A program made the translations under genes and the position numbers. Below, in pieces: positions 1 to 64,000 of a stretch of 64,000 bases of DNA. The stretch spans positions 300,925-364,924 of the forward strand of contig BCIN01000004.1 of NCBI GenBank assembly GCA_039545335.1, read 5' to 3'. Within the stretch, counting starts at the first letter, position 1. Each line of letters starts with the position of its first letter. The DNA comes from Kondoa subrosea. Taxonomy: Eukaryota. The notes beneath the pieces are model-generated. The model searched no databases, was not told where the DNA came from, and was given only the letters and a program-made list of their open reading frames with translations.

Positions 1-735
1 TCTGTTAAAGCACAGTTAAGGCCTTGATCCGCGAATACTTAGAACCATATATACCCTTAAGCGATTCGAATATCCAGAAACCGATAGGGATTCTGGAGAC
101 AACATACCATCAGCCTTATCCCTTTTTGGCAGGAATTCATCTCACCTAACAGCGTTGATTTTCAATTCCTTGAGCTTTGCTGCATCGGCGGCTGTGAACC
201 AAGAAGCTCGATGCTACCAGAAATTTGATCAGTCACCTTCGACGGAACGCAGGTGGAAGAGCACACCTTCTTGAAGACTGCATCAGCCTTGGCTTGACCC
301 AGTTTTTGAGTCAATTTGTACTCGTCCATTGCGCAATCCGCGCAGTTGCCACACGTCTCGCCTCCCATCTGTAGAGATAACGATCTCAGCTCATGCTTTT
401 ATGATCTGCGCTTGCACTTACAGCTTTCCACTCCCTAACAAGCACCAAAAGTGTAAGTATGAGCGTAGAAGCACAGATTTGCCAGAAAAAACTCGCTTAG
501 GAAACATCCAAGCTATGGCAGTCAAGAAGATCAGACATGAGCGAAACCGGATAAACCACGACATACCTTCAGCTACGAATAAGGACCCTAGATTGACACC
601 ATAGGTTTTGCCTGGAGGCGGACCTAGAGCTGTAGTTGTCCGTTTGAAGACGGCATGTTTGATTTCGGAGAAGGTAGAGCCGTGGTCTGCGAGAGCGAAA
701 GGCAGAGAGAGAAGGAACACAATTGACGAGCGCAT
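1..735 (-). CDS. Secreted glycoside hydrolase family 5 (glucan 1,3-beta-glucosidase-like), 3' end runs off the window
   Basis: Signal peptide MRSSIVFLLSLPFALA. Spliced motifs GVNLGSLFVAE-WMFPKEW, GGETCGNCADCAMDEYKLTQKLG and HRASWFT...INAVR are typical of fungal GH5 exo-glucanases. Confidence 0.85.
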
Positions 736-1698
736 ATTGTACACACTGGGGGGTTTAAAGGAGTGTGAAAGTGAAGAGAGAGTGTGCTGAAGAGGAAGAA
801 AAAAAGCAATGAGGGAAGAGGGCCAGTCCACCAGCGTACATTTCGTGGGACAGCCATGGGTGGAAAGTGGTCAGGCTTCTACTGTATTCTGGTTCTGTTA
901 GAGTGGAAGCCTGACTATGGAATTCGGCCCATGGTTCACAGTGGCAAGGCTTCAGCTCCCTTACAGACATCAGAGGCAGTTTCAAGCACAAGAGTGTGAT
1001 GACCAGAAGGAGCCGGAGGCTGACTCCAGAGTATTCGAAAATCAACCGCAAAGACGCTTTGCTTGACACTGCCATGCGATTCTGGGGTGTTCAGTTGTCA
1101 CTGTCGATTCTGTGCAGCCTCGTTACGGCGCAATGCTCATTGCTTCTGCTGCAACCGCTGGTGGATCAGGTAGCAGGTTGAAAAAAGGACCTTGACCAGT
1201 GTCTGCTTGTTTTGTGCACATTACACTGCCATTGCTGGATCAGCGCGATTCAGCGGTCTTATGACATTTGGATGCTGCTGGTTCATCTTCCAATGAACTA
1301 TTCCCTCTGAAATTTCGAATTATCATGTTAGACATTTTTGACGCTTTGACTCTTGTGGGATTTCCTGCGGACCTTTGCAGGTTCTCCTGTGCTTTTAGCT
1401 CCTCTTCTCTCTCTTCTGTATTGCCTGGACTGTCGCTGATGTGCTCTGTGCGCGTCTGAACGAGATCACCGCACGAACCTTATAAGCCAGGCTCTCGCTT
1501 GGACTTCGCTCTCGACTTACTTCGCGGCGCTCCGAAAGGCGTTATCGAATTATGGCGATCTGTGTATAATTGCTGAATTAAGCGGACCCTCGCTCTGATC
1601 TATATAAATCGTGCAGGCTGTCCTCTCTCTTTCTTCCGTAATAAAACGCTCGCTTCCTGTCTTCACTTCTCTCTCTGTCTCAATAGCAATTCTTCGAC

Positions 1699-3636
1699 AT
1701 GTCAGACGAGATTGTTGCACTCGCTGCTGCACTCGATAAGCAGCTGCATCCCACACAGCCAGAGCATTTCAAGACTGAGCTCCATATCTTGGGCGCGGTC
1801 TTTATTCTTTCTACCATTCTATATCTTGCAACATTCATTCACGAAGTCTATACAAAATGGGGTAGACCTGGACAACTTTGGTTGTTCCGCATCTCATCAG
1901 GTAAAAACCATGGTGATAATGATAAATGTACGCTAAGCCCTACCACAGACTCAAGAAATCGCTACCTTGTTCCAAATGCTCTCTTAGCATGGTTGCCGCT
2001 AGCATCGCTCTTCTGCACTCTTTCAGCAGTCCAGATGCTTTGGCGGGTCGAGCACGACTTTTCAGCTACATCCGATCAGAAGGATCTTCTGTTGTGGACA
2101 CTTGTTCCTTCTGGTCAGTCTCCTTTGTCATTTATTTGGCAGTACTAGCTGATGACAGTCGCTTTAGTGTTTCTTGGATTAGCTGGGTAAGTCTAGCAGC
2201 TTTGGATCTTTAGTTTGCCCGTTGACGCGTTGCATGACAGCTGGTGGTCGTTCTGTAGCGTTTTGACCTCGTCACTCCAAATTATGGGAAGTCAGAAGAA
2301 CACAACAGGCTTGCAGATCAAAATGCCCAACGCATTTATCTATCGTGAGTGAATGGTGATCCTTATTATGGGCAAGGCTTGAGACAGTTGTTGTAGATGC
2401 GGGTATTTACCTGTTTCCTGCCGCTTTGTTTGGAACAAGTTTAGGTCTTTCCCTCTGGTGGTGAGCCCGTTTAGTGTAGATTGGTTTTGAGGCTAATTGA
2501 TCTATAACTTTCCAGCAACAGCGTCTACAACAAATGTATGCTGTATACTGACGGTCAGATGAACATAACTAATCCATCTGCCAGCTCTGGTACAGGCCCA
2601 AGGTCTTCTCACTGCTATCGTCACTGGTCAAATTGACCCAGTGACGTTCCCATTGGCCGTTGCCGACTGGAACGCTGGTATCAAAACGGTCACGCGCATC
2701 ATATATGCTTGCGTATACATGGCCACAGGTAAGATGCTGTATATGACCGTTTTTTGGCTCTTGACTAATTGATTGCCAATCGACTTACAGCTGAAGTCAG
2801 TGTCCGTACGTCTTTTGCTTCGACACATTGATTGCTCGATCATTTAGGTTTATCGCTCTGCAGAGGTTGTGCTGTTTGTTCCATCGAGCATCGTCATCTA
2901 TCTGTCTGTCCGCAAATCGCAGCTCCTCAGGACTCGATCGCACTCCGGTGGAAAGTCAGACAACCTCGCAGCGCTTCAGCGCCTTCTCATCTGGTTCATA
3001 ACCTATTCAACTACCTGGGTTTTGGTGATAGCATCCTATTACTATATGTTGGTAGCGGGAATCGCTCGGGGCAATATGGTTCCGAACTGTGAGTAAAGAG
3101 TTTAGATGTTATCACGACAGATTACTCACAATATTGCCTACTGCAGATCGTAGAGACTCCTTGGGCACCAATTAGTGCGCTTCATCATTCCCTTTCTTTT
3201 GCTTTTGCAGTGTTGACCTGTGTCTGCAGCATTCATGCTTTGTTTTGCTTGATCGCTGCCATTTTTCTTTTGGTCCGCAGTGTTGTTTCTAAAGACGATA
3301 TCAGTGAGGTTTCTAGTCTTTGGCTACAATCCCAATCACTGACGGTATCGTCAGACTACGATCCCAATGGCTCACGATCGGGTGCGGGCTCAAAATCAGG
3401 TCATCAGTCAAGCTTCGCAACTCGGTCCAAAACTACTCCTCTTCAACTCAAAGTCTTCACGCGGTTTGTTTTGTTCTCAGCTCTCTTTCCATTTCAAATC
3501 TGATCAATCCAACAGCACTGAAGTCGCAACTTCAGAACGCAACGAAGAGAAGTTGGACGATGAAAAGGAAGACCAAGGCTTGGATCTAGAGATTCAACAT
3601 GTGGTTGGCGAAAGGCCATTCCAGAACAAGTCGTAG
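1699..3636 (+). CDS. Multi-pass (about 7 TM) membrane protein of unknown function, many exons
   Basis: Successive hydrophobic exons (ILGAVFILSTILYLATF; LLAWLPLASLFCTL; LLIWFITYSTTWVLVIASYYYML; IHALFCLIAAIFLLV) joined by GT-AG introns, with a polar Ser-rich/acidic C-tail ending at 3636. Confidence 0.65.
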
Positions 3637-3835
3637 TAATACTTCGGTGCATCAAGGGTCGGTCTGAATTTTTTGGGTCTCAGGTTCTGGTCAAGTGTAC
3701 ATACGTATATGCTTTTCTTCGTCTTGCCGTTTGCCATTGCACAATCGTTTGATCGTTGCTCGCAAAAACGCCTTCGCTTCATAATGCATTGTGACAAATT
3801 ATATACATGTACATTTCGTTCATACTCGATACAGA

Positions 3836-5967
3836 CTACTTTCGGTAATGCCTGCAAATTAAATCAGCGCTGATGTAAGAGACAAGGAAGAGAGAAAGAC
3901 TCACAATCGCTTGAATGTGAAAGCAAGTTGCAAAACACCTCGATCGAACGAACTCCTGAAACCTCTCTTGTGCGAATATTCCCATTCTCGATTGACAATC
4001 TGGAAAGCGATGTCTTCGTATGGTGGGCCAGCCTTGAATTGCAAGATGCAAGTATCATCATTGCCTGGTTCTTTGATGATGTTGAAAGTAGGTGCTTTGC
4101 TCTTGTCAATCTAGAGACAGTGTCAGTGGCCCATAGCAAAAGAAGAAGATAGACATACCAAATCTGGATAGAAGAGAACCATACGGTAGCCAGTAACAAC
4201 CTTTGGTGGAGGGTTATCGGTGCTGAGACATAAATCAGCCTTGGCTCAACGCAAATCAAAAGCAAGACCTACTCATAATGCGTTTGGTTGTATTTGTTCC
4301 ACTCAAAGCCAGTCATCACCTTGTTGAAGTAGCGAGGTTTTCTAGGTCGATACTTGTCTTCCCACATATAACTTTGCTTGCTGAGTTCAGCTTCCATATT
4401 GAACAGTTCTTCATCTTCATCCATACCGCGATCAACTTCAGCTTGATAAAGTGCTTCAGCCATTGCATCTTTAGTTCTTCCTTCATTCTCTTTGCCTTTG
4501 ATCTGCTTGCGATGTTTCCTTGAGACGAAGCGAGTTGCATGAATTTGTTTCCTGGCAACCACCAAGCTGATCCGATCCAAATCAGGCTCAAGCAGTTCCA
4601 GTTCTTTATCATCATTAGTCAAAGATTTCATGAGAGCAGGTTCCATATCCGGAGTCCACAATTCAGGTTCTTCTTCTTCCTCCTCTTCTGCTTCAACAAT
4701 TTCTTTACTGAGGTCATCTTCAACTTCAGGTAAAGTGTTTGCCAATTCTTCTTGCATAGCAACAGCTTCATCTCTCTGTTTTCTTCTCAGTTGTTCCAAT
4801 CGATTCTGTAAGACTACTTCATGCATATCCTTGAGTTTCGATTTCGCTCTCCAAACAATCAATTCCTTGAGCAAGTTTTCCCAATACTCTACATCGATCG
4901 GTTCATTGGAAGCTAGTTTCTTTTGAACTTGTCCTTGCAAAGCAGTCAATTGATCTTGTGTTTTTCCATGAAGCATTCGAGCGAATTCAGATTTGATAGC
5001 TTCGTTTTGTTTCATTTGATCAGCGTATTGAGTAGAACCTAGTCTTCTTTGAGCTCGACGAGATTCTAAAGCGGAAGCGGAAACGAGTAACATGGATCGC
5101 CAGAATTCTAGATTGGATTGGTCTTTTTCCAGCGAGAGATACATTCTGATGTCTTGTTCGAGTTCTTCAGTCTCTTCGAGAGAGATGTTCTGTATTCGTA
5201 ATGAGCAAATTGCAAACATATTGGAAGGATGAGCATACCTCAAAGATAGCGTAAGGCTCTTCCAAATCTACATCAAGCCCTTCACCCTCATCATCACCTT
5301 CGTTATCCCAAACAGAAGTAGAAGTTCTTTGACCATTAGGAACAGACCATTTCAAATTGAGAGCAAGGAAATCAATAGGTTTCGCTCTCTGCTCCTTGAC
5401 ACGAATCTCTGCTCTCTTCTTAGCTTGCTCGAGATAGAAATCATCTTCCCTTGCGATCCATTCCCTCATTTGTTCAGATTCGTTCATCATAGCCAATCTA
5501 GCATCTTCAATCTCTCTTTCTTCCCTTTCCTTCTCCCTGAGCTCTCGCTTCCGATTCAACTTATCCAGTTCCTCCCTAGCTTCCACTCGTCGAGCAAAAT
5601 CTTTCCTAGCAGCTTCTTCAGCCGACAAACCAGCTTTCTTATCCTTCTCCTGTTTCTTGTTCCAAACGAATTGGGATCCCAAGTCTACATCGTTGAAAGG
5701 GTTGTTATCGGTAGAAGCATAAGCAGACATAGTATTAGCTAAATCAGCAGACATGGCAGCTTCTTTGTTTGCTTTCTTTAAAGCTTTCCTATGTCTACGT
5801 TCAGTTGAGGTCTCCCTCTTCTTAGATGAGGAAGATTTGGAATCATTTCGTCGAGGTGAACGTGAACGAGCTCGTTTGCTTGAAGATTCTCGTTGATACT
5901 CATCATCTCGATGGGACCGACGTCGACTTGATGAAGACTCGGGCGAGCGAGAACGATGGCGTCCCAT
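3836..5967 (-). CDS. Cactin (spliceosome-associated factor, Cay1 homolog)
   Basis: RS-rich N-terminus, NNPFNDVDLGSQFVW, REDDFYLEQAKKRAEIRVKEQRAKPIDFL, and a C-terminal cactin domain YRPRKPRYFNKVMTGFEWNKYNQTHYD...FKAGPPYEDIAF...HYRK*. Confidence 0.95.
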
Positions 5968-6242
5968 TTGCTTGCCCTAAAGAAGGAAGTGACGGTCCTG
6001 GAATGAGATTCGGAATATTAAATGGGGTTGTAGATACACCGTCAAGTGGCTTATAAGAGGAGCGCACAACTCTGAGCAATTAGCCTGTGCCTCTGTGTCA
6101 ACAAGAACAAAGCTTTCAGCGACTTCTGCGGTCAAGCAGTCCGCTATTATACGAGTTCCATCTCAAGCAAGAAATCTGCCTCTAGCAGCCTGTAAACCAT
6201 TCTTTCCACCTCATCTGCACTAGCATTTGTAATATAGCAACC

Positions 6243-6946
6243 ATGAAGCTCCAACGATTATCACCTCTATCCATTTTCAAACAAAGTCGCACTTTCAGCA
6301 CTTCTCGCTCAATACTAGCAGAAGCTCCTGAAACTCGAAGCAAAACAGCAACAGAACAACTTTTAGAAATCACTGAAAGTTTATCTACACCAAGTGAAAC
6401 TATGTCTGCTCAAGAATCAAGATTTGGTCAATCCCTTCGATCAGCTGAAAGTTCTTCCTCCTCTTCTTCTTCGGCGGATCAAACACCAGTGAGAAAGTTC
6501 CGTGTTGGTCAAGTATGTTTGTCTCTGCTTCACTTCTTCTATGTTTTCATATGGGTTGGAATAGTTTGTTCCACCTCATGCACTTTCACCTTCTTCGATG
6601 GCAGCATACGCAGCACATCGTCGTCCTAGAGCACCTCTCTTAGGTCCAAACAAATCAGAAACATTCTATACGGATCCATTTAAAAGATTAAACTTGAATC
6701 CATTAGATGAAACTCTGAATCCTGGTTTACTTAGTCAATTTTTGACTGAAATGGGAAAAGTTAGAGGAAGGAATAGGACTGGGTTGAGTTGGGGTAATCA
6801 GAGACGAATGGGTAAAGCGGTTAGAAGAGCTAGAGCTATGGGGTGAGTCACTCAATCCAAGTTCGATATTATGCAGCAAGTAAAGCTGATCATTTCGATT
6901 CGATAGATTACTGCCGTACTTCAGAGGAAGAGGAGTGACGCTCTGA
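6243..6946 (+). CDS. RSM18: Mitochondrial ribosomal protein bS18m
   Basis: Mitochondrial-like presequence, then the S18 motif LNPGLLSQFLTEMGKVRGRNRTGLSWGNQRRMGKAVRRARAMGLLPY. Two introns. Confidence 0.9.
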
Positions 6947-7179
6947 GGCTGTTGAGCTAGGACATAGGCAAGAGCGAATTACCACAGAAAAAGGGGTCGT
7001 ATGCGCGGCGATTCGTGAGGCAAAGCTCTGATGACTTGATTGGCACATGGGTACTTGGTCGTAGACAATGCTGCTCATCTGAGTATGCGCTCAAATGTAA
7101 TGCAAGGTATTATGATTAAATATAATGCTGTTAAACATGTACAAGTGCATCCACAAATCCCCCAACATGTCTACTTTCG

Positions 7180-9029
7180 TTAAGCCGAATCTCTGAGTTC
7201 CGCCAAGGAAGTCAATAAAGTACCAAAAGCATCTTCTTCCATCGTCGTACTCTGCTGGCCTAATTCAGGTAAAGCATATTGTAAACGAGGAGCAATTCGA
7301 GCCAATCCTTCTTGTCTTCTTTGAATATCCGAAGCAGGAATAGCTTCCAATCGTTTTAGTATTGCAGACGGTATCGAAGTAGCAAAAGCGTCTTTTTCAG
7401 TAATCACATAGGCGAATTCTTCGATGTTGATTGGAGGAGAACCAAAGGGATGATAAATATCAGTTTCGAAGATTACTGGAATACAGCCGAGAAGGATAGA
7501 ATCGAAGAAACCTCTTCGAGTAGCTGAATCCCCGGGAGCTGTGCAACAGATGGTCAGCTATTGACCTATCGAACAGCAACTAGGCAGCATACGTTGTAAA
7601 CAAAAGATGGATTCCGACATCGCTGTGTAAGCTTCCTCGGGATTGTAGTGAAAGGAGAAATATAGATCTTTTCGTTTGAGATCGACCAACTGCGCTGCGA
7701 TGGCTTTCCGTATCGCGCTAGAGGCGACATTCATCACATCAAGACCTGCAGAGTCATTAACAATCGATTTCACTATATTACGGCACACATACGACCTAAG
7801 CTGACTGCGAGCCTGCAAGAGGTTTGTCAGCTTTGAATACTGCTGAAGTGGACGAAGAACATACAGATTCGTTCTTCCCTGATTCATAATCCACTGTCTG
7901 ATCCTCTCCTCTCCACCTTCTTCACCAACTTTCAAATGAAACATAGTAGGATAAGGAATCTGCCAACGTTTTCCTCTTCCATGCATAGTTTTCTCCAATT
8001 CGATATTCATCATCACACCATCTTGTTCGAATCCTTTCCTAGCAAATTCACTCATCAATCCACTTGAATAAGCATGCCAAATCCTAGGCAAGACCAAAAG
8101 TAAACTAGGGTATTTCCTCCTTCTTTTCAATTTGTCTGTTTGTGCTACAATCCAAGATTGGAGTTCGTATCGTACTTCAGGCCGAGGTTCATGTATGGCT
8201 GCAGAACATTTATCGCATGCTCGTAAAGCTTCACCATCGAGACTGAAATAGACGAAATCGGCTTTCGATAACGAGGTACGGGTTGAAGAAGGTAAGAGGG
8301 AGAGTCGGACGTCAAAGATTCTTTTGAGAGAGAATTGTGTAGTGTTTCGGAGAGTGTAAGGAAAGTCCTGCGTGACATTTTGAGCATCAATTTCAGTGGC
8401 GAAAAAAAAGACGACGAACTCCTTTAATAGGAAAAGATATAGGACCACCATAAGCTCTTTCCAAAGCTTTGCTACTCGATTGTCTTTCTTCCAAATCAAG
8501 CAGATCCCTCTTGGTGTTGACTCGTCTACATCGAGCTGCACATTCGGCTATGGATTGTCGTATGCTTCTGGGCGCTTGTAGGATGTGGAAGGTGGGGAGC
8601 CGAGCTTGTTTGACATGCGATAGTGAATGCTCCTCTTCCTCTTCTTGAATAGCTGGTGAAGATACGGATGTTTCTGTTTCTTCTTCGATGATTATATCAG
8701 AGCTATCTGAGCTCGATACGTAATCGTCTAGATTGGATTCCACTTCTGATGTAGGCTCAGGTATATGGACAGGTCTAGGTCTGAATTGTATCCCAAGCGT
8801 TTCGCCCAATTCTTCATATTCTACTGGAACTTCATTTTCCTGCTGTTGTAATCTTGTTTCCCAAAGTCCAGCTGCGGAACTGTGCAATCGACTAATGAGC
8901 CTCCTTCAATGCTGAACTAAGCTGTATTATGTAAACGCACTAGTATGCATTGTTGGTATAGAAATGAGAGAGATAGAATAGAATGACAGAAACGGTTGCC
9001 AAAGTCAAGGCATATCGTCTTGCGCTCAT
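7180..9029 (-). CDS. Exostosin-family glycosyltransferase (GT47), MUR3/KATAMARI1-like type II membrane protein
   Basis: N-terminal signal anchor MSARRYALTLATVSVILFYL and an acidic stem. Catalytic-region motifs [62 protein letters not shown], EDAF. Confidence 0.88.
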
Positions 9030-10361
9030 AGCAGCATGTCCCAAGCAGGTTTATCAAGTGGATTCGAAATTACAGTAAGGAAAGAGCACAGGTCGCGTTC
9101 TTTAGGATATCAACGCGATGCCAGACTACTGAGCAAAGGGTATAAAGAGCGTGGGCACACGACGAGAGCGAGTTACAGAGTGTTATTGTTGCTGGACAAG
9201 GAGGTCACATAAAAATCTCTACATTGACCAAATACAGCCAAGTGTCCATCAAACGCGTGCCAGACGCTGTTAAGAGAGGCTTGGAACAGATCAGGATGGG
9301 TCCCCGGCCCTCTTTGGTGCTGCCTTACATATTCTGGATTTTGAGCGCGAGCCATCATTGCGTTTTTTTAAGGTGCTACAGCGACTGCTGTCTGCATTCG
9401 GCATTCCTGTCCCAACATGCTCTCACTTGTCCACTCTGCTGTCACGAAGCTTAGTCGGTACAGTTCTGTTCTGCCTCTGCTCGGTGCAGCTGGAGCATGT
9501 CGCCCGATCCCATCTTCTATTGTGCTTGAGGGACTGGCTAGCGGCATACTGCTTCCTCTAATGCTTGGCAGAGTCGACTTCCTTCATGTTCTACGAATTT
9601 GAGCTCTTCCTCGGATTTTGAGCGAGTATCAATACTTGTCAATACCATTCTGTCTCGTGCGCTTTTATCGTCTGCTTCCTTCACTCCTGTTTCTTTCTAC
9701 ATGCTGGTTATACTTCCTGCCGTTGGACCGTATATGCCAGGTCTAGCTTGGATCCGTTTTACTCATATTCATCTCCTCTTCCTGCTTACTCTGATCTCTT
9801 ACACGTCAAAGATATACGGACTCGAAATCTAAAGCGATTCAGCAATACAAGAAATTTAAGCTCAAATTCCCTTTCTCTTTCTAGCTGACGCTTTGCGTAC
9901 TGCCCGCAATGAGTGTCAGCTTCTTTGACTGTGACCCAGTGTTTCTTCCTATCACTGCATTGATGCTCACACGTGTTCTCAGAATGGCAATTCTCAGAAG
10001 ACAAGACCAGAAGGGACATGAAATTTACACCTACAATGTCTACAAGCGCTTCGCTAAGCTCTTGAATGTAAGTTGAACTACCTCAAGAGGTAATTCTGGA
10101 GTGACGTGGATACACTGCCTTCGAGACATATCTCGGTCTCGGCCGCGGCGATTTTCGAAGTGGCTGAGAGAAATCACGTTGTTGTTTTTCATTTCGCATA
10201 GATAAGCGTAGCTATAGCCCAAGCGACAGTCTGCAACTTCACTGAGAACAAGCCGAACTCAAATACGGACTCAGCTTAAAGATAAATCCGTTCGAAGGAC
10301 TCTTGCTTCCAGACCATCAAACACCTATATACCCCCCTTTTCGTTATCGCGCTTCTTGGCT

Positions 10362-12239
10362 ATGGTCTCGCTCAAGAAGTTCATTACGATATGCCTTAGT
10401 TTGGCAGCTGTCGTGCTCTTGGGCGTGGTCGCCTTCCTCGCGACTGTCCAAGCGTATTTTGGAATTGATGGAAGGGACATGATCACGACTGAGGAGGTCG
10501 CTTACTGGGCTTCTATGCCTTCTCTACCTTATGGCAACAACTTGACCACCTCGCCAAAGGGAGAAGATTGGTCTAATCTGCCAATGGAGAAAATTCCAAG
10601 AATCTTGCACCAGACTTGGAAGGACGAAACTTTGCCTGAACGTTGGTTGAGCGTCAGAGAGCAATGTCTAGAGATGCATTCAGACTAGTCAGTCAACGCG
10701 CTCCTTGATTTTCGATATGGAGTTTATTTTGAATCCGGGGGCACTACAGTCAATATATGTTATGGACCGATGCTTCTTCGCGCAGCTTCATTGCTGAATA
10801 TTATCCTTGGTTCTTACCTGTTTTTGATGGCTATCCATACAACATTCAAAGAGCAGATGTGATTGTTAGTCCTTTCATCCATGAAATTCCTTTCATTGAC
10901 TAATCAGCACTGCCCCCCTTCTTTCTTCTTAGCGTTATTTCGTTCTACATCACTATGGAGGAATCTACTTAGACTTAGATGTGGGCTGCAAAAGGCGTAT
11001 CGATCCGCTACTTCACTTTGATGTGATTTTACCTGAAACCATTCCAATTGGTATTTCAAACGATCTCATCTTCTCATCACCACGGCATCCTTTCATGGAA
11101 CTGGTCATACACAATTTGGTCACCTTTGATCATCAATATGGCACAAATTATCCTACTGTCATGTTTTCGACCGGTCCAATGTTCTTATCGGCTCAGTATA
11201 ATCTATGGCCTTCGCTGGATGGTGATCATGGAGGCGTTCGAGTACTTCCAAGGCATTTGTATGGCAAGCATGCGAAGCCAGAACAAGCGGAACATGCCTT
11301 CTTCTCGCATTATTACGGAAGCAGTTGGCATTCAGAAGACGCTGGTGTCATTCTCGTTATCGTGCGTTACTACCTTCATGTTTTTGAGACAGAGGCTCAT
11401 CACAATAACAGGTCCACAAAGCTGGCTTGATCCTTGGCTATACTGCACTCATCGCAGCACTGTTTGGTCTTTTGCGTTATTTCTGGCTCAAAATGGTTTC
11501 ATCCAAGCAAGCAATCTCACTACCTCAATACATGCCATCACCAGATAGTCAAATCACCCCTCTCCCTTCTTCCTCTCGACCAAATTCTCCAGCTCCTTAT
11601 CTTCGTAGAACACCTTCAGGTAGTCAACTCAATCCACCAAACAAACAAAATGGATCGCTCTACTGGGTACCGATGTGGTATCCCAACTCTGAGCGACCTC
11701 CGTCTCCTTCAGCTCAACCATCAACATGGTCTTCTTACCTTCCTTCCTTAGTTTACGATTCAGAAGCGAATCGGTATAGACCAGTAGCACCTTACTCTTC
11801 AGCAGCATCGGAAGACGATTCAGATGCTCATTCTATTCATTCTATGCATACTATACGACAAAAGAAGCGACGGTCTAAGCAAACTGGACCAGCTTACCCA
11901 TCAAGTGGGGAAGAAGATGATTTGGAATCGAATCCTACTTCTTCTTCTTCTAGGAGGCGAAGAAGAGATCATCAGCAAATACCTACTTATCCTTCCCAGT
12001 CGCAACCTTCTTTCAAACAATACCTTTTAGCTCTGTTCACCAAAAGAGAAGAATGGATCCCAATTCCTCCTCCGTCACCTCAACAAGCCTCTTCTTCACT
12101 CCCTCCACCTCCAACACCGAGTAGGAGTACAACACCTGTTCCACCACCACCTTGTTATGATGTGGAAGATCAAGTGGATCGGTTATTGGAAGAAATGAGT
12201 CCCGAAACGACAGAATCGACTAAGATGAACAAGCAATAA
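10362..12239 (+). CDS. GT32 mannosylinositol phosphorylceramide (MIPC) synthase, SUR1/CSH1-like
   Basis: KIPRILHQTWK, YMLWTD, IQRADVIRYFVLHHYGGIYLDLD (DXD), GISNDLIF, TVMFSTGPMFLS, HYYGSSWH, then a TM segment and a low-complexity tail. Confidence 0.92.
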
Positions 12240-12600
12240 GAAACAAGAGGGCTATATCGAAGGGGTTGGTTGTATGAGTGTGTGTGTGTTTTTTCTAGTA
12301 GGGACTCAAAAAGAATGAGAAGAACATTATTTATTTACTTAATCATAGTTTTTCACTTACATTCGTTTTCCTCATAGACCATCAGTAGTAGGGATATACA
12401 TATAGGTGTTGTAGAATAAAAAATATACATGAGCTGAGCTCCTCTTTTTCCCCGATTCTTATGTGTTTATCCTTGCATCGGTTTTTTCACTAACACTCAT
12501 ACTTAGCGTTCGTGAGATTGAGCAATCACTTGAAAGTGATCGGATCGAAAGACCTTCGAGTAGCAGACATGCAATGCAAAGGCAAGATCACACAGAAGCG

Positions 12601-12673
12601 AGAGAAGGAGGAGAAGAAGAAGAAGAAGAAGAAGGAGAAGAAAAGAAGAGCAGGCCTAGGAAGAAGAAGAACT
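12601..12673 (+). repeat. Purine-rich imperfect (GAA/GGA)n microsatellite between convergent genes
   Basis: agagaaggaggagaagaagaagaagaagaagaaggagaagaaaagaagag read directly. Confidence 0.7.
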
Positions 12674-12900
12674 GAAGTATAAGGGAAGGTGCCAACTTAT
12701 TCACCAGCAAGAAAACGACATTCGCGCAAATAACAACTTGTACGTATACACACTTACTAGATACTCTTTTTTACAATACTATAGACAAACAATTGTCCGT
12801 TGCAATACTCTCTTCGGATCTTTTGGGAATTCTTTTTTGCTAGCGAATTGCTGTTTTGACGAGAGGGAAGGGTGAACGACCAAAGAACGACGGCGAACGA

Positions 12901-14217
12901 TTAGGCGGTGGTGAAAGCAGACATGAAGTACGGGTTATCAGGACCAGAGGGTTTTCTTGTATGAGTGGTTGTAGTAGTAGAAGAAGGAGAAAGGGAATCG
13001 TCTTCGTAAATCCATTCAAAAGGAGTATTGAGAGCAGGTGGAGTGTGGGCCAATTCTTCTTTTGAAGGACTTGGTAAAACATTGCCGGGTAAAAGAGAAT
13101 GATACAAAGTATGAGCAGATCTTGCATCCACCAGTGGAGAAGATTGATGCCTTCCTAATTTTGGTCTGATTGCAGAAGGAGATAAAGCTGGTAAGCCTAA
13201 GGGAGATCTTGGTATGTATCGAGAATTTTCAGGAGATCTTGATAAAGGTGATGCAGCGAGTGGTGAACCTTTGCTATCCCTTGATCCACCTCTTCTCATT
13301 AAACATGAAGAAGCGACATTCGAAGTACTGATAACGACGACATTTTAGTATAAACCCTGTAAATGCCTAAAAGCCCTGGGAACTTGCATTCCGAACACAT
13401 CTAGCGCGTCAACCGTCCTCGGTGTGATTGGTCCACCAGAAGAAGAAGGTGACGAAGCCCAGTTAGATGTAGAGATTGTGGGCGCTCGAGCTGAACCAGG
13501 GTTTGAATTTGAGAAGGGCGGACGATCATCGGTTAGGCATGAAGGTGAATCGTCACTGAAGCGAGAGACGAGTCCTGGACGAGGAGTAGTGTTGAAAGTC
13601 AGGCTGGTAGGAGAAGGAGTTGGTAAGCAACCGATCAACGGTGCTCCAACCATCAAAGCTGTGTTTGGTGTGGCTGGACCAGGAGCTTCAAAGCGACGGA
13701 CAGTGGATAGATCCCTACACATTTCAAAATGTCAGCAAAGCAGCAACGCCCAAAGATGCAACGAATCTCACATCTTCAAATGAGAAGGACGTCTTCGCAT
13801 CTTGTTGCTTTTAGGTGAATGTGAAGCAGCAAATATAGCAACAGAATGATCCTCTGTTCGACTATTAGAAGCAGGAAGTGAAGTCCAAGATGGGACGTGT
13901 AAATCCAAGCGCTTCAATGCCAAGGCCGCTTCTTCAGTGATTGGATTCTTAGCAATCTCGACTTCCTCTTCAATGCTTGATTGTGAAGAAACCGAACATG
14001 GGGAATCGTCCCAATGGAAAGAAGCAGGTGAACCAGCACGAGGAGAATTTGGAGGAGGAGTTCTGCAATCTTCAGAGAAGACAGAGTATTCGCTGAATGT
14101 CAAGCTGCCTATATACGGTTATTGATGCAGTTAGTCAATGGACATTCGACGCGTTAAATAGCGATTCAACATACCTGAAGAAGAAATAGAACCACACTGT
14201 CTGTGAGAGTGAGCCAT
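12901..14217 (-). CDS. Ser/Pro-rich, probably disordered protein of unknown function
   Basis: Spliced model MAHSHRQCGSISSSG|SLTFSEYSVFSEDCRTPPP...|...PDNPYFMSAFTTA* with many SP/TP sites. One intron has a GC donor (gcaagt at 13387). Confidence 0.6.
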
Positions 14218-15388
14218 TATTTGGGTAAACAGGAGGTGTGGAATTGACAAGAGAGATTTGGTAGTCCGAATGAGAGAGAGGCGCTCGTGATAGAGTTATG
14301 AGTAGGAGAGACTTCGGTGATTGGAGGGCGGCACTAAGGAAAGGAAAAGTCGTTCCGGCACGTAATATGATTTTTTGACAGTTGGCGATGTGCGGCGCGT
14401 AAACCAGACGCGAGTTGATTTGCAGTTGAAGTGGAACGGTCAAGACAAAGAGCTGAGATAAGCTTGAGAGGATCCGCAGGGGGGAGACAGTCTTGCAAGA
14501 GGTCGCTACGTGTTGGAGAGGCGATGACTGTTGATGAGAGAACAAGACGTGGTTCAAGAAAGGGAAAGCAAGAGTTCAGTCTGTCAAGGCCAGCCTTTGT
14601 TTTGGGTTGTTGCTTGGGTTGGGAAAAGGACCACTAGACAGCTGCATGATATCGCCCTTTCCATTTGCCAAATGACCGAAAGGAGAAGTGCACGGGACGC
14701 GCAAAGCAAAGTCAAAGAGCTGTAATGACGATCTTTGACTGAGCCAGGACTGTGATTAATGCAGATCCGAGCTTGACAAGAAGGACTGGAGCCTCGCATT
14801 TGTTGTCAAGGAAACTTGTGACGGCATGCTTACGTAAGACGAATATCATGACATGGCCTTGGCAAGGAAATCATAGCTTATAAACAGATGCAGAGCATTG
14901 CGACTTATCACCAACACTTGATGTAAGGCTGAGAGGACGTTGAAATGCCACTTCAATTGATGGATATGAGATACGCGGCGAGCGTCCGAATTGCAATGAA
15001 ACACGAAGACACTGCATGCGGGAAGCCAGCATCCCCCATCAGTAACAGCCTCATCAGATTGAATTTAATGCAAAAGAATTAGAGCGCAAGAGTCCGATGA
15101 TAAACCGAGATGCGGAACGAGTACGAAATCACAGACTATCGGTCCTGTAGTCGGACTTTTTGGGAGGAAGAAGTAGCACAAGACAAGTCACCAAGGCTCT
15201 TGGAAGGCGAGGAGAACGAGGAAAGACGCAAATCGCAAGCATAGAGAATCGTGCCAAACGATATCAGATAGTACCACAGAGCAAGTAATGCTTGTGCATA
15301 CCTCGCAGTCTGGAAAGAAGAGAAGCTACTGTGACCGTAGATAAAGATGTTACCGAAGCCAGCATGCAATTCATCAATAACCTTTGCT

Positions 15389-16141
15389 TTATACATATGA
15401 GTTTGCTCCTTCTGTGTCGACTTGATATGACAGGAAGTCTATCAAGGAGATGATAAGACAGTTCTGTGATTAACGAGAGCAAGGACATACCTGAAACTTT
15501 AGGTAGCAGATCTTCTTTGACCAATCTTAATATAAGATGAATTCAGTACAACAGAAGCGTTCGGTCTGCGAAACGCTGACCTGACATCTAGAGGTGTGGC
15601 GCATGAGAAAGACTCGGACTAACATGGTCAAAGACTCACGATCCTCATGCGCAGCGTAATCAGCATAAGCTTTTGGACTTTCGAATTGCGCCCTATAGTA
15701 CATAATGAGCAGAATACATAAGAGATTGGTATGAGCTTACATGAGAGCTAGATGATAGCCTGATATAGGTATTCGCTGTCAATACTACAGCCCGCAAATA
15801 CTCGCAACGACCGACCTTGAGCGCGAGCATCACTGCGGCAAGCGGATCAGCTTCGCATAGGCGTGTAAAGTGGGAAGAGCTCACTTGACAGCAGGACCGA
15901 TAACTCGGTTGGTACCACTGCATGAAGATCATTATCATCACACTTGATCTTCAGCTCCCCATAGCTGAAGGGCTCACGCGATCTTGTTGAGAGTTGCAAC
16001 GGATGAAGTAGCGAACTCTTTCAATTGCTCAGGGCTAGCGAATTCATCCTTGAATTTGAAGAGGACTGTAAAGTAATGAATGAGATTCTGGGGATTGCGC
16101 AACAATCAATGGAACAACTTGCCTGTTTGTAATACGACCAT
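15389..16141 (-). CDS. Stress-responsive A/B barrel (Dabb) protein
   Basis: Nine tiny exons splice to MVVLQTVLFKFKDEFASPEQLKEF...ARAQGYHLALMAQFESPKAYADYAAHEDHVRLVKEDLLPKVSDFLSYQV..., which carries the Dabb signatures VLFKFK and Y..H..H. It is invisible in the ORF track. Confidence 0.85.
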
Positions 16142-16227
16142 TGTTGTACAGTAATAGTAGCAGTAAGAGAGCAAAGAGAGCAGGAATCAAAACGGAAAGT
16201 CATTTTTACTCTTGCACGGGAACAGTC
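16142..16227. promoter_or_regulatory. Putative bidirectional promoter (86 bp) between the Dabb and F-box genes
   Basis: Divergent ATGs at 16141 (-) and 16228 (+). Confidence 0.5.
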
Positions 16228-18279
16228 ATGAGCGATACCAAAGAAGTAGACGATACCACAGCAAGCCTGACAAAGGCCAGCTCGCAATTGGAAAGCGTTC
16301 CAGTGGAATTAGCTCTGCAAATCTTGCGATTTTTGGAACCGCATGATCTTGTCCATTTGGCTGCTACTTCTACTTGTCTAAGGGAAACGGTGCTGTCGGA
16401 CGACGTCTGGAAACATCGATGTACTGCTTTGCTGGAGAAACATGGTTCCACAGATCTAGCGCAGGCATCCATAAAACCTATAGATGAAGAAACGACTGGC
16501 TTCTTCTCCTTGTGGTCTTTGTTTGGACCGTATGAACGATATCTCGGTTAGTCTCGACATTCGATGCACCAAATGATGAGCTGAATGTGGTGGCATGATC
16601 AGGCTACTTTGCCTCTTCTCTACCTTACAATGGACGTCTTATTCGATTCTCCATACATCCCGCACCATTTCAAGCAGAAGCATCTCTTGTAGATCGCTTC
16701 CGAATCCTAGCAAGAGAATTATCCATTAGCAATGTACTAGGCGATCGAGGTCTCGCAACTGACTGGAACATACCTCATGATAGTCCCTGTCCTTTTCATG
16801 ACTTCTCTGTCGATCTGATGGAAGTGAGATATCATTGGAGCACGATTCTAGCCATCACAGCAAAAGAAGGTGCAACAATTCCCTTACAGAACAACGCTTC
16901 TTATATTCCTCTCGATTTATCGTATATCAAGAATCATCAAACCACAGTTGAAGATTTCTCTGGTGGATCAAGATTACAAGACATCTTCGCCAACGGTTCT
17001 GAATCTTGGTCATGGCCAACACTTTCCTTAATCCGAGTCAAAGCATTACAAGGTCCTTTGAATTGGGTAGATGAAAGAACTTTAGAACTTCCAGCCGTTT
17101 CTTGGTCACCTAAATTCGTCGAAGCACCAGCAACAAACGAAGTACCAGTTCATATTCCACAAGTTCCTTTAGCTACTTTTGAAAGACCTGGTCCTAGATT
17201 CATCTATCAACGACCTCCTGCACCAGTACAACAATCTCGTGTACCTCCTCCGGTCAATATTCAGATTATTAGAAGAGATGTACCCAATGCTGCTCCTATA
17301 GTGTATCAGTTCAACGGACAAGCTCGAGCGGGTAGAGCATGGGAAGAAGGGATCAGAGAAGTTTTGAGAGGTAGAGCAGCGGGAAGTCAGAAGAGCGAGA
17401 TTTATTTACCTATTAAAGCGGATATGGGCGAACATAGCCAATCGGTCAAAGAAGGGGACGAAATCTTTCCTGATCATTTGGCTGGTTTATGGTGTGGAAC
17501 TTATGGAAGTCATGGTTGTGAAGGTGCGTTCCTCTGCTATGTGCCTTGAACTTGATGTCGATATACATTTAGTTGGCTATATCAATTGCCGAGAAGTCCC
17601 TACTGCAATTCATCATGCCGATGAAGTAGATATAGAGGAAATCGATGTACCTACTTCTGACACAAGAACGCTGAGACGAGGATCTACGAATGGAAGGAGA
17701 AGAATTATAGAGTATTGCAAAGTTACAGGCGATATCAATGTGCCAAGGTATGCTCAAATCCCAACTTGTTGTCCAAAATCAAATCGATGAATTGATATAG
17801 CGGCCAAATCTCCTGGTCTGCTGTTTTACCTCGATCTGGTTCAGAATCGCCTGGTCCATTGCCAACAGTAGATGGGAAAGCTTTCGATCGCTGGCTCAAA
17901 GCATCACCTGGGTCATTTGCTGCTGCCGAAGCTAGATGGGAGCAAGGTCGAGTGGAAGCGAAAGGCAGATGTGAGTTTACGCTTGTAGTTGACAAAAATT
18001 GATGTACTGATTTACTTTTCTTAGTGGCTTTCCAAGGATTTGTTGAACCTCGACAGTCGGATGCACTTGCCTATTTCTTGAGATCTAAAGGAGAGGGTGG
18101 AAGAGAAGCTATCAATGAGATCCGTTTGGTGAGCATTCTCGCTCTTGTAATGAGTAATTTGCTAACTCCATCCATCAGGTATGGCTCGAGCTCGGTATGT
18201 ATAAACCATTGCTGCTTGCATATATACTGATTTATTTTGTACAGGCAAGATCAGCATCTTTCGGCGGCTCGCTCTTTGA
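16228..18279 (+). CDS. F-box protein with FBXO31-like (DUF3506/cyclin D1-binding type) C-terminal domain
   Basis: F-box LESVPVELALQILRFLEPHDLVHLAATS...DDVWK. C-terminal LAGLWCGTYGSHGCE and KVTGDINVPSGQISW motifs. Confidence 0.82.
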
Positions 18280-18478
18280 TGCGGTATACGACAAGACTGT
18301 CTTATAGTGTGCACTAGCCTCAACGTCCTGTAAATATTACCAGCCCTTCTCTCTACTGAATTACAGACACTGTATGACGCGTTTGCTTTGTTGTTTTGAT
18401 TCGACCAAGTCCTGCCCTCTCGCGCGCATCTAGCCTAGAGACCATCATCTCACACTTGCTTGGACATTGCAGCATATC

Positions 18479-19970
18479 ATGAGCATAGAAGAGCTTCGTT
18501 GCAATTCTTTCAAGACCTGCCGAAAAACACTTGGAGCTACATCTGCTGAAGCTCAAGCTGTAGTAACTACCTGCTCTCACATCTTTTGCTGCGAGTGTGT
18601 CTCTAAGCTCTCCTTGTCGTTTGCTTCGCTCAGTCTTTGCATAGTTGTGCCAATACACACTTTCATCCTGATTCGAGCCTGCGCACTTGTACGTTAGGGG
18701 CTTCCAATGATGACACATTATGCTAATACTTATGTACTACCATAGGTCCTGCTTGTGGTGCCAAATTGCCGACGGACGATGATGTCCTGATGACCTCTTT
18801 GAATCCTTCGAGTGATTACAAGACAACGGCTTTGAGGTGAGTGACCTTTCGCCGAGCTTGATCTCTGCTCACTCTGAACTCAGCGGTCTTCCTCCTGCTG
18901 TGATTCTAGATATAGCTAGTCGAGCACTGTCGTTTTGGGTTGGCTTATACCCCTTCCCAATTGTCTCGACTATGGCTGAAGATCAATCTAGGTCTATCAA
19001 TGCGGTCAAGAGAGTACATATCAGAGGATGCAACTCAAGCGAGCTCAAGATGCGCGCGGCCTCTTTATTGATTAGACAGAATGCCCACTGATGGCTTGGT
19101 ACAGAAAGCTGCGAGTCTTGAAAAGCAATACAACACCTTGGCACGTGACGTAGGCTGACAGTTCCGCTCTCCTGGATGGTCTTCTGACATTCCTAAAGGC
19201 TACGGACGAGATCAATGGTCTGCTCGAAAAGATCAATGGTATGTGATACAAACAATGTCATGCTTTGCTGCTGATCATTTGCCAAGTAACCGAATCCGAA
19301 CTGGATCAAGAAAGGATGCGAAGTAGGGAATTGTTAGAAGATCAGAAAGTCCAGCAAAGGGAATACGCGAAACTCAAGGTGATTTTGACAATATTCGATT
19401 TGGCATCTACTGATGGATGATAGGCTCAACTTGATCGTGTGAAGCAAAACACTTTGATGCCCGGAGCCAGGCAAGCGTCTTACGAGGAGCAAACAGAAGA
19501 GACGTTTGAGCAGCCTCAGCAGCTTTTCAATGTACGTCCGCAGAGTCATCAAAACTGATCTATCTCACATGGAACAAGTCTTCTACACCTCGTCGATCAT
19601 TCCAACCAGATCCAGTACCTCAAGCTCCGCCACATCAAACCTGGGATGCTCCACCAACTGCAACAGCTTTTGGAGCTAGCGGTTCTGCCCCTGTTCCATT
19701 CAGACAGACACCTCGACGCAATGCTCTGCCTGCTAACACTTTACCTGCCCAAAGGAGTAGACCTCAACCTTTGCTTCCTCCTCGTAATGCAGCTGCATCG
19801 AGATTATCTTCTGCTATACCTCAGAACAACTTCGGTGCCAGAAGTGGGAGTTTGAATAGCAAAAGTATGGGATCCCAAATTGGCGCGAGAGGTCAGTCTC
19901 GCTTATTTCATCCATGATCTTTTGGCTTACAGTATGCGAAATAGGGACAGGCTTAAATCGATCGCACTGA
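18479..19970 (+). CDS. HEI10: Meiotic RING E3 ligase HEI10/CCNB1IP1 homolog (3' end approximate)
   Basis: LRCNSFKTCRK...AVVTTCSHIFCCDCA...CPAC, then LNPSSDYKTTALSGLPPAVILDIASRALSFWVYQ, a coiled coil and a Pro-rich tail. Confidence 0.88.
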
Positions 19971-20442
19971 CGATAGTCTTGCGCAAGCGGCTCTTTGTCG
20001 TTCAACGACACGTGTACAATATACATGCTTCTTCTCACCTTGCAATGAACTTCGTCCGTCATCACCCTTGCTCTCTGAAGAGTACCAAGGCTGTTTATGC
20101 GCGAAGGAGCAGGCTGCATTGTCCAGCTAGGGCAATAGTCTCGTCCATATGAACGCAGGCCTCGGTCAGACTTGTCGACATGGAAGAGTCTGTAACAATA
20201 TTTGACATTATTTGCTTATTATCGAATTCTATATACTTCTATGTTTGACAATTACTATTATTATTTACTTAGTTTGAGTACTGCGATCATATAAACATTC
20301 TGTATTCACATTTTCTGCTAAAGTATTGACATGTCTTTTCGATTAGTATTTCTGAATTGAGATTTAAAAGGTTGGTGTGGTGAAGCGAAATGAAGAGACT
20401 TGATCTTCTAGGGTGGTGAATATCCCGCAGGTTCTATCGGAT

Positions 20443-21664
20443 TTACAGTCCTACCAAATAAAATGTCAGGAAAAACTCTTGGCTGATAAGCACTTGACAG
20501 TTAGCTTACCTAGACCAAGACCGAGACCTAGAGAGAGCAACGGTGGTTGAGTAGGCTTGGGAGCAGCTGGACCGCCAGGAGGTTTTGGTGGAGGAGTATC
20601 TTTAGGACCACTAGGAGGTGCTGGAGACGAGCTTGCTGGAGTAGAAGAAGAAGAAGAAGTTGGAGATGATGAAGAAGAAGATGATACTTTGGGGTCATTG
20701 GAAGATGCTGAAGCCGTTGCCGAAAGCGTTGGGACTTCAGGAGAGGAAGATAAACTAGTGGAAGGAATGTAAGAGGACCATTGCGTGTAGGATTGCCAGG
20801 GTTTGGTAACGTAAGTGTACCATATGCTAGTATAGGTTGCGTAGGGTGTAGGTAGAACATATGTCTTCTCAACAGCTATAAAGCACGTCAACGAATCCCA
20901 TCCAAAAAAAAATGAATCAGCATACTGGAAGTGGATCTACAGTCAACTGCGTTAGCGAAATGAAGACTTGAGTTGAAGAGATGAACTGACGTAACAGTTT
21001 GCCTCAAAGTTGACGGTACAGTAATGACTGTCGAAACTTGACGATCGAGAGTTCTCGTTACTGTTGCGGTAGCGGCAATAGTTTGTTGATAGGTGTATGT
21101 TGGGGCTGTTAGTTTCATGCAAGAGCAAGCATCCACAATCTGGGGTCTGTTCATGCCTTGAAAAGCTGATGGAATTCGAGCAGCTCTTTTGCGACGTTGC
21201 TCTTGAGTAAGAGTCTGCACTTCGGTGACGGTAACAGTACTATCACGTAGCAGAAATGAGCATCAGTAAAAGGAGAGTATATAGAAGGGAAGACAAACGA
21301 AGTCGCAGGTTCTGATGTGACAACTTGCTGGAATGCCTTGATATATACTTTGACTGCTTCAAACGTGTAATATGATGTGGAGGTTTGATAAGCTGCGGCG
21401 TTGAGGGTACGTGTGTAGGGAGTCAGAGTTTGGATATTCGTGAGCGTAACTGGTCGGAGATTGAGATAGGTCTTGCAAAGGGCGATCACATCAGCAGGCA
21501 GGTTGCCTGGATCAAGACCGAGTTTTTCTGGAACACCATTGCAGTCTGCGACTCAAAAAGTCAGCAAGCAGACAGGAGAACAGCAGGAAAGACCTACCTT
21601 GAGCAAGAGTTACCGAGCCAAAAAAGTGCAAGAGCACGAGTGCAAAGGTCACAAAGTATCGCAT
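20443..21664 (-). CDS. Secreted Thr/Ser/Pro-rich, probable cell-surface glycoprotein
   Basis: Signal peptide MRYFVTFALVLLHFFGSVTLAQ, Thr-rich segments, a dibasic RRKR site, a DACSC motif, an S/P-rich tail and a C-terminal LGLGLGL. Confidence 0.7.
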
Positions 21665-22357
21665 AGCTGTCGGAAACCAAAGGTGAAAGAGGTAGATAGT
21701 AGGAAGAGCTGAAAAGGAAAACGGAACTCCTCGTAATAAAATTACTGCACGCGTCATGAGCTGCATCAGCGGGTTCCTTGCAAATGATCCGCTCGTAATG
21801 AGTCGGAGACTAAGATCCGCCTCCCGCCCAGACATGGGACTCTTGGAACCTGGGAGGATATTACCAAATGCGTCGATCCGCGCATTATGATCACCTTATA
21901 TGGGTCTAGATAAGCTCAAAGTATGACGGCAGCAGAGCATAAAGTAGCTGACAGACTCCACGGAACAGGAGAGAAGGGGGCCGCAGGAGATGGCACATGA
22001 AAGCCACGAAGAGCCAATTTGGCAGCAAAGCCCACGTTTCGGGGATTTTATTAAGACTGTAGTGGAAGTCGTCTTGTGACCGAGTTCTACTCCGCGAAGA
22101 CATCTAGGTCATTCCAACACAGAATGTAGACTTTGTGAGACGCAAGCTTTCGAAATTCGCAGGAAGCAGAATCCGAGGAGACAAGACTCGACAGGATGGA
22201 GCTGTATCGCGCAGACAAAAAGACTGAGCACGAAGACTCGTGAGATGCAGCGCAGATAGGCGAATATCGCGAACGCTCAAGAAGTCATTGTTTGAGTGCA
22301 ATCAAGCTTAATATTGTTTGTCAGCGATACACCTCCGCGTCCAGGCCGCCCTTCAGC

Positions 22358-24941
22358 ATGAGTGCGATAGAGGCATGTACAGAGCCTCGCGTACTGTCAC
22401 TGCGCTGATTGATAGCTTAGACACCAGAATTGGACGCAGAGGGTCGGTCTCAATATCACGTAGGCGGTTGTAGACAGCTCAATTGTTCCTGCAGCGTATC
22501 AGACTTTAGCGGAGGAAGCGAAGAAAGCGGACGAAGATATCCAGACCATCTATGAGAATGCATCAGCTAAACGTCAAGCAGCAGAACGAGCTGAATTCGA
22601 AGAGGGTTGGTTGCTCTGACGCATCAAGCAGATTCTGTAGAGCTCATTGTGTCGTTTAGATGTCAAGCAAGCGCCAGATCTGGTCAAACTGAACGAGCAG
22701 ATTGAAGTAAGCAGTCGTCTCTCGGTGTAAAAGCTACTGCTGATGCCGCAGGCAGTCGAGTCTCGCTATGTTGGATTCTCTAGAATCATTTCTTTCTACT
22801 TTCCAACAAGATCTCACATCTGTATCTGGGCACATAGAAGACTTACAGAATCGAAGTAAAGCAATAGATGCGAAACTGGAGAATCGCAAGGTAATTCTCG
22901 TTAATTTTCTCGGCCTTTTCGGCGCTGAGATGATGAGCAGAAACTACACGAGCATCTTGGTCCTACATTAAACTCTATCATTCTTCCGCCAGAACTCATT
23001 ACCTTGATTCTGGAAACTGAAGTAAATGAGAAATGGTTACCTGCTGTTGATGAGCTGGACAAGAAACTTGGTGCTATTCGAAGTGGTCCTCGAGTAGAAG
23101 CACGTCAAGATTTGGATAAGATTGCAGAAGCATTGCGAATCGAGGTACAAATAGTTCTTTGACCTTTGCTTGTCGTACTCTAATTACTCGTTTCTAGACA
23201 ACAAGGAAACTTCGGAAGTTCTTCGTTGACAAAATGACACCCTTTCGGACTTCAATCAATGATAACATTCGAGATCTTCAAAGCAACGTGTTTCTCAAAT
23301 ATCGTGCCTTCTTCACTTTTTTGCAACGACATTCAGCTAGACAAGCTCATGAAATACAGAAATACTATATCAGTACTGCGACTTGGTATTACGAGACTGG
23401 ATTCAGACGCTATACTCGTGCTCTAGATAGGATTCGGGCAAGTCTTCTCTTCTCTAAAGAGGGCGAAGCAAGACTAAGAGCAAATTGCAGATACGGTGTA
23501 TAGGCAAAGAAGATCCCTCCAAAACTATTGCTACGGGCGAAAGCAGTCTGAGTGAGTTGGCTCTCGAGGTTCTGAGCAGTGATCTGACACTCAGTTTAGG
23601 GCTGCTAAACAGGCGGAATTCTTCGAACATTGCTGTTCAGCAATCAAACTTCCGAGATGCTTCAAGTGGACCCTTATATGCAGATATTGAAGGTCCGCCT
23701 GCTATACCGGCACATATGGCAGATGCTAAAGAAGTAGTAAGCTTGATTCATTCCGCTACGGACTATTAATCGACACTATTGTTGCTGTAGTACGCTTCGC
23801 CCGAAGCACTCTTTTACTCGCTTCAACTGTTCATGGGCGATAATGCTTGTACTGAATATACCTTTATCTCCAATTTCTTTGGCGCGCCTGCCGATCCTCC
23901 TGTTCCTAAGAAAGAAGCTATCTCAACAACCCCATCAGAATCAGGTCAAGGTTGGGATATGCTTTCTAGATCGGATGGTTTTGCAGGCGATACGACTTTC
24001 GATTCTTCAGCTACGGACTACGATGCGATCGATACTGCGAGCGTCTCTACTAGTTCTGAAGTAGTTGTTCCTGCTGCTAAGAAAAGAGATCCTGGTGAAC
24101 GGATGAAGAAGTCTGCAACGGAAGTCATCTGGAAGTTGATTTATGAACCTGTTTTGGAATACTGTCAGGTTGGCGCATTGAATGAAAGGGTGCTGATGCA
24201 GCTGACACCTATCCCAGAGCTGCTTCAATGCTCTGATAGAAGGGGCCCCAATTCCAGCAGTTTCTGTGCTGACTATGATCCGCCTGAACGACTCCATTCA
24301 TTCAGCAACAATTGAGGGAGGGAAATGCCCTGTTTCATCGTTGGAAACATACCTCGTTGCCCTACGTTTGAAACTCTGGCCACTTTTCCAGAAAGATTTG
24401 GATAATCAGGCTGAAGCGCTAAAGAAATTAACGCTCGCGGCTTCCGGTGGAAGTGGGGTGGCTAGTGTGTTCGGTGCGAAATCAGCAATCAAGGATACAA
24501 CGATACAAGATGTAAATCTTGATCTGTCTCCACAATGAAAGCGTACTGACATCGTTCCTAGGCTATGCTCAAGTACTTGACGCTATTCGAGAATATCGCT
24601 CAGCTGAATAGAGAAGATGACGAAGAGATGGTCTTCTCACGGTAAGCCACTCATTGCATTGAGTACATTCCGCCGATCACAACACTAGCATACTACGAAT
24701 CCGGTCAGAACTTCAAAAATTGATGGCAGCCCAAGCAAGTCGACTATCAGACCAAGCGAAAGGCAACGCATATCTAGGCACTCAATACGAGACTATGCTC
24801 TCTGCTTTCTCGGTAGGCTCTGCCAATGCTTTCACACATTCGCCACTGACTTTTCAACAGGCCAGCGACCATTTAGGCTTCCAGAAGATTCAAGCGGAGA
24901 TCTCACACTGGAGGGAACTAGCTCGGAAGCTTACAGTGTAG
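22358..24941 (+). CDS. VPS52: GARP complex subunit Vps52/Sac2 (start approximate)
   Basis: MLDSLESFLSTFQQDLTSVSGHIEDLQNRS, EALFYSLQLFMGDNACTEYTFISNFF, LTMIRLND, RLKLWPLFQK. Confidence 0.92.
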
Positions 24942-25104
24942 TGCTTTGGACTATGCAGAATAGTCCAACGAGACATATGGATGAAAGCATACATTGCGCC
25001 ATTTTTTAGTTTTATGCTATGAGAAGTGTCATACAAGTTTTGCCCAAATGTTTCCCGTTTAGCAGCCGCTGTAACAGTACATCACAAATCAGCAATTCAA
25101 CATG

Positions 25105-27111
25105 TCAGGGAATAGTAGAAGCGGACCATTCTCTAGCCTCGACAATGTGACCGTTAGCTTGATTGGCATCAAAGACACCACCAGCAGCACCAGTAGCGTT
25201 GACGCCCTTAGCAGCCTTCAAGTCTGCGCTTTGCTTTTTGAGTTCTGCGAATCGGAGCTTAGGGACCGACAACCAGTTCACAATGAAAGACAAACCTTCA
25301 GGGTCCATGCCGAGATCGGATGCATCGACGAAAGCGTCCTTACCGACACCGCCAGTTTTGGTGTACTCAGGGAACTCCTTCTTGATGATTTCCTTGTGCT
25401 TCTTCAAGCAGTCGAAAAGTTCTTCCATTGAGGCTGTTGTCAAAGAATGTTAACACGACGGAAATCTGGTGAAGGTGGGAAGCTTGCCATCATTGATGAA
25501 AGTGCAAGTTCCTGAAATAGTATGAGCTCGGTTCGCTCAAAGGCACCAAGCTGCTCACCCATTGGCTTTGGTTCAGCGAACCATCTGTGAGCGGAAACAC
25601 AAAGTCAGAACGCTAGCATCTTTGTCTGTGACACAAGAACGCACTGCATGCCATCTGTAGATATCCAAGCATCGTAAGCCGTTTGCAAAGCACAATGAGG
25701 GGCAAAGGGCTTATCTTGTTTTCAAGATCGCTGCTGTAGCGACCTTGAGCAGCTGTTCATCGAACTGCTCATGGTCCAAAGAAAGGCCGACGCGAGAAAC
25801 CAGGGTGTGGAACTCTTGACGTTCAGCTTCGTCGATGTAACCACGCAACCAAGCGAGAGTGACAGCGTAGGACATGTCGATGATGATGGCATGACCGTGA
25901 CGAAGAGGAACAACAGGAGTGAGTTCAAGAGTAGGTGACCAGCTGAAATACTTTTGTTAGCCAGATTCGTTTGTCAAATAGAGGGGAATAGACTTACGTG
26001 TGACCGAAAGCGATAACTCGGTCCAACTTGATTTCGTGCAAGTTTGGTGATTCCAATTCCAACATGAGCTTGATACCACGTTCGCAAATGGAATCGGCAA
26101 TCTTGATGAGTTTCTCATCGTTAGTTGCTCGACCGAATCGAGTGTTGACAAGATCAGGTCCATACTTGACTAAATCGGTCCAGAGCGACTTGTCACCGAC
26201 GGAAGAAATCTTGATGAGTTCTGCGAAACCGTTTCTGATCTGGCCATCTGGCAAAGTCTTCAAGAAATCGAAGTCGAGAACAGTAATCATAGGAGCGTGG
26301 TAGGCACCGACTATTCGTTCGATTAGCCGTAGACTCTTTAATTGGCTGTCGATCGAAACTTACGTCTGTTCTTGAGCTTTTTGTGGTTGATACCGACTTT
26401 GATGGAAACGGCGGCATCGATCAAGCCGATGAGAGTAGTTGGGACACGAATGAAGTTGCTTGAGCGACGGTAAGAAGCGCAAGCGTAACCGGTAACATCG
26501 GTGACCTAAGACCATATTATTGACACCACGTCTTGGCGAATCAATGGATCGAGACATACCAGACCACCACCAACGACAAGAACAGGTTCTTTACGGATCA
26601 ATCCGAAGTCATCGAAAGCATCGACCAAGCTTTCCATGGTGTCCATGTTCTTGTTCAGCTCACCACCCTTCATGGTGTGAATAGTAACGGCGATGTTGTG
26701 ATGCTCGAAATAAGCCTTAATCTTGTCACCATAGAGCTATACTCGATACGTAGACATCAGACTCCACTCAAATGTGAAATTAAAAGGTCCGCATTTACCT
26801 TGGTAACTGGACCATCCATGACCACTAGGACTCTCTTCCATTTGGCATAGAAGTCAGACAAGATAGTCTGCTCTTTAGCGAAAGTATCGCGAGTGAATCG
26901 GAAGCCTATGAAATTACTCAATGAGTTGACCACGTTTTTGAAGTGATGACATGAAAAGCAAAGAAGACGTACCATAGTCCAGGTCTTCGCTACCTTTGAC
27001 ACGAAGAGCTTTTGTACCATTGGCAGTGAATTCAGAAACGTTGGCAGTGAGATCCGATGAAATTGGTCCATCCGATTTCTGGGTTGCAATGTGTACACCG
27101 TTTGTAGTCAT
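25105..27111 (-). CDS. Sedoheptulose 7-phosphate cyclase, demethyl-4-deoxygadusol synthase (DDGS, MysA-type)
   Basis: DHQS-fold motifs [46 protein letters not shown] and [14 protein letters not shown]-type segment [38 protein letters not shown] and KTRDG. About ten introns. Confidence 0.92.
25657..25714 (-). other. Non-canonical AT-AC intron (58 nt) in the DDGS gene
   Basis: Minus strand reads AAAACAAG|ataagc...gcttac...tatctac|AGATGGCATGCA. This junction restores K-T-R-D-G, and the unspliced frame hits TAA immediately. Confidence 0.75.
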
Positions 27112-27843
27112 GTTGAATGAGATTTGGTTGGAGTGTTGAACTGAGGTAAGTAGTGACAAGTTTCAGAGAGTCTAGGTTCAGGAAAAAAGACTGTTGCGTG
27201 AATTTATAACTTCTCGATGATCGAATCGCAGTAATCACATCGCCGGCAAACGTATATTGTCTCGGAGGGAATTGTTTACACATCGTCTCCAAGTAGTAGT
27301 TAGATAGGTACAACAGGGCTGCGAAAAGAAGGCACGAAAGGACGACGAAGGGCGGGCGGCACTTGAGAAGTCTAAAGTTTGTCTGCTTATGTAATGCACT
27401 TTGTTTATCCGATTGAGAGGGCGATGCAGTCAAGGAAAAGACTAAATTGCTGTCACATAGAGTATGTAAGGTGTACAAGCGCGTACAGAGGAGAGCCTGA
27501 CGATTTTCCAACCAGGGAATCATGTCCACTTTTTTGGCAGTACAGCGATGCCACGATATAGCAATCTCGACAGCAGCGCAATACTACTACGAGTTCCCTC
27601 TGCAGACGATGAAAGAGTAATTGGTATGAGACAATCAGAGCGAACAAGAAGAGAAAGCAATCGGTTCCTTATACGGAAGACATGAATTCAAGCAGGGAAA
27701 GAGAATGCACGAAAGGAGGGAAGGAAGCAAGAAGAGAAGAAGGGGACACCTGAATTTCGGATATCATATGATTGCCTGTCCCTTCCCTTGACACTTGCTA
27801 TCGTACACTTTTTCCCCCCGATCCCCATGCGTGTTGACCATGA

Positions 27844-28993
27844 TTAAAATCCCCAAAGTTTCTCGGCATTGCTCTTGAACACTCTTTCAACCGCTTTCTG
27901 ACCATCTATTTCCTGACACCATTCTTGAACCATCTTCGTCCATGCTCCAGTATCAATCTTTCCTTCATATCTTGTATGAGGCCAATCAGTAGCGAAGATC
28001 AATCTCTCCGGTGCTATACCCTCATACGTATCAGAACAATGATATTCGATCATGAATTCATTGGATGAAGGAGGCTCACCTAATTTGTATAATTCAACAA
28101 AGAGCGGTTTAAGAACTTGCCATGCTTCAGAAGAAGATTCTTTAGGTACGAATCGATATGCAGCAGAGATCTTGACGTAAATATTCTGCTTCTTATCATT
28201 CTTCAATAAGTCAAGCAAGTATTGAGCGTTATCAGGTAGTTCGTTAGTGTTGGATTGAGAAGGGAAATGAGGACCTGCGAAATGATCTATCGCTACTGGA
28301 ATACTGTTGTGTACAGTATCAGCAGAAAGAGATCGAAAGGACAAAGTCACACACTCGAGCGACGGCAAGACTTCTGACAAAGACTTGAGTTGATCCATAT
28401 GTAAATGTAGATCCAACACCCATCCATCAACCTTCTTGACAACCCTAGCTAAATCTCGGACTTGTTGCACCAAATCGCTATCCGAGACTGGACTGCTTGA
28501 ACTAGCCAAATTCAACCTCGCTCCTCTTATGCCTTGTGAGTTGAATTTGTGCAGTTCTTCATCTGTTATAGTCGAAGTATCTACTTCTACTACACCAACA
28601 GCTTTTGGAGATCCACCTAATTCTTGGATAGCAGAAATCAAAGCAGAGTTGTTCTTTCCATAGACTGATGGTTGTACAATGACCAATCTATCAAAATCTG
28701 TGTATCAATCAACGCATGAGCCTATTTCCAGCGATCATTGTTTGAAGGGATTAAGGCAATGCACCTGATAACTGGGATTTGGCTTCAGAAGTAGATGCTT
28801 TGGGCATAGGATAAGTCTTAACAAGGAGAGGAATAGCAGGATCAAAGATATGCATATGGGAGCATATGCTGCCTTTTGGTAGAGTAGAAGTCATACTCTT
28901 GGCAGAAGTAGACAATCGGAGTCTAGCAACGATATTGGAAGGAATTCGCGCTGGACACGTTGAGATGGATGTAGATTTGATCAAGAAGGACAT
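27844..28993 (-). CDS. Amidohydrolase_2 family protein (2-pyrone-4,6-dicarboxylate lactonase LigI-like)
   Basis: SHMHIFDP, VIVQPSVYG, GIRGARLN, VAIDHFA, YVKISAAYR, LIFATDWPHT, NAEKLWGF*. Confidence 0.9.
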
Positions 28994-29079
28994 AAACAGT
29001 GCCTAGCCAGCAGAGTAAAGAAAAGCTACAAAGTCAATGGTTCGGAAAGGAAGCTTGTCATAACACGAGCAATCATATC

Positions 29080-29682
29080 ATGTCAAGATCCGGTGAATGT
29101 CTGTGCGGTGCTGTGAAAGTCACAATCCCAGAAAAGATCAATGAACAAGTCCTGTGCGTGTCTGAGCTAGCTCGGAGTTTGCGGCGGTTGAATTGAAGAT
29201 TCATGCAGATGTCATTGCACTCAATGCAAGCGAGCAGGAGGTGCGTCAGGATCGTCGCACCATTCGATCATAAAGCTTAGCATACAACAGGATCTTTGGC
29301 TTCTGTCAATGTGGTTTGCCCAAAGGATGAATTCAAGGTAGAGGGCGATCTCAAGGTGATTATCTTAATTTCCACCTACTTCTACTTCCTTAAGCTCGTA
29401 ACAGGCCTTTACCGACAACAAGACTACCAGTGGTGAATCCATGCTTCGTCAATTCTGGTAACTTTCCTCCACACACGATCCACCTAACCTGACGTTCTTT
29501 AAATCAGCGGAGACTGCGGCACACCCGTAGCCTCTAGCAAAGAAAACATGCAAATTGTGTTTGTGAAAGCAGCTCTCTTCGATAATTCGGAGAAAGTTTT
29601 CAAACCTACTGCACAAATCTTTACTTCTTCTGCTGAATCTTGGGCTATCTTGCCGGACATCCATCAAGTTGAGAAGCAGTAG
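29080..29682 (+). CDS. GFA/CENP-V (Mss4-like) zinc-binding protein
   Basis: Spliced MSRSGECLCGAV...LCHCTQCKR...RQFCGDCGTP, the GFA cysteine pattern. Confidence 0.9.
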
Positions 29683-30464
29683 ACAAAAGAAGAGAGCTCA
29701 GACTAGGAAAAAATGTGTGCAGTCTAGTAAAGTAATGTCGTCCTTTTGTCAAATAAAGCATACGCATTGCATTGTATCAGACTAGGAGAGCGAATCACGA
29801 GATCTACCTTGCAATGATGCGTTGCAATTCTAGTCAGTCGTATTGTCGAAAACCAAATGCAGTATACGATAACCGAACGAGAAATTGCGTGAAAGCAGCT
29901 GGAGATAGCGCAAGCTCACAACACCTTCTGCGAAAATACCAGAATAGATCATTACGACAAACACAGAGGAACGCAAGGAGAGGCAATAGATCTGAAGAGT
30001 ATGGAAAACAAGATTTTGGCTTCCACACTGTAAATGAGAATGCAATTGTTGAAATATCAATCGTTTGCTTGTGCTTCGGGTCTGCCGTAGGCTTGCGGAG
30101 TTGAGACATGCTCGTAACATGCAGCAGAGCACCTCATCCTCTGAGGAGAGTCACTGATAAGAGAAGAGGTCGTGCGCCACTACTCTCATTTCGACTTCTT
30201 TGTCGAGCAACAGCGAAAGCAAGATATCCCAAGAGGCTGAACTATACCTGACCTCCGCCAGCCAAAGGACATATACCAACTGCTTTCGTGGAATTTGGCT
30301 CGAGCGGTTTATTGTTTTTGCAATTCTTGTGCAAATTGACAAATTGCGGTTTATCTGGAAAAAGGCTCAAGGGGGAATGATCTGTCTGTAAATCTGGCTA
30401 CAAGCGTCTCAAGTTACTCTTCACTGTTACTGGACTGGATTGGACTGCAAGTCCCTAATCTTTG

Positions 30465-33400
30465 ATGGACGTCGACTTGCCTTTGAAATCAACAGATGCA
30501 TTGTCGCAGCAGAACCAGTTTATAGAACAGCAGCAGCAACAACAGCCAGGAGGGTTCTTGCCTGATGTAATAGTAGAATCAAAACCTTCTACTATTCTTT
30601 CACAAACGCAAGATGATGTCGAATCTGTTCATTCAGATCCAGTTGATCTAGCTCTTTCCGTTACTTCATCTGAAGAGTCTTCTTCTACTGCTTCATCAAC
30701 AACAGAAGAGTCTGCTCAATCTATCAAATCTCAATCTCCTTCACCTACTAAATCTAATCCTTCTCAAGAACATACACCAACTGAAAGCTCAGCAGCTCAG
30801 AATACTACAACTCCAACCAAATCTGAAGAAACAAAGCCAACTAAATCAGAGGAGAATCCAGATGAAGCTTCTACAAGTACTCCAGTTGTGAAGGAAGAAA
30901 GAAAACCACCTGGACCAAATCAAAGACGAACCAAAGTTTATCGTTTAGATGGAGAACAATGGTTAGATTTAGGAACAGGCTGGTGTTCTATCCACACAGA
31001 AGTCTTACCAAAAGAAACTAGACCTTTGGCAATGATCAATGAACCTGATGATGAAGAAGATAGTGGACCTTGGATCGTTGTCGCTCCTGAAGAAGAGAAA
31101 GAGGAAGAAACAAGTGTAGAAGATAAGACAAGAGAAAGTCCTACTAAGAAGAGAAAGAGAAGTGATTCGGATCCTCCGGAGAAAGCGAAAGATAGTCCAA
31201 CGGAGCCTTGGAGAGAAGTTTGGCGAACTTCAATTAGGAGCGTACTCTTCATGGCTGCTACAGAAGGAGAGAGGGGAGCGTATCAACGGCAGCAAGGTAT
31301 GTTGAATTGGGATGGTATGCAGCTTAATACTGATGTAAGAGCACAGATACACTCATCGTATGGACCGAGACTGATGGTACCGATATGGCTCTATCCTTCG
31401 CAAACGTTCAAGGCTGCTCGGAAGTCTGGTCCTTCATCGAGAGAGTCAGGCAGTACCTCTTCGACGGCGACTTCACTTCCTCCGACGAAGAAGATCTTTC
31501 ACCCAACCGAGCACAATCCCAATCAGATCTAGCCAATCGATTTTCAGCAGCTCAAACTTCTTCTTCTCCTCCTTCTGCAAGTGGATCAGCTTTATTCCGT
31601 AGTCAAGGATCATCAGGTTTAGGCATGGCCAATGCCGGAAGATTATCTTCGGGAACTCTACCTGAACCGAATTTGGGTAATTTGAGCGAAGTGGAAACTA
31701 TGCTCAAATGGATCAGTCGAACACCTTTAGGCAGAGAAAGACTGAGCACATGGGTCGTCAATGTTGATTATTGCAAGAAGTTGATTGACTTGTTTCATGA
31801 TGCGGAGGATGTGGAAAGCTTGGATAGTCTGCATTCACTTTGTGTGATTATGCAAGGGCTGTGTGAGTCATCGGTATCATGTTTAAGGAGCCTTCGCTGA
31901 CTGAATCATCACAGTATTGCTCAATGACAACGCTCTCTTTGAATACGTCCTGCAGGATGAACTTTTTATTGGCATCGCTGGAATACTAGAGTGTAAGCCT
32001 GCTATACTACATCCCTTGGAACTGTCTCCAACACTGTTTACCATAGATGACCCTGAATATCCGCGACTCAAAGCAAATTATCGAGATCATCTTTCCGATC
32101 CAAATCTTTATCGAGAAGTTGTGCCGATACGGCATGGCCCGACTCAAACCAAAATTCATCAAACCTACCGCCTTCAATACCTGAAAGATGTTATCTTAGC
32201 ACGAATTATCGACGATCCTACTTTCTCTATGCTCAACTCCTTCATCTTCTTTCACCAAGTTGATATCGTACAACACCTACAAAGCGATAACGTCTTCCTT
32301 TCTGAACTCTTCTCAATCTTCGAAACGCCTGACCCTGTTCCAGAGAAAGAAGACGAGCCAATGATCGGTCCAATGCCACCTTCAGCTATTAAACCAACTC
32401 CTCCTGATTCAAACTCCTTCTCTTACCCTACTTCCCTTTCTCAAGAACAGCATGATCGACAACATGCTGCCATCCTTCTCCTCCAACAATTTTGCGCTCT
32501 AGCCAAAAACCTTCAACCCGTTGCGCGAAACGCTTTCTATCGAACTATGGCAGATCGAGGTCTTTTACGAGTACTGGAACGAGCTTTGATGCGAACGACG
32601 CATTTTCTCAATAAAGCAGCGGAAGAACCGGCTCATATAACTACTGCTGAAGAAGAACAAGAACAATCTCTCAGAATAGCAACCATCGATATTCTCATGA
32701 TTGTTATTGATCATAATCCTAACGCGGTTCGATCTTATTGTCTGAAAGCGCATGAAGCATTTGAGAAGGAACAAGCATCTAATGTCTCCTCTTCCGATAG
32801 CAAGAACAAAAGTCGATCGCTCATGACTTTCCTTATTCGCCTGCTGCTTTCTGAGAAGGATCTGGGAATACAAGCGCAAATGGCTGAAGCTATCAAAGTA
32901 CTAGTCCAGACCGGTGCAGAACCTGGAGCTGGAGTGCTAGAGGTGTGCGATTCTTGTCCATCCACTCTACTTAGACTTAAAACCGTCCATGCAGGTCATG
33001 CGGAGCCGACCAGAAGATCCAGAGGTTGAGAAATTCCTTCAGTATTTCTATGACTTCTGTGTCGCAGACCTGTTCAAACCTTTGGTCGAATTGGAAGCCA
33101 AGCCGAAATCTACTCCAATAACCCTTGATAACAGTCAAGCTTCAATTTGTGCCTACCTCTGCGATCTTATGTGCTATTTCGTTTCTGCTCACACTTTCAG
33201 GTGAGCTACCAAGCCTGGTTGACAAGGCCCGGATGTACTCATGAGCCTGTCTAGATCGAAATACTACATCCTCAGCACCTCGATCAGTCAAGCTGTTGCA
33301 AGACTTCTCAAATCACCACAGAAGTTCCTTGTGCTTGGTGAGCTAGATTGGGAACAATTATCTTGTGATGCTCATTCCTGCTTTTAGCTGCAATTCGTTT

Positions 33401-34572
33401 CTTTCGCGCAACGATTAACAAGAAAGACGACTTTTACAATCGAGCTCTTATCAAAGCTGACCTTTTTCTACCAATACTTCAAGCGGCGAAAGAAGAGAAT
33501 GGCAAGGACAATCTTGTTGGATCTGCCTGTTTGGAATTCTTCGAACACATTCGCTCAAATAACTCGAAACCTATCTTGAATCACATGATGGAACGACATG
33601 GCGATCTTGTGCGACTGCTTGCTCAGAAGGATGAGACTATGGGGCTCTTGGTGCTTAGATGGGAACAGAACAATGAGCCGCCGCCCTCAGCTAGCACTTC
33701 CGCTGCAGCAGACAAGTGAGTGTGACACATCCTGAAAGAGAATTTGTACTGAATATGCCTCCAGCAAAAATAACCAGCAGTCAACTTCTCTTGGTCAGAG
33801 CAAAGTTCTGGATGCGGACGAAGAGAGCTATTTCAACGATTCGTCATCAGAAGACGAAGCAGCTTTGCCAAATTTGAACAAGCCTGCAGAAAGCAAAAGA
33901 AGCAAGAGTCCAATAGCAGCTGATGCGCCCGCGCCTAGCTCGCCCCGGCCGAGAGCAGCTTCTCCACCTGGCAAGGGAATGGTTCGGTCGCCCGCCGTTG
34001 TCTTCCAAGAGATGGCAATCAAAGGAGCTAAAGGCAAAGCCAGAGCGATAGATCGAAGTCAAAGAACAACAAGCCTGGTGTCTTACGGCGACGAACCGGA
34101 AATTCCAGCTCGAACATCTTCACAGTCAGAATCGGCGCATTCGATTACTACTCCGTCGACAAGCGATTCATCTGCTCCGCAAAGTACGCCTCTCGAGAAA
34201 ACATCGCCCGCAGATTCAGCGTCCAACCTACTTTCACCTCCTTCTCGCTCAAAAGCTATGCTGAATCTCACAGAACCTTCCTTACTTGGCAGTCCGTTCG
34301 AAAGAGTGCCGCGGTCCTCCTTAGATGAAGACTCTGCGCCTTCCCTTCCTTCACTCAAAGCTTTAGGCGAAAAGAGGCGGCGGGAGGCTGAGGAGGAAGA
34401 TCAGCTCGGTTTGTTACAAGGCGGTAAAAAGAGCAAGATAGCGCCGAAAGCTACCCCTTCTATCAAAAGCACAAGTACAAACGGGAGCAATGGGATAGCC
34501 AATAAATTGAAGTTGAAAGTAGTCAGTTTCACTAAATTGGGTTCGTCCGGCGGCAGTAGTAACGGGAAATAA
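30465..34572 (+). CDS. PSY2: Protein phosphatase 4 regulatory subunit 3 (Psy2/SMEK)
   Basis: EVH1-like RRTKVYRL..WLDLGTG, YQRQQDTLIVW and DMALSFANVQGCSEVW. SMK-1 domain KIHQTYRLQYLKDVILARIIDDPTFSMLNS. Confidence 0.93.
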
Positions 34573-34719
34573 ATTGTAATTTGAGGGTTGTGCTGTGCAC
34601 TTGTTGGAAGCAATGAAACGAGTTGTAACGAGTCATTATTAATGCGAGAATATAACCTAAGGTACAAAATGATATACCGAACAAACAAAGCAGTCATGAC
34701 CGATTTCAGTCTATTCAGT

Positions 34720-36293
34720 CTATTGCTGGGTGTACAGCTTGTTGAAGGTGTCGTAGAAGAGATTCTTGCCCTTTGCGCGAGACACCATCCACGCGCCCAC
34801 ATTGAATATGCCAATTTGAGCAGATCCGCCCTTTGGACCGAGAGGTACCACTAGGGCAACGTAATATCAGCCTCTAGTAAGGTATTAATATGAAGAGAAA
34901 ACTCACTGCATACTGTCATAGGTAATCCATTCCATGCTTTCGCCTTTCCAGCCTTAGTTATCGCCGTAACGATGTTGGCAGCGACGATATCTCCTTGCAT
35001 TCCAGCTGCAAAGCTCACCTAAATGATGCCCGTCAGATAACATTGGAAACAGCTCGGAATTGTCTCACTTTGAAGCCTGCCGATTCAGACGCATCGGCGA
35101 ACGCAAAGATATTGCTATAAAAGATCGAGCCATCGGCGCTTTTGACATGAAACTCTTTGTCGACCAGCATTCTGTTGGATTGTGGGTGGATCAGAGCGGG
35201 TGAAAGAGATTTGAGTAAAGAAGTATTTGGCACGTTGCCAATTGCTTTGAGCAGGAAATCGGCTGAGAAGAAGGCAAATCAAAAGTTGTAAAAGACAGAA
35301 GAAGTCAAGCTACTCACCTTCGATAGTCCTTCCATCTGTCAGAGTGAAAGTCTTAGACCCCTCTAATGCGCCAGGGGAATATTGAGATAAATCGGTGGTG
35401 ACCTTTTGACCTAAGATGAGGTCAACTTTGAGTTTCTTGAGTTCTCGGATCAATGAGTTTGATAACGAATCAGCCAATTCTTCTGCGATAAGCTTGTCAT
35501 GTGCGTGAACCAGAGTGATCTTCTTGTCAGGGTGAGCCGCTCGAACTTCCCCGGCAAATTCAACGCCGACTGCTCCGCCTATTGAAGACGTTGCGTCAGA
35601 AAACCCAGTGTAGAGACAAGATTGTGATCAATGCTCACCTCCAACGACAAGAACAGACTGCGCTTGAGTTATCTCCCTCTGCATCTTTTGAAGAGCTTTG
35701 ACGTTCTCTGCAGTATTTGTGGTAGCAGGTCTAGCAGGAAAAGCGTAACTTGAACCAGTAGCTAAAGCTGCAAAGGCGAAGGGAATCTTGTAAACGCCTT
35801 CAGACACAATTGCTCCTAAACCTTCAGGTAAAGGTTTGCTAGTCTTGACCGTGATTTCGTTTGCTGACAAAGAGATGGCTTCAGTGTTACCTAGAGCGAT
35901 ATGGGGAGATCTTTTGGCGAAGAAGTCCGAGATAGCTGTTGTAGACATGGCTTTCGTTTCCCAACCAGGAACTACGGCTGCTCTTAAGCTACTTATAGGC
36001 CAGCAAACCTAATGTAACCAAATTGAACTTAAGATACAGAAACGAAAAAACGAGACTGACATGTTCTTGCATATCGATTCTGAATCATCGTCAGCCCGCT
36101 TTACATTCTGCTTGGACAAGAACTCACAATACGATACGATAGCTCGTTTCGGTCATCACATTATTCAGCTTCTTTGTAAGCGTTCGTGCAGCTTGAGCTC
36201 CGCCTGTACTTGGTTTAGCTAACTTCAGCAGTATTGGAAGCATAGCTCACCTGACGCGGCTCCAACAATCACGATATTCTGAACATTCGCCAT
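34720..36293 (-). CDS. AMID/AIFM2-like FAD-dependent NAD(P)H oxidoreductase
   Basis: [39 protein letters not shown]...KKITLVH, NIFAFAD, VPLGPKGG. Confidence 0.87.
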
Positions 36294-36549
36294 TTTGTCA
36301 AACAAGAGAAAGCGAGAGTTTTACTTTGATGCAGGAGCGAGAAGAGAGGGACGACAGCTGCTTGTGTAGTGATACTTGGCCAGCTGAGTAACGACGCTGT
36401 ACAGGAGCAAGGAGATAAACATTTCGGGCGAGGTCACGGGCGACAATAGGATTAGTAATCGATTAGTAATGTGCATCTGTTGTACTTTTCTGACATCGCG
36501 TAAGCAACCTCGTTGGTACATAGACTGCTTGCTCAATCCCCACAGTCAT

Positions 36550-37118
36550 ATGGAGAATCTACTACCAGACAACGATGCAAAATTTGGGCTATTCTACGCT
36601 GACCCCAGCAAGACGGCTAGCGGAGAGAGCGGTGCTCCTACGTTTGTCAATGGCACGAAGCACCGATTCTTTTACTCTTGAGCCACGAAGCTTCCATGCA
36701 GATCTGTCGAATCACGACGTCTGCAGATTTCTCGAATCGTTAGAGCCAGCGGAACTCGAGATTGCTTGTTTGGGTGACAGGGAAAGGAGAAATATTTCGG
36801 TTGGCTGGAATATGGAAAATCAGACAATCACCTCTTCCTTGACCGAAATAGATAACTTACCGGAGAAACAGCTAAGGGCTTTCATCTTCTATAATTCGAC
36901 CGAATGTATCTTCACTTCGAAATGTTTTCCACAAGCTTGTCTGTTCTCTTGACTTCCCAGCCTACTTGATTTGTTCGCTGACCTTGTTTAGAGACACTTC
37001 ATTGACCGATACGACATGTACACTTTTTCTCGGGTTCCATGTCTCTGTTGCGAGCGGTTCTGAGCTCACAAGCGATTTTGGCATATTTGCGCTTGGTTTC
37101 AACGAGCACGGAGAGTAG
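36550..37118 (+). CDS. Hypothetical protein (three-exon model)
   Basis: MENLLPDNDAKFGLFYAD...|DLSNHDVCRFLESLEPAELEIACLGD...|SYLICSLTLFRD...FNEHGE*. The splice sites give one open frame, but no family was recognised. Confidence 0.45.
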
Positions 37119-37119
37119 G

Positions 37120-37819
37120 CTAAGCTTCAGCTTCCCTTTCCAATTTCTTGAGCGATACTTCTGCTGCCGTAACCATCTGATTTAGCGCAATGAATTGCTC
37201 CGAGATACCGTTGACCTGATGGCGGTCAGCAGGACTACGTGAAAACAGAGTGAAAGACTCACATGCTGATCATACGCATCCAACACCTTTGTCGCTCTTT
37301 CCTCAATCTCATCAAAGACACCCTCCAGATCAGCCACACTCTTCTCCACATCCACTAATTGACCTTTCAATCCATCAACGACTACTAATCGACCTGGTTC
37401 CGTCAAGCCTTGTTTGTCCAAATTATCAATTTCCCTCAATTCTCTCTCGAGCATGACTATTTCATTCTCTGTTTCCATCAGTAGAGTAGCTTGATCCACC
37501 AGTGTAAGGTTCACGTCCATAGAAGCTGGAATAGAGGGTTCTAGTAATGGAGCGTTTTGATCATCTGTTCTCAGTCCATTCAGATGTATTCAAGCAGCCA
37601 TATATTGAAAGGCATACAAGTATCTATGAACCTTTTGAGCGCATCAGAAGCTTGTGTAGCTATTGTACCGCGAAACGAGGAGACCAGGGTTTCATAACGT
37701 TGTGAAAAGGGTGATGAGGCTACAGGCTTGGATGGGACCGCTTGACCGCATATGATAGTAGATAGAGCACGTAGACGTAGACTCAGAGCGAGCAACTCAG
37801 TATCTTCTGGACTAGTCAT
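37120..37819 (-). CDS. Dynactin subunit p24/DCTN3 (RO10)-like coiled-coil protein
   Basis: LSLRLRALSTII at the N-terminus, LKRFIDTYDQNAPLL, and C-terminal VLDAYDQHVNGISEQFIALNQMV, which resembles the DCTN3 C-terminal helix. Confidence 0.65.
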
Positions 37820-39095
37820 GATTGTTGCGTCCCAAGGTGTGCTGGCGCAAATCAGGGATGCGCAAAGTGATCTGAAGTACTTTCAAGCACTGTAACTCTA
37901 TGCATGTATACACAAAGTATTGTTCGTTCATATCTAGCTTACTGAGCGCTCAAAGCTGCTCTCGTTGGGTCTTCTTGGAACCCGACTGAACCCTGACAGA
38001 GTCTCACAGAGAAGAGACGGGCATAGGGAAGCCACATTGAGTGCTCTCTCTTCTGCCGCTGAATACATCAATCGACTTTCCTTCACGAATTGAGTCCTAA
38101 TTTGATCGGTCTCCTTCGTGAAGAGAACAGCTCATGACAGTCAGCAATGCAGAGTAACACAGCAGGCTCCAACTCGAAGCCGTTGCACCTGCAAGGAGCC
38201 CAGACCCGGTAGAAGGCAGAGCAACAGAGCAAGCCAGCCGGCAGAAAAGCAGTGAGCCGCTTGATTGGTTGTAGATAAGGTCCTGCATGTAATGCGAGCA
38301 AAGTGCTCTGTGGACCAACGAGGACAGATAACAAGAGGAGAAGTAAATAGATTTACACTCGATATTGTGACTTTCATGAGCGAAACTCGTGCAGGCTGTT
38401 GATAATGAAAGTATCTGGAGTATTGGCTTGGCAAGGTTGCACAGCTCAAAGTAGCTTAGAGTAAGCGAGTCTGCATCCTCATCGCAAGTTTCGAGGCAGA
38501 AAGAGCCTCGGCGAAGTGATTGTTTCCAGCAGACATGTTTCGAGGAGATTTGCAGATCGGGGTGCGGGTTGGCCAGGTTCGGCCATCTTCATCATCGAAG
38601 CTGTCGTTCTGCCTGCGAGAGCGTTTGTCGTACTCCTTACTGCGGAAAGCAGCCTTCCAGCTTGAACCGCTTGACATTCTCAATTTCTCAATGCCTCATG
38701 CCTTTGAAGTTCGAACTGGATTCACGATAAAGCGAAACTGATAGGAAGCCTAATGCGTACCGTTCTCCAGCGTCCTTGACTAGTCTTTTGATATTGTATG
38801 ACTGTATTGCGTTGTTGTCGAAGCGGTGCTGGTCCCATGCTTTGCGGCCGAGCGAATGCATCCAGCAAGTCCTGCTTTGAAATCCTTCTCTCTCTGCCCA
38901 AGTTGGTAACCTTGACTACTGAATGGGCTTCGTTACGAGAAGCCTAATTAGAAGTACATTCACGTAATTCTTGACCCGGGTTTGAGTTTGGATCGCTTTC
39001 CCACGTTTAACTCTCGCTAACATCTTCACACTTATCCTACTGTCACAACATTGCTATTCTGCTGGTATCACGGGTACCAGGGCAGATTCGTGTCC

Positions 39096-40337
39096 ATGAC
39101 TCCCAAGCGTATGATCTCCCCAAAGTAGCTTCGAACAATTATCTAATCCCCTCTCACAGGCTCTCCTGCTTCTGTTGCTTTTGTATGGTACTATGCCTGT
39201 CTGCTGTGGATGAATAATGACTTCAGAAAGCCAGGCTTGTGATTTCTGCAAACTTCAAAGAAAGCGGGTGTGTCTCTATTTTTCGACACAATAACTCATC
39301 TGACCATTTTTGATACATAGTGTGATCGAGAGAAACCTTGTATGCAGACTCCTAGTCAAGATTTTTGCTTCGCTTACAGATCTATTACCATACAGGCGGT
39401 CGGTGCAGGGAAAAGGGCATTCCGTGTACTGCCTCACCTTCGATCAAAGCAGTAAGCCTCATTGTGGAAGTGTGCGCTGCCTTACTGATTTGTCGTTCAA
39501 AGGCCGTACCGGCAATACTGACACCGAAAGCTCGACAACCAAAACCAGCTTATATACCGACTTCCGAGGAGCTCAGCAGACCTCGCACGCTCAGATCGGG
39601 TGCGATAGTTGGCACTAAGCAACAGGTACCGGTGAAAGTCATATCAGAAGCAAATTCTCTCGCTTCGTCGGTTTCTCCTGTACTTTCAGCTTTGTCTTGC
39701 CTCGATGAGGAGGAAGAAGAAGAACATTCGACAGAAATCGAAGTCGAAGAGCTCGTAGAGATAGATATACCACACGTCACTGCTAAAGGATCTACATCGG
39801 AAGCAGAGCAAGAAATTATCAAACCTGTTTCACCGCTGAATATGGATTTTGATACATCGCAAGAATGGCATCTCACTTATCCACCTCGCAAATCAAGTGT
39901 TTCAAGCTACTCGACTACCTCCTCCGATTATCAATCGCTCGCACCTCATCCATGTCTGGAACAGCTTGAATACACCTATTCTTCCTATTCTTCTTCAAGC
40001 TCTTCAGAACCTGGTTCGGCTTTATCACCTCTCTTTTCGCCTGCTACTAACCAGTCCCCTTTCTTCTGCTTGTCACCTGACTCTACTCTATATGATCATG
40101 CTGGTAATCCCCTCGACAACGGTGAATTGGGTTTTCCGTTTGGCTTGCATAGAAAGGAAGCGTTGGGCTTGCGAATAGATACTGGGAGCTGGTGCGATGA
40201 GTCAACGTCGCATGAAACGAATGAGTGAGTTCCTCCTGTGCTGCATTGTGCCCATCATTGATGGTTCATTCAGTGATCAACAGTACAAGGATTTACAATC
40301 TACTTACGAGCACTACTATGCGCCATCCTATTCGTGA
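39096..40337 (+). CDS. Zn(II)2Cys6 fungal transcription factor
   Basis: Four small 5' exons splice to MTPKRSPASVAFACDFCKLQRKRCDREKPCGRCREKGIPC, followed by an acidic/Ser-rich region. Confidence 0.85.
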
Positions 40338-40625
40338 GATTTGATTGGCTGGAACTTTCTTGACTGCGCGAAGTGAAAGTCGAGGAGATGATTTATGAAG
40401 AAGATACCAAATCAATTGTATAGATAAGCGTGGAACACGAGATGCACGGAATATAAGGAAGTACCTGTGTAGAAATGCTTGAGATACGTAACGTCTGCTC
40501 CAATCGTGCTTTCGACATTTGGGTTGATTAGATCCACCACTGGCCTGATACCTGGCTTGTCCGATGGAGCATACCGAAGACTGCTAAGATATCTCGCGGA
40601 ATAGGCGACTCTTGTGGACAGTAGG

Positions 40626-42662
40626 ATGAACGGAAGCTTTGAAACCCCAAGCGGTATTTGGCATGCGAGAGGCAATGAACTCGGAGGGATTGGCTTTGGA
40701 ATGCTGCCTAAGGAGCCTTCGACACCTTCTGGAGCATCCAAACAGGGCAATCCTCTGTCCAATCCAAACTTCACACCTCCAGCTTCTGCTCCTCCGCTAT
40801 ACAGGTCAAATCTCCAAGTTGTGCACATGAGGATCCCAGTCACGCCAGGAAAGAATTCCAAGTCGCGAGATGCATCAAGTGAGCCGTCCATGGCAGATCT
40901 TAATATTAACACATCCTTCTCCAGTCAAGCGGATGAGTTATCCCCATTACCTGAAACTCCCAAGCGAAGAGGTCTAGTTTCTCTCAACTCTTTCCAATCT
41001 ATGCCTTTGGTACCATCTTTCAGTCAGAAAGATTCAGCAACGCCTGCAGAACCTGCTTTACCTCGACCCAAAGGTGGAATCAAGACTTCTTCCTCTAATT
41101 TCGTACTAAGAGTAGAGAACGTGACGGGCTCACAAAGTCAAACCTTCAAGAATTTGGTCAACATAGCAAATCAAGCGCCTACGAATACGATCTATAATGG
41201 ATTAGCACCTGTTACTCTAGCTTTCTGGACTCAAAGCAAATCCCTACTTTGGTGTGATGTATCGGTACATACTACACCCCTATATACAAATCAAGCTCGC
41301 GTCTCTTTCGCTGTTCCACCTTCCGCAATTAGCTTAAACAAGCAGACGTCTTCTTCATCAGCCATCGATCTCGTTATTGGTTTCCCATCTGGTGATCTGA
41401 TCTGGTTCGATCCAATATGCGGGAAGTATAATCGTCTCAATAAATCAGGTGTTGTCACCACTTCGCCAGTAACAGCATTATCTTGGATTCCCTTATCCTC
41501 TCCATCTACCTCAGGTCAAGGATTATGTTTCGTCTCCTCTCATGCAGATGGAAGTGTCATCACTTGGTCAACAGAAAGAGAAGATCCTCAACCTTCTGTA
41601 CCAGCTGGACAACCACCGCCTTCGTTATTTTCTATTGACCCGTACTCAGATCTGAATGATTTGGTTCATATGATCCAACCTCCTCCAGTAGATGAGAAGA
41701 AGAAGAAACTGAATCCTGTCTATGGGTGGAAAGTGTGCAGGAAACCAATTACGGATTTGGCTTTTGATGAAGAAGGGAATTCTTTAGCTGTAACAGGTGA
41801 AGATGGGAAACTTCGAGTTATAGATTGTATTGCTCAACGGTTAGTTCGTCTTGAAATCGATGGACCAAACACTGACAAAGAGTTCTATAGGATATCGGAT
41901 ACTTATTCTTCCTATTTCGGCGCTCTTACAACAGTCTGTTGGTCACCTGATGGACGTTTTATCCTTACTGGAGGTCAAGATGATTTGATTTCCATTTTCT
42001 CACCTTCCGAACAAAGACTCTTAGCTCGATGTCAAGGTCATGCTAGCTATGTAGGCAATATCAAATTTGAAGAGTTTGGACCGAATACCGCTGGATTGGC
42101 TTCCAATTCAAATGCGGATCTGCGAAGAGGGGCTGCACCTCGATTTGCTAGTGTAGGAGACGATGGTCGTTTAGTCTTGGTGCGAACGACTTCTGTTAAC
42201 CTCCTGTAGTATTGGGCTGAAGGCTGCTACAGTGGGATCTGTCAGGTGCCGCGTTACATAGACCCAAACTACAAGCATCATATCACCAAAGAAGGTTGTC
42301 CTTAGGATCAACATTGTCGCTACATACAACTCTTTCCCGAAAACGAACAACGGATTCAACGAGTCATCTTCCAGATGCAGACGAAGGGAAAACGTTCGGT
42401 GTATGTCATGAAGCTCCGAGTATGAAAGAAGTAGCTGCGCTGCAACCCGTTTCGGTGAGCTTTCTTGCGCTATTTATCACCGGGAGCTGACCAATTACTT
42501 CAGTCCCTGCTCATCTCAGGCGATCTTTTGACTGGTCTTGACTTCATACCTCAAGGATTAATAACAGTCACAAGGCATGGAATGCTCAAAGTGTATCAGA
42601 GACCTGATGGGAGCTCAACCCCGCAAGCTTTGCTCATTAGGGGCAGAAGTCAACGATCTTAA
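40626..42662 (+). CDS. creC: WD40 protein CreC/WDR20
   Basis: IDLVIGFPSGDLIWFDPICGKYNRLNK, SYFGALTTVCWSPDGRFILTGGQDDL, ARCQGHASYV, RFASVGDDGRLVLWD. Confidence 0.92.
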
Positions 42663-42763
42663 AAGGAGAAAGACAATGTACAATGCTAATGTAAAATGCA
42701 ATGATGCTAATAATTGTACAATGGAAGAATAATCAGATGTAAATCATAAGGATGTTTGGGTAT

Positions 42764-45700
42764 TTATGCTAAATCTGAGTCGCACAGTTCACACTTTGTT
42801 CTGCCCTCTGAGTTCACAAAGGTGCACTTAGGACAGGTGTACGGTACGGCCATCTCCACGTCAGATGCTTCTGAGGGAGCTGCAGAGTCTTCCCACCCAG
42901 ACAGTCCAGTCTTGTTGAAGCCTTCTTCTCGAGCAGCAGCTTTGGACTTCTTTGCTCGCAATTTGGTCTGCTGATCGATTGTGTCGTCTAACTTTGTCAA
43001 GTCCAAGTCCTGATCGTCGATTTTGTGGTGGTAGACTTCGAGCCGATCTCCAGGGCAGATGTGAATGCTCGCCATGGTTTCGTCAGTGTCTAATTCGCGC
43101 TCTCTGAAGAACAATCGAGCGTAGAGAGCCGGAATCCTGTGGGCTTGAGCGATGGCGACTTTGATATCCTTGACAGTGTCGAATTTATTGACTGCTCTTG
43201 ATTCAGACTTGTTGGATAGTAGTATTGCGAAAGCGACTTACTCTGGATGTTCGATTCCTTGTATGCCACCCTTCTGTTCTTGGAGCTGCTCGACTTGTTC
43301 TTGTTACGATCGGAACGGCGATGTCCAGTCGATGAGCTCTTCCATGAAGCTTCATCGTCTACGTCGATGGGGATATCTTCAGGACACGGAATCTTGTTGC
43401 CAACTTTATCGAAGTCGTCTTCCGTCAAAATGCGCAATCTTGCTTCTGCACTCGTAAAATCCCGACGTCTGAGCTGTAATGAGCAGAATTTTGTTTCAGA
43501 ACAGAGCTATCTGACCTCTCTTCGATGCAAGCTTCGCACTTTGGCTTCTCGGTGTAGGGGACAGCACCCGGTCCAACCTTGATGACAATCTCGGTTTCAC
43601 AAGGGTAGCTACAGTCCCGTTGTCAGGTCTCTGCTGCATATATACGAACGACGCACAGGTTCTGTAAAACTTCCCATTCTTCGGTGTTGACGATTGTCCA
43701 TTTCGCTCGTTCTGCTCTCTGACTGATATCGATGAGAACGGCGTCATGATCGGGACAAAGGACGTCACGAAAGTCGATACGTCCAGGCCTATCGTGCTGA
43801 ATCGGATCTTGAATCCATTTCCGCCAAGAATCCATCCAGGCTGATACTTCAGTCAGGCTTGTTTCAGCATTAATCCAGCCTAGGCTTACTATTTGGAACA
43901 AGATTGTAATCAGCGCGAATTACTAATGCTTGATCGTCTCGAGACCTCAGAAGAGATCTCAATTCGGCCTATTAAGGAAGGGTTAGTCTATAACCAGTCT
44001 ACGTCAAAGGCAGACGGACCTTCTCTTTCTGAGTTATCCTTTTGGCTTCGTCCGGGTCGATGAGGTCAATATCTCCAGCGCAGTTGTGGCATTTGCGTGT
44101 CTTGTCAGAGAAGGAATGCCAATGTGGAAAGAGGGTTTGCAAAAATTGATAAGCCTTTCAAAGGGTATCAGCAGTCTGCAGTCTCTATCATGGTGAAAGC
44201 GGAACTCACGTCTTCTGGAATAAGCTGCCGGTTCTCTCCACTTGCACTAAGGCCTCCATGCGAGCATTCAACATCGTGCTTCCAGAATTCCGAATTGGGA
44301 GCGGGATCTGAGCCACTGTGTTCACTATGCATGCTTGGTCTGGCTTTGAGCCAATCCTCAAGCCAGACTGAAGAAATCCAACGGCGTTTATCAGGCTTGC
44401 AAGAGGGCTTGAGCTTCTTGTTGAGAGTTGCTGTATCTTGTTTGTGCTTGGCAGCATACGACTTAGCTGCGAACGAATGTACTAATTTAGAGCTACGAGC
44501 AAAGGACATCATCACTACACGCACAAGCAATCGAATCCCAAACACAATCAGCACAGAGGGCGTATTCGACACTGACGGTAGGCAAGACATCGATCTGTGC
44601 AGCTATCAACGTGTCCACGGCAACCTTCGCTACATCAGTCCGTTCTAAACTATCCCTACGAAGAACATACCTCGCTGATCTGCTTACTTTGACCGACTTT
44701 TGAAGGTAGAAGTCTACCGTGTGGACAAATCAAGGAAGTGTTGTCGATCTTGAATGATACAGCTGGCGTATTTTCCATCTCAACATCTTCGCTGTGACCG
44801 TTCTTGCCGTTGACGTGACCGTCCTCCTCCTTTGGCTGTTCATTTGCGTCCAACCTAGAGGTCGAAGCAAGGGCTGTAATTGGAGGAAGATCGCGAACGT
44901 CAGGTAAATCGTCAGAAAAGAGAGAATCATCTGGTTTGGCTTGTGTCTTTTTGTTCTTCGCTTTCTCAGGCTTGCGAAGCGGTCCTTCCATCCAGTCTTT
45001 CAATTGAGCGGCATTGACGAATTGGTCACTGGTCTGAACGTCAGGCACAGATCAGCACCCGAAATACAGACTGGACACCGCACAAACCTTGTCAGGCAAT
45101 TGCCAAAGACTAGCAAGTTCCAGCCTCGCATCTCTAGCAATCTTGAAGTCAGCCTTGACTGCTTCAACTCTGTACGTGTTTTCACGAAGATATCAGCTAG
45201 AGACTAGCGAGAATTTGTGAGACAGTACCTTTTGTTGTACGTCTCAATCTCTTTCTGGAATTCGTCCGATAATTCTTGAACCTTATTCTTTGCAGCAATT
45301 GAAGGTTCACATAAGAAAGTCTTTGGATCGGCAGTAGATGAACGACGAGTGTAGATAAGCATGTAAGCATCTTTGGACTTGATGTCGTTCCTGTGTCGAA
45401 TTCCGGATCAGAGCCACCTTCTATTCCGATTTAAAAACAAGAGAACTCACTCTGCTACTTTAGTCTTATCTTCTTCGTCAGTCGTATCATCAATAGCAAT
45501 GATCTCCTTGTCTTTGTCAACTTTACGCTTCTTCTTTGGCGGTTCTTTGGATACAGCAGCTTGATTCTTTCCAGGCTTGTTGAGTTTCTCCAATGGTTCA
45601 ACACTTTCATCATCGCAGCAGAACCATTCTTGTTGTCTGTAAGATCCTTCAGTATATGTACTTTGACAAGAAGAAGAAAAAAAGGACTCACTGAACATCA

Positions 45701-47300
45701 AATACCCAAGCAGTGTAGTGGCCGTGATGCGCAGAAGTACCTTTGTGAAGAAGGACTCCCTTGAGATCATAGATCAGATCATCAGCATTTCCTGCTGTTG
45801 AAGCTGGACAGAAAGGAGCCATATCTAGCACTTTGGGAAATTTGAGGAAATTGGTCGATTTCTTTCGATCATAAGTTTTCTCGTCGAAAACAAAACGAAG
45901 GAGCGAGAAGTGTAGAACCTGGTGACATAAATCAGCGGACGAATGATATTCCGACTGTTTGACCTACAGCGGGTAGCGATTGGATTTGCACGTAGCGTTC
46001 TGCATCGACTAGCATGTTGCATGGTTCGCATCTATACCTATACGCAACCCAAAAGCTGATGAGCACGATTTGAGCATCAAAGCTTTGCGACGTACTTGTT
46101 ATCGCCTGTGAGTTTCTCGTGTTCAAGCAACGCAGCAATCTGATTCGTCAAGACAGCATTTGGCTGCACGAATCATCACTTCTCAGCCTGCTGACATGGC
46201 AAACTGCAACTGATGCGGTACCTTCAGGTTGATCTCCAGTTCTAAGAAACCGCTAGGACGCTCGCTTTTGTTATTGCAATTCAAGCATTTTGTGCCATAA
46301 ACGATTTGGCCCTCGAACTGCACGACCGCATCAGCATAGAATATCTGAATACGTGACAAAGAAATTACTAAATCGCTGACGAGTGTCTTGACTGTTGGGT
46401 CTTGCTGCTTCTTAAATTCGTTTTGTAATAGACTGAGAAAGAGTTTCCCGAACCTAGGTTCAAGGTCAATCAGCGTTTGATTCAGCGAGTTCAGTAGTAG
46501 CTTACTCTGCTGAATCTTGCTGTTCGCCTTCTTCCAACTTCAAGCTAGAAATCAAGGGTTTTGGATTGAACACACTCGTAGTTCCTTCTTGCAAAGCAGT
46601 GAAAGTAGTTTGCAGTTGAAACAAAGGAGACTCTTCTGGTTTGACTGAAGCTGGGATAACGCATTTATAGACTCCTGCACGGAATTGTAAATGTTGATGC
46701 CATACTTGAAGAAACGAGTTGGCGTAGCAAGTTGCACCAAGGTTCTGCTTATCTTTTCAGTATATACACGACAGCACATAGATCGTAGCAACTAACCCGC
46801 AATCCGACAGGTTTCGAATGATCTCTATCTCGTTCTGAAGGATCTGCAGGTAAACCAACCGCTTTGGAGAACAATTTGAAAGCTTTCTCTTCATCTTCCC
46901 ATTGTTTCTGACCCATGTGATGCAAACAGAGTGGGTCATCGGCACAGCGTTCAGGTGAGCATTGATCCCTCTTTCCGAACGATAGTTTGGTTTGCGTTTC
47001 TTTGCCTTTGCCTTTGTTTTTCCCATAAGTCTGCTGCTTCTTCTTGGACTTGGTAGGGGATTCATCGTCCTCGTCGGCTTCAGATTCTGCATTATTACGA
47101 GAACGTTTCTTTGCAGCAACAGATGATGTTGGCGCTTCCTCATCGTCTACTTCATCAGGAGGAGTACAGATACGACCACCAGCGAGACCATAAGCTTCCT
47201 TAAGATCATTGACAGTGAGATCAGCAGGCGATGTGTATTTGCTTGTATCCTTCAATTTGTCCAGCCAAATATTGAGCGCAAGCTTAGGTTTCGGAGGCAT
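42764..47300 (-). CDS. USP48/UBP26-like ubiquitin-specific protease with DUSP-like repeats, ubiquitin-like region and C-terminal NZF finger
   Basis: N-terminal C..DPLCL, Cys box GLRNLGATCYANSFLQ, QQDSAE, His box GHYTAWVF...WFCCDDE, SKDAYML.Y, CPHG/CSHG/CPDH repeats, and terminal CPKCTFVN...CELC. Confidence 0.88.
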
Positions 47301-47444
47301 CTCGCTCCACCTCTGAACGTTCTGGTATAGCTCTCAGAGAATCGGGTATCACAATGTGCTTGGTTTGAGATCAACTTTGTCGTGCCTCATTAATGAGATG
47401 ACATGGCATTGTTATTTCCTGACTGCCACCTCTCTTTCGCGTCG
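47301..47444. promoter_or_regulatory. Putative bidirectional promoter (144 bp) shared by two deubiquitinase genes
   Basis: Divergent ATGs at 47300 (-) and 47445 (+). Confidence 0.55.
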
Positions 47445-48684
47445 ATGGCTCTCCGTCTCCGCCTCCGTACTCCAGATGGTCAACACACTCTATCAATCCC
47501 AACAAGCTCCTCTGTTCTAGATTTGTTGACTGAAATCTCGCGACTCACTTCTATTGCTTCAAGCGAGATAGAGATCAGAGCAGGTGTACCTAAACCAGAA
47601 TTAATCTCTCTTCCTTCCGATCAAACTCTTCCAGCTTCTAGTCTAGTGCGATCAGGTGATACACTAGTCATCGCTCGCCGTGTCAGAACCGCATCTCCAA
47701 CAAATCAATCTTCTGCTTCTGTTCCTGCATCAATACCTCCTACGGCTCAACCCAGACGTGAAACCGATAGCAAGATAGAAGGAACTTATGAACCTACAGT
47801 AGATGGGAATCTCGTCATACGCGTCGTAAGCTCTTTTCTATACGTGTTACTGAATAGAACGCGAGCTCACATATACAGTAGGTACCGGATGATAATTCTT
47901 GTTTGTTTCGAGCTGCTGGATTGGTCTTATTACCGGAAGAGAAAGATGCAGTGACAATTTTACGGAAAGGTACCTCTTCTCTTCCCTCTATCGTTCGCTT
48001 CTTTGACTAATCCATATGTGTGTATGGATTAGCTGTGGCTGATAAGATCAGATCAGATCCAGAAACTTATTCAGATGCGATCTTGGGCCAATCAAGAGAA
48101 ACTTATATCTCTTCAATACTCAATCCGAAAACTTGGGGTGGTGCGATAGAGTTGTCGATCCTTTCGCAAATCTACGATCAGGAGATCGCAGCTGTTGATA
48201 TAGCTTCTGGAGTATGTGTGCATTCTCTGTTCGAGGAGTGCAAGCTGATAATTAGGAATAGAGGGTGGATAGGTATGGGAACGAAGAACATGGAAGTAGA
48301 GTCCTCATGCTCTATTCTGGAATCCACTACGATGCCTGCACCCTAAGCCCTCTAGTATGTCAAATGTAAGATGGGGAACATGTTTGCTGAAACCTGATTT
48401 GCAGCCTGAAAGCGATTTCGATACAATGGACTTTGACACGCGCTCTTTTCCTGTGTCAGACGAGACAATTATTCCTGCATTGGTCAGATTATCGGCGAAA
48501 CTAAAGGCGAAGAGATATTGTATGCTGCGTCTCGCTCTCAATAGTCCATTCTGACTATAGAGCAGACACGGATACTGCGACTTTCACCTTGAAATGTGAA
48601 ATATGCAAAGTTGGATTGATTGGAGAGAAAGAAGCGACGGCACATGCAAAAAGTACGGGACACGCTAGATTTGGAGAATACTAA
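47445..48684 (+). CDS. OTU1: Ubiquitin thioesterase OTU1/YOD1
   Basis: UBX-like N-terminus, VPDDNSCLF, WGGAIEL, YSGIHYD, and C-terminal C2H2 finger LKCEIC...AHAKSTGHARFGEY*. Confidence 0.95.
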
Positions 48685-48919
48685 AGCAGGTGCAGAAGGG
48701 CCAAATTGGTACAGCACACATTTTTGTATTGATTGCATACACAAGGGCACATAAGCATAGCATATTGAAACTTGTTATTTTCCTCAATCGTTTCTCGATC
48801 AGAACTAGACATTATGTACCCAATTAGCATGTATAGTACATAGCGGAAGGACAAACGCACACCGCCGCCACCTTTTGTGTACATTAGCTAGTCAGTAAGC
48901 AGCCGACGTCAAAGTAGCA

Positions 48920-49898
48920 TCACAAACCAAAATCTCCTCCGCCGCCGAAATCTCCTCCGCCAAAGTCTCCTCCGCCCTGTTCTAGAGTGAGTATCTTAGA
49001 TGGCAAAGAGAAATAAGACCTCACATCGAAACCACCGTCCTGAAGTAGTGGAGAATTCGAAATTTCCCTAATGTTTGAAGCAGAGCACTTACCATTCCGC
49101 CGTCCAACGCGCTGCCAAGCATCATACCTCCCAGTAAGCCCCCTTTTGTTTGCAAACAAATAAGATCAGATATATGCGCGAGCAAGGAAGCGATCGATCA
49201 CTTGCCTCCGAGACCTTTAAAAAGATAGAGTGATCCGTATTAGTGTATTGCCGGATCTTTCGTAGAAGGGAATCCGACCCATTGCTCCGTAACCCATAGG
49301 ACCCATACCTCTGCGCTGATAGCCATACGCAGGTCTTCCATAGGTGTAAGGAGAAGCACCGTAGCCGTATCGACCATACATCTGAGGATTGGCAGCTTGT
49401 TGAGCTCGCATCTGTTCCATCAAAGCTTTCCGTCTTTCCAAGTATGCTTTCTCAGCAGCCAATTGTTGCTGATAACGTCTACGTCTATCTTCTTCTCTTT
49501 GCTCATGAGTGGTTCCAGTCAATTTGTCTTTGATGCGAACACCAAGAGAAGGTTTCTCGGAAGATTGCTGAGATTTGACTGCCGGCCGAGCAGAAGTAGA
49601 TGAGCTTGCAACTTTACGCTGAGCAGCAGCATTGTCTTCAGGGTGTTGCCAAACATCTTCGCGATCTATTCGCGGCAGAAGCGATCAGTACACAACGGTG
49701 ACACTGATGGAACACTCACCAAAGGGATGCTCCCAGATAGAGCGAGGAGGATTGGCTTTCGTGTCGACACTGTACGAACATTTCACTTAGACCATGCGGC
49801 AGAAGACAGAGGTCACAAGCTGACTAGAAGTGATGGCCAGACGCTTGATCGAATTGCCTGATCCAGCCTTCAGGTAGAGGGCGTGACTCATCTTCCAT
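48920..49898 (-). CDS. WW-domain protein with Gly/Tyr-rich tail (Wwm1-like)
   Basis: MEDESRPLPEGWIRQFDQASGHHFYVDTKANPPRSIWEHP, YG/PY-rich repeats, and a GGDFGGGDF C-terminus. Confidence 0.82.
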
Positions 49899-50280
49899 GC
49901 TGCGTCTGCCTTCTTCATCCAGAGGTCTGCGCAAGATAAGCTCTTCAAGCAAGCTATTTCAGGCGAATGCCATACAAGTTCTCTTCCCCTTCAAATGTGG
50001 TCTGGCGAGCCGGCTGCCTGCGATCTTGAGGTCCAGTACCCTGGCTGGCTACAGCGTAGCTAGGCGGGGCGTCAGACATCTTGTTCTTGCTCGTTCGTGA
50101 GGGACTGAGCAAAGCAATAATAATGATAGAGCGTCAATTTCTGAGAGACAATGAAGTGATGACAAATACATAGCAAGACTGATATGGCATATGTGTGCAA
50201 TATGACAGTGTCTATGGTACAATCACACTTTCGGCAATTGCCTCGATTCGGCGCTATCTGTGCAGCTTAGGCGCTGGCCC

Positions 50281-53139
50281 TCATTCGCTGTCTGAATCTC
50301 TTGGTTCGCTCTTCACTGGACCATCAGGCGAAGAGAAATCCGAACTTGATGGACTGAGTTTGGCCTGCTTCTTCGCTGCTTTGGGTTGTGGTGCATCGTT
50401 CACGTCAGCGATCTTCTTGTTCAATGTCTTGATGTAAGCTTCAAAGGTCTACAGTAATTGTCAACTATTGCTTCAGTAGGCTTGGAAAACAATGTCTCAC
50501 TTTCTGAACAGAGGTCTTGGTAATGATAGGATCTCCTTTGACTCGCTGCACAAATATTTCAGCGCAAGCACGAGTCAGCGGTTCTGACAACTCACCTTCT
50601 TCCGTTTCGCGACAATAGCCTTTTGCAAATCCTTGACCAAGTTTTCTAAACAATCTTTCCAACCTTCCAAATTCTCCAAACGCTTCTTCTTCTCTTTGAT
50701 CATATTGAATTGTAGGTAATCGATCTTTTGATGAGTATACCAACTGCGGATAGTAGACACAGAATGAGTCTGGCAATTGTTTGTCAGAGGCTAGATATAA
50801 GGAAGGCAAGAAAAGACTCACTGGACTTGCATCTAGAATGCAGTAAGGATCTTGTGCGGTGAGGTACGGCATATAGAGGATAGCATCCATTAAATGAGTA
50901 CGATTAAGCGGACTTCTCGGAATCTTGCTGCATAGCTTGAGATGAAATTCGCTTTGTTCCAAATGTAAGCCAGATCGCTCACGAAAATAATGAGCTAGCG
51001 CTCACGTGACTGCCACGCCGCGATTGATGATCATCTTGATGAGATTCTGATTGCCGCTGAGAATCGCGTGCTGCAAAACAACATCCAATACATCTTTATC
51101 GTTAACGAAATATTCGAATATTGCTTCACCCAAATTGAGATAAGGCCGCTCGTAAAACCAAGTATATTCAGCGCCATCTAAACCACGTGGAACAGCTGTC
51201 TGCACGATGTTTGCCACTTGTGCTGATTTCCAACTTGCATTGTGTTGAGTAACGATACGGTGATCATTAGTCACACCCATGGGAGTAGGCGAAAACAAGT
51301 CGTCACCGACATGCTTGAATCGTTTCAAATCCACTGCTCGATCGAGAATAGCCGCTTGAATTTCTTCTTTCTTGAGTAAGTTGTCTTGAATCAGGGCTTG
51401 TAAGCAATAACCTGTCAATACCAATCAGTCGACATTCTCACTTGTCAGCACAGACCATACCAGCGTCAGGTTCCTCAAAGACCGCATCTAGAGCAGCCCG
51501 TGCAATGATTTTCTTATCTTGTTTGTGGTAGACTAGAATGTAGTCCACGACTGCGTGCGTATCTAGATTCGGTTGAATAGCCAAGCGAGCGAGCATTGGC
51601 ACGGTCATGTCGCGTCCAAAATCAAGCCAAGCAGTTCGCCTTTCTATAGTATATTCCAGTTCCGAATCATGGTTCTGAAAGAGGGAACAAGCGATGGTGA
51701 ACAGAGATTGTTCGTCAATCTCTTCACTGTACAAGCTGAAAATACTTCTGATCCAAATTGGATCGGCTCTAGATGAAACTGCTTGCTTGGCATATCGTAG
51801 AAGGTATTCTTTGGCGTTGAAAGATAATTCTCTAGCTTCATCTTTCATTTTGACAGCTTCCAGAAGGGTTCTGTGGCTATTTGGAAATTTCAGTTCGTAT
51901 GCCGATGTGACATAATGCAATTGCAAGTAAGACGTACGAGAAGTCAATCATCCTAAACAACTGTCGCAGAACAGCTTCCGTGAATACAAGCTCAGAATCT
52001 AGATCTTGCATTTGCCTGAGCATATCCAGGACATCTGCAGAAGTTAGGCGCTGAACAGATGTGTTCATGTGAGACTCCAGCCGGTGCAAAAGAGTACAAC
52101 AAAAGACTATTAGACATCAGCTTGATACTCAAGATTGTACGAAAATATGCTTACGGTCAGGTGAGGCCGGCACACCCGTCTTCTTGCCTAGCCGATACAA
52201 TTCATCCGATAGCGGCATCCACAAATACATGTCGTTCACAAGACTATCGGCGTCCGAGAAGAACTCAAAGCCATGATTGTGGACCAGATCTTGCATGAGA
52301 GTCTCAAGTTGCTTTTGGGATTCTTCCGATTCGGGATCGAAATTGCCAGAGAGGAAGAAATTGAGCAGTAATGTGCCGTCGTTATTGCCACCCATGAATG
52401 GCACAACGTCGCCGTAAAGTTCTAAGCCTTTCCGAAAGAGGTAGCCGAAAACCAAACTGCTGAGATACAGGCCATTGCCGAAAAGAGGGAAGTTGTAGGC
52501 AATCCAAGGAGGTATGAATTGAGTACCATTCGGGAAAGCGCTTGTAAGCATCTGTAATAGATACAGCGAAAGTCGACCGCCTGATTTGAAGAGAAATTCA
52601 AGAGCAGGCACCGAAGCGAGGCGTGGGTAGCAAATGAGATGGAAGAGAGCTGATCTCTTGCCATAATTTCTCAAGAAGAACGAGCTGACTACAAAGGGAT
52701 CCAGGGCTAACGCGCGAAAGCGTTTCGATGTGCCAGTCCAGCTTGCACAATGCTTCGGGTCATCGAGATTGCCAAAGATTGTCAGAAGCAATTCATTGGA
52801 AAGACGAGAGATGTGATCTTCCGTAGATCTAGGACCAATGTCCAGCTCGAGCTCTTTAATCGAAACCCAATCTTCTGCCTCGGAAGTGTCGACAGTTGAC
52901 TGCCCTGCGACTGTGCTTTTTCGCTTCTGTTTTGGCTTACGAGCTGGCTTCTTGGAAGTGCTGGCCGCCAAGTAATAGTCCTCGCTAGATTCCTGTTCTA
53001 ATTCCAGCTGCTCTTCTTGCTCGAAAGCCTCAAACTCATTCTCCGTCAATTCCAGATCCTCTGGCGCTATCGTCGGCGGGGCTTCAGTTGCAGACACGTC
53101 ACTCTTGCGAGCCCTTAAAGTATCAGTTCGACGAGTCAT
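50281..53139 (-). CDS. F-box domain protein, large helical C-terminal region of unknown function
   Basis: HISRLSNELLLTIFGNLDDP...SKRFRALALDP F-box. Several long exons joined by GT-AG introns. Confidence 0.72.
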
Positions 53140-53479
53140 GTTGCACGTTCGGAAGCAACTTGAAACTGCATTTCTTGAAAACGCATCTTATGCCATTCAG
53201 GACTTTGCTAAACTTCTCCTCGATGTACAGCTTGTGCTCTCCTAATCTGCCTTGATCTTTTTCGCGTTCATTGTACCGTGACGACACATGATCACTTTCC
53301 TATATTTTCTGCTTTGGCACCTATTGTCACTGTCTGTTTCGGTCCCTTGATGCCATGACTTGACTCAATGAACCGTTATCAGGTCCTCGTTGCTCCTCAA
53401 TCGCTGGTTTAGGCTGAAACGCTGCTCAGCTTGGGGCCGATTCCGTCTTACTGTGTCCTCTGCTCTTATACGTGTCAAC

Positions 53480-53521
53480 TCTTTTCATAGCTATAGGGTT
53501 CTTTTCATAGCTATAGGGTTC
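53480..53521. repeat. Perfect 20-bp tandem duplication in intergenic DNA
   Basis: cttttcatagctatagggtt occurs twice, at 53481-53500 and 53501-53520. Confidence 0.95.
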
Positions 53522-53900
53522 AGTCAGTGTAGAGCGCTACCCATCGATGGATACTAAAGTCTGCATGTATTCCGATTAATTCAGCCAAACAAAGTACTGA
53601 ACATCTGACTTGCGGCAACTTCTTGCGCATACTGACAATGGTTGCGACATTTCTCTCAGTCAGTCCTCTTTCTAGCTTGCAACGCTTCACACTCAAATGC
53701 CGAGCCTGTGTATCCTAGGATTTCTGGTAAACAATCGCGCCCTTTGTTTGTTTTCGAGCGGGGAGAAGCTTCCGCTCGGTTTGCCTCTTCTTCCTTGACC
53801 GCCATTTACACACACTCCTTCAATACACGCACGCTCACACAGCACCCACTTATCACAAAGGATTCTAGAGCCCTCCTGCTCTAGCAAATAAACACATAAC

Positions 53901-56367
53901 ATGCAACCTCAAGCTTTCGTCTTTTTGGCTTTGGCCCTTCAATTCTTCTCTGCTGCTGAAGCTTATAATTTCGGTACTATGCCTGCTGGATGGACCGGTC
54001 AAGCTTCATTCAAACTCGCCAAAGGCGTTACCACTGGAGTTGGTGCTATGCAGCTGTTTGTTACATTTCAGGCATGAAGGATTGGGCTGTAGCTGACTGC
54101 ATGAGGAATCAGAACGGTCACTACGGATGATAAGATCGTCATGCTGGATCGTGTGGAAGAAAACCCCTTGCGAAAGTCAAAGGCCGTTCCTTACTGGTAA
54201 GCATTCCCTGCTGTGCCCGCTTGTCGGAATATTCAATAGTCACTCAGGGGCTCTGAATTGAGTATCTCAACTGGCAAAGTTCGTGGTCTATCAATGTTTG
54301 TCCTTTCGAAGAGCTGTAAAAACTGCCAAACTGATTTGGATGCAGGATCACGAATTCTTTTTGCGCTGGAGGTGCTTGGCTCGGCAATGGCAACCTAGTC
54401 AGTCTCGGTGGTGATCCATATACCGGCAATGGCGGTTTCGCGCAAGATGGACGACAAGGAATCAGAACTTTCAAACCTTGCGATAACGGGAAATGTCAAA
54501 TCTATGAAGATCCGAACAAGATCAAGTTGATCAGACCAAGATGGTACCCTGCTACTGCGAGATTGAGTGATGGTTCTGTCTTCATCGCAGGTGGTGTAAG
54601 CGAAACGACATACATGACTGATGAGCCAACTTTCGAGTGAGAGCGTCTTCCGATTTGTAGACACACTGACTGGAATCTTGATACAGATACTATCCTCGCA
54701 AAGGCAATAACGCTATCTATTCGCCATTCCTACACAATGCTCTACCATGGAACGTGAGTTTACGTTGCTGTCGCCGGACTGACACTCAGCTGACAGCTTG
54801 CAGACATTCGCGCATGCTATGCCACTGCCTGATGATCGAATCTTCATGGCTGGTAAGCGAGAATTATGTCTCGTCAACTCTCGCTAACTTTTGATACCTC
54901 GACAGCTGGAAACCATGCTATGATTTACAATCGCTTTACTAATCAAGAACAACTTTTGCCAAATTTCCCAAACAATATACAAGTAGGTCCAGTCCTCCTC
55001 GCTCACATTGAGTCTTGCTGACGTTCTTAGGTGAACTACCCCTTCGGCGCAGCAGGCGCTCTACTCCCTCTGACACCCGAGAACAACTATACGCCAACCG
55101 TGGTGCTTTGCGGAGGTACTTCAGCAGTTCCCGGTCAAGCCATCAATCCCCAAACTCCGTCAAGTACTCAATGCGCTCGGATGGACCTCACGCCCGATGG
55201 CATTGCTCAAGGCTGGCAAATCGAACAAATGCCTGACCAGAGAATGATGGGTCAGTCTGTTCAATATTTGGCTTGTAGCTGAACTCACATGAGTTTGTCA
55301 GGTAACTTCATCATGACACCTGATGGCAAATTGATTATTGTAAACGGTGCCAAGAGTGGAGCTGCAGGATTGTGCGTTCTCCTTTAGCTCAAGAAGATCA
55401 AAAGCTGATAGAGCAATAGCTACAACGACAACAAGTATGGCTCGCATGTAACCGGAATGTATTAAAGCTGACTTCTGGTCGCAGTCGACCAAGTGGCTAC
55501 TCTTCAGCCGACAATCCAGCTTATACACCCTATCTCTACGATCCCACAGCTCCGGCTGGTCAGCGATGGATTTCTCTCAACACAAGCAGCAAGATCCCAA
55601 GAATGTCAGTTGTACTGTCGATTCCTCTCGATAGTAGGCTGATCAGTTGATGCTCAGGTATCACTCTACTACATCATATCTTCCTGATGGACGAGTGATC
55701 ATTGCAGGAAGCAATCCAAACCCTAATGTATCTAAAGCCCAACCTTACCCTACTGAATACAGTAAGTCATTTCACTAATATCGAGCATGAGACTCATACA
55801 GCCCAAACACAGGAGTGGAATAGTGAGTCTTGATAGCATTGGCTCGGTGCTTAATACTGACGATAAGCAGCCTCACACTTCCAAACACAGCGGGTCCAAG
55901 ACCTAGCTTCTCTGGACAGCCATCGAGCATCAAGTATGGCCGAAAGTATACAATGAAAGTCAAGCTGCCTGCCGGTGCAGACCCAGCCAAAGTGTCGGTG
56001 GTTCTGATGGACTTGGGCTACTCAACCCATGCTATTCAATATGTATGTTGCTGTCTCTGGTCTCCTGTATATCCATCTTAGCGAGCAATGTCATCAGAAT
56101 CTGCGCAACGTCAAGCTGGCTTCAACTGTCGCTCGTAATGGCCAGAGTAGTAAGCGATCAAAGACATATTCCTGGAGACCATCGCTGATGACTCGTGATA
56201 TAGTCACCTTCACTGGCCCTCCTTCAGCACCTATCTTCCCTCTTGGTCGTGAGTCGTGCCACTTTCGTCAAAGTTGGAGTGATGTTGATGTTTTTATAGC
56301 TGCATGGATGTACCTCGTTGTTGACGGGGTGCCTAGCAAAGGGACAAAGGTTATGTTGGTCAAGTAA
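53901..56367 (+). CDS. Secreted copper radical oxidase, glyoxal oxidase-like (AA5_1)
   Basis: Signal peptide, GVGAMQL, NSFCAGG, RWYP, NYP, RMMGN, PRMYHS, IAGSNPN, GYSTHA, and C-terminal WMYLVVDGVPS. Many introns. Confidence 0.92.
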
Positions 56368-56659
56368 AGGGTTATGGGTGGATTATACGTGTTTCGCTTT
56401 CTTTTGGTTCTATTTTGGATATCTATATGCATTTGATACGATGTTGCCCAATATTGACAAGACCCAACACTTCTAAGTGGCACTGCTGGCCATCGTGATC
56501 TAAACAGTCTGTCTGAATGGACGTCAGATCAATGCAACATTCTTTGTTCGAACAAGACACGTACTTGAAAAATAGCGATGTCTTCCGCCATCGCGTCGAA
56601 GTGACCAAAATTGCAGCTCGTCCTTGTCCCGATCGATCTGCCATGATTGCCATGATCTC

Positions 56660-58353
56660 TTATCCCCTCCTCTTCTGAACCATAACATCCACACCAAGTG
56701 AGTTACACCAAACATTTCCAAACCGATCACCACCTCTCATCACTTCCTCTTTATCGTTCCATAGACCTTCATCACCGCCTTGCAGTTCTTCCCTTTTCAT
56801 TTCCCTCGTTAAGCCATACCCAGTAGACATACCCATTTCTTCCACCAAAGGACAGCTCCAATCAATCAATTGCGGACAAGAAGCGTACACTGAATGACAC
56901 ACGTCTACGCAAGGTGGGACTTCGGCATATGGGAAAGGCGTAGTGGGATTGTAAGGTGCCAAAGCATTGATCTCTTGTAGAGTTTGTGAACCCAGTTGAG
57001 GTGTACGGGATAAGAGTGGATTCGATCGAATTATAGGACTTGAGATGGTAGAAGGAATAGGTTGATCGTTATAGCCTATACGTAAGGGTACAGTATTGTT
57101 GATTTGAACAGATTCTGCTAGATCCGTGCAGCGCGGCATTGTGATAGAGCAAAGCCAAGTCGTATATGCTGCTAAACAGTCATCACATGTTCGAACAGAA
57201 GAGTAGCCACCTTGATCTTTGATACCGCAGGGAAATATAGATAGGGTTGTATTGAAGCCATGCAAATGAGGCTGCAAGCTTGAATTATAGACTTGTAAAA
57301 GCAAAGACGTGGGGAGTTGAGGTGGAGAAGGAACGGAGTATGCGATATTTGGACACGTTGGAAAGTTCGTAACTAGGCGACAATTGTTACCTGCATAGAG
57401 ATTAGCCTGATATACCATCCTAGAGTGATGGTCTCACTTCTTTTAGTATTGAAGTACTGCACTTCGAACAGCCGTACACCCGCTTGCCCAGCAGCTGTCC
57501 TGTGATTTGTCCTTTGCGATCCCCAAACCGTATAGTTTGTTCCGCTTGCCAGACCATCCAGCAGATATTGCGTCCTCTGACCTCCGTCTTGAGCTTCTTC
57601 CCTTTGTCTGCCTAATCCACCTTGGGCAGCACCAATAGTGACTACTCCTCTTGTCGTATAACTAGAATTCCAAGTTGAATTTGGCAACAGGGATGATAAT
57701 TGAGTGATATGACAGATAGAATGCGCTAGATGAGAAGAAACATTGGATGCTGAAGTAGGAAGGATATATAGTTGATAGTCAGGTACACCGTCAAGCGAAG
57801 GAAAGTAGGTAGGTGAAGTCAGAACAGCTGATGAATTATCTGAATCGCCATATTGAAGCAAAGGATATTGGTCCAATATATGCAAAGGTTCAGTTGTCGA
57901 TACACCCAATTGGAAGGACCATGTTGAATTTCTTGCAGCGGAAGCAGAGGCCGGTGCATTGACTACGATCCAGACACCTTGATCAGTTGCAGAATTGTGA
58001 GTTCTGGTTAGATTGGCGAATCCCGCTTGAGCATCAGCTATAGTACTCTTGTATGGACTGGACGTATCGTTCGTATCGGCTGTATTGAAAGCGTAAAGTA
58101 CAGAATCCAGTGAGTTCCAATCTTCTGTGCTTCCAGCTGGACCATTGCAAATACTCAAAGTGACATAATAATTGCGACGATTGCCCGTACTCTGGACAGC
58201 GTCAACAGGCAGATGAAAAGTCGCAGATGTAGCAGGACTGAGATCAAAGTTGAGCAGACTCGGATCTTGCAGAGTATTCGACGCTTGCGCCTGTACCAAG
58301 TAAACCAGCGAATTGCAAAGCGTCGCAAGTCCAATTACATCTTGAAGGCGCAT
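56660..58353 (-). CDS. MID1: Stretch-activated Ca2+ channel component Mid1
   Basis: Signal peptide, many N-glycosylation sequons, CPNIAYSVP, YSSVRTCDDCLAAYTTWLCSITMPRC, and Cys-rich EVPPCVDVCHSVYASCP...WSCP. Confidence 0.92.
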
Positions 58354-58937
58354 TCGCCAGCATAGAGGCCCGCGCTGACAGATGACAGATGGTGGATAAG
58401 GACAACGCTTGTCGACCTTTGGGTCAAAGCAGCTTGTCTCTCTCCGTTCTGCCAACGATCTACCAAGTATTGGGAAACGTCCTGTTGCAGCCTCCTCGCA
58501 GTTTCCTGCCAAAAAAAGGCTTCTTGGACGCAGGATCTGATCTCATTACACGTATATCATACTCTTCTCTCTTCTCTGCCTTTTCGCTCTCTTCAGACGC
58601 GTCCTTGTCTCTTTTTCGCCTATCTCGCATTGCTCTATCAGGTGCTTTCTTTGCCTCTACATCGAGACACGCGCTGCTCAAGCATACAAGATTCCAGTTA
58701 TATCAGCAACACTATGCAACGAGATGATATAATGGCAATCCATCAGACTCGACGACAGCTGCCCGACGGGACCCTAACACACGTGAAGCTCCATCCAAAA
58801 GATGTATTTCGACTTCTATGCAAATGATCCCAAACAAGCCTACTTATCTGTGAAATCCAGGATATATCGAATTATGACCCAATCTGGTTATCTGATCCAA
58901 CGAAATCGTTCCAAAGAAGAACATTTATCTTCGGAAA

Positions 58938-60552
58938 ATGACAACATGGGGTATCCCTGATCCTGAAGAAGATCCTAATATCACCATGATGGACAGAATC
59001 GAACGCTCACGCAAAAAGATGTCTACTCAGCGGTTTTATGCTGGTTTGGCAGCTGATCCAGCAATGGGAAGACAGCCAGAAGTGCAGTTCATCAATGTGA
59101 GCTCTCATGACTGAAGGAACTGCAGGTTGGACCAATCGTAGCTGACCCCAATGCAGTTTCTCAAGAAGCAAAAGAGGCAGAAGCTCAAAGAGGTCGATTG
59201 ACAGATCGTCCAGAAAGAGACTACATACTTCGGATCATCATGCCGCATATCTTCAATGACGATGGCAAGATCAAGGTTCGTTACGCACTCTTCTGGCGAA
59301 TTGACAATCGTCAAGCTGAATCTTACATTTCTAGATATGGAGACAAGTCAAAGTACCAGGAAGTTTGACCTTAGATCGTCTATACGAGCATGTTATTGTA
59401 CCAGCCTTCAACTGGGTGTTAAATTACCGTCAGCTATTTGCTGCACGTTTGAATGTAGCGCTTCTCAGGTCTTCAGACGGCTATATCTTTACGGACCGAT
59501 CGGATCGTAGTCTCTTTGGGCCACAGTATGTCTGTCGATTAATTGTGAACACAATCTCATCAGATCTTTGTACAGTCGCGCTCGAGGTCTAGAAGGTCCA
59601 ATAGACTTCATGCATCTCGAAACTCACTGTTTCTACGACTACCTCGATTCCTCTCACTACAGCTTAGCAAACTTGATTCAGGAAGCAGAGAAGAAAGAAG
59701 TGCTTTTCATGGAGTATGATTTGGTATGTTGCTGTCGTCCACTTGCCAATGCAATATACAAGTTGCTTAATATGTTCACAGGGAGACAGATGGGAACACG
59801 CTGTTTATGTAGAAAAGATTCTTCCGAAAGAAGAGAGCAATGGAGAGATCGAGCTCGTAGCCGGACATGGTCTAGCTCCGTAAGTTCACCTAGCCCGTAT
59901 TCTTGGACGAATACTCAATACTATCCTCATACCTGAAGACTTTGGCGATCGAGGTAATAGAGGCTTCAACAATGTAAGTTGGCTGCAACATGTTTGACTT
60001 TGTGCTTCCATTTACTCACCACAACACACAGGCTATTCGTGACTGGACATCAGAACGAAACGAACGTCCTGCAAAGTCTATCAATTACCGACTAGAAGCA
60101 GCCAAAGCAGGTCGTAATTGGAAGTTCAACCCAGACGGGTTCGATCTGCAGATATACAAGAAAAAGATGGCAGAAGCTTTGAAACGAGATCCAGCGATGG
60201 TGAGTCCGGTATTCCGCTGTTGACGATAAGCTGATTACTTTGTAAAGGGTCCATTATCTGCCAGCGGCACATGCGCGAATTGTAAAGGAAGTCGGAATTT
60301 GAAGCTCTGCGCAGTAAGCATTCGAGATGTCCGCCTTCTTCATATCTCATTTGGAGCAGTCCTGTGGTAAAGTGGTCTACTGTGGTCCCAATTGTCAAAA
60401 AGAGGTTTGTCGGATTCGTCAGATGTATAAGGTCTGCATTTGCTCATTTCTATGACAGGATTGGTGCGATTCATTTCTCGCTCCTATGTAATAACATCTG
60501 ATTAGTCAATAGGCCAAAACACAAAACGCTGTGCAAAGTTTCTCGCGCATGA
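58938..60552 (+). CDS. pRiA4b ORF3-like (MM3350-like) domain protein with C-terminal MYND zinc finger (start uncertain)
   Basis: Spliced IWRQVKVPGSLTLDRL...FNWVLNYHGYIFTD, EYDLGDRWEH, PED, then CANC...[29 protein letters not shown]. Confidence 0.82.
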
Positions 60553-60737
60553 TCGCAGGATCACACTCAAGATATTTGATGTTGCTTACACATACCGAAT
60601 ACAGTGGGTGCCACTGAAAGTTACCCGATGCATAATGTGCCATGTGCCCTACCGAGACATACCTTGAAACAATATTTGTTTGAATCTCGTCGTCGAACAA
60701 TGTAGGACGTGGACTTGTCGCGTCTGGGCAGCTCAAG

Positions 60738-62208
60738 ATGAATCTACCAGCGCACTATCTGTCAAATGCTCTTCCGACGCCAGTACTGAGCTTGACCTCC
60801 TCTGGCTGTGGAGATTTGTTTGCAAGCGCTGAAACCGATGGATGGCGTATCTGGGAGAGCACATCCTTGCTGCCTGTCTCCGTCAAAGGTGTGTCTACTT
60901 CTTGATACACTGCCTTGATGCTGAACTGCCGTAGATACTCCTAATGGCTCATTGTCCATCGTACTTCCGCTTCACCGAACAGGGTTGCTCTTTCTCGTCG
61001 GTGGCCCGCCTTCTCCTCTGTATGCTCCCAACAAGGTTGTCATCTATACTGTTCCAGCCAAGATGGTCTGCGCTTCTTTGGAATTCTCTTCTAAAGTATT
61101 AGGCATCTGTGCTAGAAGAGATCGACTGGTAGTGATCTTGCAAAAGTCTATTATCCTCTTCAGCATCGGAACAAATCCTCCGGAGATTCTACGGGAAGGG
61201 AGCTACGATACCGCGGAGAATCCGAGAGGTCTAGGAGCAATAGCAACCGAATCTAATTCGACTCTGCTATCTTTTCCAGGAAGACAAACAGGTCAAGTAG
61301 CACTGGTCAATCTACCTCATCTGGGCTCCTCAAAGCGAGTCGCGCCTGAGCAAAATCCACCTTTCGCTACTACCTCGATCATCTTGGCACATACAACAGC
61401 TCTTTCTGCCCTGTCCATAACGCCGTCCGGAAGTCAAATAGCTACTTCAAGTATCAAAGGTACTCTGATACGAGTTTACAACGCGAAAACTTCAACTCTT
61501 TTGCACGAATTGCGTCGAGGCAGCGATTCGGCAGAAATCTTTTCTCTCGCGTTACGGCCTGATGGACGTGCAGTAGCTTGTGCTAGCGATAAAGGAACTA
61601 TTCATCTATGGGATCTCACTCCCCCTTCTTCTTCTTCTTCGAATTATCAACGTTCCTCATCAAACGATACTCAAGCTGAAGGTCTCACTCTACTCAAACC
61701 TTATTTACCCAAGTACTTCTCTTCTTCTTGGTCAGATGCACAATTCAAACTACCACCACCGGAAGCTCAAGCAGCAAAAAGCTTGCCTTTTCTCGATGCA
61801 TTTGCGGATGAGAAGCTAGAGAAGCCCAAAACGGTAGAAGAGGATAAAGTTATGTTAGTTTGGACGGATTTGGAACCTGTAGTCGAAGTGAAGGAGTATA
61901 AGGAGAATGTTGAGGGAAGGAAAGAACGAAAGGAGAAGAGGGAACAAGCGAAGAAAGGAGTGAAACTAAAGCAGCCTGAGGTGGCACCGATCAATATCGA
62001 TAAGAAATATGCTTTGATTGCTGCAACACACTCTGGTGCTTGGTACAAGCTCGCAGCGTTCGAAGCGGAAGATCAGCAAGACGATACCGTCAAAGCCAAA
62101 GAGAAAGCACGAGCGAAAGAGCAAGACGCAGAAGGTGGATTTGGAGCATTTGGAAGATGTCGATTGATACAGCATAAGCGATTTGAGCATCGAGACGACG
62201 ATTGGTAG
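60738..62208 (+). CDS. HSV2: PROPPIN beta-propeller, Hsv2/WIPI3-4 type
   Basis: LFLVGGPPSPLYAPNKVVI, ILAHTTALS, ATSSIKGTLIRVY, ELRRGSD (lipid-binding LRRG), SDKGTIHLW, LPKYFSSSWS. Confidence 0.9.
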
Positions 62209-62259
62209 TATTCCCTTGCATATTTGCGCTCCAGTAATCTTTCATTGTATATGTTCTGT

Positions 62260-63776
62260 TCATTGTATTCCCTCTTGTGCAGCGTCTGTAGCAAAGCGGA
62301 CTTGTTTGGTACTTAATGCTCGCTGGGCTTCTTGATTCCCTTCAGCGGCCAATCGCATCAAATGATCTTGCGCAGCTTGTTCCTGCTGTACTATTGGGTG
62401 TCGATCCACATACGGTGCAGGTGCTCGGTGTTGCTGACTTTGAGCTTGAAGCTGATTGGTAATCCGGTCTTGCCCTCTTTGAGCTTCTTCTGCTTCTCGA
62501 ATGACTTGTATAATCTTATCCTGACCGCCATTACTGCAGCCGCGTATAAGCCTGAAAATTCATACAGCAGTAAATAAATACTCACGCATTCTGATAATCT
62601 GCCCAAGCTTTCCAAGCTGGATCGGCCAGAAAATGAGGTGGAAGTTGCACAGGTGGCCTGAAAGTAGTAGACGGAAGACCGAAAGCTGGATTTGGCCGGG
62701 TCGTAGGCATTTGACGTAATCTAGGTCGAGTATTCGGGTTGATGATTGGTCGATCATCTAGCGGGACTTCGACAGGTGATGTTGGATTCGGCCTAGGCGA
62801 TGGAATGATTTCATCGGCTTCGGCAGCCTGCTGAGGATGAGGTATGATTGCAAGGATAGACTGAACGACATCTTGAAATCCATGATCGCGTTCTTTTTGC
62901 AGACGTGCTCTGTCAAATGGTCATGAGCGGGTGCAGTTCTTGTAGGCAAGATACTTACCTCAAATCCATCAATATGCGACCGGCATGATTTTGCCCGTAC
63001 TGATGTATTTCAGGTCTTCCAATACACCAAAAAGCATCATCAGGATCAGATGCATCCCAAAGTTGTAGATCCCCAGTCGCAAGGAGCAACTCGACCAGAG
63101 GCGGATAGAAGGCGAGTTTCACGGCCATGATTCCTTTTCTAATCCTTAAGCTTACGGCGAGATGAACATGACGGAAAGACGTACCTCGCATTATCTCTAG
63201 AGTTTTCTCTTCACTCCAGACTGAACGTTGATACTCTGAGTAAATCTCGCCAACCAATTTGGCATCGTGACCCGTCGAAGCGGACAGGATGAGGTTGAAG
63301 ATCTGAGAACTATCCTTCAAGTAAGACAACCTTATCAGTTGTAAAGGATGATCAACTTACTCAGCTACTGGATCCTGAAGGACAATCAGCTTGATGAAGT
63401 GTAAGTTATAGATTGCACTCACATAATGTGCGCATTCCATTAAATGAGCAGCGCTAGGAAAGACATGTGTTCCAAGTGGTAAAGTATGAGCAGAATAGAA
63501 AGTCAAAGCCGATAATTGATTTTGACCATCTGCTCGATCATAGATCAAAAGCGGTAAAGGAGTCTTTTCCGTTGCATTTGCTTCATCCACTATTCGTTCT
63601 TCTTTTTCCTGAGGTGCTTGACTGATTTGTTGTTTTGATCGTTTTAGTTCTGCTAGATTGGATAAAAGTCGAGCTTTGAATGGATCCGATTCAGATCCAT
63701 CTGATCGCCAGCCTTTGGCTCTTGGTTGTGCGTAATGCTTTGCTAATAGACCGAGTTGTTTCCATTTCAGACTCAT
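62260..63776 (-). CDS. NADAR (YbiA-like) domain protein with C-terminal extension
   Basis: LTFYSAH...FPSAAH, AKLVG, W...IMR...VKL, LLLATGD.QLWDASDPDDAFWCIG, GQNHAGRILMDLR. Confidence 0.75.
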
Positions 63777-64000
63777 CAGTGTTCCAGGAGTAATAAAAGC
63801 AAAAGAAAGGCTTTCCGACTGCCAAAGATATGACAGGGCGGTGTTGTTTGCAGGGCAGTGTCGTGAAGCTAAACGATCAGAGCCCATCAAGTGACTGAGC
63901 CGTCTCGAATACGCTCAAGCAGATGTGCAGGACGCTGCAATGGGCAGTGCAGGTGAGGCAGAGAGAAATCTGAATCTTTGCAATGAGAGCAAGACAGAAA

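Follow-up and report, generated by a model that had tools for sequence, protein, structure and literature searches.

Introns bounded by AT and AC that carry a 5' splice site of the major type were defined as a U2-type (type II) class, with human SCN4A and SCN5A among the examples (Sheth et al. 2006, PMC1557818), and work cited in the same paper had proposed early that introns of fungal xylanase genes are of type II AT-AC. U2-type AT-AC introns have been described as having a strong /ATAAGT consensus (PMC5029451), and the source of that description also cites the finding of Parker and Siliciano (1993) that an engineered AT-AC intron is spliced in yeast. Annotated fungal AT-AC introns have been surveyed (PMC7072748). 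In Trichoderma, AT-AC termini were reported at 69 of 14,305 junctions (PMC4324775), while 13 AT-AC introns were counted among roughly 92,000 in Ganoderma lingzhi, one of which was confirmed by Sanger sequencing and shares its gene with a GC-AG intron (PMC11590231). Across more than 3000 genomes surveyed, neither Ascomycota nor Basidiomycota yielded a convincing minor intron (PMC10639083). The DDGS (desmethyl-4-deoxygadusol synthase) gene of Phaffia rhodozyma has been described as comprising 14 exons, with an ORF of 1434 bp encoding 477 amino acids (PMC10057719).

The locus described here lies in a window of 64 kb, the term being used for the whole stretch of DNA that was analysed. The sixth intron of a DDGS-like gene on its minus strand is likely to be a genuine AT-AC intron that is excised by the major (U2-type) spliceosome. 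The initial annotation had proposed a U2-type AT-AC intron followed by a 12-nt exon in a DDGS gene. The letters at the junction, the need for both elements to build the TRDG motif, the likeness of the product to DDGS and the U2-like character of the donor were all borne out, whereas the junction itself is read indirectly, from the mRNA of a relative.

Gene model and exon-intron structure

The DDGS-like coding region occupies 25059..27111 on the minus strand, as do all of its features given below, and opens with an ATG at 27111. A model of 12 exons was made by tracing open frames and splice signals, yielding a spliced sequence of 1434 nt, stop codon included, and a protein of 477 amino acids. 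Exons 1 to 5 were placed at 27111-26973, 26905-26799, 26736-26560, 26505-26364 and 26310-25998. Exon 6 (25715..25942) ends ...AILKTR, its last two bases being the AG of the arginine codon, and is followed by intron 6 (25657..25714), which is 58 nt in length with AT...AC termini and the 5' end ATAAGC at 25714-25709. The micro-exon that follows, exon 7 (25645..25656), is only 12 nt long; it completes the arginine codon with its first base, continues with Asp-Gly-Met and ends two bases into a glutamine codon. Intron 7 (25585..25644, 60 nt) is of the GT-AG type (GTGCGT...CACAG) and leads to exon 8 (25559..25584, 26 nt), which is separated by the GT-AG intron 8 (25512..25558, 47 nt) from exon 9 (25488..25511, 24 nt), ending ...FIND plus one base. 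Intron 9 (25434..25487, 54 nt) has GC-AG termini (GCAAGC...). Exon 10 (25433-25296), intron 10 (25245-25295, 51 nt, stop-free and in frame), exon 11 (25244-25127), the last intron, intron 11 (25069-25126, 58 nt, GTCCGC...TTACAG), and a 10-nt terminal exon 12 (25068-25059) complete the gene.

All 11 introns are between 47 and 67 nt in length, and intron 6 falls inside the range of the other ten. Nine have GT-AG ends, the exceptions being the GC-AG of intron 9 and the AT-AC of intron 6. Introns 6 to 9 (25434-25714, minus strand) crowd into 62 nt of coding sequence divided between exons of 12, 26 and 24 nt, and two of these four introns have non-canonical ends (AT-AC and GC-AG). With regard to an introner-like origin, comparison of the 11 introns by blastn with the window and with each other returned self-matches and chance matches of 8-14 nt only.

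A metagenome scan returned 452 stretches and 308 relatives. Among the best 80 of 308, which were kept, was a contig of 1582 nt from a related species (L001) that encodes a protein of 477 amino acids (P0002) without a break. L001 is taken to be an mRNA because the P0002 reading is uninterrupted. The removal of intron 9 is required to link FIND with ASMEEL, as they are linked in L001 and P0002. Retention of intron 10 would insert 17 residues and leave the protein unbroken, and an ORF at 25105-25449 spans this intron openly. The C-terminus of the protein, reached via the 10-nt exon 12, reads ...ARECGC and is the same in P0002, P0003 and P0005, while P0007 also ends ...CGC. A candidate role for this conserved Cys-Gly-Cys at the end of a cytosolic cyclase would be that of a prenylation-type CXC motif, although this is only a guess.

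Identity of the gene product and genomic context

P0002 is 96% identical to the predicted protein (456/477 amino acids) and was used for comparison with enzymes of solved structure. It scored 412 bits against PDB entry 5TPR, compared with 231 bits for the EEVS ValA (4P53) and no more than 138 bits for true dehydroquinate synthases. The entry 5TPR is presumably the DDGS of Anabaena; the title given by its depositors in the PDB reads '3-dehydroquinate synthase'. Since this best solved relative scores far above EEVS and dehydroquinate synthases, the gene product is regarded as a DDGS-like sugar-phosphate cyclase, DDGS being the first enzyme of the mycosporine sunscreen pathway, in agreement with the name given to the gene by the initial annotation. 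Pfam searches with single exons placed DHQS_C above its curated cut-off (exon 6, E 1.8e-06) and DHQ_synthase below its cut-off. An NCBIfam scan of P0002 returned AroB-type models only, all of them under their cut-offs.

The best matches of the DDGS protein that carry a name belong to Dacryopinax, Auricularia and Pterulicium, and those of a neighbouring PP4R3 gene to Microbotryum and Mixia (45%). As the best named matches of both genes are basidiomycetes, the window is assigned to a basidiomycete, perhaps one of the Pucciniomycotina to judge from these similarities. The gene is flanked by a convergent Vps52 gene on the plus strand, at about 22.7-24.9 kb, and by an Amidohydro_2 gene on the minus strand at 27844-28704. 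Pfam matches to an O-methyltransferase or an ATP-grasp protein were absent from the 13, 68 and 63 translated ORFs with which the window was covered, where short exons could hide such genes. Because neither kind of ORF turned up, the DDGS-like gene lies here outside a mycosporine cluster of the Phaffia type.

Splice junctions of intron 6

The minus strand reads ...TTG AAA ACA AGA TAA GCC... at the end of exon 6, where AILKTR meets TAA. The description of this junction in the initial annotation proved accurate throughout: there is no GT or GC donor where exon 6 runs into the stop codon; excision of 25714-25657, with AT at 25714-25713 and AC at 25658-25657 (the intron ending CTAC), gives T-R-D-G-M-Q; and the 12-nt exon at 25656-25645 is followed by a GTGCGT donor (25644...). 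A twin cut shifted by one base, TA...CA, yields an identical product and is equivalent to AT...AC because an A flanks either side of the cut.

The splice models available to this region were enumerated exhaustively. When any first intron was allowed together with a GT/GC-AG second intron, 38,621 models were free of stops, and just two of them reproduced the P0002 peptide in full (230/230), namely the AT-AC intron 25714-25657 or its one-base twin, each combined with the GT-AG intron 25644-25585. The claim that an AT-AC intron and a 12-nt exon are needed to build TRDG is thus upheld, this being the sole solution, apart from its twin, among the open models. Stop-free models with a single intron (n=1100) reached at most 207/230 against the homologous peptide of P0002. 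Canonical solutions were tried and rejected: eight open models with one intron reached no more than 129/230 with the loss of AILKTRDG, and the 192 open models with two introns reached no more than 175/230, AILKTRDG being lost in every one. The match of the AT-AC junction to the homologues is more than chance.

Alignment of the spliced model with L001 covered 1434 nt without gaps, of which 1223 (85.3%) were identical. The flanks of the junction and the 12-nt exon were identical in the two (exon 12/12), a comparison that, L001 being the mRNA of a different species with 85% DNA identity, speaks for the mature message and not for the genomic intron ends of that species. The conservation of TRDG asserted in the initial annotation was evident in an alignment of 13 near-full-length homologues (at least 434 amino acids) picked from 26 matches. 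T368 and D370 were invariant in 13/13 and R369 was conserved in at least 90%, and no insertions or deletions were present between AIL and FxND among these 13. The RDG residues align without gaps in the solved structures, as TRDG in the DDGS 5TPR and HRDG in the EEVS 4P53. Against L001, dN/dS was 0.046 over the full coding region and 0.085 when only exons 7-12 were counted, with dS about 1, and the exons downstream of intron 6 are under purifying selection. This value bears on intron 6 because the frame of exons 7-12 requires its removal in the AT-AC register.

A canonical-looking CAG two bases beyond the AC represents a potential rival 3' site, and intron 6 could in principle be cut mainly elsewhere, from AT to AG (25714-25655) or from GA to AG (25715-25655), with AT-AC excision minor or absent. 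The AG at 25656-25655 does stand directly after the AC, and such termini are on record in Ganoderma, with reported counts of 21 for AT-AG and 35 for GA-AG against 13 for AT-AC (PMC11590231). Both products, however, wreck invariant residues or the frame: as had been stated at the outset, use of the AG two bases past the AC shifts the frame, and the GA-AG cut yields T-N-G, one residue short and lacking Arg-Asp. The downstream frame is conserved and the micro-exon, when read in the AT-AC register, agrees in full with the mRNA of the relative, which argues that such cutting is improbable as the main route. The AT-AC junction, 25715^25656, is well supported by the comparative evidence, which includes the mRNA of the relative.

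Intron position in related genes

The relatives were pooled into a set of 133 proteins (P0001-P0026 and P0147-P0253), many of them genomic ORF fragments, and each was aligned to P0002. Homology was continuous across TRDG...FIND in 83 of the 133 and was lost earlier in the other 50. Of these early-ending fragments, 22 end at I365 (5), L366 (10) or K367 (7), three of the last group having been prolonged across 'VR' by the aligner. The break in these 22 of 133 falls about 5-9 nt upstream of the intron 6 site and is followed by a stop, Tyr, Phe or Val, codons from which it appears that the fragments read into a GT donor (...G/TAA, ...G/TAT or /GTN). The two closest fragments of this kind, P0147 and P0149 (86% and 82% identical to exon 6), end at K and L respectively, 6 nt and 9 nt upstream of the intron 6 site of the window and thus 3 nt apart. 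P0147, P0149, P0148, P0161, P0196 and others break at three or four points within the Ile-Leu-Lys codons, a pattern suggestive of several closely spaced intron positions within a single gene family.

Divergence after TR was confined to two distant fragments (P0203 and P0189), neither with a clear donor, and no convincing case of an intron at the exact position of intron 6 was found among the proteins and fragments of the 133 relatives. Conservation of the AT-AC ends is not claimed here, since none of these fragments convincingly shares the exact position. P0004 and P0026 would lack introns 6-9, because they are continuous from AIL to FIND although they run through other intron positions. P0151 likewise lacks intron 6 and diverges exactly at the position of intron 7 (DGKQ/C...). 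It would appear that an intron near the Ile-Leu-Lys/Arg codons is widespread and that its exact place varies. As the neighbouring intron of relatives seems to be placed 5-9 nt further upstream in 22/133, with donors compatible with GT, the position and dinucleotides of intron 6 appear to be lineage-specific as far as sampled, an observation that is new here.

Two suggestions can be offered for the origin of intron 6. The first, that an intron has been migrating at a hot spot and that the AT-AC intron is its most recent stage, the window alone having an intron after the second base of the arginine codon, is tentative and rather unlikely; if true, the locus would provide a natural series for intron sliding and for the birth of major-type AT-AC introns. 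The second is an origin in one step, in which the G/G of a canonical ...AGAG/GTAAGC... junction may have been lost. The AG of the old CAG would then become exonic and the preceding AC would serve as the new end, and this loss would also account for the AC-AG arrangement.

The same sequence logic can be read as damage. A recent lesion at a formerly canonical junction, for instance the loss of the two Gs that straddled ...AGAG/GTAAGC..., would leave little or no productive mRNA and make the gene a fresh pseudogene or a weak allele. One event is enough to explain the present letters, because restoring GG after ...ACAAGA recreates the canonical AG/GTAAGC and turns the CAG at 25657-25655 into a normal 3' site from which the same mRNA would result. 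All 12 of the 12 exons are open, however, and the constraint measured downstream of intron 6 (dN/dS 0.085) argues against a lesion, although a very recent event would still be compatible with these values. The major spliceosome is, moreover, able to splice introns that start with A and end with C (Parker and Siliciano, as cited in PMC5029451), and real AT-AC introns, at about 1 in 7000 in a basidiomycete going by the reported counts (PMC11590231), are likely commoner than exactly such a lesion. A lesion is for these reasons considered quite improbable, and a functional AT-AC intron is preferred.

Spliceosome type

The donor of intron 6, ATAAGC, fits TAAGY at all five positions from +2 to +6 (5/5) and follows an exon ending in AAG. 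Against the U12 consensus RTATCCTTT it has 4/9 mismatches, the ordinary introns of the gene having 4-6. The initial annotation had judged the donor to be U2-like rather than U12-like, and these figures agree. U12-type introns are recognised by a donor of the form /ATATCCTT and by a branch motif, TCCTTAAC, situated 10-26 nt before the 3' end; neither was present in intron 6, whose best match to TCCTTAAC differs at 3/8 positions and is 45 nt away from the 3' end. What was found instead is the combination that marks a U2-type AT-AC intron, that is, AT...AC ends and a 5' site of the major type save at +1, with no U12 5' site or branch motif. A candidate branch motif, CTTAC (25674..25678, minus strand), matches YTNAY; its A stands 18 nt short of the 3' end of the intron, and the YTNAY motifs of the other introns lie at 11-20 nt. 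CTTAC departs from CTRAY.

These observations bear on the view that intron 6 is a U12-type AT-AC intron removed by a minor spliceosome. The AT-AC termini and a faint resemblance of CTTAC to the U12 branch motif would favour it, but the donor is no closer to the U12 consensus than are those of ordinary introns of the same gene and no TCCTTAAC-like motif lies near the 3' end. The genes of the neighbourhood point to Basidiomycota, which are reported to be without minor introns in the survey noted above (PMC10639083), a report that also accords with the premise of the initial annotation that Dikarya lack U12 splicing. A scan of the 64-kb window with Rfam gave 0 matches, U11 and U12 snRNAs included, a result that says little about the genome outside the window. 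Taken as a whole, this evidence makes a U12-type intron highly improbable.

Support from DNA sequencing runs

Logan contigs assembled from two DNA runs, with word depths of 143 and 53, showed 0 differences from the assembly over 25050-27150. The initial annotation had named a G at the donor position in raw reads as a sign of assembly error, and both runs carried the letters of the assembly. The two runs argue against a slip of the assembler yet are not independent because they share one sample, which is possibly the source of the assembly itself. An error at the junction, in favour of which nothing was found, is scarcely credible given that both Logan assemblies agree base for base, albeit from this one sample, and that both termini would have to be wrong at once. 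In run X2, one Logan contig has a further match of 21 bases at 26565-26585, with one mismatch and a loose end, which is probably a chance short repeat.

Proposed splicing mechanism and implications

Even when all of the rival explanations are taken together, it is unlikely that the correct one lies among them, and splicing of intron 6 by the major spliceosome may be pictured as follows. The 5' site AAG/AUAAGC would be read like a normal GUAAGY site even though +1 is an A, and the branch would form near CUUAC, at a distance of 18 nt from the 3' end. The second step would use the first AC or AG past the branch, which is the AC at 25658-25657, the A at the first intron position pairing with the C at the last just as the two terminal Gs pair in normal introns. 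The next AG, two bases further along, would be skipped, its use giving a frame-shifted and non-productive mRNA, and the 12-nt exon would then be joined by way of the ordinary GT-AG intron 7.

Gene finders limited to GT/GC-AG introns will truncate or break the DDGS gene at AILKTR, and it could then be overlooked when basidiomycete yeasts are surveyed for mycosporine capacity. The suggestion of the initial annotation that splicing of intron 6 could be a rate-limiting or stress-regulated step found no support. General knowledge of splicing is unchanged by the case of intron 6, which provides a well-constrained example of an AT-AC intron in Dikarya for the major spliceosome, along with an exon of 12 nt and a rival AG at a distance of two bases, and hence a handy substrate with which to probe the choice of 3' site.

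Comparison with known systems

The gene resembles the DDGS of Phaffia rhodozyma in its basidiomycete host, its many exons and the dimensions of its product, the ORF being 1434 bp and the protein 477 amino acids in both. It differs in its surroundings, the Phaffia gene being described as part of a 7.9-kb cluster with an O-methyltransferase and an ATP-grasp gene (PMC10057719), none of which was found here.

With regard to the intron itself, the human SCN4A and SCN5A introns share the AT and AC termini and a 5' site of the major type, the sequence ATAAGC of intron 6 agreeing with /ATAAGT at 5/6 positions. Unlike these, intron 6 belongs to a fungal host, is 58 nt long and is followed by a 12-nt exon, and its splicing is deduced from sequence. 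The engineered AT-AC intron of S. cerevisiae and the endogenous one of RPL30 are similar in that a spliceosome without U12 joins introns that begin with A and end with C. AT-AC splicing of RPL30, however, is a side product of 1-2% that involves an atypical donor, whereas the AT-AC cut would be the sole productive route here.

Ganoderma lingzhi offers a close parallel, as a member of the Dikarya without a known minor spliceosome in which an AT-AC and a GC-AG intron occur in the same gene. There, as here, missing an AT-AC intron breaks the gene model. The two cases differ in gene and subphylum, and in that the Ganoderma junction was established by RT-PCR and Sanger sequencing whereas the present one rests on the mRNA of a relative. 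AT-AC introns are already documented in basidiomycetes, and the present case adds one member to them.
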